From assembly GCA_038874655.1 (NCBI GenBank), contig JAVZBY010000003.1, forward strand, positions 22,718 through 86,717: a stretch of DNA of 64,000 nt, read 5' to 3'. The notes below the pieces were generated by a model. It saw nothing but the letters and a program-made list of their open reading frames with translations, made no database searches and was not told where the DNA came from. This DNA comes from Candidatus Woesearchaeota archaeon. Lineage in GTDB: Archaea; Nanobdellota; Nanobdellia; Woesearchaeales; GW2011-AR15. The position numbers and the translations under genes were made by a program. Positions 1-64,000 of this stretch are shown in pieces (the first letter of the stretch is position 1; the number at the start of each line of letters is the position of its first letter).

Positions 1-549
1 AAAATCTTTTGCAGATTCTTTTTCATATTCATCTTGTTTTACCCTTGCACCTTCTTTTAAATTTTCTACATTAATTTTTGATAATTTCCCGTAATCTTTA
101 AATTTAGAAACACTAAAATAAGTAGAACCATCTTCGCTTTTATATGCAATTCCTTTTTCTAATAATCTTTTTGATATTTCAATCATCTCATTTATTGTTT
201 CTGTTGCCTTTGGATAATATTCCACTTTCTCAATATTTAAAGTTTCTAAATCCTCAAAAAAGTACTTTGTATATCTCTCTGTAAATTCTTTTAAAGAAAC
301 ACCTTCTTTTTGTGAATCTCTTATTGTTTTATCATCAACATCTGTTAAATTCATAACATGAATTACTTCATAGCCCTTATATTTTAGATATCTACGCAAC
401 ATATCAGAGAAAACATAACTTCTCATATTGCCTATATGTGCAAAATTATATACAGTTGGCCCACAACTATATATTCTAACTTGTCCTGGGTTTATTTCTT
501 TAAACTCTTCTTTTTGCCTTGTTAAGGTGTTATAAAATTTTAATACCAT
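1..549 (-). CDS. cysS: Cysteine--tRNA ligase, N-terminal part; gene continues past the window start
   Basis: The minus-strand ORF starts with ATG at 549-547 and is not in the supplied ORF list because it is truncated by the window edge. Translation begins MVLKFYNTLTRQKEEFKEINPGQVRIYSCGPTVYNFAHIGNMRSYV, matching the class-I HIGH-type motif region of CysRS. Near the window edge it reads ...KESAKDF, consistent with the CysRS KxxxDFALWK region. Confidence 0.8.
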   Translation of the reverse strand, partial: MVLKFYNTLTRQKEEFKEINPGQVRIYSCGPTVYNFAHIGNMRSYVFSDMLRRYLKYKGYEVIHVMNLTDVDDKTIRDSQKEGVSLKEFTERYTKYFFEDLETLNIEKVEYYPKATETINEMIEISKRLLEKGIAYKSEDGSTYFSVSKFKDYGKLSKINVENLKEGARVKQDEYEKESAKDF

Positions 550-568
550 TTTAATTTAGATAATAAAC

Positions 569-1150
569 CTATTTTTTAATTTTTGTTTTAGGTAATTCTA
601 AATCAACCTTTTTTCCATTTAATTTAACTATTTTTCCTGGAATTCCAACAACTGTTGAATTACTTGGCACATCATGTTCAATTATAAAAGTATTAGCTCC
701 AATTTTAACATTGTCTCCAATAGTTATAGGACCTAATAAAATAGCACCAGTTCCTATTAAAACATTATTTCCTATTGTTGGATGTCTTTTACCTAGATGT
801 TTTCCTGTTCCTCCCAAGGTTACATTATGAAATAAAACACAATTATTTCCTATTTCAACAGTTTCTCCTATAACCACACCCATTCCATGATCAATAAAAA
901 AACCTTTTCCAATCTTAGCTCCTGGATGTATTTCAATGCCTGTTAAAAATCTCATAAACTGTGAAATTAACCTTGGCAAAAAAGGAACATTCAATTTATA
1001 TAAAGGATGACAAACATATCTATGGATTATAATAGCATATAAACTAGGATAAAGAAAAACTTCTAAATTTCTAAAAATATTGCCTTGTAATGCAGGGTCA
1101 TTTTTTATTGCTACTTTTACATCTTCAAACATTTTAAAATCCAATGGCAA
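569..1150 (-). CDS. cysE: Serine O-acetyltransferase (left-handed beta-helix hexapeptide acyltransferase)
   Basis: Sequence ...[46 protein letters not shown] shows hexapeptide repeats and the typical SAT core; adjacency to cysS is a common arrangement. Confidence 0.8.
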
Positions 1151-1221
1151 TGAATTTATAAAATTTTTTAAATTTTTATTTAAATTAAATTTTTATTTAA
1201 AATGAATCAAATAATTTAAAA

Positions 1222-1428
1222 ATGAAAAACATAAATATAAAAGCAAGAGTTATTGAGATAAAAGAAGTAAAAGAATTCGAGAAATTTGGAAAAAAAGGAA
1301 AATTAGCAATTGCTGTTATTGAAACAAAGGAAAAAAAAAGATATTTTCTAAATCTTTGGGATGAACAGATAGATTATATAAAAAAAGGAACTCATAGAAA
1401 TAATAAACGGCTATTTCAAACAATATAA
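1222..1428 (+). CDS. Hypothetical small protein (68 aa), Lys-rich
   Basis: ORF only; sits between the cysE and corA genes; no recognisable motif. Confidence 0.25.
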   Translation: MKNINIKARVIEIKEVKEFEKFGKKGKLAIAVIETKEKKRYFLNLWDEQIDYIKKGTHRNNKRLFQTI

Positions 1429-1561
1429 AGGTGAAAACTACCTAAATGTTAATAATTATGGTAGAATAGAAGTCCTGAAAAAATAAAAAAGTAAATAAAA
1501 TAAATAAAAAATACTAAAAAAAATAGTAAAATTTTTATTCTATTTACTTTATTAAATAAAT

Positions 1562-2488
1562 ATGCTAACAATCTACAGAAAAAGCCAATCTGATAAAGAA
1601 CTTATTACATTAGAAAAAAGCGAAACAGGATCTTGGATTAGCTTAATAAATCCTAATGATGAAGAAATCTCAAAAATATCACAAGAACAAAATGTTCCAG
1701 AAGATTTTTTAAAAAGCGTTAATGACCCAGATGAAAAACCTAGAATTGAAACAGAAAATGGTAATGTATTAATTATTATTAAAATCCCACATTTAAGAGA
1801 AAATTTTATTGAAACACTTTCTTTTGGTATTATTGTAGCAGAGAAAAATATAATTACTGTTTGCTCAACTGATAATATAATTATAAATGATATTCTATCT
1901 AATAAAATTAAAAATTTCTACACCACAAAAAAAACAAGATTTTGTTTACAAATACTAGCAAGAGCAAATAGAAATTATCAAAAATACTTAGATGATATTG
2001 AAAAAAATATTGAAAAAATTGAATCAGAGATAATGAAATCTTTTAAAAATGAGGAAATAATAAAATTATTAGGCATACAAAAAAGTTTAGTTTATATTAA
2101 CACAGCTATATTATCTAATGAAAAGGTCTTAGAAAAAATAATGACTGGTAAGCTATTAAAAATGTATGACGAAGATGAAGATTTATTAGAAGATATAATT
2201 GCAGATAACAAACAAGCAATTGATATGGTGAATATATTCTCAAATATCTTATCAAACACAATGGATGCATATGCATCAATCATTTCAAACAACTTAAATA
2301 TTGTAATGAAATTCTTAACATCTGTAACTATTATCTTAGCAATTCCTTCAATTGTAACAAGCTTTTATGGAATGAATGTTGAATTGCCATTTCAAGATTC
2401 TCATATAGCTTTTGTTTATGTAATTTTAATATCATCTGGATTAGCCATGCTTGCTTCTTATTTCTTTTTTAAAAAGGGGTATTTTTGA
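1562..2488 (+). CDS. corA: CorA-family Mg2+/Co2+ transporter
   Basis: 308 aa; C-terminal YGMNVELPF (GMN signature) followed by two hydrophobic helices. Confidence 0.85.
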   Translation: MLTIYRKSQSDKELITLEKSETGSWISLINPNDEEISKISQEQNVPEDFLKSVNDPDEKPRIETENGNVLIIIKIPHLRENFIETLSFGIIVAEKNIITVCSTDNIIINDILSNKIKNFYTTKKTRFCLQILARANRNYQKYLDDIEKNIEKIESEIMKSFKNEEIIKLLGIQKSLVYINTAILSNEKVLEKIMTGKLLKMYDEDEDLLEDIIADNKQAIDMVNIFSNILSNTMDAYASIISNNLNIVMKFLTSVTIILAIPSIVTSFYGMNVELPFQDSHIAFVYVILISSGLAMLASYFFFKKGYF

Positions 2489-2534
2489 TTTTTAGTTTAT
2501 ATTTTGAGAGTCTAATATAATTCTAATTATATCC

Positions 2535-2597
2535 TAAATAGTAAAATAAATAAATAGTAAAAAAATAGTAAAATAAATAAATAGTAAAATAAAGTAT
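2535..2597. repeat. Four tandem copies of a roughly 15-16 bp AT-rich unit (AAATAGTAAAATAAAT-like) directly upstream of the 2634 start
   Basis: Seen directly: taaatagtaaaataaa / taaatagtaaaaaaa / tagtaaaataaataaa / tagtaaaataaag. Confidence 0.5.
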
Positions 2598-2633
2598 AAA
2601 AATATAAGATAAAATTTCATAGGTGGGGAACTA

Positions 2634-3161
2634 ATGAAAAAATCTTTAAAAGCGCAAATAACTTTGTTTGTTGTTATTGGTTTGGTTGTTTTGATTGTGG
2701 GTGGAATGGCAATTTTTTATTTGAATAAAGACAATAAATTACTAAAAGAAACAAAAAAAGGTGTTTCTTTTTCTTCAGATAAAGATGTTTTTAAAGAGAG
2801 ATATGATAAATGCATGAAAGAAATTTTATTAGAAGGAATGTCTAAAGCATTAACTATTGAAAATGCAAATGGTTTCTTAGAACAATATTTAATACAAAAT
2901 TTTGAAAAATGCCTTTATTTAGGAGAAAAATCAACTTTAGGCTATAGTGTTGATTTTACAAATTTTGTTCCTAAAGTTAGGGTTTATGAAGATACTATTG
3001 TTTTTGAAAGCACAGGTGTTTTAATTGCAGAAAAAGACGGCAAAAAAATAGAAATAAAAGGAAATAGCTTTACATTGCCATTAAATGTTGTTCAAACATT
3101 AAAAACAGATGATTCTGGCAAATGTTTTAGAAGATTTCCAAATTGTTTCTCCAGATACTAA
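2634..3161 (+). CDS. Signal-anchored N-terminal segment (175 aa), probably the 5' part of a frameshift-split gene together with 3109..6780
   Basis: SD-like AGGTGGGGA at 2621-2629 precedes the start. N-terminus MKKSLKAQITLFVVIGLVVLIVGGMAIFYL is a transmembrane/signal anchor. The ORF ends 52 nt after the start of the overlapping large ORF, which is in another frame. Confidence 0.5.
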   Translation: MKKSLKAQITLFVVIGLVVLIVGGMAIFYLNKDNKLLKETKKGVSFSSDKDVFKERYDKCMKEILLEGMSKALTIENANGFLEQYLIQNFEKCLYLGEKSTLGYSVDFTNFVPKVRVYEDTIVFESTGVLIAEKDGKKIEIKGNSFTLPLNVVQTLKTDDSGKCFRRFPNCFSRY

Positions 3162-6100
3162 AGTTGTTTTTAGAATTAAAAAAGGAACAAAAGCACTAAC
3201 AAGTGATGATAAGCCTATAAAACAAATAAAAATGAAATTAATTCCAAGACCAAAAGAGGAAATATTGCCACAAGATTTAAGTATAATGATAGGCCCAGTT
3301 CTTTATAGAATTGAGCCAGATGGTGCTAAATTTGATCCTCCTGTAGAATTAAGTTATTACTATCATGACCCTGATCCTAATGAAGAAACAAACGAAAAAA
3401 ATTTCATGTTAAGCTATTACAATTATTTATCAGACGGACAATTTGTTGCTTATGAAACAAGCGTTGATACTAACAAAAACCTTATAACAGCAAAAGTTCC
3501 TCATTTATCAGACCCAGTTCCTGTAAGTGATTGTGGCTCATCTGCTAAAACTTATAAATTAGAAGATATTTTTGTCCCTAATTGTGATTTGATAAATAGA
3601 GATACTGTTTTTACAATTGAATCTAAAAAGCAGTTATTTTTTCATATAAAGGATTTTTATTCAATATTTACAACAAGAAAAAAAAATGAAGAAAAATATT
3701 TAATAAAAGGCATAAATGGGCAAGTTATAGATTATATGGAAAAATGCCAATTAATTCAACCTATATTTACAGATGCTAATGGAGATAGTCAACTTAATTA
3801 CCCTAATGATGATCCAGAAAAAGATTTGGATAAAGTTTTGTTGAGAATATCATCTTATTATCCTTATTTATGTGATGAGACTTGTAAAAATAAAATCAGT
3901 TCTGGAGATTATACTGAAGTTTGTAAAAAACTATGCACTTCTGACACAGCAAATTTATGCAAAAAATATTTTATAAAAGATGTGCCTGATCAATCTGATA
4001 ATGTGGTATGGAGATGGTCTAATGATGGAAATTATTATGATTCAAACCCTGAATGGGGTGAATATTTCAAAACAATAAAAGGCATAAAAGAAGATGGCAC
4101 TTATTTTGAGCCAGAACCTGATGATAAATACAAAGGCAAAAAAATAACAGATGATGTTTTTTATGGAGATGGCATTAATGATGAATTTGCTAATAAGTTA
4201 TTACTTTATCCTTCTACTGAGGATATATATGATGGTGCTTACTTCCTTTGCAAACCTGAAAATGGCATGAAACCAGCAACTCCTAAGTATGCATGGGGTT
4301 ATGAAAATTTACAAAACTTTGGCGGCAGGGCAGAATTTAAATTTTTCTTTGATGAAAATTCTTGTTTTAATCCACATAAAACACAGAATAATAAAATTGT
4401 AATAACACATCATAAATATTTAAAAATCACAAACTTCAAAATAAACGACAACTCTTATCCATTGCCAGAAAAAGGAAAATCAAACTTTGCATTTGATTAT
4501 GTTGATAGTAATAGTGTTTATGAATTAACCTTAAAAGTAAAAGAAAATAAATATTGCGAAGGAACTGGTTGTTCACAAGACACTTATATAAAAGAAGGTG
4601 AAAATGTTGTTGAATTAGAATTTTCACTTGATGAAAAAGAATTAGCAAATTTAAAAGAAGGTGATACAATAAAAATAAGTGAATTAGTTGGAGATGGCTC
4701 TGTTTCATTAATTGGCAATGGATTTAAAGAACAAGCATGCACAATAGACCAAAGAAAAACTTATTTAACTAATTATAATTCAAAATGTTCTTTTGATACT
4801 GATAATGTTAATATAAATAATAATGAACTAACTAACGTATTAAATAAAATAACTGATGATAACAAAGCAATAAAAACTTCAAGTTTACTTGATTCAAAAG
4901 AAGTTAAACAATTTTATGCTGCAAATGGAGTTGAATTAACAACAGAAATGATGTTTACTTGCCCTACTGATGATAATAATATTGTATGTAAAAATGCACA
5001 AAAAGGATGTTATGATAAGAAAGAGACATATGTAGGTGATGTTATTGTTGATGTTGATACTATTTTTACTTATTTGGGTATGCAGTGTATTCCAACTTCT
5101 CCAAGTGATATGACTCCAAAATCAGGAACAAATCAACAAGCTAAGTGTTCTGAGGTTTTAGGTTATGAGTATGAAGATTTTGATAATAATGGAGATATTA
5201 CAAAATGCACAATAAACTGCCAATGGGACACTAGTGTTTGTAAAAAAAGAACAAATGATTTTAGTAATTATCAGTTTGCAGGCAAACCTGGAAGTGCTTG
5301 TGTTGGTGGAAAACCAAATGGTGTTTTAGATAAAGATGAGCAATGTGATCCTTTGGTTAATCCGCCAACTGAAAAAAAATGCAATCAATTAGATTCTAAT
5401 AGATATAAAGACACTGCAAATGTCATATTAACTTCGAACTACCATTGCAAAGAAGATTGCACATGGGATTATGTAGCAAGATGTGATTATTTGGCATTAG
5501 GAGATAGTGGAAAATGCACAAAAAAACCTGATGGATCTGAGAGTGTTGACAGTAATGAATTTTGTGATATAGACGATGACGGAACACATTTATTAAATGG
5601 TAAAACATGCACAGATTACAAAGGAATGCCAGATATAGGAAGCCTTTATTCTGGCGGTGTTTTAAAATGCAAAAATGATTGCACTTATGACTTTTCTGGC
5701 TGCATTAAAAAAGAATCTGCAAGATGCAGAATAATTAATGGTGAAAAAATAGAACCTCCTAATGGTCAGATTTCAAATACTATATGTTCTGACTTTTCAT
5801 GCACTTGTGAATGCAAAGATATGGAAGATAAAGATTTAGATGAAAAAGACTTTAAAACAACATGCGAATCTTTATGCCAAAACAGATATGGTGGGAAATT
5901 TATTTATTATTCAGCTGGAATTTCATACAGACAAGTATCAAATGATTTATGTAATATGCCTACCTGCTATGACACAGATCCTAATAATGACCCAACAATA
6001 TTAGGAACTGTACAGGTTAAGTATAAAGAGGGTGAAAATTGGAAAAGCGAAACAAAGACAGATGAATGTGAGACTGATGGAAAAAAAACAATAGAATATA

Positions 6101-6780
6101 AGTGTGATTTATTAGAAAAAAAAGGATATACTACAGAGACAAAAGATTGCTCAACTTATAATAGTGGAAAAGATGATCCAGACTTTCCATTTGGCTATTG
6201 CTCTAATGGAGTTTGTAAATCCTCAACTGTACAAGCAAGATGTGATGCTAATTCAAAAGCTAATCCACCTATAGAGCCAGATACTTATGTTTCATTCACA
6301 GATGTTGATGGCTATACTTTTGAAACTTGCTGTAATGATAATACTTATTGTGTTGGCCGCGATACTAATTGTTATGAAAACGGCTATTTCACTGAAAAGA
6401 AAATCTGTAATTCAGGAACATGGGCTATTTGTGGCTATAAGAATTATAATGACAAAAAAACAATTCCAGAAATTAATATTGGTGGAACAATATATTACTG
6501 CGATTTAAACACCAATAAATGGCGAACTTCAAAAATTTATGATGGAAAACCAATAAAATATTGTGGCCCTGATTCACAACCTTTTTTAATTAATTCTCAA
6601 GGAGAAGATTGTAATTCAGGTAATAAGGACTGTGTTTATCTATGCAAAGCAGGCTATTTTTACGCAAATGATTATGCTCCAGGAAAAAAGGTTTATGCAT
6701 TAGATGGAACAACAGTAATTGCAATTTTAAATGAAGACACAACAACAGCTTCAAGTAAAAAATACTGGGTTTTGCAATAA
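3109..6780 (+). CDS. Large Cys-rich extracellular protein (1223 aa as called), rich in N-glycosylation sequons; lacks its own signal peptide
   Basis: Long ORF with many Cys residues. A repeated motif C-x-x-D-C-T-[WY]-D occurs as KCTINCQWDTSVC, HCKEDCTWDYVARC and KCKNDCTYDFSGC. Many NxS/T sequons. The N-terminus MILANVLEDF is not hydrophobic. An in-frame stop lies 3 codons upstream of the ATG. Confidence 0.7.
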   Translation: MILANVLEDFQIVSPDTKVVFRIKKGTKALTSDDKPIKQIKMKLIPRPKEEILPQDLSIMIGPVLYRIEPDGAKFDPPVELSYYYHDPDPNEETNEKNFMLSYYNYLSDGQFVAYETSVDTNKNLITAKVPHLSDPVPVSDCGSSAKTYKLEDIFVPNCDLINRDTVFTIESKKQLFFHIKDFYSIFTTRKKNEEKYLIKGINGQVIDYMEKCQLIQPIFTDANGDSQLNYPNDDPEKDLDKVLLRISSYYPYLCDETCKNKISSGDYTEVCKKLCTSDTANLCKKYFIKDVPDQSDNVVWRWSNDGNYYDSNPEWGEYFKTIKGIKEDGTYFEPEPDDKYKGKKITDDVFYGDGINDEFANKLLLYPSTEDIYDGAYFLCKPENGMKPATPKYAWGYENLQNFGGRAEFKFFFDENSCFNPHKTQNNKIVITHHKYLKITNFKINDNSYPLPEKGKSNFAFDYVDSNSVYELTLKVKENKYCEGTGCSQDTYIKEGENVVELEFSLDEKELANLKEGDTIKISELVGDGSVSLIGNGFKEQACTIDQRKTYLTNYNSKCSFDTDNVNINNNELTNVLNKITDDNKAIKTSSLLDSKEVKQFYAANGVELTTEMMFTCPTDDNNIVCKNAQKGCYDKKETYVGDVIVDVDTIFTYLGMQCIPTSPSDMTPKSGTNQQAKCSEVLGYEYEDFDNNGDITKCTINCQWDTSVCKKRTNDFSNYQFAGKPGSACVGGKPNGVLDKDEQCDPLVNPPTEKKCNQLDSNRYKDTANVILTSNYHCKEDCTWDYVARCDYLALGDSGKCTKKPDGSESVDSNEFCDIDDDGTHLLNGKTCTDYKGMPDIGSLYSGGVLKCKNDCTYDFSGCIKKESARCRIINGEKIEPPNGQISNTICSDFSCTCECKDMEDKDLDEKDFKTTCESLCQNRYGGKFIYYSAGISYRQVSNDLCNMPTCYDTDPNNDPTILGTVQVKYKEGENWKSETKTDECETDGKKTIEYKCDLLEKKGYTTETKDCSTYNSGKDDPDFPFGYCSNGVCKSSTVQARCDANSKANPPIEPDTYVSFTDVDGYTFETCCNDNTYCVGRDTNCYENGYFTEKKICNSGTWAICGYKNYNDKKTIPEINIGGTIYYCDLNTNKWRTSKIYDGKPIKYCGPDSQPFLINSQGEDCNSGNKDCVYLCKAGYFYANDYAPGKKVYALDGTTVIAILNEDTTTASSKKYWVLQ

Positions 6781-6869
6781 ATTTAAAATAAATTTTTCTT
6801 TCTTTTTTTAAAAAAAGGATAAAAAAGATTAAATTTATAAATTGTCTTACTTTTCTTACTTATAAGAAA

Positions 6870-7121
6870 GTGATAAATATGTCAATTTTAGATATTAAAA
6901 CAGCTACAATAACTGAAAAAGGCCAGATTGCTATTCCTAAAGAGATAAGAAAAAGATTTAAAATTGGCTCAAAAGTTGCAATTATTTCTTTTGAAGATAG
7001 AATTGAATTAAGACCTTTAGAAATAATTAATGAAAAAATATTTACTGCAATAGCTAGTGAAAAGTCATTATCTAAAGAATGGAATAGCAAAGAGGATGAA
7101 GAAGCATGGAAGAATTTGTAA
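6870..7121 (+). CDS. mazE: MazE/AbrB-like (SpoVT/AbrB swapped-hairpin) antitoxin
   Basis: ...KGQIAIPKEIRKRFKIGSKVAIISFEDRIELRPLE is a typical AbrB-fold DNA-binding segment; overlaps the downstream toxin start by 16 nt. Confidence 0.65.
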   Translation: MINMSILDIKTATITEKGQIAIPKEIRKRFKIGSKVAIISFEDRIELRPLEIINEKIFTAIASEKSLSKEWNSKEDEEAWKNL

Positions 7122-7438
7122 AAGGAGATGTTGTTGTTTTGCCTTTTCCTTTTTCTGATTTAAGTAATTCTAAAAAAAGGCCTGCTTTAGTTGTTGCAAA
7201 ATTAAAAAGTGATGATATTATTTTATGCCAAATAACAAGCCAAAATAGAATTGATGATTATTCTATTATTTTAGCAAATGATGATTTTAAGCAAGGTAGT
7301 TTAAATTTAACCAGTTTAATAAGAGCAAATAAAATATTCACAACAGATAAATCTTTAATTCTTTATAAAATAGGTACTCTTAAAGAAAATAAAATAAAAG
7401 AAGTTGAGGCAGCACTAATAAAAATATTCAAAGAATAG
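7106..7438 (+). CDS. mazF: MazF/PemK-family endoribonuclease toxin
   Basis: KGDVVVLPFPFSDLSNSKKRPALVVA matches the PemK/MazF N-terminal signature (GD-h-h-x-h-x-F, K-x-RP-x-LVh). Confidence 0.75.
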   Translation: MEEFVKGDVVVLPFPFSDLSNSKKRPALVVAKLKSDDIILCQITSQNRIDDYSIILANDDFKQGSLNLTSLIRANKIFTTDKSLILYKIGTLKENKIKEVEAALIKIFKE

Positions 7439-7565
7439 TATTTATTTCAATATAAACGATAAATTAATATAATTTAGTTTAATTAAAATTTATTATTACT
7501 GATCTTCAATCTATAATAGAATAATATGAATAATTTTATAAGCTCTTTTTCTTTCTTTTTTTCTT

Positions 7566-7895
7566 ATGGCAAATAAGCAACCAAATCATAAAAAAACAAA
7601 CAAAACAAGCAATTTAATAACCAAAGAATACTTACTAGAAATAGCCAAAAATTCAAGACTAAATTTATCAGAGCAAGAACTTAATGAATTAATGCCTCAA
7701 TTATCTGAAATTTTAACTTATTTCTCAGAGATTCAGAAAATAGAAACAGAAAACACAAAGCCTAGTTTTCAGCCTATTGAATTAAAAAACAATTTCAGAG
7801 AAGACATTGTAAAAAAATCAACTGACAATGAAACTGCTTTAAAAAACACAATGCATAAAAAAGATGGTTATTTTAAAGGGCCTAGAATTTTATAA
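7566..7895 (+). CDS. gatC: Glu/Asp-tRNA amidotransferase subunit C
   Basis: ITKEYLLEIAKNSRLNLSEQELNELMPQLSEILTYFSEIQKIETENTKP shows the typical GatC pattern; gatA and gatB are nearby. Confidence 0.7.
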   Translation: MANKQPNHKKTNKTSNLITKEYLLEIAKNSRLNLSEQELNELMPQLSEILTYFSEIQKIETENTKPSFQPIELKNNFREDIVKKSTDNETALKNTMHKKDGYFKGPRIL

Positions 7896-7949
7896 ATATC
7901 TCTAAAAATTAACAAAATATTTATAAATTTAAATTTTTAAATTATTTAT

Positions 7950-8348
7950 ATGAAAGAAATATTATATCCTTCACCTGAGTTAATAATTCAATTTAATGCA
8001 TTAGCAATAACTATGTTTGAAACAAAAAAAGCAGACTCTTCAAAATTATTAAGTTATACTAAATTATTAGAAGCAATTGAAAAATGTAAAAAAACAGAAG
8101 GAGACATATATGATAAAGCAGCTGTATTATTAATTGAATTAGTAAAAGCACATGCTTTTGCAAGTGGTAATAGAAGAACTGCATTCATAACTACAAAGGA
8201 TTTTATAAAAAAAAATAAAGCAAAATTTAATATTAAAGATGATCCAACTAATGCAAAAATATTAACTGGTGTGAGAGAAGGTTATTATAAAACTAATGAA
8301 ATAAAAGAGTGGATAAAAAATGGAAAAATCAGAAAATTTGAAAGATGA
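7950..8348 (+). CDS. doc: Doc/Fic-family protein (death-on-curing-like toxin), solo
   Basis: HAFASGNRRTAF resembles the Doc motif H-x-F-x-D-G-N-K-R; size is 132 aa; no Phd-like gene upstream. Confidence 0.55.
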   Translation: MKEILYPSPELIIQFNALAITMFETKKADSSKLLSYTKLLEAIEKCKKTEGDIYDKAAVLLIELVKAHAFASGNRRTAFITTKDFIKKNKAKFNIKDDPTNAKILTGVREGYYKTNEIKEWIKNGKIRKFER

Positions 8349-8535
8349 AGAAAGATATAAAATTGTAGTTGAAGAAGTTTTAAAATTTAAAGAATTAGTA
8401 AAAGGTCATAGAAAATTATTAGAAGCAATAGGAAGATTATAAAGAATAATTCCTTAATATATTAATCTTCTTTTAATATCTTTATTTGAATCTTAAAGCT
8501 AACTAGCAATAAAACATTTATATCATTATAATAAA

Positions 8536-9168
8536 ATGCCAAAAAAAACCATAATAAAAAAAACAAAAAATAAACCTAAATTAAACATAAAACTAATTTT
8601 AATCCTAATCTTATCACTATTAACTTTATTAACAATATACATAAGCAAAACAAAAAAAGGTGAAAATATGTCTGAAAATATTATTGTGGTATTTGAAACC
8701 AACAGAGGTAATTTTGAGGTTTTATTAGATGAAAAAAACTCACCAATAACAACAAAAAACTTTTTAGAATATGTAAATGAGGGTTTTTATAATGGCTTAA
8801 TATTTCATAGAGTCATAAAAGGTTTTATGATTCAAGGTGGTGGTTTTGATATTAACATGAATCAAAAAAAAACAAAAGAGCCGATAAAAAACGAAGCAAA
8901 TAATGGCTTAAAAAATTTAAAATACACAATTGCAATGGCAAGAACATCAGAAATAAATAGTGCCACTTCTCAATTTTTTATAAATACAGCAAACAATAGT
9001 TTTTTAGATTATGGTGTAAGAGATTATGGCTATGCTGTTTTTGGAAAAGTTATAAGTGGTTTTGAAACAATAGACAAAATAGAAAATTCAAAAACACATT
9101 CAATCGGTTATTTTGATGATGTTCCCGTTGAACCAATTATAATAAAAAAAGCTTATGTTAAAAAATAA
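8536..9168 (+). CDS. Cyclophilin-type peptidyl-prolyl cis-trans isomerase with an N-terminal membrane anchor
   Basis: FHRVIKGFMIQGGGF and the overall cyclophilin core; hydrophobic N-terminus LILILILSLLTLLTIYI. Confidence 0.85.
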   Translation: MPKKTIIKKTKNKPKLNIKLILILILSLLTLLTIYISKTKKGENMSENIIVVFETNRGNFEVLLDEKNSPITTKNFLEYVNEGFYNGLIFHRVIKGFMIQGGGFDINMNQKKTKEPIKNEANNGLKNLKYTIAMARTSEINSATSQFFINTANNSFLDYGVRDYGYAVFGKVISGFETIDKIENSKTHSIGYFDDVPVEPIIIKKAYVKK

Positions 9169-9228
9169 TAAGTATAAAAAAATATAAATAATCAAATAAC
9201 TAATAAAATAAACAAAATAACCAATAAA

Positions 9229-10659
9229 ATGAATGCAATAGACTTCATAAAAAAAACACAAAATCAAGAAATTAATATAATTGAAAATATAAAAAACACT
9301 TTAAAAGTTTGCAAAGATATAAATTCAGAATACAATTATTTTATTAATTTAAATGAAGAATATACTTTAAAAGAAACTGAAAAATTGTTTTCTGAAACAA
9401 AAAATCTAACAAAAGAACAAATTAAAAACAAAAAACTTTATGGCTTGCCAGTTTCTGTAAAAGATTGCATTTGTGTTAAAGATTTAGAATCTAGAGCAGG
9501 CAGCAAAATTTTAAAAAATTATAAACCGTTTTTTGATGCAACTGTCATAGAAAAAATAAAACAAGAGGGGGCCATTATTTTAGGAAAAACAACACAAGAT
9601 GCTTTTGGATTTGGTTCTTTTAATGTTAATGTTGGGTTAGATGAAAAAATTCCATTAAACCCAATTGACAAAGAAAGAGTAACTGGTGGATCTTCAGGTG
9701 GCTCAGCTGGAATAACTAAAAAATTAAATGAGAAAAAAATTCCACACATAGCAATTGCTGAAAGCACAGGTGGCAGTATTGCTTGTCCTTCTGCTTATTG
9801 CGGTGTTTATGGATTAACTCCTACTTATGGCTTAGTTTCCAGATATGGGTTAATGGATTATGCAAATAGCCTAGACAAAATTGGGATAATGGCAAATGAT
9901 ATAGAAGAAATCTCCTTAATGTTGGAAATAATTGCTGGTTATGATGAAAAAGACAGCACAAGTAAAAAAATTGAAATTCCAAAATATACTAAAAAAACAA
10001 ATTTAAAAAAAGATAATTTCAGAATTGCAATTTTAAAAGAATTTATTAAAAACATTGAGTCTGATGTAAAGAAAAATTTATTTGATACACTAAAAAAAGC
10101 CAATCTTAATTATGAATTAGTTTCTTTGCCATTAACATTTAAATATGGTATACAAACCTATTATTTAATTGCCATCTCAGAAGCCTCAACAAATTTAGCA
10201 AAATTCTCTGGAATAAGATATGGATATGAAAAAGAACTAAAAGGCAACTTTAATGAATATTTCTCAAACATTAGAACAGAAGCATTTTCTAAAGAAGAAA
10301 AACGAAGAATTATTTTAGGAACATTTGCAAGAATGTCAGGATTTAGAGATGCCTTTTATCTAAAAGCTTTAAAAGTAAGAACAAAAATTATTGAAGAATA
10401 CAAAAAATTATTTGAAAATTATGACATATTGATAAGTCCAACAATGCCAAATATTGCTCCAAAATTCTCTGAAATAGAAAAATTAACACCTTTAGAAAAT
10501 TATATGATGGATATAATGACTGTTGGCCCTAATTTAGCAGGATTGCCTCATTTAAGCATGCCTAATGGATTCTCAAAAGGACTTCCTACTTCAATTATGT
10601 TAATAGCAAATCATTTTGAAGAAAAAAGATTAATTGACTTTGCCAGATTATTAAACTAA
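9229..10659 (+). CDS. gatA: Glu/Asp-tRNA amidotransferase subunit A (amidase signature family)
   Basis: GGSSGGSAG amidase signature, Ser-cisSer-Lys context; 476 aa. Confidence 0.9.
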   Translation: MNAIDFIKKTQNQEINIIENIKNTLKVCKDINSEYNYFINLNEEYTLKETEKLFSETKNLTKEQIKNKKLYGLPVSVKDCICVKDLESRAGSKILKNYKPFFDATVIEKIKQEGAIILGKTTQDAFGFGSFNVNVGLDEKIPLNPIDKERVTGGSSGGSAGITKKLNEKKIPHIAIAESTGGSIACPSAYCGVYGLTPTYGLVSRYGLMDYANSLDKIGIMANDIEEISLMLEIIAGYDEKDSTSKKIEIPKYTKKTNLKKDNFRIAILKEFIKNIESDVKKNLFDTLKKANLNYELVSLPLTFKYGIQTYYLIAISEASTNLAKFSGIRYGYEKELKGNFNEYFSNIRTEAFSKEEKRRIILGTFARMSGFRDAFYLKALKVRTKIIEEYKKLFENYDILISPTMPNIAPKFSEIEKLTPLENYMMDIMTVGPNLAGLPHLSMPNGFSKGLPTSIMLIANHFEEKRLIDFARLLN

Positions 10660-10693
10660 AAATAGAAATTTGAATAATAATTGAATTATTAAA

Positions 10694-11491
10694 ATGAAAA
10701 AAATAAAACTTGGATTAGCTCTTGGAAGTGGAGGCGCTCGTGGATATGCCCATATAGGGGTTATAAAAGCCCTATTAGAAAATAATATAAAAGTAGATTA
10801 CATTGCTGGAACTAGTATTGGTAGTATTATTGGTGCTTATTATGCATTATATAATGAAATTGACTCACTAGAGAAATATGTTATAGATTTGCAAAAAAAA
10901 GATTTAATGAAATTAATAGATCTAAATGACCCAAGAAAATCCTTAATAAAAGGAGATAAAATTAAAAATTTTTTAAAACAATTTTTTGATAACAAAAATA
11001 TTGAAGAAACAAAAATTCCTTTTAAGTGTGTTGCAACTTCACTCCAAACTGGGAAAGCAATTATTTTTGATAAAGGAAATATAATAGATGCTGTAATGGC
11101 TTCTAGTTCTATTCCTGGAATTTTCATGCCCGTCAAATATAATAACCAAGATTTAGTTGATGGTGGTTTAGCTGATGGCTTACCCATTGACATTGTAAAA
11201 GAAATGGGTTCTGATGTCATAATTGGCGTTGATTTATATGGTTTTGATTATGAAGAAAAGAATTATGAAAAAAGCAAAGATGTGTTTGAAAGAACCTATC
11301 AATTATTATTGTCAAAATTATCTTATTTTTATGAAAAAGAATACTCAAACAAAGTAATTGTTTTAAGACCTAAAATAAAGCACGGATTTAGCACATTTGC
11401 ATTTTACGATGCTAAAGATAAAATTCAAGTTGGTTATGATGAAGCAATAAATAACATGCAAAAAATAAAAAAATTATTAAAAAGAAAATGA
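10694..11491 (+). CDS. Patatin-like phospholipase
   Basis: GSGGARGYAHIGV (Gly-rich oxyanion motif), GTSIGS (GxSxG) and DGG(L) catalytic Asp motif. Confidence 0.8.
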   Translation: MKKIKLGLALGSGGARGYAHIGVIKALLENNIKVDYIAGTSIGSIIGAYYALYNEIDSLEKYVIDLQKKDLMKLIDLNDPRKSLIKGDKIKNFLKQFFDNKNIEETKIPFKCVATSLQTGKAIIFDKGNIIDAVMASSSIPGIFMPVKYNNQDLVDGGLADGLPIDIVKEMGSDVIIGVDLYGFDYEEKNYEKSKDVFERTYQLLLSKLSYFYEKEYSNKVIVLRPKIKHGFSTFAFYDAKDKIQVGYDEAINNMQKIKKLLKRK

Positions 11492-13005
11492 AAAACAATA
11501 AAGAATTATTTAATAAAGAAACAATTTTTGATAAAAATATAATAATTGGTTTAGAAATACATGTAGAATTAAATACAGAAACAAAATTGTTTTGCTCATG
11601 TTCTAGAAAACCTATCAATTTAAATGAAAACAACACAGAAAAATTAAATCAACCTAACACAAGAACATGTGAAATTTGTTTAGGAATGCCAGGAAGTAAG
11701 CCAAAAGTAAATAAAAAAGCAATAGAATATGCTTTAAAAATAGCAAAAGCATTAAATTGCAATATTGCTGATGATGTAATTTTTTCAAGAAAAACCTATT
11801 TTTATCCAGATATGGCAAAAAATTTTCAAATAACTCAATATGAAAATCCAATTGGACAAAATGGTTTTATTAATTTAAATCTTAAAGATAAAAACAATAT
11901 TAATAATTACTACATAAAAAAAATTAGAATAAAAAGAGTTCATTTAGAAGAAGATCCTGCTTCCTTAATTCATCCTGCGGGAATTGATAAATCAAACTAT
12001 GTATTGATTGATTATAATAGAAGCGGAAATCCCCTAGTTGAAATTGTAACAGAACCAGATATAAATTCTAGTGAAGAAGCCAGATTATTTTTAAAAAAAT
12101 TATCAACCATTTTAGATTATTTAAATGTTTATGATAAAACTTGTATAATGAAAGCAGATGCTAACATATCAATAAAAGAATCTGTTTATGTAAGAACAGA
12201 AATAAAAAACATAAACGGCTTTAAAGACATACAAGATGCATTAGATTATGAAATTCTAAGACAGAAGCATGAAATTAAAGAGGGAAAAAAATTATTCCAA
12301 GAAACAAGAGCTTATGATTCAGAAAATAAAATAACCTTTTCTCTAAGAAAAAAAGAAACTGAAGAAGATTATGGTTATATTTTTGAGCCAGATTTAGTGC
12401 CCATTGAAACAAAATTATTCAAAATTGAACTTCCTGAATTACCAGATGAAAAAATTGAGACCTATACAAAAAAATATAATCTTCCCTATGAAGATGCTGA
12501 AATAATTGCTAATGAAAAAAAACTAGCAGAATTATTTGAAAAAACAATAGATGAAAAAAATACTGAAAAAATTAACCAAAAAATAAATCCAGAATTAGCC
12601 GCAAAATGGATTAGAAGAGAAATTATCAGAGTGCTAAATTATAATAAGATAGAAATTTCAGATTTAAACATAAATGAAAATGAATTCATAAAATTACTCT
12701 ATTTTTTACAAAGCAATAAGATAACAGAAAAAACCGCTCAGAAGATAATTGAAATTTTGGCAATAAAAGAGATTGATGTTGAAAAATACATAAAAGAAAA
12801 TAATTTAGAAGTTTTAAAAGATTCAAACTTAGTTGATAATTTTTGTAAAGAAGCTATTAATGAAAATCCAAATGCTGTTAATGATTTTAAAAAAGGAAAA
12901 CAAGAAGCATTAAATTTTTTATTAGGGGGTGTGATGAAAAAAGCAAAAGGAAAAGTCGATGCTAAAGAAGTAAGGGAAAAATTAATAGCAATGCTAAATG
13001 ATTAA
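11488..13005 (+). CDS. gatB: Glu/Asp-tRNA amidotransferase subunit B
   Basis: IGLEIHVELNTETKLFCSC N-terminal GatB signature; C-terminal GatB/YqeY-type tail; start overlaps the patatin stop (ATGA). Confidence 0.85.
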   Translation: MKNNKELFNKETIFDKNIIIGLEIHVELNTETKLFCSCSRKPINLNENNTEKLNQPNTRTCEICLGMPGSKPKVNKKAIEYALKIAKALNCNIADDVIFSRKTYFYPDMAKNFQITQYENPIGQNGFINLNLKDKNNINNYYIKKIRIKRVHLEEDPASLIHPAGIDKSNYVLIDYNRSGNPLVEIVTEPDINSSEEARLFLKKLSTILDYLNVYDKTCIMKADANISIKESVYVRTEIKNINGFKDIQDALDYEILRQKHEIKEGKKLFQETRAYDSENKITFSLRKKETEEDYGYIFEPDLVPIETKLFKIELPELPDEKIETYTKKYNLPYEDAEIIANEKKLAELFEKTIDEKNTEKINQKINPELAAKWIRREIIRVLNYNKIEISDLNINENEFIKLLYFLQSNKITEKTAQKIIEILAIKEIDVEKYIKENNLEVLKDSNLVDNFCKEAINENPNAVNDFKKGKQEALNFLLGGVMKKAKGKVDAKEVREKLIAMLND

Positions 13006-13043
13006 GTTTAAATGATTAAATTTAAATCTAAAAAATAAAAATT

Positions 13044-13436
13044 TCATTTTTGTTTGGGCCCGTTTTGTCCACCTTTTCTCTTATCTGGTGTTGATTTTGG
13101 TATTTTTGAGCCACTTCCAAGACTATTGCCTGCATGTCCATTTCCTGGAGTTTTTATAGTCCCTTGATTTTTTTTAGAAAATAAAGCTCCAAAACTTAAA
13201 TCCACAAAACCATTATTATACAAAGAGGTTTTATATCTTTCATAAAAATAGGAAAGATTTAAAATAAAATTTTCGATAGAAGTCTTATAAATTTCTAATA
13301 ATTTATTATAAAAATTTACTGAATATATCCTTATAGTTTCAGTCACTTTATTTATACTATGAACACACTCATATAATTGATATTCTATTATTTGAGAAAG
13401 GTTACTGGGTTTTTCATTTATATATAACATAGCCAC
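13044..13436 (-). CDS. Hypothetical protein with a Gly/Pro/Lys-rich C-terminal tail
   Basis: ORF only; convergent with gatB. Confidence 0.3.
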   Translation of the reverse strand: MAMLYINEKPSNLSQIIEYQLYECVHSINKVTETIRIYSVNFYNKLLEIYKTSIENFILNLSYFYERYKTSLYNNGFVDLSFGALFSKKNQGTIKTPGNGHAGNSLGSGSKIPKSTPDKRKGGQNGPKQK

Positions 13437-13737
13437 TTGGAAATAAAAAAAATTTTTAAATTTAACTAACGAATTGACCTAAGATAGTATTGTTTATATA
13501 CTAATTCTTTTCTTAATATTAAAGAGGTGAATAGATGGCAAGAAAAGCAAGAAGCTTTCCAAAAAGAAAAGAATCACTAAATCAAAGACTTGAAATATTC
13601 AGCATTCAACACAACTTTATTGAAAAGAAAAAAGGAAAAACCCCTGCTATGTTAGAAGGTTTGATAAACAAACCTCTAACTTGGAATTCCTTTTTTTGTA
13701 TTAAATTAACAACATTAATTTAGGTCAGTCCGATTAA

Positions 13738-14454
13738 CTAAATAAGCCAACTTAACGCTTCAAACAAATAATCCAAAATACCCCAAGAAACAACTTTATA
13801 AACAAAGGTTATTATTAAATTCTTAAATAAAACAAATAAAACAAAAGTAATTATGAAATTTATTTTTGTATCTTTTAATGCCTTTGAAAATATTTCTTTT
13901 ACTTGTTTTATTGTATAATCTTTTTTATGAGTTAAAACATCTAAAAGAAGTAAAATATAATAGTTTAAATGATGCAAAAACCATAAAAAAGTCAAGAAAA
14001 ATAAATTATCTCGTAATTCTTTATTTTTTCTAGCCACAAAAAGCAATAAAAAAGGCGCAATATATTGCCCGATAAAACCTAATGCCCTTGATTTTAAAAC
14101 ACTATATTTCTCTGATTTTCTGTTCTCTTCTTCGTATAAGCCAGTAATTCCTCTAAAATAAGATATATAAATAAAAAGAAACCATCCTAATAAAATATTC
14201 TCTTGAAAAAGCATCATAATTGCAAAAGCCAGAAACATATCTTCTTTATAATATGCTTTTTTAAAAATAGATAAAATAATAATTAAAACAACTAGAGCAA
14301 CTAAATTTTTCCAATGCAAACCAAAGTATAATTTTAATAGTAATCCCCAAAAACCTAACTCTATAAAATGCTCAAAAGCCTCTCCAAAAAAATGTCTAAC
14401 AAAAGGAAACAACTTTTCTTTTAATTTTTCTCTAAAATTTAGTGAGATGATCAT
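13738..14454 (-). CDS. Polytopic membrane protein, unknown function
   Basis: 238 aa with about 6-7 hydrophobic segments. Confidence 0.45.
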   Translation of the reverse strand: MIISLNFREKLKEKLFPFVRHFFGEAFEHFIELGFWGLLLKLYFGLHWKNLVALVVLIIILSIFKKAYYKEDMFLAFAIMMLFQENILLGWFLFIYISYFRGITGLYEEENRKSEKYSVLKSRALGFIGQYIAPFLLLFVARKNKELRDNLFFLTFLWFLHHLNYYILLLLDVLTHKKDYTIKQVKEIFSKALKDTKINFIITFVLFVLFKNLIITFVYKVVSWGILDYLFEALSWLI

Positions 14455-14496
14455 TTCATAATAAATTAATTAAACCTAATATAAAAATATTATTTT

Positions 14497-14550
14497 TATC
14501 ATACTTTATATGATAAATAAAAGAAAAAATATCATACTTTATATGATAAA
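14497..14550. promoter_or_regulatory. Two perfect 21-bp direct repeats (TATCATACTTTATATGATAAA), each with an internal inverted repeat ATCATA/TATGAT, in a divergent intergenic region
   Basis: Seen directly at 14497-14517 and 14530-14550; lies between the minus-strand gene ending at 14454 and the alaX start at 14626. Confidence 0.4.
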
Positions 14551-14625
14551 ATAAAACATTTTATATAAAATTTTGAGGCTTTTTTAAAAAAAATATTTAT
14601 AAAACAATTTTCTTTTTAATTTAAA

Positions 14626-15870
14626 ATGACTTATTTTAAACCATTTTTATTTGAATTTAAATCAATAGTAAAAAACATAAAAAAAGAAAATAATTTTTTA
14701 TTAGTTGAATTTAATGATACAATATTTTATCCTGGTGGTGGAGGTCAACCTCATGATACAGGAATAATAAAAAATAATAATTTTGAAGGCAATGTTGTTG
14801 AAGTTTTTAAAGAGAGTAATAAAGACAATAATGAAAAAGAAAAAATTTTACATAAAATAAAACCCATAAGAGGCACTTTAAACATAAATGATGAAGTTGA
14901 TTTAATTCTTAACAAAGAAAGAAGAATCAGCCTAATAAAAATGCACACTGGTGAGCACATCTTATTCAAAAGCTTGGAAATTACTCTTGGAGAAATTAAA
15001 TTAAACAAAATTGATTTAGATGAAAAAGAAAGTTCTTTGTTTATATTTTATGATAAAGAACTAAATTGGGATTTATTGTTTAAAGCTGAGGAATTAGCAA
15101 ATAAAATAATTAAAGAAGATAGAGAGATTATTGAAAAAGAATATCCTAAAACAGATGCTGTTATGATGGAAAAAATAAGAATAAAACCAGAAAGAATAAA
15201 AAATGACTTTGTTAGAGTTATTGAAATTAAGGACTTTGATTATTCTGCTTGCACAGGAACACATGCTTTTAATACTGGCTTTGTGGAAAATATTTTAATC
15301 ACAAAATTCAATAAAGATAAACAAGGATATGAAATTAGATTCACAACTGGTGAAAATGCAAAAAAATATTTATTTGAAATGTCTAAAACAGCAAGAATTT
15401 CTAGTTTTTTATTAGAAACTGATTTGATTAATGTTCCTACACATATAAAAAAAATAAAAGAAGAATCCGAAAACTACAAAGAAAAATTTAGGCAAATTTC
15501 TTATAAAGCATTAGACAATTATCATATAGAAGAACTAAATTATAAAAACAAAAAGGTAAAATTTATATATAAAATTACAGAAAATATAGAAAAAAAGCAA
15601 TTAATTGACAAATCAAATGAAATAAAAGAAAATAATAATCAATCAATTATTTGCTTTATAAACGAAAATCAAAACTCAGACAAAGCAGAAATACTATTAA
15701 CTTGTACTGATGATTTAGAGATAAATATTCCAGAATTACTGAAAAAATCAATAGAGCAATATAATGGCAAAGGCGGTGGAAAAGACAAATTTGCAATGGG
15801 AAGTTTTGATTTAAAAAATATAGAAGATGTTATTAAACTAATTAAACAGCATATAAATGGATTAAAATGA
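14626..15870 (+). CDS. alaX: AlaX-L-type alanyl-tRNA editing protein (AlaRS second additional domain plus DHHA1)
   Basis: MHTGEHILF (HxxxH zinc motif of the Ala/Thr-RS editing domain) and C-terminal KGGGKDKFAMG (DHHA1 GGG motif). Confidence 0.65.
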   Translation: MTYFKPFLFEFKSIVKNIKKENNFLLVEFNDTIFYPGGGGQPHDTGIIKNNNFEGNVVEVFKESNKDNNEKEKILHKIKPIRGTLNINDEVDLILNKERRISLIKMHTGEHILFKSLEITLGEIKLNKIDLDEKESSLFIFYDKELNWDLLFKAEELANKIIKEDREIIEKEYPKTDAVMMEKIRIKPERIKNDFVRVIEIKDFDYSACTGTHAFNTGFVENILITKFNKDKQGYEIRFTTGENAKKYLFEMSKTARISSFLLETDLINVPTHIKKIKEESENYKEKFRQISYKALDNYHIEELNYKNKKVKFIYKITENIEKKQLIDKSNEIKENNNQSIICFINENQNSDKAEILLTCTDDLEINIPELLKKSIEQYNGKGGGKDKFAMGSFDLKNIEDVIKLIKQHINGLK

Positions 15871-16316
15871 ATATTTATTATTTTTTTTCAAAAGAAATTG
15901 TCTTCAAAAAAGATCCTATAGGGGGTTGGAGAGATTTGAAACGTTATAGTGAAGTCAGTGATCTTGTTTCTCGTTTTCAAGATCCATATGAAACAATTGA
16001 AAATAAATTAACCGCTTTAGAAACTTTACAAACAAAAGGCTTTTTACCATATGGCCTATTAATGATTTCTTCTAATGAAAATGAAATAAATAAAATAGTT
16101 GAACAATACAAAAAAGAAGCTTATTTCAAAATTGAAATCAACTTGAATCCAAATTTTGTTTTTTCATCAGCCATAAATGTAGCTATCACCTTAAAAATAC
16201 CATTAAAGATGTCCAATAATAAAAATTATGTGTTTATACCCTTACTCGCAAAGGATATATTTACTTTTTTAGAATTAGTACAACAATATTCTAATAATCT
16301 GCCAAGATTAAATTAA
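15867..16316 (+). CDS. Hypothetical protein
   Basis: ORF; start overlaps the alaX stop. Confidence 0.35.
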   Translation: MNIYYFFSKEIVFKKDPIGGWRDLKRYSEVSDLVSRFQDPYETIENKLTALETLQTKGFLPYGLLMISSNENEINKIVEQYKKEAYFKIEINLNPNFVFSSAINVAITLKIPLKMSNNKNYVFIPLLAKDIFTFLELVQQYSNNLPRLN

Positions 16317-17498
16317 CTTATCCATCTCCTCTTTTATTCTTGCTTCATATTGATATTTAGTTTCTCCTTCTTTTTTTTCAGAACTTAAAAAATGCATCAT
16401 GTTTTTTATTAATTTTATTTGTTTTTCTTTTGTGAAATTTTTAAAAACTGGTTGTTGCTCTATTAATGTATTTTCAACATCTAAAGTGTTAGAAGCTTCT
16501 ATTTTTATTTCTTCATATTCCTTTGTAGATAAACCATTAGTATTTCTCATTACAAAATAAGCTCCATTTAAAAAATCATAAATCTTTTTCCATTCAATAT
16601 CACTAGGTTTTCCACTTTCCAAAACACCATAAACCCTTATTAAAACCAAAGTATTGTAAAATTCATTTCCTTTTATTTTATCTAAAATTTCATTTGTAAT
16701 TAATTCTGGTGTTTTATGTGTTGCATTAATAGTTATTGTAAAAACATTTTTTATATTGATATTTTCCCTTATTAAATTTCCATTATCATAAATATAAAAG
16801 CCACCTCCTTTTAATTCTTCTAATTCATGAAAATTATTTGGAAATAAAGGCCCAGGATAAACAATATTTTTATATCCTTGTAAATCTACTTTTTCAATAA
16901 TATGAACATGACCACCTGCATAGTAATCAAAATTTTTTGGTAAATAAGAAATGCCAAAAGATTCCATTTTATCCATGTTTTTTGGCTTCAACTCTGTAAT
17001 AGCAGAATGAAACATGAATATTTTAAAACCATCTTCTTTTTCCAAATGCTCCAAATCTAAATCTTCATAATACAATTTTTCTAATTGTCCTTTTCTACCT
17101 AGCATTCCTGTTATTTTCGCTCCTGTTTTTTTGTCAATGGTAAATTTTAATCTTAATTTCTTATTTATAACTTCACCTTTAACAACATTAACACATAAAC
17201 CAGCTTCTTCTAAAACATCTAACATTGTTTTTCCACTAGGAGAATAATCATGGCTACCTGCTATCAAATAAACATTTATGTTTTTTTCTTTTAATTCACG
17301 AAACTTTTTAACAACATCTTTTATATTATTTATACTTGGAATTGCATTATTAAACAAATCACCTGAAATTAAAATAAAATCAACTTCTTTTTTTATAGAA
17401 ATATCAATTGCTTTGAAAAATGCTTCTGTGTTTAGCTCTTTTAATTTATCCTCTCGCCAAGAACCTATATGACAATCTGCTAAATGACTGAATCTCAT
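16308..17498 (-). CDS. mre11: Mre11/SbcD-family DNA double-strand break repair nuclease (calcineurin-like phosphoesterase)
   Basis: Phosphoesterase motifs I FSHLADCHIG, II ISGDLFN and III IAGSHD, plus GGHVH later; 396 aa. Confidence 0.75.
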   Translation of the reverse strand: MRFSHLADCHIGSWREDKLKELNTEAFFKAIDISIKKEVDFILISGDLFNNAIPSINNIKDVVKKFRELKEKNINVYLIAGSHDYSPSGKTMLDVLEEAGLCVNVVKGEVINKKLRLKFTIDKKTGAKITGMLGRKGQLEKLYYEDLDLEHLEKEDGFKIFMFHSAITELKPKNMDKMESFGISYLPKNFDYYAGGHVHIIEKVDLQGYKNIVYPGPLFPNNFHELEELKGGGFYIYDNGNLIRENINIKNVFTITINATHKTPELITNEILDKIKGNEFYNTLVLIRVYGVLESGKPSDIEWKKIYDFLNGAYFVMRNTNGLSTKEYEEIKIEASNTLDVENTLIEQQPVFKNFTKEKQIKLIKNMMHFLSSEKKEGETKYQYEARIKEEMDKLI

Positions 17499-17594
17499 AT
17501 TATAAATAAATAAAACAAAATATTTAAAATTAATTAATAAAAAAACAATGAATTAATAAAAAAATATAAAAAAAATTATAAATAATAAAAGATA

Positions 17595-19412
17595 TCAACA
17601 ACTAGAATATTTTTTAAGTAAATTGAAAATTTCTTGTTTATCTGTTTCTGTTCCTGGAAAATAATTATCTGCCCAATACATTAACTCATTAAAAGCTTTA
17701 TCAAAACACCAACCATCAACTTTCATTCTATACAAAGCAATTGCTAATCCTGTTCTATGTTGTCCATATTTACAATGCACAAAAATTGGATAATTATCTG
17801 AATCTTGCAAAACACTTAAAACATTATTCATCCAAGATTCTTTTGCTCCTGGATAAGGCAAATGTATATATTCTAAACCTGCTTTCTTTGCAATATAACT
17901 ATTATCAATACCTTGTAAATCTAAAACAGTTTTATAACCTTTTGAAGCTAACCATTGATATCCTAATTGTGAGGGTTGTGCTCCTGCTGCTATATTACTA
18001 TTAATCTCTCTAAACAAAACTATATTTTCATTATTAGATAAAGTAGATAATTGAGTGTATTTATTTTTTGGAATATCATCAAAATCAACATAATCTATTT
18101 TTAGATTTGGAAAATTTAAAACAAAACTAAATTGTGAAGGCAACTTTTCAGCCCAAACTCCAAAATGATTAGCAACTGCTCTCTCAGAACCATCTGACAA
18201 GGTATTTATTATTCTAGGCACACTATTTTCTTCTATAACCAATGTTGTTGAACCTCCACCATCCATATTAATCATATTTGTGCTTCCATATTTCAAATGA
18301 ATTTCTCCTAACTCTAATGCAGAAACCCCTTCACTAATTCCTGGATTTCTGCCATCAACAACAATTATATTAAGCCATTTTTCATTTTCATCTAACCCAA
18401 TTGAAGTTCTTGGATTTAAATAATCATAACCCTCTTTATGTTGTGGATTTCCTTTATAAAATCTATCTAAAATTTTTCCATTTTCAATAATATGATTAAA
18501 TCCTGAGATTGCATATTTATAATTATTAGGCATGTTTGGCATCATATATATTTGATTATCCTCGCTAACAAACAAAGTTACATCTGGTTTAAACTCAGGA
18601 TTAGAATAAGGTTTTCCATCATAAGCAGCAAAGCCATTTACCTCATTTGTATTGCCTATATCAAAACCACCTCCATTTATTGCTAATTGTAAATTATTTT
18701 GTCTTAAAAAATCAGAAGTTGTCATTACATTAGGCGCTATTTTAGGAGTAACATAAAATCTTAATGTTGGATCATACAAATCAACCTTAACCACAAAAAT
18801 GTGTAAAGGTCTTGGATCATTAATTTCTTCATATTTATAAAAAATTCCTCTATAAATAGGGTTAAATCCTACTAAATTTTTTGGTATGTAATCTTTTGAA
18901 TATTTTAAATCTATAACTTTATTTTTTAACTCCAATTTTTGATTTTCATATTTTATTGTTAAATTTGTATTTAATTCTGTTATTATCAAAATTTTCTCTT
19001 CCTCATCCAGATATGTTTTAGTTAAATTAATATCAAAAAAAGTATATTCAATATTCAAACCTTTTTTTTTAAAATCCTCAACATTTAAACATTCATTAAA
19101 CTTTTTTTCTAGATAATATTCTAACTGCTCATCCAAATAATTAAGACCATATCTCTCTATTGTTTTTTCTGTTGAAATTTTTAAACATTGTTGAACAGAA
19201 AACTCAAATGAATTCTTTAATGCTGTAAAATCAAAATTTCGGTTATTTTGAGTTGCTTTTTTAAATAATGCTCTATTAAATAATATGAACAATAGTAAAA
19301 TAAACAAACCTATAATTATAAATAAGGTTATTTGAGTTTTTTTGTTAAATATTTTTTTAGTGGACATAATAATATTAAACAACAACTTATTAAAATAACT
19401 TATTAAAAACAT
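17595..19412 (-). CDS. Membrane-anchored protein with a central DGGGS-containing domain and a C-terminal Cys-based (CX5R) protein phosphatase domain
   Basis: N-terminal hydrophobic helix ITLFIIIGLFILLLFILF; NMDGGGSTTL motif; C-terminal VHCKYGQHRTGLAIALY (the HCxxGxxR active-site motif of tyrosine/dual-specificity phosphatases). Confidence 0.55.
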   Translation of the reverse strand: MFLISYFNKLLFNIIMSTKKIFNKKTQITLFIIIGLFILLLFILFNRALFKKATQNNRNFDFTALKNSFEFSVQQCLKISTEKTIERYGLNYLDEQLEYYLEKKFNECLNVEDFKKKGLNIEYTFFDINLTKTYLDEEEKILIITELNTNLTIKYENQKLELKNKVIDLKYSKDYIPKNLVGFNPIYRGIFYKYEEINDPRPLHIFVVKVDLYDPTLRFYVTPKIAPNVMTTSDFLRQNNLQLAINGGGFDIGNTNEVNGFAAYDGKPYSNPEFKPDVTLFVSEDNQIYMMPNMPNNYKYAISGFNHIIENGKILDRFYKGNPQHKEGYDYLNPRTSIGLDENEKWLNIIVVDGRNPGISEGVSALELGEIHLKYGSTNMINMDGGGSTTLVIEENSVPRIINTLSDGSERAVANHFGVWAEKLPSQFSFVLNFPNLKIDYVDFDDIPKNKYTQLSTLSNNENIVLFREINSNIAAGAQPSQLGYQWLASKGYKTVLDLQGIDNSYIAKKAGLEYIHLPYPGAKESWMNNVLSVLQDSDNYPIFVHCKYGQHRTGLAIALYRMKVDGWCFDKAFNELMYWADNYFPGTETDKQEIFNLLKKYSSC

Positions 19413-20974
19413 TAATTAAAATTTATACCATGAAACTCTTTTTCTTCAATTTTCTTTTGAAAATTTTTCTCGTATTTTCTTACAAAATCCTCAAACAACG
19501 GAATCTTAACTGGAATTGCAAATTTTGAAAAATTACTAGTTATGATTGCTTCTCCTTTATCTAATGAAGCTATTGTTCTAGAATCATTGCTTAAATCTTG
19601 TGCTGCTGATTCTATTATTGCTTGTCTTTCTGGTTGCATTTCAATTCCTAATATAATTTTTGTGTTCATATTTGCTAAAATTTCTCTTGGAATTAGAGAG
19701 GGTAATTGTGTTATTGCTGTTAGTCCTATTTTAAATTTTCTACCTTCTCTGGCAATTGTAGAAAATATATTAGGCCCAGTTTCTAAAACCTCTTTGCCTA
19801 AAACTCTTGGCGCTTCTTCAAGAATAATATTAATAACAGGTTTATTCTTCAATTCTCCACTAGATTTATACATTTTATATCTGTTAAAAATTTCTGTTGT
19901 AATTAAACTACCAACTAAGATTTCTATATTTCCCGAAAAATTAGAAGTATCTATAATAACAATTTTTCCTTTTTCTAATTCATTGCAAATATCATTGATA
20001 GTTGTTTGACCTAAATTTAAATCAAATATTCCTTTAGGATATATTTTAAAAGGCTCTACATCAATATCTAATAATTGAGATAATTTTCTTTTTAAAACAG
20101 CTAAAGTAGATTCATTAACAACTGTATCTGTTTCTTTTTCTAACAACAAAGATTCAATCCAATTTTCATTATACTTTCTATAATAGACATTAATGGCTTC
20201 TTTTTGTGCTGTTGTTAATTCCAGAGAACCATCAAAATGATAGGGCATTAATTGCTTTAAATTAATTTTTAATGTTCTTTGTCCAGGGGGTACATTATTA
20301 GGTGTATAATATACTAATTTTTTATTTGGATGATCTTTCAAGCCTATTTTATTTCTACCAAAATATTCATCATGGGGGTCCAAAACTAAAACACCTGCAT
20401 AATCTTTATCCATTAAATCCCATAACATAACATAAGTTAAATTACTTTTTCCTCTACCTGTTGTTGCTGGTATCAAGATATGATGACTCAAAACATCATC
20501 CCCTTTCAAATAAATTGGGACATCTAAAACTTTTGAACCACTTCTAAGATAACCAAAAAAAAGAGAATTTTCAGGTTTTGTTAGAAACTTTAAATCTTCA
20601 CTATTAATCTCTCTTAATTCTGAAAAAAAATCTGGTAAATTTTTAGCTAAACTTATTTTATTATCCTCAATAACTAACATATTTTTTAATTTTGCTAGAT
20701 TATAACTTCTAAGTTTTTCATCCATAAAATATAGATCAGAATTTTCTTCTAATTTTAAACCACTGATTAACTCTAAATTTTCTGAAGAAATTTGACTACC
20801 ATAAATTAGATCATATACTTGAAAAATTGTTTTATGCTTATTTTTATTTTCTGCTATTAGTAATTCTCCTATTTCAATTCTTTCATCAGATTTTTGTCTT
20901 GCTATAATTTCTCCGAACTTTCCAGAAATAATAATTCCTTTGCAATTTTTAGAATTTTTCATAAAAATAAACAA
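19412..20974 (-). CDS. herA: HerA-like hexameric ATPase/helicase (FtsK-HerA superfamily)
   Basis: N-terminal HAS-barrel-like segment; Walker [12 protein letters not shown]; Walker B-like [10 protein letters not shown] (hhhhEEAP, compare the HerA DEAH box); Arg-rich region after it; its start codon shares a base with the downstream gene. Confidence 0.7.
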
Positions 20975-21073
20975 AAAAAAGCAACTTTAAAAATTTTTAT
21001 AAAAACAAGTAAAAACAAAAAAATTAATAAAAGAAAAAAAGAAAGAGTAAATAAAAATTTTTAAACAAATTCT

Positions 21074-21307
21074 TTATTTTCTGCCTCTAGCCATCTTTGC
21101 TCTAGAGACATCTCCTTTTGAATCAACAAAGTATAGATAGCCTTTTTCTTTTTTAACTCCTACTTTTGCTACTTTTTCAACTTTTTGTTTTCCTTTTTTT
21201 CTTCCTCCTCTAGCCATTTTTGCTCTAGAGATATCTCCTTGCTTATCTACAAAATATAGATAGCCATCTTCTTTTTTAACTCCTACTTTTGCTACTTTTT
21301 CAGCCAT
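21074..21307 (-). CDS. Small basic protein built from an in-frame tandem duplication (2 x 41 aa)
   Basis: Protein repeats AEKVAKVGVKKEDGYLYFVDKQGDISRAKMARGGRK and VEKVAKVGVKKEKGYLYFVDSKGDVSRAKMARGRK; the DNA repeat period is 123 bp at about 85-90% identity; strong SD AAGGAGGT lies 6 nt before the ATG. Confidence 0.5.
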   Translation of the reverse strand: MAEKVAKVGVKKEDGYLYFVDKQGDISRAKMARGGRKKGKQKVEKVAKVGVKKEKGYLYFVDSKGDVSRAKMARGRK

Positions 21308-21435
21308 TTTTTAACCTCCTTTAACATTTCATTGGTGAGAATTAAAAGAATGTCTCCCCACCGAGTATAATATAGAATAACAACTATATAAATCTTACGA
21401 TTTTGTAGACGAATAATATAAAAAAATTATAAAGA

Positions 21436-22122
21436 TTAAGATATTTCTATCTTCAAAGCTTCTTTAATTTCATCCTCAGAAACAGAACAGCCATTTAATT
21501 TAATCCCCCATAAAAGCCCTTCTAATAAAGTTCTTTTTGAATTAGGTAATTTTAAATAATATTCTTTAAACAACCCCATTTCATATGCTATTAAAACTAT
21601 CTCAAATGTTCTAATTATAGTTAAATTAACTATTTTTTTAAAATCCTTAATTTTTTGTTCATCTGCTTTTACAACTAAATGAAGTTTATTTTCTAATCTC
21701 TCATGCACTAAATTTGGATTTTCAACTAAATTTCTAGTAATAAACTCGTCTATAACTATTGCGTCAGAATTTAAAACTAATGCTGCTGCAATAGTTTCTA
21801 TTTCTGCATAATGAGCAATTTTTATAAAGTTATCGTGCGCTTTAAAAAACGAATTTATTTCATTAAAAAGAAAATTTGCCTTATATTTTATTTTATTATC
21901 ATCTACTAACTTTATAATTCCTTCCTCTAAAAGCTTTAATATTTGTATTGCCTCATATTTAAATTTCTTTGATTCCAAAGGTTTATCAATCACTTCTCTT
22001 TTAACTGATTTTGTTATAAAAAATTCTCCTTTAAATTGTTCTTTTAGTGGTTTTAAAATCCACAATAAATTATTCAATGAAAGTGTAATTAAAGGTCCTG
22101 TGTCAAAAACTAAAGATTTCAT
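21436..22122 (-). CDS. PIN-like domain protein with a roughly 100-aa C-terminal extension
   Basis: N-terminus LVFDTGPLITLS (conserved Asp) and later AEIETIAAALVLNSDAIVIDE resemble PIN-domain acidic motifs. Confidence 0.45.
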   Translation of the reverse strand: MKSLVFDTGPLITLSLNNLLWILKPLKEQFKGEFFITKSVKREVIDKPLESKKFKYEAIQILKLLEEGIIKLVDDNKIKYKANFLFNEINSFFKAHDNFIKIAHYAEIETIAAALVLNSDAIVIDEFITRNLVENPNLVHERLENKLHLVVKADEQKIKDFKKIVNLTIIRTFEIVLIAYEMGLFKEYYLKLPNSKRTLLEGLLWGIKLNGCSVSEDEIKEALKIEIS

Positions 22123-22175
22123 ATGACCTCACTAATGATAATTTTCATTTTAAAATGAAATTACATTTATCTTAT

Positions 22176-22763
22176 TTATAAATTAAATATTGCTCTTGCT
22201 TTTTTCATTCTATCTTGTACATTTGTCTTATTTTTATAAGTTTCAATTATAGGTGTTTTACCGACATAATCCATTAAATCCCATAGAGATATGCCCAATG
22301 CATCAGCAACTTGTCCTAATGAAATACCATGTTCAAACATTCTTGATGCTTTTTTTATTTGTGCTTTTTCTAATGCTTCTTTTATATAACTTTTTATGTA
22401 AGAATCTTTTTTGGACAAATCCTTAATTATACTTTTCAATTCATTTTCATAATTAGAATTTGAACCATTTTCTAAATAAGTTAATGCATTTTTAAATTTT
22501 ACAATAATTAAATCTGAGATATCATTATATTTATAGAGTTTTGACAAAGCATAAATTATAACTGCAATTGTCAAAGTATCCTTATCTTGAAAAATAGATG
22601 CATTATGTATAACATGATCACTTAACTCTCTTAATTTAAACAATTCTTTTTTTTCTACAATGGAGATTGCTTCATTTAACACATTAAGAATATCTTTTTT
22701 CACAATAGGATTCATAAATATAAAAAAAATTATAAAGTATAAAAAACTTGTGATATATCTCAA
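22176..22763 (-). CDS. Putative helix-turn-helix protein
   Basis: C-terminal GISLGQVADALGISLWDLMDYVGK looks like an HTH; the true start may be at the internal MNPIVKK. Confidence 0.4.
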   Translation of the reverse strand: MRYITSFLYFIIFFIFMNPIVKKDILNVLNEAISIVEKKELFKLRELSDHVIHNASIFQDKDTLTIAVIIYALSKLYKYNDISDLIIVKFKNALTYLENGSNSNYENELKSIIKDLSKKDSYIKSYIKEALEKAQIKKASRMFEHGISLGQVADALGISLWDLMDYVGKTPIIETYKNKTNVQDRMKKARAIFNL

Positions 22764-22902
22764 TAATACAAATTATATACCCCAATTTAAACTAATGGTT
22801 GATAAACATATTAAATTAAGAAAAAGTTTTTAAACCTTATATAGAATAAAAAAGATAATAAATTAAAAATTATAAAACTGGTTAAAATAAATAGAGGAAA
22901 AA

Positions 22903-23502
22903 ATGGCTATTTTTAATAACAGCATAAATTTTTATATAATTGCTCTTTTATCTTATAGTGGACTAATATTTGGCTTAATTATAAGTAAGCATTGCGAAGA
23001 AGAGCTTGAAAATGCTCAATTTTTCTTTAGGTATATTAAAGTTTTTATCTTATCAATTATGATAAGTTTATGGATATTTTTTATCATGAACAATTTATTA
23101 ATCTCAATTTTTATTCTTTTTTCAGTTTTTGTTTTTCTATTAGTTCTTATGAATCTTAATTTTTTAAATAAAAAGAATATAAAAATAAAAGCTAATTATT
23201 CAAAATCTAAGAAATCAACTGAACAAAAGGAAAATAAAAAATATCTTATCGAAGAAAATTATAGACTACAAACTTATTTAGATAATTTTTTATATATATA
23301 TTCTGGTTTTGTTTTATTTAATACCTTTAAAAACGAAGTTAGTCTAATTGTTGCATTATTAATATTTTTTTATAGTCTTATTGTTTCCTCTTCATTGTAC
23401 TATTATCTAAAAGAAATTAATTTATTTGAAAAAATAATATTCATATTAAAAAACAACATATTGTTTTTTCTAACAATCCTAATTTTAGAAATAATCTTTT
23501 AG
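22903..23502 (+). CDS. Polytopic membrane protein, unknown function
   Basis: ORF with multiple hydrophobic segments and a Lys-rich loop. Confidence 0.4.
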   Translation: MAIFNNSINFYIIALLSYSGLIFGLIISKHCEEELENAQFFFRYIKVFILSIMISLWIFFIMNNLLISIFILFSVFVFLLVLMNLNFLNKKNIKIKANYSKSKKSTEQKENKKYLIEENYRLQTYLDNFLYIYSGFVLFNTFKNEVSLIVALLIFFYSLIVSSSLYYYLKEINLFEKIIFILKNNILFFLTILILEIIF

Positions 23503-23595
23503 ATTTATAGACAAAATTCTAAACTAAAAAATAAATAACATAAAATATATCAGTAAATAAAATATATATGACTTGTGTATAAAAATATAGAAATA

Positions 23596-24048
23596 TTAAA
23601 AGTAATAATAAACTAAATTACCACTAAAAATTCCAATTAAAATACCAACTATCACTTGTAAAGGCGTATGCCCAATAAACTCATATAATTTCTCTGGCTT
23701 GATATTTTTATTTTTAAATAACTCTGATATGATTTCATTAAGCACTTTGGCTTGTTTTCCTGCTGCCCTTCTTACTCCTAATGCATCTGCTATTACTATA
23801 CAACTAACAATAAAAGACACTACAAATAAATTAGAAAACCCTTCTAACAAATATAAAATAGAGGTCATTGCAGTTACTGTTGCAGAATGCGAACTTGGCA
23901 TACCTCCTGTTTTTAAGAAAAGTTTTATATCTAGCACTTTATTAATTATTAAATGAAATAAAACTTTAAGAAAACCTGCTATCAGATAAGCTACTAAAAC
24001 ACTTAATATAATCTTATTTTTAATAAGTTCAAAAAAAAAATCTGTCAT
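23596..24048 (-). CDS. Small membrane protein of the divergent PAP2 / acid phosphatase-vanadium haloperoxidase-related family
   Basis: GGMPSSHSA motif (PAP2 motif 2, PSGH-like), 150 aa, 4 hydrophobic segments. Confidence 0.55.
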   Translation of the reverse strand: MTDFFFELIKNKIILSVLVAYLIAGFLKVLFHLIINKVLDIKLFLKTGGMPSSHSATVTAMTSILYLLEGFSNLFVVSFIVSCIVIADALGVRRAAGKQAKVLNEIISELFKNKNIKPEKLYEFIGHTPLQVIVGILIGIFSGNLVYYYF

Positions 24049-24326
24049 AAAATAAATAAAATTAAAATAATATAAAAATTTTTTTAAGTTAAATTATTAG
24101 TTTAAAAAATAATTTAATGACATAGATAAAAAATAATAATTTGCGAAAAATAATAGGAAACTATTTTAAAAAGTATATATTTATTTAATAAAAAAATAAA
24201 GAAAATTTTCAAAAAATCCAAAAGAATATTTTTTTAAGAAGATTCATATTATAATTGCTAATTTGTATTAAATAAATATAATCTAAAATTAAAGTAAATA
24301 TAATTAAAATTAAAGGATGTAAAAAG

Positions 24327-25682
24327 ATGATAAAAAAAACAAAAGATAAAAAAATACTAGATATTCTTGAAAAGATAAAAAAAGAGATTACACCTGATAT
24401 TGAAATAATAAAAAATATTGATTCTTTTGTAGATAAACTAAATTCTTACTTTAAATCAAAGAATCTCAAAATAAAATGTATTAAAGGTGGAAGTATTGCA
24501 AAGGGAACATTTCTTAAAGATGATTTTGATGTTGATTTATTTATCAAATTTGATTATAGCTATAAAAATGAAAACATATCTTCTATATTAGAAAAATCTT
24601 TATTAGAACAAAAAATAAAATATGAAAAAATACATGGAAGCAGAGATTATTTTATAGTCAAATTTTCAATAAAAGATAAAAACCTAACTTTTGAAGAAAA
24701 TCATTTTAGCAAAAAGATTTTGTGTTATGAATTGGTGCCTGTATTAGACATAAAAAATCCTGAAAAAGCAATAAATGTTACTGATATGAGTCCTTTACAT
24801 GTTTCATGGGTTAAAAAAAATTTAAAAAAAGGACAAGAAGATGAAATAAGATTAGCAAAAAAATTTTGTAAAGGCATTAATGTCTATGGTGCTGAATCTT
24901 ATATTAATGGCTTTTCAGGACATGTTATTGACATTCTTATAATTTATTATGGAAGTTTTCTAAAATTATTAAAAGAATCAATAAAATGGAAACCTAAGGT
25001 GATAATTGATCCTGAAAAACACTTTAAATCAAAAGACGATGTGCTTTTTAATCTAAATAAAGCAAAAACAACAGGACCTTTAATTATAGTAGATCCGATA
25101 TTAAAATATAGAAATGCAGCTGCAAGTTTATCCTATGAAAAATTTAATCTTTTCATAGAAAAAGCAAAAGAATTTCTAGAAAATCCTAGTGAAGATTATT
25201 TCAAAGAAAAATCTATACAAGAAATAATAAATGAAAAAATAAAAGAACAGAATAAAATTACTATAGTAGAAATGAAAATAATAGACCAAGATTTAAAAAA
25301 AGAAAGATATAAAGAAATTTTGTATGCTAAAATTTTAAAAACACATAATTATCTAAAAGACGAATTAATAAAAAAAGGATTTAAAATAGTAGATAGTAAT
25401 TGGGGTACATCAGTTAATCAAAAAGAGCTCATAATAACCCTATTTTATATTTCAGAAAACCTTGAATTAAAATCTGAAAAACTAATAAAAGGACCTATGC
25501 TTAACATGAAAGAACATGTTGAAAGATTTAAAAATAAATATATAAAAACCTATGTCAAAGATGATTGCATATATGCAATAGCAAAAATAAATAAAGTAAA
25601 AATAACAGATAATATAAAAGAAATATTCAATAAATCTTATTATAAAAAATATTTTATAATTACTGGTATTAAAACAATTTAA
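24327..25682 (+). CDS. cca: Class-I (archaeal-type) CCA-adding tRNA nucleotidyltransferase
   Basis: IKGGSIAKGTFLKDDFDVDLFIKF matches the archaeal class-I nucleotidyltransferase G[SG]x9-13Dx[DE] catalytic motif; 451 aa is typical. Confidence 0.7.
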   Translation: MIKKTKDKKILDILEKIKKEITPDIEIIKNIDSFVDKLNSYFKSKNLKIKCIKGGSIAKGTFLKDDFDVDLFIKFDYSYKNENISSILEKSLLEQKIKYEKIHGSRDYFIVKFSIKDKNLTFEENHFSKKILCYELVPVLDIKNPEKAINVTDMSPLHVSWVKKNLKKGQEDEIRLAKKFCKGINVYGAESYINGFSGHVIDILIIYYGSFLKLLKESIKWKPKVIIDPEKHFKSKDDVLFNLNKAKTTGPLIIVDPILKYRNAAASLSYEKFNLFIEKAKEFLENPSEDYFKEKSIQEIINEKIKEQNKITIVEMKIIDQDLKKERYKEILYAKILKTHNYLKDELIKKGFKIVDSNWGTSVNQKELIITLFYISENLELKSEKLIKGPMLNMKEHVERFKNKYIKTYVKDDCIYAIAKINKVKITDNIKEIFNKSYYKKYFIITGIKTI

Positions 25683-25710
25683 TATAAATAAATTTATTAA
25701 AAATCGATTA

Positions 25711-26475
25711 ATGAGATATAAAAAATTAAAAATGAAAAGTAAAAATAAAAAATCACAAATAAGTATTTTTATTATAATTGGCTTAATAATTCTTATAACC
25801 ACATTATTAATAATAAACTTAACACCTAAAAAAATAAAAATAACAAGTTCTACAAAAAATAACACCATTAAACAAAATTTAGAGAATCCTGATTATTATT
25901 ATGTTAAAGATAGATTAGAAAAATGCATAAACAATTTATCCGAAGAAGCAATTTTAAAGATAAGTAATCAAGGATTATTAAATCCAAAAGAATATATTTC
26001 ATCAAATAAGATTGTTATTGGCTACTTATACTATGATGGAAAAAAGAATATTCAAAATGAAAAAGAATTATCTAATTCTATAGCAGAATATATAAAAAGA
26101 AATATTGAAAGTTGTGCAAAAAAAGAATATATTGAAATTGATAAAGACAATATTAATGTTATTATAGTTTTATTAAAAGATGAAATAAATATAAAAGCAG
26201 AGTTTTCAGAAAAAATTAACTATAAAAACAAAAAAATAGATATAACTGAAATTTATGTAAATAAAAAATCAAATTTATTAAACTTAGTAAAAGCAGCTAA
26301 TAAAATTATTAATAATTTAGATAAAGATGAATGGCTTAATTTAAATGGCATAGATGATGAAAAAATTAAAGTTAATATTATAAAGATCAGTGAAAAAACC
26401 TGGATTTATGAAATAATTCAAATTAATGAAACTGAAAATAATAACTCACTATATAGATTCGCAATTAAATATTAG
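25711..26475 (+). CDS. Signal-anchored secreted protein, unknown function
   Basis: N-terminus KKSQISIFIIIGLIILITTLLIINL is a transmembrane anchor. Confidence 0.4.
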   Translation: MRYKKLKMKSKNKKSQISIFIIIGLIILITTLLIINLTPKKIKITSSTKNNTIKQNLENPDYYYVKDRLEKCINNLSEEAILKISNQGLLNPKEYISSNKIVIGYLYYDGKKNIQNEKELSNSIAEYIKRNIESCAKKEYIEIDKDNINVIIVLLKDEINIKAEFSEKINYKNKKIDITEIYVNKKSNLLNLVKAANKIINNLDKDEWLNLNGIDDEKIKVNIIKISEKTWIYEIIQINETENNNSLYRFAIKY

Positions 26476-26481
26476 TTAAAA

Positions 26482-28179
26482 ATGAACAAAAAAAAATCAA
26501 CAGAAATAATTAGTAAAAATATAGTTTTATTAATAATATTTAGTTTTATCGCTCTTATATTTATTTTGAAGATATTATCTGTGAGTGCAATCCTATCTTT
26601 AGATGAAATAAAAAATGTAATAGAAACCGAAACAAATATAGAAATAACAATAAATCCTGAGTTAAGTTCTTATAATATTAATTATAAGGAAAATATTTTA
26701 AAATTTGAAATTGAAAAAAAAGCATTTAAAATATATCTAAAAAACCAAAATATAGATTATGAAAATAGTATTAACCTTCCTAAAAAAATTACATTAGACT
26801 TTGAGATTCTAGAAAATAAAAAAAATCCAAAAATTATTTTCTATGGAGAAAAAAATAATTACAGCATTATTCAAAAAGATGAAGGAACCACAAACATATA
26901 TTTTGAAATTCCAGAAGAGATAAAAAATAAGAGTGAAATTGATATAAAAAATATAAATAATCTTGATTATGGAATTATATACCTTGTAGAACACTATGAA
27001 CCTGATTTAAGAATTGATGACTCTTCAAGGTTAAATGGAAAAAAAATTCTATCAATAAATATGTATAATAATCCAAAAATATTATTTAATGATTCAAAAA
27101 TAGTTTTATTTCCAAATGAATTAAAGATATCTAAAAAATCATTTGAATATGCTGAATCATTAGAAAATAGTGAGATAAACATTATTAATAATAACACAAT
27201 AAAAAGAATATATAAAAAATCTAATTTAACAATCATAGAAAATGAGATAATAAAATATGATAAAAATTATGATAGAGGATTTACAAGTGAACAAGACTAT
27301 TTAAATGAAGAAAAAATACAAGAATATTCAAAAATATCAAATAATCATAATATTGTAGATGAAGAAAGTTGTAATAAATTTATAAAATTCAAAAAAAATA
27401 TTATTATAGATAATGAATTTTTAAATATATATTCTAATGAAAACAAAAATAATTCTTGGGAATTATATGTAATTAATCAAAAAAGAAACATAAATAATGA
27501 TGAATCCATCATATTAAAAGAAAATCTAGACAAAATCATAGAACTAATAAAACAAAGTAATGGAAAAAAATTCATTATTAAAATAGATAAAAACACTATA
27601 AATTTATTCGAAATTATAAAACATATATATAATAATTTAGACACATATGATATTAAAGAAAAAAATAAGGAAATATTTTTTGTTATAATAGATAAGCCAA
27701 ATTCTCTAGAAAAGGAAGCAGATAAGGAAATTATTACTTCTGAGGATTATATTAATTTGTTAAAAAACATTTATAATGAAGTTAGCAATAATATAAATAT
27801 AATTATAAGTCCATTAGAACAAAGCAAAGAAAAAATTGATTCCGAAAAAATAATTTTAAACTCAAAAGATTACTATGAAACTATTTTTAAAAATGAAGAT
27901 ATAATTAATCCGATAAAATATATTGCAATATCTATAAATACTAGTCAATTAGAGGGATTAAATTATTGCATTAATTTAAACACATTATATAATAAAGATT
28001 ATTTTTGTATTGATTCTATTTATGCACATAGAGTTGTTTTAGACATTGCAAAAATATATAATAAAGAACTAAAAGCAATTATATTAATTGAAACCCAAAA
28101 TATAAATGAAAGTTTTATAGAGGAATTAAAATCTGATCCTTATGTTGAAGCAGTATTTTTAGATAAAGAGGTTTGTTAA
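26482..28179 (+). CDS. Signal-anchored protein (565 aa), Asn/Ile/Lys-rich, unknown function
   Basis: N-terminal hydrophobic segment; no recognisable catalytic motif. Confidence 0.4.
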   Translation: MNKKKSTEIISKNIVLLIIFSFIALIFILKILSVSAILSLDEIKNVIETETNIEITINPELSSYNINYKENILKFEIEKKAFKIYLKNQNIDYENSINLPKKITLDFEILENKKNPKIIFYGEKNNYSIIQKDEGTTNIYFEIPEEIKNKSEIDIKNINNLDYGIIYLVEHYEPDLRIDDSSRLNGKKILSINMYNNPKILFNDSKIVLFPNELKISKKSFEYAESLENSEINIINNNTIKRIYKKSNLTIIENEIIKYDKNYDRGFTSEQDYLNEEKIQEYSKISNNHNIVDEESCNKFIKFKKNIIIDNEFLNIYSNENKNNSWELYVINQKRNINNDESIILKENLDKIIELIKQSNGKKFIIKIDKNTINLFEIIKHIYNNLDTYDIKEKNKEIFFVIIDKPNSLEKEADKEIITSEDYINLLKNIYNEVSNNINIIISPLEQSKEKIDSEKIILNSKDYYETIFKNEDIINPIKYIAISINTSQLEGLNYCINLNTLYNKDYFCIDSIYAHRVVLDIAKIYNKELKAIILIETQNINESFIEELKSDPYVEAVFLDKEVC

Positions 28180-28195
28180 AAATAAAAAAATTAAA

Positions 28196-29248
28196 TTATT
28201 TTTTCATTTCTATTGTTTGTGTTGGGTATGCAAAATCTATTTTATTTTTTTCAAATTCTTCTTTTATTTTAAAATTAATCTTATCTTTAATTTCCCTAAC
28301 TAATTTAGGTTGGTTTGTTTCAATAAAATACCTAACTTCTAAATCTAAACTATAAGCACCAAAATTAATAAAATTAACTTCGTAATTAAATATCAACTTT
28401 TCTTTTGATAATATCTCTTGTATTATCTTTTTTGCTTTTTTCATTTTTTCATTGCTAGTGTTATAAACTAAGTTCAATGTCATAATAACAAGTTTTTGAT
28501 TTAATCTTTTATGGTTTATAGTTGCTTTTTCTGTTATAAATTTATTAGGAATTGTGATAAATTCACCATTAGGTGTTTTTAATTTTGTACTTCTCAAACC
28601 AATTTCTACTATTTCACCTTGGACATCACCTATCTGTATATATTCACCAACTTTAAAAGGCTTATCTATAATAATAGTTAATCCTCCAAAAAAATTACCT
28701 AATAAATCTTGTGCCGCTAATGCAAAGGCCAAACCACCAATTCCTAAACCAGCTAAAATACTTGTTACATGATATCCCATATTATCTAAAATCATTATTA
28801 TTGCTACTGCTGTTAATGATATTTTTACTATTTTTCTTATAAGTGGAAATAATAAATCATCCAAGTCTGTTTTAGTTTTTTCTGATAATGGCATTAAATA
28901 ATTTACTATCAAAGCATCTATTAATCTAATTATAAGCCATGAAATTGCGGAAATTACTAAAATTTTAAAGATTCGATTAAATATATCATATGCCTTTTCT
29001 GATAAGTTTAATTGATGATATGCAAAGAAAAACCCAGCAATAACTACTAAAAAAACAATCGGCTCCTCTATCATATCAATTATAATATCATCTAATTTTG
29101 TTTTTGTTTTGGAAGTAAATTTTTTAATTATGTTAGTAGATATATAATACAATATTCTTCCAACTAAAAATGCTATTGCTATATATGCAAAAAATAATAA
29201 ATATTGTTTTATAGTATTTCCAAAATATAAAGTGTCTAAAAAACTCAT
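28196..29248 (-). CDS. mscS: MscS-family small-conductance mechanosensitive channel
   Basis: Three N-terminal TM helices, then KVGEYIQIGDVQGEIVEIGLRSTKLKTPNGEFITIPN, the MscS beta-domain signature. Confidence 0.85.
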   Translation of the reverse strand: MSFLDTLYFGNTIKQYLLFFAYIAIAFLVGRILYYISTNIIKKFTSKTKTKLDDIIIDMIEEPIVFLVVIAGFFFAYHQLNLSEKAYDIFNRIFKILVISAISWLIIRLIDALIVNYLMPLSEKTKTDLDDLLFPLIRKIVKISLTAVAIIMILDNMGYHVTSILAGLGIGGLAFALAAQDLLGNFFGGLTIIIDKPFKVGEYIQIGDVQGEIVEIGLRSTKLKTPNGEFITIPNKFITEKATINHKRLNQKLVIMTLNLVYNTSNEKMKKAKKIIQEILSKEKLIFNYEVNFINFGAYSLDLEVRYFIETNQPKLVREIKDKINFKIKEEFEKNKIDFAYPTQTIEMKK

Positions 29249-29585
29249 CTTCTCACCTTTTAAAGATTTTTTAATTATCTATTTAAAACATTAATTCATA
29301 TTTAGTAGTTATCTAATTTTCTTATATATGTTTGTAAATAATGAATTAAAAAAATTATATTTAAATCTATCCAAAATGAAATTAAAAAATTCAAAATTAA
29401 ACTAAATCTTAAGAGAAAGATTATAAAAACATTAAATCTTAGTAAAATATTTAAATAATAACTTATTTAATTTAATATAATTAATTTACTTAGTTAAATA
29501 AGTTAACTTAACTAACTTATTAATTATTAAAATAAAAACAATAATTATTAAAATAAACATAAGATTGTTAAAAAAATAATAAAAA

Positions 29586-29717
29586 ATGACAAACATAAAC
29601 ATTGAAATTCCTGATGAATTACATAAAAAATTAAAAATTCAATGTGCCATAGAAGAAAAAACATTGAAAGAATACATTGTCAATGTTTTAGAAGAAAAAG
29701 TAAAAAAATTAAAATAA
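29586..29717 (+). CDS. Unannotated 43-aa ribbon-helix-helix (CopG/Arc/MetJ-like) protein
   Basis: MTNINIEIPDELHKKLKIQCAIEEKTLKEYIVNVLEEKVKKLK reads as a beta-strand plus two helices with the RHH register. It is too short for the ORF track and lies directly upstream of the 1275-aa surface protein. Confidence 0.45.
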   Translation: MTNINIEIPDELHKKLKIQCAIEEKTLKEYIVNVLEEKVKKLK

Positions 29718-29821
29718 AATTTATAAAATTTCATAAATTAAAGAAAATGAAAAAAAATTTAAATCATATAAAAAAATATTTAAACAATTTATTTTTACAA
29801 AATTCTTATCATCTTAATTCT

Positions 29822-32800
29822 ATGAAAAGCCATGCATTCAACCCCCGAAAAAAACGCATGGCTTTTATTTTTTTTATAATTAATCTATTATTTCTAATTT
29901 TAATTTTAAATAATGTTTACTCGGTTGATTTTTCCCCTGTTGAATTATCTCCAAAAAACGCAACAACTCTTGATAATTTAATTTGCTCTTGGAACACAAG
30001 TTTAAATCCTAAAGTAAATGTTAGTTGGTATAATGGCTCTAATCTTTATAGTGTTGTAAAAGAAACAACAAGTATACAAATTTTAAATAATTTCATTGCA
30101 AGAAAAGGTGAAACTTGGAATTGCACAGTTGTAGAGTGGAATGATGCTAATAATATTGGAAGTAGTTCAATAACAATTAGAAACGCACCTCCTTTTCAAC
30201 CTAATGTGGTTAATGACACAATAGAAGAAGATTCAACCTATATAAGAGATATATCAACCACTGATCCAGATGGTGATGAAATAATTTCCTATATATGTAT
30301 TCCAAACACATTCACAATTAATAATGGAATTATCTCTTGGACACCAACATCAAGTAATGTTGAACCTGAGAAATCAAAATTATATAACTTTACATGTCTT
30401 ACCTTAGATTCAGAAGGATTATCAAATTCAAAAAAATTTTCTCTCAATGTTACTGCAAGAAATGACCCTCCATTTTTTAACCCTAGTTTAGTAAATATTT
30501 CCAAATATGAAAATCAAAAAATACAATATATAATAACTGCAAGTGATGAAGAGAATCCAACAGGAAAGTTTAATTTAACATTTGACAATAAAATATGTCC
30601 TTATGATTCAAAAACAGCATATGAGTTAGTTAGAATTAACAATTACACTTTTATTTTTCAAGTAATAAATAATCAAACACTTCCTTATAGTTTAGTTGGA
30701 AACTGTTCTATAACTTTAAGTTTATATGACCCTATGGATACTAATATCTCTACTAATAGTTCTATTAACATTGAAGTTATTGCAATAAATCATCCTCCAA
30801 TAATAACCAATATTGAAAGCAAATCAAGAAATTATAGTCAAGGAGAATATTTTAATTTATCTATAAATGCAACTGACATTGATGAAAACGAATTAATAAA
30901 TTTCTTTGTTATTACACCTACTTGTAGCTTCAACCCATGGAATATAACGATATTAAACAACAGTAGAAATGCTTCTGCATTATTAAAAGCAACTCCGTTA
31001 AATGAGAGCCATATAAAATGCAAGCAAATAAAAATAAGAGCAAGTGATACAAAAAATGCTTATTCTGAAGTTAATCTTACTTTAAATATTACCAATGTAA
31101 ATGATCCACCAATCATAAAAGAAATAAGCAATCATATTAATAATAGTTTTTCAAATATAAACTTAAGTAATTTAACTGCTTTTGCTTATGTTAAATTTAG
31201 ATATTATATAAATGCTACTGATCCTGACATTGAATATGGAACAGATCCTAGTGATTCTTTAACATTTAATATAAATTCTTCATTATGTTTTGATTGTCCT
31301 TTTATAAGTATTAATTCAAATACAGGAGAAATAAATTTCACACCTAACTTAGATAATATTGGAAAAACTTATTCTTATAAAGTAAATGTCAGTGATAAAT
31401 ATGGTTTATTTGACGAAAAAATACTTAAAATAACCATTTTAAATAATAGTGTACCCTATTTTAATCAAACACCACCAGATATTTATGCAAAAGAAGATAT
31501 TTTATATACCTTAAAAATTAATGCTACTGATAAAGAAGATATAAATGTCAGCTTTTTTCTAAACACAACTTTATTCAATATTACAAACACAGGATTAATA
31601 AATTTCACACCAACATGCCAAGATGTAGGAAACTACTCTGTTTTAATTACAATAAGAGATACTTATGGCGCAGAAAACTCTAGTATCATGAGAGTATATA
31701 TAAATATGAGTCCTGATTTACCTATAATAATACCAATACAAAACACTACATTATTTGAAAATGAAGCTTATTATTTAGAAATAATTGCTAGTGATGATGA
31801 TTTATTATGTAGTCAAGATGATAATTTAATTTTCAGTTATAATTTTATAAATGGTTCTGAAAGTTCATTAAGTGATTTTATTTTTGAAAATATAAACAAT
31901 AGTGGAAATTATAAAGCCCTCTTATCATTCCAAACTATTTTAGGTAGTCAAGGAATTTATATAATCAATTTCAGTGTGGTTGACAATTATAATTTAAAAA
32001 ATTCATATTTATGGGAATTAACTGTAATAAACAGAACAAATCCTCCTGTAATTAATAACATAACACCTTATGGTAGTCCTTATACAAATTATTCAAATGG
32101 TTGGAGACCCAGATCAAATTTTTTAGGTGATTACACAAATATAAATATTTCTGAAGGAATGACCATTATTTTTGATCACAATAGCACAGATCTAGATAAA
32201 AACACTTTAAATTTTACATGGTTAAGAAATAATCAACAAATAGGTGATAAAAAAAACTTAAGTTTATTCTTTGATTATGAAAGTCATGGAAATTATAACA
32301 TAACACTTATAGTTTCTGATATCGTAAATAATAGAATTGCTAACTCTGTTTCTTTTTCATGGAACATAAGTGTTAGAAATAATAACAGACCTCCTATTTT
32401 AAATAATTCTCTTCCTAATATCACAGTAAATAAAACTATAAGTATTCCAAATTACTTTACTTGTAGAGATATTTTGCCGGGCTATATTTGTGATGAGCCA
32501 AGATTTTTTGACCCTGACAATGATAATTTAACATTTACACATTCAAATGCTACAAAAGTTTCTATTTCCATAAACAAAAATTCCATAAGCTTAACTGCAT
32601 TGGAATTAGGCAATGAAACAATAACCTTTTATGCATCTGATGGAACTTACACAATTGAAAGCAACCCTGTTATTATAAATGTAATTAGTTTGCCAGAACA
32701 AAATCAACAAGTCAGTCAATCTACATCGACAAGAACCTCACAAAGCACTAATTATGTGCCTTATTCTGTTTTACAAGAAGTGGAAAAAGAAAAAGAGATT

Positions 32801-33469
32801 TATTTAGATATTATTGTTCCAGAGCAATTAACAATTTATCAAAATGAAACAATAAGACAAGTAATTAACATAAAAAATGAAGGCAACACCACTTTAAGAG
32901 GTATTATATTATCTGCATCCACAAATTCGAGCTCTGCTGATTTAAGCTTTTCTAATTCATTTATCTCAGAATTAAAACCAAATGAAATTGTAAAAACAGA
33001 TTTAATCATAAAAGATTACAAATTAAAAAACAATTATGAGATAATAATATGGGCTAATGTCACAGAACCTAATTACAGAGATAAAGCAATTATTTATGTT
33101 AATGCAATAGAAAAAACTAGAGGAAATCAAAGTATAACTGCAACAAAAATAACATTTGCACAAGATTTATTATCAAGTAATCCTGAATGCATAGAATTAA
33201 ATGAATATTTAAAGAAATCACTTAATTATATGGAAGCAAAAAATTATGAAGAAGCTGAGAAAATTATTGATTCTGTAATCCAAGGCTGTAAATACTTAGT
33301 AAGTCAAAGTAAATTAAAAGAAGAAAGTCCAAAAGGGTTGTTATTAAATTTAAAAATAACCAATCCCTATATAAGAGGTGCTATAATTTTAACAATTTTA
33401 GCAATAATAACTATTGTAGCTATGACAATTAAATTAAAAAAATCAAATAACGAAGAAAACAATCTATAA
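29822..33469 (+). CDS. Cell-surface protein with multiple cadherin/Ig-like repeats, N-terminal signal peptide and C-terminal TM anchor
   Basis: Signal MKSHAFNPRKKRMAFIFFIINLLFLILIL from ATG 29822; the called ORF extends back to 29642, and alternative ATGs lie at 29747 and 29642. Recurring module boundaries NDPPFF / NHPPII / NDPPII / NPPVINN / NRPPILNN; very many NxS/T sequons; C-terminal IILTILAIITIVAMTI then KLKKSNNEENNL. Confidence 0.65.
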   Translation: MKSHAFNPRKKRMAFIFFIINLLFLILILNNVYSVDFSPVELSPKNATTLDNLICSWNTSLNPKVNVSWYNGSNLYSVVKETTSIQILNNFIARKGETWNCTVVEWNDANNIGSSSITIRNAPPFQPNVVNDTIEEDSTYIRDISTTDPDGDEIISYICIPNTFTINNGIISWTPTSSNVEPEKSKLYNFTCLTLDSEGLSNSKKFSLNVTARNDPPFFNPSLVNISKYENQKIQYIITASDEENPTGKFNLTFDNKICPYDSKTAYELVRINNYTFIFQVINNQTLPYSLVGNCSITLSLYDPMDTNISTNSSINIEVIAINHPPIITNIESKSRNYSQGEYFNLSINATDIDENELINFFVITPTCSFNPWNITILNNSRNASALLKATPLNESHIKCKQIKIRASDTKNAYSEVNLTLNITNVNDPPIIKEISNHINNSFSNINLSNLTAFAYVKFRYYINATDPDIEYGTDPSDSLTFNINSSLCFDCPFISINSNTGEINFTPNLDNIGKTYSYKVNVSDKYGLFDEKILKITILNNSVPYFNQTPPDIYAKEDILYTLKINATDKEDINVSFFLNTTLFNITNTGLINFTPTCQDVGNYSVLITIRDTYGAENSSIMRVYINMSPDLPIIIPIQNTTLFENEAYYLEIIASDDDLLCSQDDNLIFSYNFINGSESSLSDFIFENINNSGNYKALLSFQTILGSQGIYIINFSVVDNYNLKNSYLWELTVINRTNPPVINNITPYGSPYTNYSNGWRPRSNFLGDYTNINISEGMTIIFDHNSTDLDKNTLNFTWLRNNQQIGDKKNLSLFFDYESHGNYNITLIVSDIVNNRIANSVSFSWNISVRNNNRPPILNNSLPNITVNKTISIPNYFTCRDILPGYICDEPRFFDPDNDNLTFTHSNATKVSISINKNSISLTALELGNETITFYASDGTYTIESNPVIINVISLPEQNQQVSQSTSTRTSQSTNYVPYSVLQEVEKEKEIYLDIIVPEQLTIYQNETIRQVINIKNEGNTTLRGIILSASTNSSSADLSFSNSFISELKPNEIVKTDLIIKDYKLKNNYEIIIWANVTEPNYRDKAIIYVNAIEKTRGNQSITATKITFAQDLLSSNPECIELNEYLKKSLNYMEAKNYEEAEKIIDSVIQGCKYLVSQSKLKEESPKGLLLNLKITNPYIRGAIILTILAIITIVAMTIKLKKSNNEENNL

Positions 33470-33481
33470 AGATATAAACAA

Positions 33482-34561
33482 TTAATTTAAATTTAAAACA
33501 ACAATTTTTCTAGTCAATGATTTATGTACATAATAACTAAATTCTCTTTTTATTTTAAGATTTAATTTTCTTATAATTTTTTTATAATTAATAAAATGTG
33601 GAAAAATTAAAACCATATTTATACCTTTTTTAAAACTAGTTTTCATAATATCTTTTGAATTAATTAAAAATTGTTCATATAAATTTTCTAAATCTTTTCC
33701 ATATGAACCTTTTCCATAAGGCAAATCACTAACTATTGCAAAATCCATTTTTGTTGAAAAAAGTTTATTATCAAATAGCAAATTCAAAGTAATTTTTCTT
33801 TCGTCTAAATTCAATAATTTATAATTTTTTATTTTATAGAAATCTAGATTGATTTTTGCATAATCCAATTGTTTTTTTATTATATCTATGCCCATAACAT
33901 TAAAGCCAATTAACCCCGCTTCTATTAAAATTCCACCTGAACCACAAAAAGGATCAAAGATTAAACCTTTTTTCAATCCTGTTAAATTAATACACGCTCT
34001 TGCCAAATCAGGGCTTAATGATGTTGGATGAAACCCAGGTCTAAGATGTGCTTTTCTATTAAGATATGTTTTGTCTACCTCTTTTAAGAATAATCCTGCT
34101 ATTATAAAATCATCTTTTTCAAAAAACTCTATTTTTGTAAATGGTTTTTTTAGATTAACACATGGTTTTTTTTTAAAAGAACTTTTTAAATTTTCATAAA
34201 TCAAATCAGCTACATATTTTTCTTGAAAAAAATTTCCATGATACCTAACACAAAAACTTTTTTTATATAGTTTATACCAATCATAATTCCTAACTTTTTT
34301 AAAAAAATTATTTTTAGTTGCCTTAAAAATAAAATTATAAATTGAATGTGTAAAACCTAACCTTTTTGAATAAAAATCAACTATTTTTGAAGAAATATGT
34401 GATGAGAATGTAATACCTTTATATTCACAAAGCAAAATATCATCAAATAAAAAATATCTATTTGGTTTTATTAAAGAAATAACTTCCTCTTTAGCAATTT
34501 CCAGGTAGGGTTTTTTCAAATGAAAAATCAAATTTAATTTATTTACCATTTTATAAAGCAT
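33482..34561 (-). CDS. THUMP-domain RNA (guanine-N2) methyltransferase, Trm14/TrmN-like
   Basis: DPFCGSGGILIEAG (SAM-binding motif I) and DLPYGK (the NPPY-type motif IV of N2-G/N6-A methyltransferases), with N-terminal THUMP-like region. Confidence 0.7.
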   Translation of the reverse strand: MLYKMVNKLNLIFHLKKPYLEIAKEEVISLIKPNRYFLFDDILLCEYKGITFSSHISSKIVDFYSKRLGFTHSIYNFIFKATKNNFFKKVRNYDWYKLYKKSFCVRYHGNFFQEKYVADLIYENLKSSFKKKPCVNLKKPFTKIEFFEKDDFIIAGLFLKEVDKTYLNRKAHLRPGFHPTSLSPDLARACINLTGLKKGLIFDPFCGSGGILIEAGLIGFNVMGIDIIKKQLDYAKINLDFYKIKNYKLLNLDERKITLNLLFDNKLFSTKMDFAIVSDLPYGKGSYGKDLENLYEQFLINSKDIMKTSFKKGINMVLIFPHFINYKKIIRKLNLKIKREFSYYVHKSLTRKIVVLNLN

Positions 34562-34658
34562 TAAAAAATTACATAATAATAGATATTTTAGTATTATAGA
34601 TATTTTATTATATTCAATATGGAAAAATATATAAATTTATTTACTACAATAAACAATT

Positions 34659-34985
34659 ATGAGAGGTAGACCTTCTTATTCTAAGATAAGAGAAAACATA
34701 TCTGAGATTCTATTTTATATGGAAAAAGCTCATGGCTATGATATTTATAAAATCTATTGTGAAATCTTTCCCAAAGTAACACAAAGGTCTATATATTATA
34801 ATTTAAAAAAAGGTTATGAACTTAATGAATTTGAAATTGAGGTTAAAAAAGAGGAAGGTAATTACTCATGGGGCAACCTTGCTGAAAAAGTTTATTACAA
34901 ATTAGGAAAAAACGCTAAAGTTAGTCATAATGAATTAGTTGCCGATTATTTTTTTAAAAAAAATAAGGAATCTAATAAAACATAA
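34659..34985 (+). CDS. Small protein, possibly winged-helix (PadR-like)
   Basis: ISEILFYMEKAHGYDIYKIY ... RSIYYNLKKGYEL resembles the PadR-type wHTH pattern; weak. Confidence 0.3.
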   Translation: MRGRPSYSKIRENISEILFYMEKAHGYDIYKIYCEIFPKVTQRSIYYNLKKGYELNEFEIEVKKEEGNYSWGNLAEKVYYKLGKNAKVSHNELVADYFFKKNKESNKT

Positions 34986-35024
34986 TTTAATATATCTAAT
35001 TAGATTAAGATGTAATTATACAAA

Positions 35025-35693
35025 ATGGTAGAACAACAAATCATAGAATATATCAAATCATTAAAAGAAAAAGGTATTGATGATGAAACAATAAAAAATC
35101 ATCTATTAAAATACAATTATAGCCCTGATCTAATAAAAGAATGCTTTGATGAACTAAATAAACAATCCTTAAATATTGTTCTTCCTTCAATTACAAATAA
35201 CAACAATTTAACAAACAACAACAATTTGAATAACCAAAACATAAAAATTGAGAATAAAGAAAATAAAAAAAATAAAACTAATAAAAATTTATTAAGCCCT
35301 GTCCTAATTATTTTGGTTTTAATTACTTTAATAAGTGGAATATTTTTATTTAAAGATTTAATTTTAAACTTATTTGAAAATCCTAATTGCAAAGATGCTT
35401 CCATAAAAATATTTGAATCAAATAATAATGAAATTTTATGTTCATTTCCAGATAACTCTAAAGTTCAAATGATACTAGAAAATAATGGAAATAAAAAAAT
35501 TGAAAAAATAGATATATTCTTAAACAACAACAAAGTTGATACATCAATTATAAATTTAATGCCTGATCAAGTTTTAACAAAAGTAATTGATAATAACCTA
35601 AAACAAGATATAAATGGAATAAAAATAATTCCTTATTTAGAGAACAATATAAGATGTAAGGAACTCATAAAGAAAAACATTAAAAAATGCTAA
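35025..35693 (+). CDS. Hypothetical protein with a poly-Asn low-complexity linker and one TM segment
   Basis: NNNNLTNNNNLNNQNIKIENKENKKNKTNKN followed by LLSPVLIILVLITLISGIFLF. Confidence 0.35.
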   Translation: MVEQQIIEYIKSLKEKGIDDETIKNHLLKYNYSPDLIKECFDELNKQSLNIVLPSITNNNNLTNNNNLNNQNIKIENKENKKNKTNKNLLSPVLIILVLITLISGIFLFKDLILNLFENPNCKDASIKIFESNNNEILCSFPDNSKVQMILENNGNKKIEKIDIFLNNNKVDTSIINLMPDQVLTKVIDNNLKQDINGIKIIPYLENNIRCKELIKKNIKKC

Positions 35694-35747
35694 ACTTATT
35701 TTATATGTTTTTTATTTTTTATATCTTTTTTATATCCCTTTATTTTT

Positions 35748-36476
35748 TTATCTATTATTAATTAATTTTTTATTTAACTTTCTTAAAAAACCTATAACTG
35801 CAAAAGCTTCTCTTTTTGTAATCATTGATTTTTCAAAAATATTTTTCCAAACCTTTTTTTGTGTTTCTTTTTTTTCTTTTGTTGAAAAATCTATTATATC
35901 TAAAATTTTGTATAAATTATCGTATATAATCTCTTTTTCTTTTCTAGTTGCTAATTTTAAATGACTTGTTATTTTATTCTCCCCAATTTTTTTATAAATT
36001 TCGTAAAGGATTATGGCAACAGCATGACTTAAATTCATGGAAGGATATTTTTTTGATGTTTCTATAGTAATTACAAAATCACAAATCTCTAATTCATTAT
36101 TTGTTAAACCAATTCCTTCATTTCCAAATACAATCGCAATATTATTTTTTTTTGTATCATAAGACCTTAATTTTTTAGAAAAAAAATCACTTGATAATGG
36201 TATTCTTTTAATATTGTAGTCTGTTCCTAAAACAGAGGTTGTTCCTATAATTAAATCAAAATCATTTCTTAATTTAAAGTAATCCTCATAATTTATTTTT
36301 TTTGCTTTTTTTAAAATCTCTTTTGCATGCATGCTTTTTTTTAATGCATCATTATCTAAGAAATCACATAAAGGTTCAACTATGATTAAATTATCAAGAT
36401 CAAAATTAGCCATTATCCTAGCTATAAAACCAATATTTCCTGATGTTTCTGGTTTTACTAAAATAACAGATATCAC
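35748..36476 (-). CDS. SpoU/TrmH-family RNA 2'-O-methyltransferase (TrmJ-like)
   Basis: MISVILVKPETSGNIGFIARIMANF N-terminus and the SPOUT-like core ...IVFGNEGIGL. Confidence 0.75.
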   Translation of the reverse strand: MISVILVKPETSGNIGFIARIMANFDLDNLIIVEPLCDFLDNDALKKSMHAKEILKKAKKINYEDYFKLRNDFDLIIGTTSVLGTDYNIKRIPLSSDFFSKKLRSYDTKKNNIAIVFGNEGIGLTNNELEICDFVITIETSKKYPSMNLSHAVAIILYEIYKKIGENKITSHLKLATRKEKEIIYDNLYKILDIIDFSTKEKKETQKKVWKNIFEKSMITKREAFAVIGFLRKLNKKLINNR

Positions 36477-36553
36477 ATTAAAGAAAAAAACAAATTATAA
36501 TAAAAATCTTTTTGATAAAACTAATAGAAAATTTAAAAAAATAAAGAAATTTT

Positions 36554-37216
36554 TTAAATCTCCATAATCTTTACTTGGCAAAAAGTACATAATTTTTTAA
36601 ATTTCTCAGCATCACTAACTTCACCAACTATTTTTCCATAATGCATTGGTATTGCAACTTTAGGCATTATTTTTCTAGCTGCTTCAACTGCCTCATTCAC
36701 ATTCATTACATAAGTTCCTGAAACAGGTAAAAAAGCAACATCGCATGAAATTTCAGACATCTCTGGGATAAAATCACTATCTCCTGTATGATAAAATTTT
36801 ATTCCATTTATAGTAAAAATAAAACCTAACCATTCATTTTGTCTAGGATGAAAGGGCTTATTTATATTATAAGAAGGAACAGCTTCTATAATAACATCTT
36901 TATAACTTAGTTTATCGTTTGGTTTCATTTTATTAAAATTTGCTTTTATAGTTTTTAATTTATCTGGCACATCATAAGGACAAAATATTTGTGTTTTCTC
37001 GGAAATTATTTTTTTTAAATCTTTTTCTGAACAATGATCATAATGACTATGTGTTATTAAAACAATATCAGATTTATCTCTTAATTTTTCATCCTTAGCT
37101 TCAAAAGGATCAATATACAAAAACAAACCATTATAATAAAATTTAAACCCATCATGTCCAAGCCATTCAACCTTCACATTATTGAAATCCAATATTTCCG
37201 CCATTTTTTCACCCAA
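36554..37216 (-). CDS. Metallo-beta-lactamase-fold hydrolase
   Basis: LITHSHYDHCS (HxHxDH motif) and later His/Asp ligands; 220 aa. Confidence 0.7.
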   Translation of the reverse strand: MGEKMAEILDFNNVKVEWLGHDGFKFYYNGLFLYIDPFEAKDEKLRDKSDIVLITHSHYDHCSEKDLKKIISEKTQIFCPYDVPDKLKTIKANFNKMKPNDKLSYKDVIIEAVPSYNINKPFHPRQNEWLGFIFTINGIKFYHTGDSDFIPEMSEISCDVAFLPVSGTYVMNVNEAVEAARKIMPKVAIPMHYGKIVGEVSDAEKFKKLCTFCQVKIMEI

Positions 37217-37310
37217 GTTATTAAAAATATAAAAGATTCATTTAAAAAATTAAAGCATAATAAAAACATAATTTATAAAACATACTAAAATTATTTTTTA
37301 ATTTACATAT

Positions 37311-37991
37311 CTAATTCATAATTAATTTTCTCAATTCTTTAATTTCTTTTTTTTTATCTCTTGAATTAAATATAGCACTACCTATTACAAAAATATTAGA
37401 GCCAGCTTCTTTTGCTAATTTTATTGTATCTTTATTAATACCTCCATCTATCTCTATATCTTTTTGAAATGTTAACTTTTCCCTTAATAATTTTACTTTA
37501 TCTAATACATTAGGAATAAATTTTTGCCCACCAAAACCTGCATAAACACTCATTATTAAAACATAATCTATTTCATCTAACACATACTTTATTAAATCAA
37601 TCTTTTTATCAGGATTTAAAGCTAAACCAACTTTTACATCTAATTTTTTTATTTTTTGAATAGCTTCTTTTAATTTTTTAATTTCTTTTTTTGTATTATT
37701 CTTGTTAAATAACTCAGGATGAAAACTTATCATTGAAATATTATTACAATTTTCTTTAAATACAGGTGCATACTTTAATGGATCTTCTATCATAAAATGA
37801 ACATCTAAACTTAATCTTGTTTTTATCCATTTAATAACTTCATAACCAAAGCTAATATTTGGAACTAAATGACCATCCATTACATCTATATGTAATAAAT
37901 CTGAGTAGGTTTCAATTTCTTTTATTTCATTATTTAAACTTCCAAAATTAGCTGACAAAATAGATGGTGCAATTTTATAATTTATTTTCAT
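37311..37991 (-). CDS. rpe: Ribulose-phosphate 3-epimerase
   Basis: KIAPSILSANFGSLNNEI ... HIDVMDGHLVPNISFG signature; TIM-barrel size. Confidence 0.85.
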   Translation of the reverse strand: MKINYKIAPSILSANFGSLNNEIKEIETYSDLLHIDVMDGHLVPNISFGYEVIKWIKTRLSLDVHFMIEDPLKYAPVFKENCNNISMISFHPELFNKNNTKKEIKKLKEAIQKIKKLDVKVGLALNPDKKIDLIKYVLDEIDYVLIMSVYAGFGGQKFIPNVLDKVKLLREKLTFQKDIEIDGGINKDTIKLAKEAGSNIFVIGSAIFNSRDKKKEIKELRKLIMN

Positions 37992-38053
37992 TTTAAGTTA
38001 AGTATAATTAAATTTTTCATAAATTTTTATTTATAAACTTAATTATTGTATCC

Positions 38054-38530
38054 TCATTTATATAAAATTTCTTCTAGTTCTTTAATTTTTTTTAATCTTC
38101 TTTTATGTCTTTCTTCATTACTAAATTCTGTATTAAGCCAAGCTAAAATAATTCTTTTTGCTAATTTCTCATTAACCCAATCCCCTGAAATTCCAATAAC
38201 ATTAGTATCATTATGCAACCTAGAATGCTTTGCTGACTTAACATCAAAAACAGAAACTGCTCTTACATTCTTAAATTTATTAGCTGCTATTATCATTCCT
38301 GCTGAGCTTCTACAAAATAAAATTCCTTTTGCCCTATCTTTCCATTTTTTTGAATCATCATCTTCTTTTGAAACCATCTCTGCCACTAAAAAAGCGTAAT
38401 CAGGATAATCGTCATCTTTATCATATACTTTATTCCCTAAATCAACAAACAAGTATCCTTTTTTTTCTAAAAACTTTTTTATTTTTTCTTTTAATCTAAA
38501 ACCACCATGATCACTTCCTAAATATATCAT
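38054..38530 (-). CDS. rpiB: Ribose-5-phosphate isomerase B
   Basis: MIYLGSDHGGFRLKEKI ... CRSSAGMIIAANKF, typical RpiB/LacAB. Confidence 0.85.
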   Translation of the reverse strand: MIYLGSDHGGFRLKEKIKKFLEKKGYLFVDLGNKVYDKDDDYPDYAFLVAEMVSKEDDDSKKWKDRAKGILFCRSSAGMIIAANKFKNVRAVSVFDVKSAKHSRLHNDTNVIGISGDWVNEKLAKRIILAWLNTEFSNEERHKRRLKKIKELEEILYK

Positions 38531-38652
38531 ATAAAGTTATAATTAGTACTCTTTTTTATAAGTTTCTTTTTTATAAAAAAGTAATAAAAAGAGAAAAATG
38601 CCTACCTCTAAAAAATAAAATTAGATAAAAAAGTAGAAACTCTAAAAAAATA

Positions 38653-39072
38653 TTAAACCTTTTTAAAAACAACTGTTGTTATTCCATTATATTTTCCTAA
38701 GCTATAATTACCTACATTACAATAAAATATTACTGATTTTGTTTCATTAGATTTTAAAATAAAATCATTGTCTGAAACAGTTATCATAGGACTTATATTT
38801 CCATCAACTTTAATAGATACATAAACATCTTTATTATAATTATTTTGTAATGTTATTGCTCTTTTTCCTACATTTCCACTAGATATTTTATCAAAATACA
38901 ACCCATCAGTGTTTAAATTTATACCTACAATAGCTTTATCAACTACTTCAACACTTAAAGGCAATTTTTTAACTTCAACTAAAACATTAAAATTATAATA
39001 AAGTAAATACGCAGATATAGCTAACAAAAAGATTATTAAAAAAGACATAAAAAAAATATAAATTTTTTTCAT
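38653..39072 (-). CDS. Signal-anchored secreted protein (139 aa); last gene of the surface-protein operon
   Basis: N-terminus IYIFFMSFLIIFLLAISAYLLYY. Confidence 0.4.
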   Translation of the reverse strand: MKKIYIFFMSFLIIFLLAISAYLLYYNFNVLVEVKKLPLSVEVVDKAIVGINLNTDGLYFDKISSGNVGKRAITLQNNYNKDVYVSIKVDGNISPMITVSDNDFILKSNETKSVIFYCNVGNYSLGKYNGITTVVFKKV

Positions 39073-39167
39073 AAATATAGAAAAAATAAGCTAGTTTTTA
39101 ACCCTTTCTATTAAATTACAATAGATTAAAAATAAAAAAATAAATATCTCAAAGAAATTAAAAAGAA

Positions 39168-40607
39168 CTATTTATTTTTATTTAAATAATTAAACAATTT
39201 ATCAACTTTAGCAGGATTCCAACCTTTTTTTATCAATTTCTCTTTGATTTCTTCATTACTAAACAATTTCTGTAGATCTCTAATTTTATTTAATGTTTCT
39301 TCATCAAAAAGCAAATCATCAAAATTAGACGAATTAACAAATGATTTTGAAATATTTTCTTTCTCTATTGATTTTGATTTAAAAATTGTATAAACTAAAT
39401 ATAAGGATAATAAAACAAAAATTATCAATAGAAAAACTAAAACATTAACTAAAGTTATATTTGATATAATATTTGAAACAAATTTCTTCATACTAAATGT
39501 TCCTGGGATTTCTTCAACAACATTTTTATTTATATTCTCATCTATAATAATAAAATCTTCCAAACTTGAAGTACTTCCTTCATAATTTAAAGTGATAACT
39601 ATCTTATATTTACCTTTATCAAAATTTCTTGCATCCAAATAAGATTCTAATGTTTTTTTTTCTAATCTCCCTAAATTGGTATCAAAACTTCTAAAATTAG
39701 TTAATTTTGTTTTTTTATCTTCGGTATAAACATCAACAATAGCATATATATTATTAATTTCCTTATTCCATTCGCTCTCTACTTCAATATCAAATTTATT
39801 AATACTTCTATATTCAATTAATTTTGTAAAATTTAAGATTTTAACATTTTTTTGTCCTATTCTAAAATAATATGTTTGATTGCTTATATTACCATCATAA
39901 TTAAGATATGCTATAGCATAATATTCTCCTGATAATAAACCATTTGCATCAAAAGAAGTTGTCAATGATTTTTCTTCCTTAGATTTCAAATTATATATTT
40001 CATTTGTTCTTAATTGTCTTATTTGTTGATTATCAATATTATAAACATAAATATCTGCATATGCTTTTTCTATTGTTGGCACACCGATATTTTTAACATT
40101 TATATTAAAATCTTGTTTATCATTTAAATTCATAGGTGGCAAACTAATAGTCCATTCAACTGCCTTCCATGGATATAAAACATAAATTAAATATCTTAAT
40201 CCAACAACAGGCCTAGCAACTAAACCACCATAAGTATCTTTTGCAATATCTCTTAAAAAAACAATAATTTCATTTTCACCTGGAGAATCTAAATTATTCG
40301 GCAAATTAATTAAAACCTTAAATTTTCTTGTTTCTCCTGCAGGAACATCTTTAAAAGTATTAGGTTCTATAATAACATATTGTCTTAAATCAACTTTACT
40401 TTTAGATTCAACAAAAAACTCATAATCAGCCAAATAACCATCGTTTGCTATTAGTTCATAATCAAAAACATATTTTTTATTTGGTTCATAATCAAATCTC
40501 CTTAAAAAATCACCACTATTTGAAGAAATCCCTAACCCATAAATAAAAAAACTAGTTACAATAAGATTCAAAATAAGAAAAAATAAAAAATAAATTTTTT
40601 TTTTCAT
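39168..40607 (-). CDS. Surface protein (479 aa) with N-terminal signal, C-terminal TM anchor and short cytoplasmic tail
   Basis: N-terminus IYFLFFLILNLIVTSFFIYG; C-terminal NITLVNVLVFLLIIFVLLSLYLVYTIF then a charged tail. Confidence 0.45.
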   Translation of the reverse strand: MKKKIYFLFFLILNLIVTSFFIYGLGISSNSGDFLRRFDYEPNKKYVFDYELIANDGYLADYEFFVESKSKVDLRQYVIIEPNTFKDVPAGETRKFKVLINLPNNLDSPGENEIIVFLRDIAKDTYGGLVARPVVGLRYLIYVLYPWKAVEWTISLPPMNLNDKQDFNINVKNIGVPTIEKAYADIYVYNIDNQQIRQLRTNEIYNLKSKEEKSLTTSFDANGLLSGEYYAIAYLNYDGNISNQTYYFRIGQKNVKILNFTKLIEYRSINKFDIEVESEWNKEINNIYAIVDVYTEDKKTKLTNFRSFDTNLGRLEKKTLESYLDARNFDKGKYKIVITLNYEGSTSSLEDFIIIDENINKNVVEEIPGTFSMKKFVSNIISNITLVNVLVFLLIIFVLLSLYLVYTIFKSKSIEKENISKSFVNSSNFDDLLFDEETLNKIRDLQKLFSNEEIKEKLIKKGWNPAKVDKLFNYLNKNK

Positions 40608-40659
40608 TTTTACATTAAAAGAGTTTAATTAAAAAATATAAAAATTAAAATTATAAAAA

Positions 40660-41316
40660 TTAAACTTGTGTTGTATAAAATTCTATTGTACTATTTTCAT
40701 ATGTTCCTGCAGGTAAATCTACTGGAATTAGTACATTAACATCAACAGCAATACTATCTTCTGTATCAGGATAATATTTTAATCGTTGACATAATGTAAC
40801 ATTCTCTGATAATTCTACCCATGGCCAAGTATATAATCCTGTTGCACATGAATTTGCTTCATTCTCTCTTGCTACAACAGTCAAATTATAACCTAATGCA
40901 CCATTATAATTATTGAAAAAACTTTTTGCAGATGGTCCTCTTACTGAAACAGATACATTAACATTACCATTATTTTCTATTATAAAGCTTGTTGGTGTTG
41001 TATTTCCTGTCCAGCAATCAGTATTATCAATAAAAGTTAATCCTGCTGTTAGATTTGCAAATGTCTTTCCATTTAAATTAATTTCATCACAACTAGAATT
41101 TATAAAGCCTACTCCAAAATCTATTACAGAATTTAATAATGCTATACTAATAGAATTTTGCACACTTAAATTTATTCTACCCATTTCTGTTGCTTTTGCT
41201 GTCGGATATGTGCTAATCGCAATTTTATTTAATTGATTCATCAATAAAAAAGTAGATGAAACAGAAAAAAAAATTGATAGCATTATAACAAATGCTAAAA
41301 ACTTATTACTAACCAT
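40660..41316 (-). CDS. Signal-anchored N-glycosylation-rich protein, tandem paralog of 41337..41987 (candidate filament/pilin-like subunit)
   Basis: Shares with its neighbour INLSVQNSISI...DFG.GF.N.SC.EI...NLTAG..FID..DCWTGN.TPTS.I.ENNGNVNVSVS.RGP... and an identical C-terminal NVLIPVDLPAGTYENSTIEFY; pilin-type signal not demonstrable. Confidence 0.5.
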   Translation of the reverse strand: MVSNKFLAFVIMLSIFFSVSSTFLLMNQLNKIAISTYPTAKATEMGRINLSVQNSISIALLNSVIDFGVGFINSSCDEINLNGKTFANLTAGLTFIDNTDCWTGNTTPTSFIIENNGNVNVSVSVRGPSAKSFFNNYNGALGYNLTVVARENEANSCATGLYTWPWVELSENVTLCQRLKYYPDTEDSIAVDVNVLIPVDLPAGTYENSTIEFYTTQV

Positions 41317-41336
41317 GTTTTCACCTATTAGTTTTA

Positions 41337-41987
41337 TTAAACTTGCACAGCATAAAATTCAATAGTGCTATTTTCATAAGTTCCTGCTGGTAAATCAACT
41401 GGAATTAATACATTAACATCTATTGCAATACTATCTTGTGAGTCTGGATAATATTTTAAACGAGTGCAAAATGATGCATTATTATTTAATTGCACATAAC
41501 TTGATTGTAATGTGCCTGCACATGAATTTGCTTCATAATTCCTTGCCAATGCTGTTAAATTATATGTGAAAGAACCATTATACATACCAAAAAATGCTCT
41601 TGGATCTGGTCCTCTTATTGAAACAGATACATTAACATTACCATTATTCTCTACTATTATACTTGTTGGTGTTTTGTTGCCTGTCCAACAATCACTTGTA
41701 TCAATAAAAGCTGCGCCTGCTGTCAAATTTGCTGCTGTCTTGCTATTTGATAAAATCTCTGAACAACTAACATTAACAAAACCTGTGCCAAAATCAACTG
41801 TTGCATTATAAAGTATTATACTAATTGAATTCTGAACTGATAAATTTACTTTTCCAGGAACATTTTGTGCTTGGCCAGTAATCCCAAAAGGATTTAATTT
41901 ATTTAATGAATAAATTGTTACTCCCAAAGAAACAACAATTGACATAACCAAAAAAAGTGCTAATGTTCTATTTGAAATATCATCCAT
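41337..41987 (-). CDS. Signal-anchored N-glycosylation-rich protein, tandem paralog of 40660..41316
   Basis: See the paralog entry; roughly 55-60% aa identity by eye across the full length. Confidence 0.5.
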   Translation of the reverse strand: MDDISNRTLALFLVMSIVVSLGVTIYSLNKLNPFGITGQAQNVPGKVNLSVQNSISIILYNATVDFGTGFVNVSCSEILSNSKTAANLTAGAAFIDTSDCWTGNKTPTSIIVENNGNVNVSVSIRGPDPRAFFGMYNGSFTYNLTALARNYEANSCAGTLQSSYVQLNNNASFCTRLKYYPDSQDSIAIDVNVLIPVDLPAGTYENSTIEFYAVQV

Positions 41988-41998
41988 TTTTTTACCTC

Positions 41999-42250
41999 CT
42001 ATTCTTCCTTTAAAACTTGGAATATTATTTTACCTGTTGTTTTAATTCCACTTGGTGCATTTGGATCAATAACTTGTAAAGAAATTTTCGCATTCTGACT
42101 ACTTGTGCCTTGCTGTACTGGCGCATTATTCAATCTGTTAATCTCTGTCAATACAGTAAAAGTACCAAGAATTGATATAACAACTGCCAAAACAACTAAT
42201 ATCACAACTATGCTTTTTGGCAAATCTTCTTTTTCATCCATAAACCCCAC
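41999..42250 (-). CDS. Small signal-anchored protein (83 aa) resembling the N-terminal part of the two paralogs
   Basis: TM IVVILVVLAVVISILGTFTVL then AKISLQVIDPN, which resembles GKVNLSVQNSISI in the neighbouring proteins. Confidence 0.4.
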   Translation of the reverse strand: MGFMDEKEDLPKSIVVILVVLAVVISILGTFTVLTEINRLNNAPVQQGTSSQNAKISLQVIDPNAPSGIKTTGKIIFQVLKEE

Positions 42251-42403
42251 CCATTACAAAGTAATAACAAATAATTAAATTATATTTAACAAATTTTTTT
42301 TATTATTAACTAATATATAAACTTTACTCTTTTTAAATACTAAAAAAAAAAGTAAGATATAAAATACTAAATCTACTTAATTTCTCCTAAATCTAAAAAT
42401 TTA

Positions 42404-43570
42404 TTAGTTATTTCTCTTTTTAAGAATAAAAATAATCAAAATTATATTCAATAAAATTAAAATTATAACACCTATAATTAAAATATTTAATTGAAATTTA
42501 TTTCCTTGTCCAATAACTTTTGCACTCACATAATTTTTAAAATTCACCGAATCTGGTGATACATAAGCAGTATAAGTTTTTTCAGAAATTTTATCTTCAT
42601 AAATAACCTTTGTAGAGAGCTCATATTCACCTATAGTTAAACCTTCTGTATTCCAATACGCATTCATAATTGAAGTTGATTTTTCATTAATACTAACAGG
42701 AATTGCATTAAAAGTTGAAATTAATTTATTATCTTTAAAAACATCAACTTTTCCTTCTGCCTTAATTTGCTTGTTCCATTTATTTCTTAAATAGATATCT
42801 AGTTTTGCAATTTGACCTATTTTAAAATTATTTATTTCTATTTTTTCAATTTCAACTTCTAAATTTCCAACATCAAATTTTTGATAGAATTCTAAAATCT
42901 TAGAATCATATTCTAATGTTGCTTCTAAAACATAGCTTCCAGAATGTTCAGTTTGCCAGGTTAAAATAAAACTTTCTTCTTTATTCGACTCTATTGACTT
43001 TGATTCTGATGTTGCTTTATATAATTCTTCATTTGTTGGACCCTTAATTACTAAATTAATTTTTGCATTTTCTATTTTTTCCTTTCCAAAATTTTTTATT
43101 GCAAATGTAAAAATAATAGGCTCATTAACTTTTGTATTTGTTATAAATAAATTACCCTCTGCATATTTTCCAGGATAGGGTACATTAACTATTATTTTAT
43201 GCATTACTGCAGGAGCTGCCATTATAACATCATTTTGCATTTCTCTAGGTAATTCCAAAACAATTAAAGAACATGATCTTTCACCTGGAGGTAATTCATT
43301 TGGTAGTTGAATCTTATAATTAATCCATGTTTCTTTATTTTCAATAATCATCGTTTCTTTATCAAGTGAAATATATTTTGCTAATTCTCCTTCTTTCGAA
43401 ATTATTATTTTAGTAGGTGTATCATCAACAACTACTCTAAAAGCCCCTTCTTGTTGAAATTGATTAAAATCAAACTTATTTTTAGCAGGAGCTATTCCTA
43501 ATCCAAAGATCATATTTATATTTACTAAAAACATAATTAACATAATAAATTTTAAAAATATTTTTCTCAT
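42404..43570 (-). CDS. Surface protein (388 aa) with N-terminal signal and C-terminal TM anchor; translationally coupled to the giant gene
   Basis: Its start ATG overlaps the stop of the 2485-aa gene (ATGA at 43567-43570); C-terminal NILIIGVIILILLNIILIIFIL then KKRNN. Confidence 0.5.
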   Translation of the reverse strand: MRKIFLKFIMLIMFLVNINMIFGLGIAPAKNKFDFNQFQQEGAFRVVVDDTPTKIIISKEGELAKYISLDKETMIIENKETWINYKIQLPNELPPGERSCSLIVLELPREMQNDVIMAAPAVMHKIIVNVPYPGKYAEGNLFITNTKVNEPIIFTFAIKNFGKEKIENAKINLVIKGPTNEELYKATSESKSIESNKEESFILTWQTEHSGSYVLEATLEYDSKILEFYQKFDVGNLEVEIEKIEINNFKIGQIAKLDIYLRNKWNKQIKAEGKVDVFKDNKLISTFNAIPVSINEKSTSIMNAYWNTEGLTIGEYELSTKVIYEDKISEKTYTAYVSPDSVNFKNYVSAKVIGQGNKFQLNILIIGVIILILLNIILIIFILKKRNN

Positions 43571-46500
43571 GCCTGCTCACCCACTATATAAATTGTTACA
43601 TATTTTGGGCCGCCAGGCTCATACATCGGAACTGTTATATTAATATCAATTTGTGCAGTATCATGTTCATCACTATAATTTAAATTTCTTAATAATGTGG
43701 AATTTGAAATTGATATATCTGTCATATTTGCCCATTCTGTTTGTGAATTTGCATAATCAAAAGAAGGCATTTCACTAGTATTATCTGCTTTATATCTAAA
43801 ATAAATTGTATTTAAAGGCGCCATTATAAATGGTGATTGATTAGCACCAATTCTTGTAATATTAACAACAATATTACCATTATTCTCTATTATTAGAGGT
43901 GGATAACCATTATCAGTATCTTTTGATTCTAAAATATTCATTATTCCAAAATCAATTGAATTAACAGTTAAATTTATACTTAAAAAAGATTCAATTGTAA
44001 AGTTCCATGCTAGACTCCATAGACTATAATTAAAACCATCATATGCCCGAACACTCCAATTAATTAGTCTATCAACACAAAAATCATAATTTGGTTGATA
44101 ACTTGTATCAGAAACATTAATACTAACATCTGGACCACATTCGAAAGTAGAGGAAAAACTAATATTTATTGTATAATTTATATCATCATAATCTAAATCT
44201 GAGCTATTAAACAGAAATAAAGGTTTTCTTTCATGTATAGTATGATTATTGTTTGTTGGGGTTATTAATATTGGAATAGTTGGTGGACTATTAACAATTG
44301 TTGTTTTTGTTGAATTATAATTACTTGAATCAATACCATCGTATGCTTTTATAGTGCAGTTCCATATTTCATTCTTTTTTGTATTAGAACTGGCTATAAA
44401 TGATATTAAAGTATTTGTGTTATTATTCACACTAACATTTCCTGATGAAAATAAATTAGTTCCATTATACCAAAAATATTCAACTCTTAAAGAGGTGTTT
44501 AAATCATCAACGATAGTTGCATAACAATTTAAATTTGATGTGGTATTTGGCTCATTAGGTAAAATTTGTATGTTTGAAACTCTTGGAGGGGAATTTAAAT
44601 TAATTCTTACCTTTGTACTATTTTTAGTAATTCCATCTTGATAACCATCATTAGGTGTTACTGAGCAAATTAGTTCATCGTTTAAATTAAACGCATATCT
44701 TAATAATTCATTATTAGTTCTATTTAATATACCATAATTATATTCATTTAGAATTTCTTCATCAGATAAAATATAATTATATATTTTGATTTCATCTATA
44801 AACCCATTATAAGGTGCTTTTCCTGTATTATGTAAAGCCCAATTTGACAAACCACTAGATGCACCAATAACTAAATTTAAAATTGAGTTTGAAATATTAC
44901 TATTCACTTGAGAAGAATTTTTATTCATACCATTAACATATAATTTAAAAATATCTCTATTTAAAGTTAATAACAAATGTGTCCAATTATTTTGTTTTAT
45001 CGTCTCATTACTAATCACTTCATTTCCAAACTTTCTAATAATTAATGCTGAATCTGTTGTGTTTATTGAATATCTACCACCTAATATTAAATTTTCCCTG
45101 GAATCAAAGGTACCTACTTGAAAAACATCCTTATAATTAGATAAATCTAAAGTAAAATTATAAACCTGTGAACCTGTTTTATTCAATTTAAATACAAAAA
45201 TAACATTATTTGTTGAATTTAACCAATAAAAACCTAGGCCATAAATATCATTATTTGAATCAATTAAAATTTTCTGTATGCTATCATTAAATGGTGTTGG
45301 ATTTAAAATATAATTCCATAAGTTATTACCATTTTTATCAAACTTCATCACATTAATATAGCTATCTATTGGTTGATTTGCGATTCCTGCAATTATTAAA
45401 TTATCTTCACTATCTACCTTCATATCTTGAAGTGTATCATTATATATTGTTGGGTTTGTAGTAATATTGAAAAGATTCACTCCTGTAGGTGAAAATTTCA
45501 CTATTCTATACTGAAAATTACCTAAAAGTTGATCATATCCTCCTATATAATACGAACCATCTAATGCCTTAACAATAATATTAGCAGAATCAATTCCTGA
45601 ACTAATTTGAGGAGTATAATTCCACAAATTTACACCATTTTCATTAAAAGCTGAAACAAACCAATCATAAACAGTTGTTGCTTTAATCCCCACTGCAATT
45701 ATCAATGTATCATTATAAACTAAAACATCATTATAAAGATCTGTTCCTGATGTCGGATTAAATGTTCTATTCCATAAATAAGTTCCTGTAGAATTATATT
45801 TAACTAAATAATGACTATGCCCTACTACTGAATCATATATATATCCTGCTACATAAATGTTATTTCTTGAATCTACATCTACACCTAAATATCTATCATG
45901 ACCTAAATTTGGATAAGTATAATTAAAAAGTAAAGTTCCATTTGGTGAAAATTTCATAATTATTTGATCAATAGAATAAGGGTTATTATTACCTGCTCCA
46001 ACAGCTATAAAATTATCTTCATTATCAACTATTAAATCTGTTAAATATTCATAATATGTATCATCATTTAAATCATTTAAAAAGTAATTTTTTCTAAATT
46101 CATATAAAGTTTTGTTTTTATTATTTTCATTTAAAGAAACTCCTGGATAACCATTAAGTAAAAATATTGAATATATTCCATTACTCAGAATATTATCTAT
46201 TACATCAAACCTTGTAGGCTTTATCCATAATGAAATAGAGATATTATTACTTTTTAGTAAATTTGTATTATTAACATAAATAAAATTAGTGCCATTAAAA
46301 TTATATCCTCCAAATACCTTACCAAATTTTCTTGACCAATTTAAATTATTTGAAAAATTTATACTAGTATTATAGCCACTGTAATCTTTTGTAAAAGTAT
46401 TATTACTTCCTCCTTCAAACGGCAAATACAACAAATAAATACTTTGATTATTTTTATACCAAGTAGTTATATTTACAACTTGATCTCCATCTGCATCAAA

Positions 46501-49500
46501 AACATTATTAGCATTACAAGTCAAATTATTAAAAGTATAAGCAGGATCAGGCGTGATATAAGGATTATCATGTGTTGGTGCATCATTAAGTTTTATTTTC
46601 ACACTTGAGCTGTTTTTAGTTATGCCATCCTGATAACCATCATTGGGTGTTATAGAACATTTCCATTCATCTTCAAAATTAGTATTTGTAAAAGATATAA
46701 TATTACTTAATTTTCCTGAAATTCCTAAAAGATAATCATTATATATCTGCTGATCTGATAATACAAAATTATACACCTTAACCTCATCAATTGTACCATT
46801 AAAAAATTGTGTATTTGGTAAACCTATTCCCCCTCTTCTACCTATGTTGATAGATTTATTTACAGTATAAATAACATTACCATTTGCTTGCTTACTATTA
46901 TCCAAAACCCCATTTACATATAAAAGTAATTTCGAATTATCATATACTCCTACTATATAATACCATTTTCTTTTTCCTAATACTGTATTAGAGGTAATAT
47001 TTTGAGATGCAAAACCATTGTTATTCGATGCGAAAAACCTAACTCTACTTTCATTAGAAATTTGTAATCCATAGCCATCATCTCCCCCACCATCTTCATC
47101 AGTACTTATAATCATTTGATAAGTATTATTATCAAAAAGATATATCCATGCAGAAACACTAAAATTATTATAAGGCCTTAAATTAGGATTTGAAGGAAAA
47201 ACAATATATTGATAATTTCCATTAAACACATAAGCACCTCCTATTATACCTGCAGTTGTGTCAAATGTAGCATTAACCACAGATGCATTAGTAAAACTTA
47301 CATAATCTAATGTTGAACCATTTTTTGAATATGTTCCAGTTATTGAACCTCCTTCAAACGGCAAATACAACAAATAAATACTTTGATTATTTTTATACCA
47401 AGTAGTTATATTTACAACTTGATCTCCCTCTGCATCAAAAACATTATTAGCATTACAAGTCAAATCACTAAAAATATTTGCTGGATTAGGTGTGATATAA
47501 GGATCATCATGTGTTGGTGCAGAAGGATATATTTTAACAGAACTACTGTTTTTAGTTATCCCATCTACATAGCCATCATTTGGAGTTATAGAGCATTTAA
47601 TTTCATCATTTAATTTTAAATTTAAATATTTTAAATCTAAAAATTGTTCCTTATTTGAGAAAGAAAAAGGATAAATTATTGAATTAATATATGAAATAGA
47701 GAGAGGAATATTAAAAATTTTAACTTCATCAATAATACCATTAAAAAATTCTGTATTAGGTTGATAAGTACCACCTATTCTACCTATATTTATAGAATTA
47801 TTAACAGTATATACTACATTTCCATTTCCTATTTTTCTACCAACTAATAAACCATTAATATAAAGAGATATTTCAGAATTATTATAAACTCCAACAATAT
47901 TATACCATATATTTTTTCCTAAAGTAATATTTGAAGTTACATTTTGTAAAGCATAGCCATTAGAATTTAAAACTGCAAAGCTAACTCTTCCTTGATCAGT
48001 TATTCTTAAAAAATATCCATCATCATTACCTCCATCACTATCTGAAGAAATAATTGTTTGATTTGTATTATTTGAATTTAAACTTATCCAAACTGAGATA
48101 CTAAAATTATTATAAGGCCTTAAATCATTATTAGAAGGCACGGAGATATAATCATAATCCCCATCAAAAAAATATGCTCCTCCTATTATACCTGAAAACT
48201 GCAAATATGTTGCATTTACTACACTAACATTTTTTAAAGAAACATAATCTCTTGTAGAACCATTTGAAAAATTATCGCCACTAGTTGAACCTCCTTCAAA
48301 AGGTAAATTTAATGAATAAATACTTTTATTATTAATATACCATGTTGTTATGTTTCTAATAAAATGATCCTCATAATCTATTAGATTTGTAGTATCACAA
48401 AAGATTGTTTTATTTAAAGTTGGTGTTTGTGGGTTAATTTGTGGATTATCATGTATAGGTTCTGTATTATTAATAAAAAACCACAATCCTTCTTCGTAAA
48501 AATAAATTATATCTGGAAACTCTCCTATTTCAGAGGAATATATAATTCTATCACTATTATTAAACTCTATACAATGAACTATTAGATCTATAGCTTGAGA
48601 TGCTAAAATATGATAATATACTGAAATATTATGTTCTCTAACAACACAAGATTGTGGTAAAGTAATATTGTTATTAAGATTAGAAATAATTTTAACATTG
48701 GTAACATTATTTGGTTTATAATAAATTGAGGAGATATAATAATCATTTGCTTCACTACCAGTAAACCAATTACCATCAAAGAAAGCTTGTGCATTAACAC
48801 ATCCTCCTACTGCATTACAACCACTTATATTACTAAATTCAACATAATAATAATAACTAGGATCATAAGCATAATCACTTACATAAGCTAAATCATTTTC
48901 AAACTCAAAAAGCAAAGTAGCATAACCAGCTTTAATCATGTAATTTTTTAGATAAGCAGTTTGATTACATTCAAAATTTGGAATAAACAATTTTTTGATT
49001 TTAACAGAGTTTTCAGATAAATCAGAGTAATTATAAGTGATATTATTAACATCAACTATTAATAATTTATCTAGGAGAGGGTAATTACCACAACTTAGGT
49101 TTAAAAATAACATTTCATCAAAAGTTTGATTATTATCAACAGAGATTTCAGTCCAATTAGCATTAGTAGAGCTAATAGATAAATTAGCAATTCCGCTAGT
49201 ATTAAAAGCCACAATCCATATTTCATTATCTTTTAGATAGGTGTAAGGATTCAGTACAATTATAGAAATTTCAAAAGTTTGATTACTTAGATGAGGCACA
49301 ATCCATTCAATTTTATCAATTAAGCCATTATCATTAGTATCAAAATAATTAACATTTTCAAACAATATTTTCTGATCATCTTTAAACCAATAAACCTTTA
49401 TATTTTCTTTTTTAGATTCTTTAATATTAGTATAAGCTAGGACATTTTCATAATGCAAATCTGATGAAATAACAACATGTTTTTTATTTTCATTTAATAT

Positions 49501-51024
49501 AATTTCATCAGCTTTAGGTGGTTCAGTATAGAAAGATAATTCTAAGATCTCACTTTCATGATTACTTTCAGATAAATTTTCAGAATCATTTTTCTCAAAG
49601 ACTAAAACAACATCATTAACATTATCTAAATTCAAGTTTATGTTATTAAGATTTTGTAATTCAGAATTAAGTTCATTCAATTTATTTAACAATAAATTAG
49701 CTTTATCTTTGCTTACAGGTTTTTCTAATTCTTTTAACTCTGATTTAATTTTTTTAACTTTATTAAATTGTTCAACATCAATTAAGTTTTTATCTGCATA
49801 CACATATGGCTTAATATCATCATTACTAAAAGAGATGTTAAAAGCAGATTTAGGCAATATAGTATAATTAGTAATAGACAAATTAATTTTCTTTTTCCAT
49901 AAAACTGGCTCATTAATTTTAGCACTATAATTAAAATCAATAACACCAATTTCCTCAGAACTTAGATTCAAAGTTAAATTAATTATTTGCAATGTTTCAT
50001 TAACTAAAGTTTCATTCAAAGTTTCATTTAAGAAAGTTTCATTTAAACTCTCATTAACAAAAACATTTTCAATAAAAGTGTATTCAATTGAACTTAAATT
50101 TAAAACAGCATTCTCAACTATAATCTGTAAAACTATTTCATCGCCATAATTATACAATTTGCATGTTTCTAAACAATAATTACTGAATAAAAGCACTCTT
50201 TCTTCAATAGTTATATTTTCACTAGCATTACTCTCTGTGATTGTTTCATTAATAATTATTTCTGGAATAATTACATCTGTAAAATTGGTTTCATTAAACT
50301 CATATGCTATATTTGTATTGTTATCTATAATATTTTCTTCAATTATAGTTTCATTTAATATTGTTGTTTCATTTAAACTTTGATTTAAACTTATTTCAAT
50401 TATTTCCTCATTAATAACTTCATGACTATTATTTAAAGAAATATTTTCTAAATTAGAACTTTCTCCAACAGAAAAATTTTCATTAATTATATTATTTTCT
50501 TCAATGGTTTGAGTTTCTTCTGTAATTTCAATTAACTCTTGATTATTAACAGAGGGATTAACCTCATTATTAGTTAAATTATTTTCTTGATTATATTCTT
50601 GAACAATATCTTCAACAACTAAACCTGTTAAAATATTTTTTCTATTAAGTTCATTTGAATCAAAAACCAATTTTGAATTATTACTTTTATCAATCAATAA
50701 AACCTTTACAGAACCATTTCCTATTATAGAACCAGTTATTTTTAGAGATGTTAAATTTCCATTAACATTAAATCTTAGAACATTATTATCATAAAACTCT
50801 TGATTAACATTAATAACTTCTTTTATTTCTGTATTGCCAAAAATTAAAAACCCTGTTAAATTTTGACCAAATAAATTATAAAATAAACCTATTGAAAATA
50901 TTGTTATTATAAATAATAACACATACGACTCATGCTTCATTAACCTCTTTATTTTTCTATCTCTTTGCTCTCTCCTCTCTGCCTCTCTAATTGCCTTTAT
51001 AAACTCTTGTAAGGGTGATGTCAT
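43567..51024 (-). CDS. Giant (2485 aa) signal-anchored surface protein with an Asn-rich N-glycan linker, three LamG/concanavalin-like modules and SBBP-type beta-propeller repeats
   Basis: N-terminal cytoplasmic basic stretch then TM YVLLFIITIFSIGLFYNLF. Repeated NETL/NETF sequons. Three copies of a roughly 310-aa module contain GGAY(F/V)F(D/N)G...SVW(I/Y)...DEVK(I/V)(F/Y)N (LamG-like). Several NIYVAGY...LVKYN..G..LWN repeats (SBBP-like). SD GGGGTGAT lies 5 nt before the ATG. Confidence 0.8.
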   Translation of the reverse strand: MTSPLQEFIKAIREAERREQRDRKIKRLMKHESYVLLFIITIFSIGLFYNLFGQNLTGFLIFGNTEIKEVINVNQEFYDNNVLRFNVNGNLTSLKITGSIIGNGSVKVLLIDKSNNSKLVFDSNELNRKNILTGLVVEDIVQEYNQENNLTNNEVNPSVNNQELIEITEETQTIEENNIINENFSVGESSNLENISLNNSHEVINEEIIEISLNQSLNETTILNETIIEENIIDNNTNIAYEFNETNFTDVIIPEIIINETITESNASENITIEERVLLFSNYCLETCKLYNYGDEIVLQIIVENAVLNLSSIEYTFIENVFVNESLNETFLNETLNETLVNETLQIINLTLNLSSEEIGVIDFNYSAKINEPVLWKKKINLSITNYTILPKSAFNISFSNDDIKPYVYADKNLIDVEQFNKVKKIKSELKELEKPVSKDKANLLLNKLNELNSELQNLNNINLNLDNVNDVVLVFEKNDSENLSESNHESEILELSFYTEPPKADEIILNENKKHVVISSDLHYENVLAYTNIKESKKENIKVYWFKDDQKILFENVNYFDTNDNGLIDKIEWIVPHLSNQTFEISIIVLNPYTYLKDNEIWIVAFNTSGIANLSISSTNANWTEISVDNNQTFDEMLFLNLSCGNYPLLDKLLIVDVNNITYNYSDLSENSVKIKKLFIPNFECNQTAYLKNYMIKAGYATLLFEFENDLAYVSDYAYDPSYYYYVEFSNISGCNAVGGCVNAQAFFDGNWFTGSEANDYYISSIYYKPNNVTNVKIISNLNNNITLPQSCVVREHNISVYYHILASQAIDLIVHCIEFNNSDRIIYSSEIGEFPDIIYFYEEGLWFFINNTEPIHDNPQINPQTPTLNKTIFCDTTNLIDYEDHFIRNITTWYINNKSIYSLNLPFEGGSTSGDNFSNGSTRDYVSLKNVSVVNATYLQFSGIIGGAYFFDGDYDYISVPSNNDLRPYNNFSISVWISLNSNNTNQTIISSDSDGGNDDGYFLRITDQGRVSFAVLNSNGYALQNVTSNITLGKNIWYNIVGVYNNSEISLYINGLLVGRKIGNGNVVYTVNNSINIGRIGGTYQPNTEFFNGIIDEVKIFNIPLSISYINSIIYPFSFSNKEQFLDLKYLNLKLNDEIKCSITPNDGYVDGITKNSSSVKIYPSAPTHDDPYITPNPANIFSDLTCNANNVFDAEGDQVVNITTWYKNNQSIYLLYLPFEGGSITGTYSKNGSTLDYVSFTNASVVNATFDTTAGIIGGAYVFNGNYQYIVFPSNPNLRPYNNFSVSAWIYLFDNNTYQMIISTDEDGGGDDGYGLQISNESRVRFFASNNNGFASQNITSNTVLGKRKWYYIVGVYDNSKLLLYVNGVLDNSKQANGNVIYTVNKSINIGRRGGIGLPNTQFFNGTIDEVKVYNFVLSDQQIYNDYLLGISGKLSNIISFTNTNFEDEWKCSITPNDGYQDGITKNSSSVKIKLNDAPTHDNPYITPDPAYTFNNLTCNANNVFDADGDQVVNITTWYKNNQSIYLLYLPFEGGSNNTFTKDYSGYNTSINFSNNLNWSRKFGKVFGGYNFNGTNFIYVNNTNLLKSNNISISLWIKPTRFDVIDNILSNGIYSIFLLNGYPGVSLNENNKNKTLYEFRKNYFLNDLNDDTYYEYLTDLIVDNEDNFIAVGAGNNNPYSIDQIIMKFSPNGTLLFNYTYPNLGHDRYLGVDVDSRNNIYVAGYIYDSVVGHSHYLVKYNSTGTYLWNRTFNPTSGTDLYNDVLVYNDTLIIAVGIKATTVYDWFVSAFNENGVNLWNYTPQISSGIDSANIIVKALDGSYYIGGYDQLLGNFQYRIVKFSPTGVNLFNITTNPTIYNDTLQDMKVDSEDNLIIAGIANQPIDSYINVMKFDKNGNNLWNYILNPTPFNDSIQKILIDSNNDIYGLGFYWLNSTNNVIFVFKLNKTGSQVYNFTLDLSNYKDVFQVGTFDSRENLILGGRYSINTTDSALIIRKFGNEVISNETIKQNNWTHLLLTLNRDIFKLYVNGMNKNSSQVNSNISNSILNLVIGASSGLSNWALHNTGKAPYNGFIDEIKIYNYILSDEEILNEYNYGILNRTNNELLRYAFNLNDELICSVTPNDGYQDGITKNSTKVRINLNSPPRVSNIQILPNEPNTTSNLNCYATIVDDLNTSLRVEYFWYNGTNLFSSGNVSVNNNTNTLISFIASSNTKKNEIWNCTIKAYDGIDSSNYNSTKTTIVNSPPTIPILITPTNNNHTIHERKPLFLFNSSDLDYDDINYTINISFSSTFECGPDVSINVSDTSYQPNYDFCVDRLINWSVRAYDGFNYSLWSLAWNFTIESFLSINLTVNSIDFGIMNILESKDTDNGYPPLIIENNGNIVVNITRIGANQSPFIMAPLNTIYFRYKADNTSEMPSFDYANSQTEWANMTDISISNSTLLRNLNYSDEHDTAQIDINITVPMYEPGGPKYVTIYIVGEQA
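46409..46526. repeat. Intragenic direct repeat, copy 1 (118 nt, 117/118 identical to 47348..47465); part of a roughly 940-bp tandem module repeat
   Basis: Seen directly: cctccttcaaacggcaaatacaacaaataaatactttgattatttttataccaagtagttatatttacaacttgatctccatctgcatcaaaaacattattagcattacaagtcaaat. Confidence 0.85.
47348..47465. repeat. Intragenic direct repeat, copy 2 (see 46409..46526); a third, diverged copy lies near 48290
   Basis: Same sequence with a single a/c difference; flanking roughly 150 nt remain about 80% similar. Confidence 0.85.
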
Positions 51025-51236
51025 TTTTTATCACCCCTCTTCTTCTTTAATGCCCTATTATATATTGTCCAAATAGTTCTATCATCTCTATTCAAAGAAT
51101 CTGCAATATCATGATAACTCATATTAAGAGTTTCTTTCATGTAAAAAACAACAGATTCCATAAAAGAAAAATCTCTATTATTAAATATAGACAGAGGTAT
51201 ATTTATTTCATTATTATTCTTTTTACCCACCCTCAC
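51021..51236 (-). CDS. Small HTH DNA-binding protein (sigma-70 region-4/LuxR-like helix-turn-helix), first gene of the surface-protein operon; uses a GTG or an internal start
   Basis: ETLNMSYHDIADSLNRDDRTIWTIYNRALKKK shows an HTH pattern like sigma region 4. The stop overlaps the giant gene start (ATGA) and its 3' end encodes the giant gene's SD. The annotated start is GTG with no upstream SD, so the transcript may be leaderless. Confidence 0.45.
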   Translation of the reverse strand: MRVGKKNNNEINIPLSIFNNRDFSFMESVVFYMKETLNMSYHDIADSLNRDDRTIWTIYNRALKKKRGDKK

Positions 51237-51243
51237 AAGAAAT

Positions 51244-51350
51244 AACTTACATTGTAAGTATTTATACTTTTTGGTTTTTTACTTACATTGTAAGTATTAT
51301 AAAAAAATAAATTAAAATAAAAAATAAAATATTTACTTACAATGTAAGTA
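51244..51350. promoter_or_regulatory. Three copies of a 17-bp palindrome TACTTACA(A/T)TGTAAGTA (51244-51260, 51280-51296, 51334-51350) in the divergent region between the HTH gene and tRNA-Asn
   Basis: Seen directly; half-sites TACTTACA/TGTAAGTA are exact reverse complements; centre-to-centre spacings are 36 and 54 bp; copy 1 ends 7 nt from the GTG start of the HTH ORF. Confidence 0.55.
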
Positions 51351-51427
51351 TAAATCAATTTAAAAAATCAAACAAAAAACTCAGTAAATTATTTAAATTA
51401 ATATCTAATCCATTAATAAATATTAAT

Positions 51428-51500
51428 GCCTCGATAGCTTAGTAGGTAGAGCGATGGACTGTTAATCCATAGGTCGCCAGTTCGAGTCTGGCTCGAGGCG
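51428..51500 (+). tRNA. tRNA-Asn (anticodon GUU), 73 nt, no encoded CCA
   Basis: Acceptor stem GCCTCGA/TCGAGGC plus discriminator G. D-arm AGCTTAGTAGGTAGAGC. Anticodon stem-loop ATGGA-CTGTTAA-TCCAT, giving GTT. T-arm GCCAG-TTCGAGT-CTGGC. Followed by an oligo-T tract. Confidence 0.85.
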
Positions 51501-51540
51501 CTTTTTAAAAAATTTTTTAGAAAAAACATAAAATTTCTTT

Positions 51541-53757
51541 TTAAATATTTCCAACTAAGTTTGTATTTTGAAGAACTGTTGCTGCAATTAAATTAAAAAC
51601 CAAAATCACAAAAAAAGCAATTAAACAATAAAGTAAACCACTTTTTTTAAAATAAACACCTAACAAATATTTTTCATTCAAAGGGTCATAACCATTTTCA
51701 ATAGTATTTAACATAGTTGTTAATAAATATGTTACTTGAATTATATAAATTCCAATAACAACTTGAAAATAAAAACTAGGGATTGAGTCTCTAAACAAAT
51801 CTAACATTGAACCAAATTGTTGTGCATTTGCAGCACCACCTGCTTCTCTAGTTAAAATATCCATTTGAGCAGATAATTTATTTAATATTGTTGTTATCAT
51901 GGATGTCAAACCTATGACAACACCCGCAATTAAAGGCGCTAAAAAACTTATTTGACTTTTCATACTACTAGTAATTTCTGACATTAAATCCTTTAATCTT
52001 TCTTCAACTTTATGCATTTCTTTAACATAATTAGAAATATTTATCAACGCCTCAGATGCAATCAAAGGTCCTTTTTTTGCACTTTCCACAAAAACTTTCA
52101 TAGAACTCTGAATCAATGCAGATGGAAACTTATTAATTGCACCATATTTTTTATCAAAAATAGCATCTTCAACACCCATTCCCAAATTAGAAATATTATT
52201 ATAAACTAATTCAAAAAATTTTCCTGCATTAGTATTTTGAGTGATTTGGCTTACTTTATAGAAAGCAATCTCAGCAGGCAACCCATCTCCTACTCTATTT
52301 CCTAATTGAAACAAAGCTGCAGCAAACTCATTTTCTAACTCTCTTGTTTTATTCCTAATTTCAATTAATTTTCTAGTATAAGTTAAATAATAGAAACTCA
52401 ACCCTAGTGTTAATCCTAAAGGCAATAAAATACTCAAAAGTGTTGAAAAAATTCCATAAGGTCCAATTATCTTACCTTGACTATTTTCTTTATAACCTAA
52501 AAAAGTAAAAGAATATTCTTTTACTTTGTCCATTGAAGTTATTATCTCAAAATCATAATCATTTGTTAAACCAATATCCCAATAACTACCTGAAAGATTA
52601 TTAATCCCATAAATAACTAAAGGTAAGAAAGCTATAAAAACAAAAAAACCAGTTATCCCTAATGAAATCCATAAAGGATTTACTCTATATTCTTTATTAA
52701 AAAACTTAATATTCAAATATGCATATTTCTTTAACTCTTCATTAACCTCAGTAATATCTGCTTGTCCATAACCACTTGGTCTTGTAGACAAAATAATCTT
52801 GCCGAAATACCATACAAGCAAAGGCAAAAAGAGATTATATAAAATAGCAATATGATACCATTCAACACCTCCTAAAAAACCAACAACTAAAGGCAAAATA
52901 ACTAAACCTAATATTGGCAAAATAACACCTAACATATGTAAAGTTGTTATAGGGCTTTTTAATTCCTGTGCAAAGTGAAGCATTTTTTCATAAGTTGATT
53001 CTAACATAACTGACATTGCTTTTTCTAAAGATTCAAGTCTCTTTTTTTCACTTGGCTCATATAAAGAAGCTTCAATCAAATGCATACTTTCAACAAACTC
53101 CATATTATATTTTTTCCATCTTTCTAAATAATTATCTAAGGAATCTTTCAATGAATGAAACTTTCCTGTTTCTAAATTCCAAATAATTTTTTTAAAATCA
53201 ATACTTAAAGGAGGTTGTAAATGATCAGAAGTAAATTTTATTGCTAATTCTAGATTTGAAGTATGTCTCATAAAAGAAACAATATAAAAAATAGACATAA
53301 CCATCTGATTGCTTGCTTTTAATCGCCAAGAATTAGCCATAATAAATGGTAAATTCATTAAGGGAATAATTGAAATAAAACCAAAAAAAAGCCAAACCAT
53401 AATAAAAAAGACTATGCCTTCGCCATTAAAAAGCAAGCCATTAATTAAAAAAGTTAATAATATTGAAATTAAAACAAAACTTAAAGGAACTAAAACAGCA
53501 AAAGAATTAACTCCTTCTGGAGTAGTTTTTAAATGACATGTTTCTAAGGCTTCTTCAATCTCCTTTCTTTTTTTCTCATCTACTTTAAAAGATATTATCT
53601 TTGCACAGAAATTACAAGATTTTTCATAAAAAGAATAATGACTAGGCAAAATCTCGTTTTCAAAATCTTGAAAATCATCTGTCTTAACCCCTAAATTTTG
53701 ATTTTTATATCTTTTTGTAAATTCTTCTATCTCTTTTTTAATTTGCTCTTCGTCCAA
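51541..53757 (-). CDS. Large polytopic membrane protein (738 aa) with two cytoplasmic domains each followed by TM helices; possibly a T2SS-F/FlaJ/TadC-like filament-assembly platform
   Basis: About 9-11 hydrophobic segments. The repeated architecture (soluble roughly 150-aa domain plus a TM bundle, twice) and segments like ALFQLGNRVGDGLPAEIAFYKV resemble T2SSF-domain proteins. This is inferred from architecture, not a confirmed motif match. Confidence 0.4.
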   Translation of the reverse strand: MDEEQIKKEIEEFTKRYKNQNLGVKTDDFQDFENEILPSHYSFYEKSCNFCAKIISFKVDEKKRKEIEEALETCHLKTTPEGVNSFAVLVPLSFVLISILLTFLINGLLFNGEGIVFFIMVWLFFGFISIIPLMNLPFIMANSWRLKASNQMVMSIFYIVSFMRHTSNLELAIKFTSDHLQPPLSIDFKKIIWNLETGKFHSLKDSLDNYLERWKKYNMEFVESMHLIEASLYEPSEKKRLESLEKAMSVMLESTYEKMLHFAQELKSPITTLHMLGVILPILGLVILPLVVGFLGGVEWYHIAILYNLFLPLLVWYFGKIILSTRPSGYGQADITEVNEELKKYAYLNIKFFNKEYRVNPLWISLGITGFFVFIAFLPLVIYGINNLSGSYWDIGLTNDYDFEIITSMDKVKEYSFTFLGYKENSQGKIIGPYGIFSTLLSILLPLGLTLGLSFYYLTYTRKLIEIRNKTRELENEFAAALFQLGNRVGDGLPAEIAFYKVSQITQNTNAGKFFELVYNNISNLGMGVEDAIFDKKYGAINKFPSALIQSSMKVFVESAKKGPLIASEALINISNYVKEMHKVEERLKDLMSEITSSMKSQISFLAPLIAGVVIGLTSMITTILNKLSAQMDILTREAGGAANAQQFGSMLDLFRDSIPSFYFQVVIGIYIIQVTYLLTTMLNTIENGYDPLNEKYLLGVYFKKSGLLYCLIAFFVILVFNLIAATVLQNTNLVGNI

Positions 53758-53986
53758 TTTAAGCCTCTTTTTTTAAAAAAATTATATTCAAATAAGGTAA
53801 GAAATTGCCATTTAAAAGGATTTCTATAAAAAATGAGAATCCATAAAATAAATAATTGCAAAAGAATGTATTTTTTATAAATCCTCAATTTTTTATAATT
53901 AAATAAAATTATAATAAAATTTTTATACTAACATTCATAATCTAATAATTGGTAAAAAAAATTGTAAAATAAAAAAGGAGTTAAAA

Positions 53987-56900
53987 ATGAAAAAAAATCA
54001 AGTTTCTATTTTTTTAATAATTGGTATTATGATTATAACACTCGTTTTATCGATAATCTTATTAAATAAAGATAATAAAGTTGGTTCTACCTATAGTTCT
54101 GTATTATTTACAACAAAAATACAAGAATATTCCAATTTTAGAGATTTATGCATTGAGAAATCAGTTAATAACGCATTAACATATAATCTCATAAAAGAAG
54201 AAAACAAAAAAGATATAGAGAATTACATTAAATATTATCTATATTATTGCTTATTAGATAGCCCATTAAAAAACACTGATTACAATATACAAATAGAAAC
54301 TCCTTTAAGTAAAGATTATATTATAGAAGTTAATATTTATGAAGACAGTATTCATGTAAAAGGAGAATTACCTATAAAAGTTAGTTATCAAGATAATAAT
54401 AAAGAATTTAAAAAATTTGAATATATCTTAAAAAAAGAAAAAATTGAAAAAATAAAAGAAAGTCAAAAATTTAATTTAATATCTACAGATAAATATTTCA
54501 TACTTCAAATACCAGAGAACACTAAAATTTATTCAAAGGATAATTTTCAGATTGACTTATTAAGTGCAAAATTTGATGATAAAGAAAAAATATCCCAAAA
54601 CCCTTATTTAGAAGGAACAAAAGTATATTATATAACAGATTCAAAATTTAGCAATAAAGTAAAAGCATGTATTAATTATATTGAAGATATGTTAAATGAA
54701 GATAGTGATGAAAAAAATCTTGCACTAGCATGGTATGATGAAGAAAGAAAAGTTTGGGTTGCAAGAGAAAGTGAGATAAATACAAAAAACAAAATAATTT
54801 GTGCAGATTTTGATCATTTTAGTCCAGTTGCTTTAGTAAAAAATACTTACACTGAAGAAAAAAATAAAGAAAAAACTTTAAAATGGGATTTTTTTATAGA
54901 ACACATACATAGACCATGTTCTTCTTCACCTGATAATATCCCAAAAGGAAAAATAATTGAACAAAGACCAGAAATAGATAAAAGATACACCGGATTATTT
55001 AACAAAAATATTGGAACAAAAGAATATGAAGAATTTTATGAAACTAGATGGAAATTTAATGATTTTAAAGAAAAAGATGAAAGAGATGCCCCACATAGAT
55101 ATGGTGTTTATGCTACTCCACAAATGTATCAAACATTATTAATAAGAGGACATGACAATTTAAATACTGAATATATTCATATTTCAGGGATTAGAGCATT
55201 AAAAAGTGAATTATATAATGAACAAAATATTTGGAAATTTGAAGATTTAAATGAAAATCAAGAGATTAATATACAGGAAACAAAAAATGATAGAATAACG
55301 GGAAGTGATATGAGTTTAATAAAATATAAATATAGTAATATAAATGATTGGATAATAATTCCTAGCTTTGAACCTAATGAACATGCTGAATTATCTATTG
55401 AAGATTGGGATGATGATGATTTATATTCAATAACAGATAATTATTGTGATGATAAACCCTGTCTAAAATGTATTGATATAACTAATGATAAAAATGCTAT
55501 TGAAGTATCTTGTGATTTATATAAAGAAGATTGCCTAAAAAAATGTAAATCAAAAGCAAAAGAAATTTATTTAGAATTCGAAAAAAAAGGTTGGGCTCCT
55601 TGGAATCCAAGTAATGATGGTATTTTAGATTATAAATATATATCTAAAGAGCAATTAATTCCTAACTTAGTAGAATGTAAAATAGAACATGGAACAGTTA
55701 TTGGAACAATTATTGATTGTAATATTGACGAAACTGATATAGCTACACCAATGTTTTGGGGTTATGGAAATAAAAAAACAGGATTAAGATCTAGTCAAGG
55801 TAATTATAAAGATAGCCCAGATTTTGGTTATGAAGGTGCTGGAAATAATGATCATCCTGTCACTTATGATTTTGAGATAATTTCACCTATATGTGATGAA
55901 ACTGAAGCAAAATTAAAAATAAAATGTTCTGAAAAAGACTTATGTATTATTAATTTAAACAACCACGAATTTAGATGTGAAAATAAAGAATGTATCATGG
56001 ATGTGAAAAACCTATTAATAGGATCTGAAAAAGGGAAAAACAAAATAACAGGTTATGTAATAAACAAAAGAGAAAGTCAAGATGTCTGTGCTTATGTTTC
56101 TGCTGAATTAATATTAACTGAGTGCCCTTCAAAAGAAAAAATAGAATGTGGTGATGGAATTATTAATCAAAACTGGGAACAATGTGATATTAATCCAGAA
56201 GGAATTGGAAAAGAATGTGATAATGGACAATGTATAATGTCAGGTGATTTAAAATGCACATGTCCTTCCATAGGAGTTTATTGTGGTGATGGAATTATTA
56301 ATCAAAAATTTGAGCAATGCGATTTAAAACCTGATGGTTCAGGAGTTAATTGTCAAAAAGGGATTTGTATAATGACTAGCAAACAAAGATGTATATGTAA
56401 AGAAGAAAAAAATTACTGCGGTGATAACATAATTCAAAGACCTAATGATGATGGTTTTATTGAAGAATGTGATGGCACAGATGACAAATCTTGTCCTGGA
56501 CAATGTAAAAGTGATTGTACTTGTCCTAATAGCATAAATACTTTATGTAAGGTGTGTCATTGGGATCAAGGCCAACCTGGTTGTTTTAGAGAATATACCT
56601 CTAATTGCCCAAACTCTTGGAATGGACACAATTCACATCAGTATGATATACTCGTTTGTGATCCTAACAATCCTCCAATATATTCAAATGGCAAAAAGGT
56701 TGATCCTTCAGAATGCAAACCTGAGTCTTTATGTAATCCAAAATGTTATGGAACAGGTTTATGTAATAAAAATAATATATGTGATTATAAAGAAAGTTGT
56801 GATAATTGTCCTCAAGATTGTGGAAAATGTCCATCTCCTACACCCCAACCTAATGAATGCAAAAAAAATGAAATAAAATGTGGAAACTATTGTTGTAGTA

Positions 56901-57112
56901 GTAATGAAGAATGTAAAAATAATATATGTATAAAAAAAGATAATCCACCTAAAGAAGAAAATCCACAACCTCCAAACCCTCCTGAAAATCCACCTAATCC
57001 ACCAACAAATAAATGCAAAGAAGGAGAAATTGAATGTGGTACAGAATGCTGTAATTCATATAAACCTATATGTGAACAAAAAAACAATAAATATCAATGT
57101 AAAAACAAATAA
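53987..57112 (+). CDS. Signal-anchored Cys-rich surface protein (1041 aa) with three tandem Myxococcus-type cysteine-rich repeats and a Pro-rich C-terminal segment
   Basis: SD AGGAG 8 nt before ATG. TM IFLIIGIMIITLVLSIILL. Repeats ECGDGIINQNWEQCD..., YCGDGIINQKFEQCD..., YCGDNIIQRPNDDGFIEECDG... (CGDG...EECD is the pattern of the Myxococcus Cys-rich repeat). NPPKEENPQPPNPPENPPNPPTN near the end. Confidence 0.65.
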   Translation: MKKNQVSIFLIIGIMIITLVLSIILLNKDNKVGSTYSSVLFTTKIQEYSNFRDLCIEKSVNNALTYNLIKEENKKDIENYIKYYLYYCLLDSPLKNTDYNIQIETPLSKDYIIEVNIYEDSIHVKGELPIKVSYQDNNKEFKKFEYILKKEKIEKIKESQKFNLISTDKYFILQIPENTKIYSKDNFQIDLLSAKFDDKEKISQNPYLEGTKVYYITDSKFSNKVKACINYIEDMLNEDSDEKNLALAWYDEERKVWVARESEINTKNKIICADFDHFSPVALVKNTYTEEKNKEKTLKWDFFIEHIHRPCSSSPDNIPKGKIIEQRPEIDKRYTGLFNKNIGTKEYEEFYETRWKFNDFKEKDERDAPHRYGVYATPQMYQTLLIRGHDNLNTEYIHISGIRALKSELYNEQNIWKFEDLNENQEINIQETKNDRITGSDMSLIKYKYSNINDWIIIPSFEPNEHAELSIEDWDDDDLYSITDNYCDDKPCLKCIDITNDKNAIEVSCDLYKEDCLKKCKSKAKEIYLEFEKKGWAPWNPSNDGILDYKYISKEQLIPNLVECKIEHGTVIGTIIDCNIDETDIATPMFWGYGNKKTGLRSSQGNYKDSPDFGYEGAGNNDHPVTYDFEIISPICDETEAKLKIKCSEKDLCIINLNNHEFRCENKECIMDVKNLLIGSEKGKNKITGYVINKRESQDVCAYVSAELILTECPSKEKIECGDGIINQNWEQCDINPEGIGKECDNGQCIMSGDLKCTCPSIGVYCGDGIINQKFEQCDLKPDGSGVNCQKGICIMTSKQRCICKEEKNYCGDNIIQRPNDDGFIEECDGTDDKSCPGQCKSDCTCPNSINTLCKVCHWDQGQPGCFREYTSNCPNSWNGHNSHQYDILVCDPNNPPIYSNGKKVDPSECKPESLCNPKCYGTGLCNKNNICDYKESCDNCPQDCGKCPSPTPQPNECKKNEIKCGNYCCSSNEECKNNICIKKDNPPKEENPQPPNPPENPPNPPTNKCKEGEIECGTECCNSYKPICEQKNNKYQCKNK

Positions 57113-57147
57113 AAACCTTTTAATATTTTTTCTTTATCTAAATTATA

Positions 57148-57606
57148 ATGCTAAAAAAAAAATATTCTGAATTGCAAAAAAAATATAATCTTCCTGATTA
57201 CAATTTAATTAATCAGGAATTTGACATAGAAGATATAAATGAAGAATCTGATTTAATCTTACAAAAAATAAGATTAAAAATATATGAAAAAATTGCTTTT
57301 TATTCTGAAATGTTTGAAAATATCTTACAACCAGAATCAAGCTTAGCTGATTTATATGAAGCACATTATATTGAAGAAAGTACAAAAAATAGCGCCTATT
57401 CAATTTATAAAAAATTAATAAAAATATTAAGAAAATCCTCATTAGTTTCATTAAACAATAGTGAACAAGAAAATGCAAAATTTATAATAGAAAGCTATAA
57501 CGAATGGAACAACTTAAAAAGTGAAATAGAAAAACACTTAAAAAGAAGATTAACTTTATGGGAAAAAGAAACTGATATAAGAGAAGATTTAAGTTATTTT
57601 GGATAA
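57148..57606 (+). CDS. Hypothetical cytoplasmic protein (152 aa)
   Basis: ORF only. Confidence 0.35.
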   Translation: MLKKKYSELQKKYNLPDYNLINQEFDIEDINEESDLILQKIRLKIYEKIAFYSEMFENILQPESSLADLYEAHYIEESTKNSAYSIYKKLIKILRKSSLVSLNNSEQENAKFIIESYNEWNNLKSEIEKHLKRRLTLWEKETDIREDLSYFG

Positions 57607-57687
57607 AAGGTTTTTGGATAAAAAGTTATTAAAATTATATAATATAAAAAAAATAACAATATAAAATAATAATATTGATGTGAGAGA

Positions 57688-58335
57688 ATGAATATAATAT
57701 TTTTAGGTCCTCCTGGTTCTGGAAAGGGAACTCAAGCAAAATTACTTTCTGAAAAATTAAAAATACCACATATATCAACAGGAGATATTTTTAGAGAAAA
57801 CATAAAAAATCAAACAGAACTAGGCAAAAAAGCATCTGAATTTATTAATAATGGTTTACTAGTCTCTGATGAAATCACAAATAATATGATAAAAGAAAGA
57901 TTAAATAGAAACGATTGTAAAAATGGTTTTATATTAGATGGCTATCCAAGAACAATAGCACAAGCAGAATTTCTAGACACAATAGCTAAAATAGATAAAA
58001 TAATAAACTTTGAATTAGATGACGAAGAAATAATAAAAAGAATTTCTGGCAGAAGAACTTGTCCTAATTGTAATTCTGTTTATAATATTTATAGTGCAAA
58101 ACCTAAAAAAGAAAATATATGTGATAAATGTGGTTCAGAATTAAAGCAAAGAGATGATGAAAAACCTGGTGTAGTTAAAAAAAGATTAGAAGTATATAGA
58201 AAAGAAACAAAACCTTTAATAGATTATTATAAAAAAAAAAATAAAGACTTATTCTATAATATTAGTGCATATTCTAAAATAGAGGAAGTATTTAAAAAAT
58301 TATTAGATACTATTAACTTATATAAAATTAGATAA
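57688..58335 (+). CDS. adk: Adenylate kinase, long bacterial type with a Cys4 zinc lid
   Basis: P-loop GPPGSGKGTQA; LID with CPNC...CDKC; 215 aa. Confidence 0.9.
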   Translation: MNIIFLGPPGSGKGTQAKLLSEKLKIPHISTGDIFRENIKNQTELGKKASEFINNGLLVSDEITNNMIKERLNRNDCKNGFILDGYPRTIAQAEFLDTIAKIDKIINFELDDEEIIKRISGRRTCPNCNSVYNIYSAKPKKENICDKCGSELKQRDDEKPGVVKKRLEVYRKETKPLIDYYKKKNKDLFYNISAYSKIEEVFKKLLDTINLYKIR

Positions 58336-58456
58336 AAAAATAGATAAAACACTATAAAACGAAAAAATATTTAAACTTGATTTCTTATCAAAAAAATGTA
58401 TACTGGTTTATAAATTATTTTGTTATTATAAATAGGAAAATCAAGAGGTGGGGAGA

Positions 58457-61400
58457 ATGAATAAGAAAAAAATTTTCTTATTTTTCATAAGTATAATCAT
58501 ATTATCTATTATCTTAAACTTTACATTTGGACAATTTAATACATTAAAAAAAGTTGCTTGTACAGATGATATGAAACAATGTCCTGATGGGAGTTATGTT
58601 ACTAGAAACCCTCTTAATAATTGTAATTTTTATCCTTGCCCTGGAGAAGAGACTAACATAAACCAATGCATTGATAGTGATGGATTAAATTTTACAAAAA
58701 AAAGCACTACAATTAATAATCTAGAAAGAAAAACTGATAGTTGCTTATTAGATATAAATAATAAAGAATCATTTTATATTTATGGAAAATATTTAGCTGA
58801 ATATTATTGTAATAATAATAAAATTAATGTCACTTATATAGATTGTCGCTATGGCTGTATTGATGGTGCATGCTACACTAAAGAACCAAATTGCACAACT
58901 ATTGGAACAGTAATGTATGTTGATCCTTATGGTTATGGTTATATTGGCTGTGATATTATTGCTGAAGGGCCAATTGATCCTGATAAAAGTATATGCATTA
59001 GTTCAAAAACAAGAAAAAATATTTCTTTATTAATACAGGAAAAAGTTAAAGAAAATATTTATCATTATTATAACACATTAACGGGTTTAGATCCAAATGA
59101 AGAAGTTAGAGTTTATATCAGAACTTTTTATAATGGAACTAAAGAATGTTATCCTCCATTAAATAAAAAAGAATCACTCTATTCTATACAAACAAATACC
59201 ACAAATCAAGAAACAAATACAACTAATTTAAATTGTAGCAAAGAAGGAGAAATGTGTGGTGGCTTTGCAGGTTATTTATGCTGTGATGGATTAAAATGTA
59301 AATATGAGAATGGTTTTATAACTTATCCTGATGAATCTGGAGTTTGTGTTCCTATACAAGAAAAAATTCAATGTCAAGATACTGATTATTATAATCTAAG
59401 CATTCCTGGAAATTCAACCAAAGGTAATATAATTAAAAAAGACACATGCTATTATGATGATAATTTAAAAGAATTTTCAGCTTCAAGATCTGGAAAATAC
59501 CTAGCAGAATATTATTGTGATAATAACAATATTAATGTTAGCTATGAAGAATGTTTTATGGGTTGTTATAAATCTGCATGTTATGATAAACTCCCTAAAT
59601 GTAAAACTCTTCCAACAACCATAGACAATCAAGGAACTATTGTATGTAACATTTTAGTTGAGGGCCCTATTGATCAATTTAATAGTTATTGTATTGGTGA
59701 AAGCACTCGTAAAAATAAAAGTTTTGCTTATCAAAGAGAAATAAATCAAACAACAGATTTATATTCAACAACCTTAACAAATTTAAACCCCACTGAAAAA
59801 GTAAGAGCCTTCATAAAAAGTTATTATTATAATTCTACATTTGAGTGTTATCCTCAATTAAATAGTCTCTCACAAAACAATGTGAATAATTTATTAGAAG
59901 AATCCCTATCATATAAAAGTGCTTATTGGATATGTCAAGATGGAACTGAAGTCAATCAAGAAAGTCAAACCTCTTGTAATACTTATGCAGGTTGGTTTAC
60001 AATCGCAAATGAATTTTGTAAAGATAAATGCTCTTTAATTAATAATTCATGTGGTATATTAAATTTCATAATCGGTGAACAATGTAATAATATTGAACAT
60101 GAATCCCCCCTAATATCTTATACCTTAGAAACAAATAAAAAAGTATATGAATATGGTGAAACTGTAAAAATAATTGGCACAGTAATCGGTACTAATAACT
60201 CTGAAGTAAAAACTTGGATTCAAACACCTGATAAAAAAATAAGATTATTAAATGTTAATAAAGAATGTGAACGATGCACTTTAATAAATTGTATTAACAA
60301 ATGCTACTATACTAGTGAATATAAAATAGGTGATGAAACCTCATTTAGAAGCAATGAAGAAATAGAACCTCCTACACCAATAAGACAAGATACTAGTACT
60401 TCTACCAACATGATGACTGGATATGTTGTACTACCTAATCAAGTATATAATGTTTTTTCAAGAGCAATAACTATTATCAACAATACTGAATATGTTAATA
60501 ATGCAACAACTTCTTTTGGTGTATCTATTAATGAGACTAATATTGAGCTAAAGGTTAACGCAAACGAATTACCTTTTGTGGCAGTCCTATTAAAGAATAA
60601 GGAAAAGCTACCTGTAGAGATCCAGGTTAAAGATATAAAAATCTATAAATATATAAATAATGAAAAAGTAGAATTAAAAGATTTATGTAATTCAAATATA
60701 AAAAATAGAGATGTAAATATAGGTTCTAATGAACTTATAGAGATTTCTAGTTGGAATAAAAAATTAAAAAATCAAGAAAATAATGAATGTAACTATAATG
60801 CAAACTCTGGAATTTACGAAGCTGAAGTTGAATACTCAATAAAAAATACTGATACAAGCATATTCAAATCTAAAACATTTTTAGTATTAGACCCTCAAGC
60901 AAATAGTTGTAATCCTGTTTGTAAAGCAATTTCTACTAATAATGAAGGATGGTATAATTCATGTACAGGTGTTTTATTAAAGTATGAAAAATGTAGTATT
61001 ACCTCAAAAGAATACAATCAACCTAAAGAAAATGGAGAATATTGTTTAGCGAATAAAGAGTGTATTAGTAATAGTTGTTCTAATAATAAATGTACAAAGA
61101 AAGAAAGCATTTTAGATATTATAAAAAGATGGCTAAATGGTTGCACTCCAAGTGATGAAATATGTGATGGAAAAGATAATAACTGCAATAATTTAGTTGA
61201 CGAAGGCTGTATATACTGTAGTGATACTGACAAAGGATTTAATGTATATACAAAAGGTATAGTCAATGGAAGAGATAATATAAATATTTATACAAAAACA
61301 GACAACTGCAGAGATAATTATAATTTAACTGAATTTTATTGTTATAAGGACATAGTTTACAATAAAACATATAGATGTCCTTATGGATGTAATGATGGAA

Positions 61401-62302
61401 GATGTTTAGAAACTAGTAATCCTAAAACAGTTAATGTAATGGTAATAAATATAGAACCAAAAATAAACGGAATCAATTTAACAAGATATATGAAATGGAA
61501 TAGTATTGACTATTTAATTGATGGTTATATTAAAGACATTTATAATGCTAGTAATGGATATATCAAATATAAAGTTGTAAATTATACTTATAGTGATGAA
61601 TTTCCAATTAAAAAAGATGGATTTAGATATAATGAAAATACTTATCTACAATGTTTGAATAATCATGAACTATGCCATATGCCTGATGAAGTTGATTATG
61701 AAATATTATTATCAAAATTTAAAGTATGTGATTTAGTTAATAAAGGTTTAATTACAGAAGTTTGGATTTTTAATGGACCATTTTTTGGATTTTACGAAGC
61801 AAATATGGCTGGTCCTGGTTGGGAGACAAACGGTCCTGTAATTGAAAATACAGATTGCTTAAAACCTGTTCATATTATGGGATTTAGTTATGAAAGACAA
61901 ATTGAAGAGATGTTAGAAGACTTTGGACATCGTGTTGAGGGAACAATGGAATATTTTGTTTTTAATGAAATTCCAAATAACCCATGGAAAAATTTTACAT
62001 ATAATCATAATAGTAAAGAAAAATTAAAACCAATAGATGTGTTTGGTTGTGGTAATGTGCATTTTGCACCTAATAGTCACCAAGACTATGAATGGAGTAA
62101 CAAAGAAACAGTAAAATCCAATTGTGATGATTGGTATAACTATCCAAATCTAAAAGGAATAGTTACTAATGTTAATTGCGATATTTGGGATTGTAATGCA
62201 AGAGAACATAAAAAATGGTGGCTTAAACATATACCTAATGCACCAGGAAAAACAAACGGTATTTCAAATAATTGGTGGGACTATTTTGTAATAACTAGAT
62301 AA
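58457..62302 (+). CDS. Secreted Cys-rich protein (about 1281 aa) with internally duplicated modules and a C-terminal HExxH-containing region; paralog of the next gene
   Basis: ATG at 58457 is preceded by SD GAGGTG (the track ORF starts at a GTG within the SD). Signal IFLFFISIIILSIILNFTFG. A duplicated module EYYC(N/D)NN(K/N)INV(T/S)Y..C..GC..(G/S)ACY.K.P.C.T... GPID. HELCH lies at about aa 1070. Confidence 0.65.
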   Translation: MNKKKIFLFFISIIILSIILNFTFGQFNTLKKVACTDDMKQCPDGSYVTRNPLNNCNFYPCPGEETNINQCIDSDGLNFTKKSTTINNLERKTDSCLLDINNKESFYIYGKYLAEYYCNNNKINVTYIDCRYGCIDGACYTKEPNCTTIGTVMYVDPYGYGYIGCDIIAEGPIDPDKSICISSKTRKNISLLIQEKVKENIYHYYNTLTGLDPNEEVRVYIRTFYNGTKECYPPLNKKESLYSIQTNTTNQETNTTNLNCSKEGEMCGGFAGYLCCDGLKCKYENGFITYPDESGVCVPIQEKIQCQDTDYYNLSIPGNSTKGNIIKKDTCYYDDNLKEFSASRSGKYLAEYYCDNNNINVSYEECFMGCYKSACYDKLPKCKTLPTTIDNQGTIVCNILVEGPIDQFNSYCIGESTRKNKSFAYQREINQTTDLYSTTLTNLNPTEKVRAFIKSYYYNSTFECYPQLNSLSQNNVNNLLEESLSYKSAYWICQDGTEVNQESQTSCNTYAGWFTIANEFCKDKCSLINNSCGILNFIIGEQCNNIEHESPLISYTLETNKKVYEYGETVKIIGTVIGTNNSEVKTWIQTPDKKIRLLNVNKECERCTLINCINKCYYTSEYKIGDETSFRSNEEIEPPTPIRQDTSTSTNMMTGYVVLPNQVYNVFSRAITIINNTEYVNNATTSFGVSINETNIELKVNANELPFVAVLLKNKEKLPVEIQVKDIKIYKYINNEKVELKDLCNSNIKNRDVNIGSNELIEISSWNKKLKNQENNECNYNANSGIYEAEVEYSIKNTDTSIFKSKTFLVLDPQANSCNPVCKAISTNNEGWYNSCTGVLLKYEKCSITSKEYNQPKENGEYCLANKECISNSCSNNKCTKKESILDIIKRWLNGCTPSDEICDGKDNNCNNLVDEGCIYCSDTDKGFNVYTKGIVNGRDNINIYTKTDNCRDNYNLTEFYCYKDIVYNKTYRCPYGCNDGRCLETSNPKTVNVMVINIEPKINGINLTRYMKWNSIDYLIDGYIKDIYNASNGYIKYKVVNYTYSDEFPIKKDGFRYNENTYLQCLNNHELCHMPDEVDYEILLSKFKVCDLVNKGLITEVWIFNGPFFGFYEANMAGPGWETNGPVIENTDCLKPVHIMGFSYERQIEEMLEDFGHRVEGTMEYFVFNEIPNNPWKNFTYNHNSKEKLKPIDVFGCGNVHFAPNSHQDYEWSNKETVKSNCDDWYNYPNLKGIVTNVNCDIWDCNAREHKKWWLKHIPNAPGKTNGISNNWWDYFVITR

Positions 62303-62355
62303 AAAATAAAAGGGAAAATAAAACAAAAAATATAAAATTTTAGGAGGAATTAAAA

Positions 62356-64000
62356 ATGAATAAAAAATTAAAAACAAAAACTATTTTTTTATTTTTTATA
62401 ATAAGTGTTTTTCTTATAACTTTTGTTTATGGACAAATTAGTAATTCACTATCAAGAATTGCTTGTACTAATGATGTTTTACAATGCACTGATGGAAGTT
62501 TTGTTACAAGAAACCCAAATAATAACTGCAATTTCTATCCTTGTCCTAATGAACAAGCAACAACCTCTTGTACAGACAGCGATGGTTTAGATTATCAAAA
62601 AAAAGGTTTTACTACATGGTATGTTAATAATGAAAAAATAACTTATGAGGACATGTGTGTATTACAAACAACAAACATAAACTATGAAAAAAAAGATTCT
62701 TGTAGCGGTAAAAATTGTTTTTTAGTTGAAAATTTTTGTAGTGATAATACTGCAAAAACAAAAATTATTTCTTGTGAAGATGGTTGCTCTGAAGGTTTTT
62801 GTTCATCTAAAATTCCAGAAGAACCAACCTGTCAAACTATTAAAAGTGAAATGATAATAGATTATGATGGAACTGGATATATATATTGTAATGTTTCTGT
62901 TTCTGGAAATTTTAATATAGAAAAAAGTTATTGTATGAGTGAAAAAGGTAAAATATCTTATTTAAGAAAAACTAGTACTAATAATTTATATTATACTATA
63001 TTATATAATTTAGATCCTACAGAAGAGGTTAATGCATTTATAGTTACAAATACAGGAAAAACAATACTTTGTTTACCAACTTTAAATCAAAATAAGTTAC
63101 ATTTAGAAGGTGTTGAAGTAGAAGTACTTAATTCTAAGCAGGATGTTATTGTTAATGAATCTTTATTTATTCATGTATATTTTATAAATGATGGTGAATC
63201 TAATATTATATTACAAAAATTACAAGAATTTGTCCCAATGATTGTTGGTCAATCGTTATATAAAGTTAAAGATTTTCAAGGTATTTGGACAGATATTAAT
63301 GGAAATGAATTAAATTATAAAAATTACCCCTATGGCATACCAAAAGGTGTAAAAGTAAAATATACCTTAAAAGGATATTTTACACAATCAGGTAATAATA
63401 TTATATTAGCCTATTCAAAAGGTTCTAAAGTATCAAAAAATATAGAAGTTAAAGAATCTAACAATCAATACTTAAATAATTATTTTAGAAAAATTACATT
63501 TATATGTCAAAATGGTGTTTCTTATAGTCAAGGGAGTTTTTCATGTAAGTCATCTAGCGAATGGCTAAAAATTGCAAATTCAATTTGTAAAGAAAAATGT
63601 AAAGAAGATACTTGTGGTGTTGCCTCATATTACTTTGATTATGAATGCAAAGAAGAAAAAAAGGATAACATCATCTTTAAAATAAAAACTGATAAAGAAT
63701 TTTATAACTATGGTGAAACTGTTAATATTTTAGGTATATTAGAAGGTTCAAAATATTTCGAAGTAAAAACTTATGTCCAAACCTCTGAAGAGATATATGA
63801 ATTACCTGTAAATAAAAATTGTGAAAAGACTTGTATAGAAAACCAATGTAATATAATATGCTATTACAATAGTAATTATATTATAGGCAATAAATATCCT
63901 CTTGCTGAAATTTCTAAAGAAGAATTTAAAAATAAATATTTATCATCTCAAATAACAGGTTTAGTTGTTATGCCATCAAACAATTATAATGTGTATTCAG
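62356..64000 (+). CDS. Secreted Cys-rich protein, tandem paralog of 58457..62302 (partial; runs off the window end)
   Basis: ATG at 62356 with SD TAGGAGGA 6 nt upstream; not in the ORF track because it has no stop in the window. Translated by hand with no stop through 64000. N-terminus MNKKLKTKTIFLFFIISVFLITFVYGQISNSLSRIACTNDVLQCTDGSFVTRNPNNNCNFYPCPNEQ parallels the upstream gene, and homology continues (ICKEKCKEDTCG... versus FCKDKCSLINNSCG...). Confidence 0.6.
   Translation, partial: MNKKLKTKTIFLFFIISVFLITFVYGQISNSLSRIACTNDVLQCTDGSFVTRNPNNNCNFYPCPNEQATTSCTDSDGLDYQKKGFTTWYVNNEKITYEDMCVLQTTNINYEKKDSCSGKNCFLVENFCSDNTAKTKIISCEDGCSEGFCSSKIPEEPTCQTIKSEMIIDYDGTGYIYCNVSVSGNFNIEKSYCMSEKGKISYLRKTSTNNLYYTILYNLDPTEEVNAFIVTNTGKTILCLPTLNQNKLHLEGVEVEVLNSKQDVIVNESLFIHVYFINDGESNIILQKLQEFVPMIVGQSLYKVKDFQGIWTDINGNELNYKNYPYGIPKGVKVKYTLKGYFTQSGNNIILAYSKGSKVSKNIEVKESNNQYLNNYFRKITFICQNGVSYSQGSFSCKSSSEWLKIANSICKEKCKEDTCGVASYYFDYECKEEKKDNIIFKIKTDKEFYNYGETVNILGILEGSKYFEVKTYVQTSEEIYELPVNKNCEKTCIENQCNIICYYNSNYIIGNKYPLAEISKEEFKNKYLSSQITGLVVMPSNNYNVYS

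What the first reader, a model, noticed from the sequence alone, without database searches (positions are those of the whole stretch)
51237..51427. Three perfect 17-bp palindromes between the HTH gene and tRNA-Asn
The sequence TACTTACA-N-TGTAAGTA occurs three times (51244-51260, 51280-51296, 51334-51350) in a 190-bp divergent region. It is a textbook dimeric transcription-factor operator. The nearest copy ends 7 nt from the start of the adjacent HTH ORF, which itself lacks an SD and may be leaderless. This suggests autoregulation and control of the downstream giant-protein operon. Alternatively the sites could serve the tRNA promoter or act as a recombination or attachment sequence.
Basis: seen in the sequence. 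Interest (0 to 1): 0.6.

Follow-up and report, generated by a model that had tools for sequence, protein, structure and literature searches.

The report
Operator sites of a DPANN regulator
The three palindromes are very probably the binding sites of the small DNA-binding protein encoded next to them; this site-and-protein pair is conserved across Woesearchaeota, has not been described, and always sits in front of a giant cell-surface protein gene.

Summary
Copies 2 and 3 are perfect 17-mers; copy 1 differs at its outermost base, leaving a perfect 15-bp core. The window comes from a Woesearchaeota (DPANN) archaeon.

The same 17-mer, TACTTACAWTGTAAGTA, is unchanged in relatives whose GC content ranges from 27 to 69%. 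It clusters in 2-6 copies directly upstream of homologues of the adjacent 71-aa gene:
- 31 of 32 motif-selected loci that contain the gene have it directly upstream.
- 42 of 74 protein-selected loci have it, against 10 sites in the other 318 kb.

The protein is a stand-alone sigma-70 region-4-like helix-turn-helix. Upstream of these genes, each palindrome lies just downstream of a BRE/TATA-like element. The predicted transcription start falls at the palindrome's 3' edge, the usual position of an archaeal repressor operator. The regulator's stop codon overlaps the start of a giant membrane-anchored surface-protein gene in nearly all loci. In other lineages the same domain is fused to the cytoplasmic C-terminus of such giants.

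The links to tRNA-Asn, attachment sites and RNA hairpins are not supported. Binding and the direction of regulation are inferred, not shown. I found no published description.

The parts
51244..51260 (.). Palindrome 1 (proximal). It reads AACTTACATTGTAAGTA on the plus strand and TACTTACAATGTAAGTT in the sense of the HTH gene. It lies between the predicted TATA box and the predicted transcription start of the HTH gene.
   Evidence: conserved in L134, L133 and L001
51280..51296 (.). Palindrome 2, a perfect 17-mer, centred 36 bp from palindrome 1. It is directly preceded, in the HTH sense, by TTTTTATAA.
51334..51350 (.). Palindrome 3 (distal), a perfect 17-mer, centred 54 bp from palindrome 2. It lies about 40 bp from the conserved tRNA-Asn promoter block.
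51261..51274 (-). Predicted core promoter P1 of the HTH operon. In the HTH sense it reads CCAAAAAG-TATAAA: an A-rich BRE-like element followed by a TATA box. The predicted transcription start is near 51237-51238.
   Evidence: Read from the sequence. The block AAAAA-N-CAAAAA-R-TATAAA is conserved in L134 and L133. The general BRE/TATA asymmetry is shown. The transcription start is inferred from the usual archaeal TATA-to-start distance of about 26 nt.
51021..51236 (-). Gene for a 71-aa stand-alone sigma-70 region-4-like HTH protein. It starts at GTG 51236, with GTG 51230 as an alternative.
43567..51024 (-). Gene for a 2485-aa giant surface protein with an N-terminal cytoplasmic peptide and a transmembrane helix. 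Its ATG overlaps the HTH stop codon (ATGA).
51013..51038 (-). Junction hairpin. The SD-like GGGGTGAT inside the last HTH codons pairs with codons 2-4 of the giant gene, and the ATG sits in the loop. This is a probable translational-coupling device.
51428..51501 (+). tRNA-Asn (GTT), the divergent neighbour. It has its own conserved promoter block at about 51380-51412. It is probably not controlled by the palindromes.

Best explanation
The three palindromes are operators for a dimer of the 71-aa sigma-region-4-like HTH protein encoded immediately downstream on the minus strand. In the HTH-gene orientation each palindrome lies just downstream of a BRE/TATA-like element. It therefore occupies roughly -18 to -2 relative to the predicted transcription start, and for the proximal copy that start coincides with the GTG (a leaderless or near-leaderless mRNA). 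Protein bound there would let TBP/TFB bind but block RNA polymerase recruitment. The most likely function is negative autoregulation of a two-gene operon: the HTH gene followed by the translationally coupled 2485-aa surface-protein gene. The two upstream copies would add cooperative binding, tandem promoters, or both. The same protein probably also binds single sites near other genes in related genomes, forming a regulon. Shown here: the sequence facts, the conservation, the co-occurrence in both search directions, the promoter geometry, the fold and the operon overlap. Inferred: that this protein is the binder, that it binds as a dimer, and that the effect is repression.
For: (1) Only three sites occur in the 64-kb window, all in this 191-bp spacer.
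(2) An exact-motif scan of GTDB genomes gave 120 blocks. Of these, 76 are archaeal (Woese-/Nanoarchaeota labels) and 44 bacterial. 32 archaeal blocks hold an HTH homologue, and in 31 of them the motif lies less than 300 bp upstream. No bacterial or viral hit holds one.
(3) The converse test used 74 protein-selected metagenome loci. 42 carry sites (usually 2-6) within 450 bp upstream, against 10 sites in the other 318 kb. Most loci without sites encode two-domain or giant-fused forms.
(4) All 61 imperfect sites lie within 300 bp of a perfect one.
(5) The motif is identical in loci of 27-69% GC, and the recognition-helix segment N49-T57 (NRDDRTIWT) is invariant among the close homologues of alignment A1 and nearly so in the wider family.
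(6) Among 169 oriented sites, a TATA-like hexamer occurs in the upstream flank of 107 and in the downstream flank of only 15-16. An A-rich BRE-like element lies at -20 to -15.
(7) The AF2 model (pLDDT 84) matches sigma region 4, and Pfam Sigma70_r4_2 gives E=1.5e-5.
(8) Single ORFs with two intact HTH domains also carry the motif upstream, which fits two domains per palindrome.
(9) The HTH stop overlaps a large downstream ORF in nearly all of about 70 loci.
Against: There is no binding, footprint or transcript data. The TATA box and transcription start are predicted in DNA of about 25% GC, where TATA-like strings are common; the clear cases come from GC-rich relatives. About 43% of homologous genes lack the motif upstream. 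Most motif sites away from HTH genes lack an adjacent TATA (42 of 57), so the mechanism there must differ. One four-site cluster lies between convergent gene ends (L083), which a simple promoter-operator model does not explain. No recognition-helix/site covariation could be found because both are nearly invariant.
Confidence: 0.72

Rival explanations
1. The palindromes are operators of a different, unlinked global regulator. The HTH-giant operon is merely its most heavily targeted promoter.
For: The motif also occurs without a nearby HTH gene in 44 of 76 archaeal blocks. It lies next to ValRS/RFC, TBP/Rpp30, Asn synthase, RIO kinase and TraB genes and inside truD. 32 of 74 HTH homologues lack it upstream.
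Against: Multi-copy clusters lie mainly at HTH genes. The motif's taxonomic range matches that of the HTH family. The recognition helix is as invariant as the site. Self-linked operators are the rule for small autoregulated factors. No other conserved DNA-binding gene travels with the sites.
Confidence: 0.12
2. The 17-mer is an intrinsic promoter element between TATA and the transcription start, recognised by the basal machinery (TFB, TFE or RNAP). On this reading the three copies are simply three strong tandem promoters.
For: The fixed position sits 2-5 nt downstream of a TATA-like box, with the predicted start at the site's 3' edge. In L002 whole 45-bp TATA-plus-site units are tandemly duplicated.
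Against: Perfect dyad symmetry is not expected of a directional core-promoter element. Most sites away from HTH genes have no adjacent TATA. Sites also occur inside truD and between convergent genes.
Confidence: 0.07
3. The repeats act at the RNA level. Copies pair with one another in a 5' leader and control translation or stability.
For: A transcript covering copies 2 and 3 folds into a 17-bp stem, with a z-score of -3.06.
Against: Any repeated palindrome gives this result. A single copy cannot form a stable hairpin because its loop would be 1 nt. Spacing varies from 15 to 126 bp, and many loci hold a single copy. No Rfam family matches. The proximal copy lies upstream of the predicted transcription start.
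Confidence: 0.03
4. The sites serve the tRNA-Asn promoter, or they are attachment/recombination sites or origin-recognition boxes.
For: tRNA-Asn is divergent from the sites here and in L001, L008, L096 and L134. L002 retains a 5' tRNA-Asn fragment. Clusters of repeats in AT-rich spacers superficially resemble origins.
Against: Most motif clusters have no tRNA nearby. The tRNA has its own conserved TATA block about 40 bp from copy 3. The TATA asymmetry points toward the HTH gene. No integrase or orc1/cdc6 neighbour was seen. Several loci occur per genome. The GC-skew turn at about 54 kb follows gene orientation and lies 2.5 kb away.
Confidence: 0.03

Closest known systems
Archaeal repressors whose operators lie between or over TATA and the transcription start (MDR1, LrpA, Phr, TrmB/TrmBL1, NrpR)
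   Same: A palindromic operator sits immediately downstream of BRE/TATA. The factor's own gene is first in the controlled operon. The predicted mechanism is steric block of RNA polymerase recruitment. Possible dual action from upstream sites at other genes would resemble SurR and TrmBL1. This comparison rests on my knowledge of those systems.
   Different: Those factors have winged-helix, Lrp/AsnC, ArsR or TrmB folds. This one is a bare sigma-region-4-like four-helix domain of about 70 aa with no ligand-binding domain. The operator is invariant across a whole phylum-level lineage.
Sigma-70 region 4 / ECF sigma factor with its co-transcribed membrane anti-sigma factor
   Same: The fold and weak sequence similarity match region 4. 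The gene is co-transcribed and translationally coupled with a single-pass membrane protein that has a short cytoplasmic N-terminus and a large external domain.
   Different: There is no region 2 and no bacterial RNA polymerase. The site is a dyad, not a -35 element. No known anti-sigma domain was detected in the partner. This protein is therefore not a sigma factor.
GerE / LuxR-type stand-alone HTH regulators
   Same: Size is similar (about 70 aa), as is the four-helix HTH related to sigma region 4. Binding to an inverted repeat of about 18-20 bp as a dimer is also similar.
   Different: No Pfam GerE match appeared at E<=0.1. The host is archaeal, so the promoter logic is archaeal.
Membrane-tethered one-component regulators (ToxR, CadC)
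   Same: In other lineages the same HTH domain, in 2-4 copies, follows a transmembrane helix and a poly-lysine stretch at the cytoplasmic end of a giant surface protein.
   Different: In the window the HTH is a separate soluble protein. ToxR and CadC have winged-helix OmpR-type domains at the N-terminus.

Membership tests
Pfam PF08281 Sigma70_r4_2 (sigma-70 region 4 HTH domain) | Score at or above the Pfam gathering threshold | tested here: not met
   25.0 bits against a cutoff of 25.7, E=1.5e-5, residues 29-65. This is marginally below threshold. Several homologues carry the precomputed PF08281 label.
Pfam PF08281 Sigma70_r4_2 (sigma-70 region 4 HTH domain) | Region-4 fold: compact helical bundle with an HTH and a C-terminal recognition helix | tested here: met
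   The AF2 model has pLDDT 83.9 and four helices. The best Foldseek PDB matches are almost all sigma region 4, for example SigR r4 5fgm with TM 0.65/0.71 and probability about 1.0. E-values are only 0.08-0.7 because the domain is short.
Bona fide sigma-70-family sigma factor | Region 2 (core binding, -10 recognition) present, acting with bacterial RNA polymerase | tested here: not met
   The protein has 71 aa and only region 4 matches. NCBIfam sigma models align only to their last approximately 40 residues, far below cutoff. The organism is an archaeon.
GerE/LuxR C-terminal HTH (PF00196) | Match to the family profile | tested here: not met
   Not among the Pfam hits at E<=0.1.
Autoregulated operator-repressor pair (archaeal type) | Dyad-symmetric sites conserved upstream of the regulator's own gene in orthologous loci | tested here: met
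Autoregulated operator-repressor pair (archaeal type) | Operator overlaps or lies downstream of TATA, upstream of the transcription start | tested here: inconclusive
   TATA-like hexamers occur in 107 of 169 upstream flanks against 15-16 downstream flanks, with an unambiguous arrangement in GC-rich relatives. However, the TATA box and transcription start are predicted, not mapped.
Autoregulated operator-repressor pair (archaeal type) | The gene product binds the sites and lowers transcription | not testable with these tools
   This needs EMSA or footprinting and in vitro transcription.
ECF sigma / anti-sigma module | Partner protein carries a recognisable anti-sigma domain | tested here: not met
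   Pfam and NCBIfam find no anti-sigma domain in the 2485-aa protein. Only the gene order, the overlap and the membrane topology are analogous.
Archaeal replication origin (ORB repeats) | Repeats flank an unwinding element next to orc1/cdc6, at one or few loci per genome | tested here: not met
   The neighbours are the HTH gene and tRNA. Several motif loci occur per genome, for example the JBDRET, CAZHRT and NZBB assemblies.
tRNA promoter element / tRNA-linked attachment site | Consistent adjacency to a tRNA gene | tested here: not met
   A tRNA lies within 600 bp of the motif in only 4 of 76 archaeal blocks, and only one of those is tRNA-Asn.

The most novel reading that the evidence does not exclude
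The HTH and the giant surface protein form an archaeal counterpart of a sigma/anti-sigma or membrane-tethered signalling module. The giant protein would hold the region-4-like factor at the membrane, either through its conserved cytoplasmic N-terminal peptide or, in the fused forms, covalently. It would release the factor on contact with a host cell. The invariant 17-mer would be the read-out. That read-out would cover the module's own promoter and a lineage-wide regulon that includes ValRS/RFC, TBP/Rpp30, Asn synthase and truD. This would explain the 'sigma-70 genes without anti-sigma factors' reported for Woesearchaeota (PMC8204110).
Probability: 0.25. Interest if true: 0.85.

Novelty: new variant of a known kind. 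Interest (0 to 1): 0.66.

Why it matters
Gene regulation in DPANN archaea is almost unstudied because hardly any are cultured. This finding offers a concrete, testable pair: a roughly 70-aa protein and a 17-bp site conserved across Woesearchaeota/Nanoarchaeota. The family has at least 1,814 clusters at 50% identity. It is tied genetically to the giant surface proteins thought to mediate host attachment.

It probably also explains an open remark in the literature. 'Sigma-70' genes are prevalent in Woesearchaeota, with no anti-sigma factor and no known control (PMC8204110). On the present evidence these are not sigma factors. They are region-4-only operator-binding proteins coupled or fused to membrane giants.

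The invariant site could also be used to chart a regulon directly from metagenomes.

Tried and rejected
- **Solved structures:** a PDB sequence search with the family profile found nothing meaningful.
- **Literature:** searches for the motif string, for Woesearchaeota transcription factors and for membrane-tethered archaeal factors found no prior description. The supplement that could link fam00359 of PMC8204110 to this family is not held.
- **Known RNAs:** the Rfam scan of the spacer found only the tRNA.
- **Bacterial promoter scan:** it is not applicable to an archaeon and gave chance-level hits.
- **Viral contigs:** 22 isolated single sites, with no HTH gene and no clusters. I treated these as a chance-level control.
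- **Variant palindromes:** I looked upstream of motif-less homologues to test helix/site covariation. No alternative dyad emerged and the recognition helix is unchanged.
- **SD-led start:** I considered an SD-led start for the HTH gene at the GAGGGTGGG string. No start codon follows at a suitable distance, and the G-rich string encodes the conserved N-terminal (M)GKK.
- **Origin of replication:** rejected on neighbourhood and copy number.

Full report
**Observation.** The spacer between the minus-strand HTH ORF (51021-51236) and tRNA-Asn (51428-51501) is 191 bp. It holds AACTTACATTGTAAGTA at 51244-51260, TACTTACATTGTAAGTA at 51280-51296 and TACTTACAATGTAAGTA at 51334-51350. Two copies are perfect 17-bp palindromes. 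The proximal copy has one outer mismatch, so its perfect core is 15 bp. With up to three mismatches allowed, the rest of the 64-kb window has one match where about one is expected. The window is about 25% GC. The closest protein matches are from Candidatus Woesearchaeota, so archaeal transcription rules apply.

**The neighbouring protein.**
- The 71-aa product scores 25.0 bits on Pfam Sigma70_r4_2 (E=1.5e-5), just under the 25.7-bit cutoff. It aligns only to the last ~40 residues of NCBIfam sigma models.
- An AlphaFold2 model (pLDDT 83.9, four helices) finds sigma region 4 domains as its best PDB matches, with TM about 0.65-0.7.
- It has no region 2, so it is not a sigma factor.
- The recognition-helix segment N49-T57 (NRDDRTIWT) is invariant among the 21 sequences of alignment A1 and nearly so in the wider family, where a few homologues carry N, E, Q or V substitutions.
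- The family is large: 1,814 representatives of 50%-identity clusters at E<=1e-10.

- 76 blocks are archaeal by record title: Woesearchaeota, Nanoarchaeota, or 'uncultured Methanosarcinales' bins. 44 are bacterial.
- 32 archaeal blocks contain an HTH homologue. In 31 of them the motif lies within 300 bp upstream of it.
- No bacterial block contains a homologue, and only two have a second site.
- 22 viral-contig hits are single sites without the gene.
- The loci span 27-69% GC, yet the 17-mer is the same.
- Across these loci there are 127 perfect, 39 one-mismatch and 22 two-mismatch sites. All 61 imperfect ones lie within 300 bp of a perfect one.
- Spacings peak at 31-32, 36, 41-46, 52-54 and 73-74 bp.

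**Gene to motif.** A protein-driven scan of metagenome contigs gave 80 loci that were not selected for the motif.
- Of 74 loci with at least 150 bp upstream, 42 have sites (usually 2-6) within 450 bp upstream. The remaining 318 kb holds 10 sites, most of them just beyond the 450-bp limit.
- The loci without sites mostly encode 173-200-aa proteins with a degenerate first domain, or giant fusions.
- In the window's near relatives (L001, L134, L133), an alignment of the spacer shows the palindromes as conserved islands. Also conserved are an AAAAA-N-CAAAAA-R-TATAAA block before the proximal copy and a separate block next to the tRNA.

**Geometry and mechanism.**
- GC-rich relatives show the arrangement plainly: a TTTATATA-like box, then 2-5 nt, then the palindrome, repeated in tandem and always on the side away from the HTH gene.
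- Over 169 oriented sites, a TATA-like hexamer lies in the 14-nt upstream flank of 107 and in the downstream flank of 15-16. An A-rich BRE-like stretch lies at -20 to -15.
- With the usual archaeal TATA-to-start distance of about 26 nt (established knowledge), the start falls at the 3' edge of each palindrome. In the window this is about 51237-51238 for copy 1, right at the GTG.
- A protein bound between TATA and the start is the classic archaeal way to block polymerase recruitment. I therefore infer negative autoregulation.
- Single ORFs carrying two intact copies of the domain, with the motif upstream, fit two domains per dyad.
- The direction of regulation is inferred only.

**The operon.**
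- The HTH stop overlaps the giant gene's ATG (AAAAAATGACA). An SD-like GGGGTGAT lies in the last HTH codons.
- The same 4-nt overlap with a large ORF (575 to more than 2,398 aa, often truncated by the end of the locus) occurs in the great majority of about 70 loci.
- Many of these proteins share residues 498-708 of the window's giant protein.
- In the close clade they also share an N-terminal 'PLKEFI' peptide followed by a transmembrane helix.

**Sites elsewhere.** In 44 archaeal blocks the motif has no HTH gene nearby. It recurs:
- between ValRS and RFC-large;
- near TBP/Rpp30, Asn synthase, RIO kinase and TraB;
- in front of giant-protein homologues;
- inside truD.

Most of these sites lack an adjacent TATA (42 of 57), so any effect there must work differently. 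This looks like a regulon rather than a generic repeat. It also keeps open the rival that another factor binds the site.

**Rivals.**
- tRNA-Asn adjacency is confined to the window's relatives, and the tRNA has its own conserved promoter block.
- RNA pairing between copies is an automatic property of repeated palindromes.
- Rfam finds nothing but the tRNA.
- No origin or integrase context was seen.

**Comparison and novelty.** The logic is that of a known kind, an autoregulated factor with dyad operators in its own promoter. The factor, however, is a bare sigma-region-4-like domain in an archaeon. The site is invariant across a phylum-level group, and the module is welded to giant surface proteins. 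I found no paper that describes it. Castelle et al. 2021 noted 'sigma-70' genes prevalent in Woesearchaeota with no anti-sigma factor and unknown control (PMC8204110). That is probably this family, though I could not verify the identity.

Noticed in passing
P0021, P0027, P0036, P0037, P0039 and 12 others; L155:1-3399, L171:1-3354, L204:3-2417: In other lineages, 2-4 copies of the same HTH domain are fused in frame to the C-terminus of giant proteins of 700-5,919 aa. The order is: N-terminal transmembrane helix, huge ectodomain, a conserved 'YST..G.WTIRI' hydrophobic helix, a poly-K/R stretch, then the HTH repeats. This is a membrane-tethered DNA-binding domain on a giant surface protein, and I found no description of it.
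   Followed up: partly
window 51013-51038 (minus strand); L002, L008, L132, L133, L134 junctions: A hairpin pairs the giant gene's SD (GGTGA) with its codons 2-4, leaving the ATG in the loop. The pairing is kept with different sequences in relatives: GGTGAT/ATCACC, GGTGAG/CTCACC, GAGGTGA/TCACCTC and AAAGG/CCTTT. 11 of 47 junctions fold with z below -2. It suggests that translation of the giant protein is obligatorily coupled to translation of the HTH.
   Followed up: partly
L002:4860-5000, L008:4935-5000, L019, L038, L091: Many homologues were called as 44-46 aa starting from an internal Met. The N-terminal 'IPLxIFxxRxLSF' segment is nevertheless conserved at the protein level (7 synonymous against 2 non-synonymous changes between the window and L008). 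In these five loci no ATG, GTG or TTG precedes it after the in-frame stop. This points to non-canonical initiation, perhaps at ATA or ATT.
   Followed up: partly
L039, L053, L058, L062, L071, L086 and L045 (truD genes): The 17-mer sits at the same place inside truD in seven species. In six it is read as YLQCK, but in L045 it is read in another frame as TYNVS. Conservation is therefore at the DNA level, not the peptide level. Its function there is unknown.
   Followed up: partly
L083:4339-4454: Four perfect sites (spacing 31, 32 and 36 bp) lie between the 3' ends of two convergent genes, a Trm5-like gene and the PolD large subunit. This is not a promoter context, and the operator model does not explain it.
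   Followed up: no
window 51428-51501; L032, L050, L102, L130: The motif lies upstream of Asn-synthase genes in four genomes and next to tRNA-Asn here and in L008, L096 and L134. The giant proteins are very rich in Asn (N-x-S/T). A link to asparagine supply is possible, but it may be coincidence.
   Followed up: no
L002:4549-4568: A 5' fragment of tRNA-Asn (GCCTCAATAGCTTAGTAATG) remains beside the palindrome array, where relatives have the intact gene. In the same locus identical 45-bp TATA-plus-site units are tandemly amplified across an assembly gap.
   Followed up: no
L020:4744-4794: Three sites overlap or abut one another (starts at 4744, 4759 and 4777) in front of a 727-aa secreted protein gene. 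No HTH gene lies between the sites and that gene.
   Followed up: no
L021, L028, L036, L038 and about 20 other loci: Many motif- and HTH-bearing contigs are labelled 'uncultured Methanosarcinales archaeon' (binchicken bins), although they carry the Woesearchaeota-type module. The taxonomic label is probably wrong.
   Followed up: no
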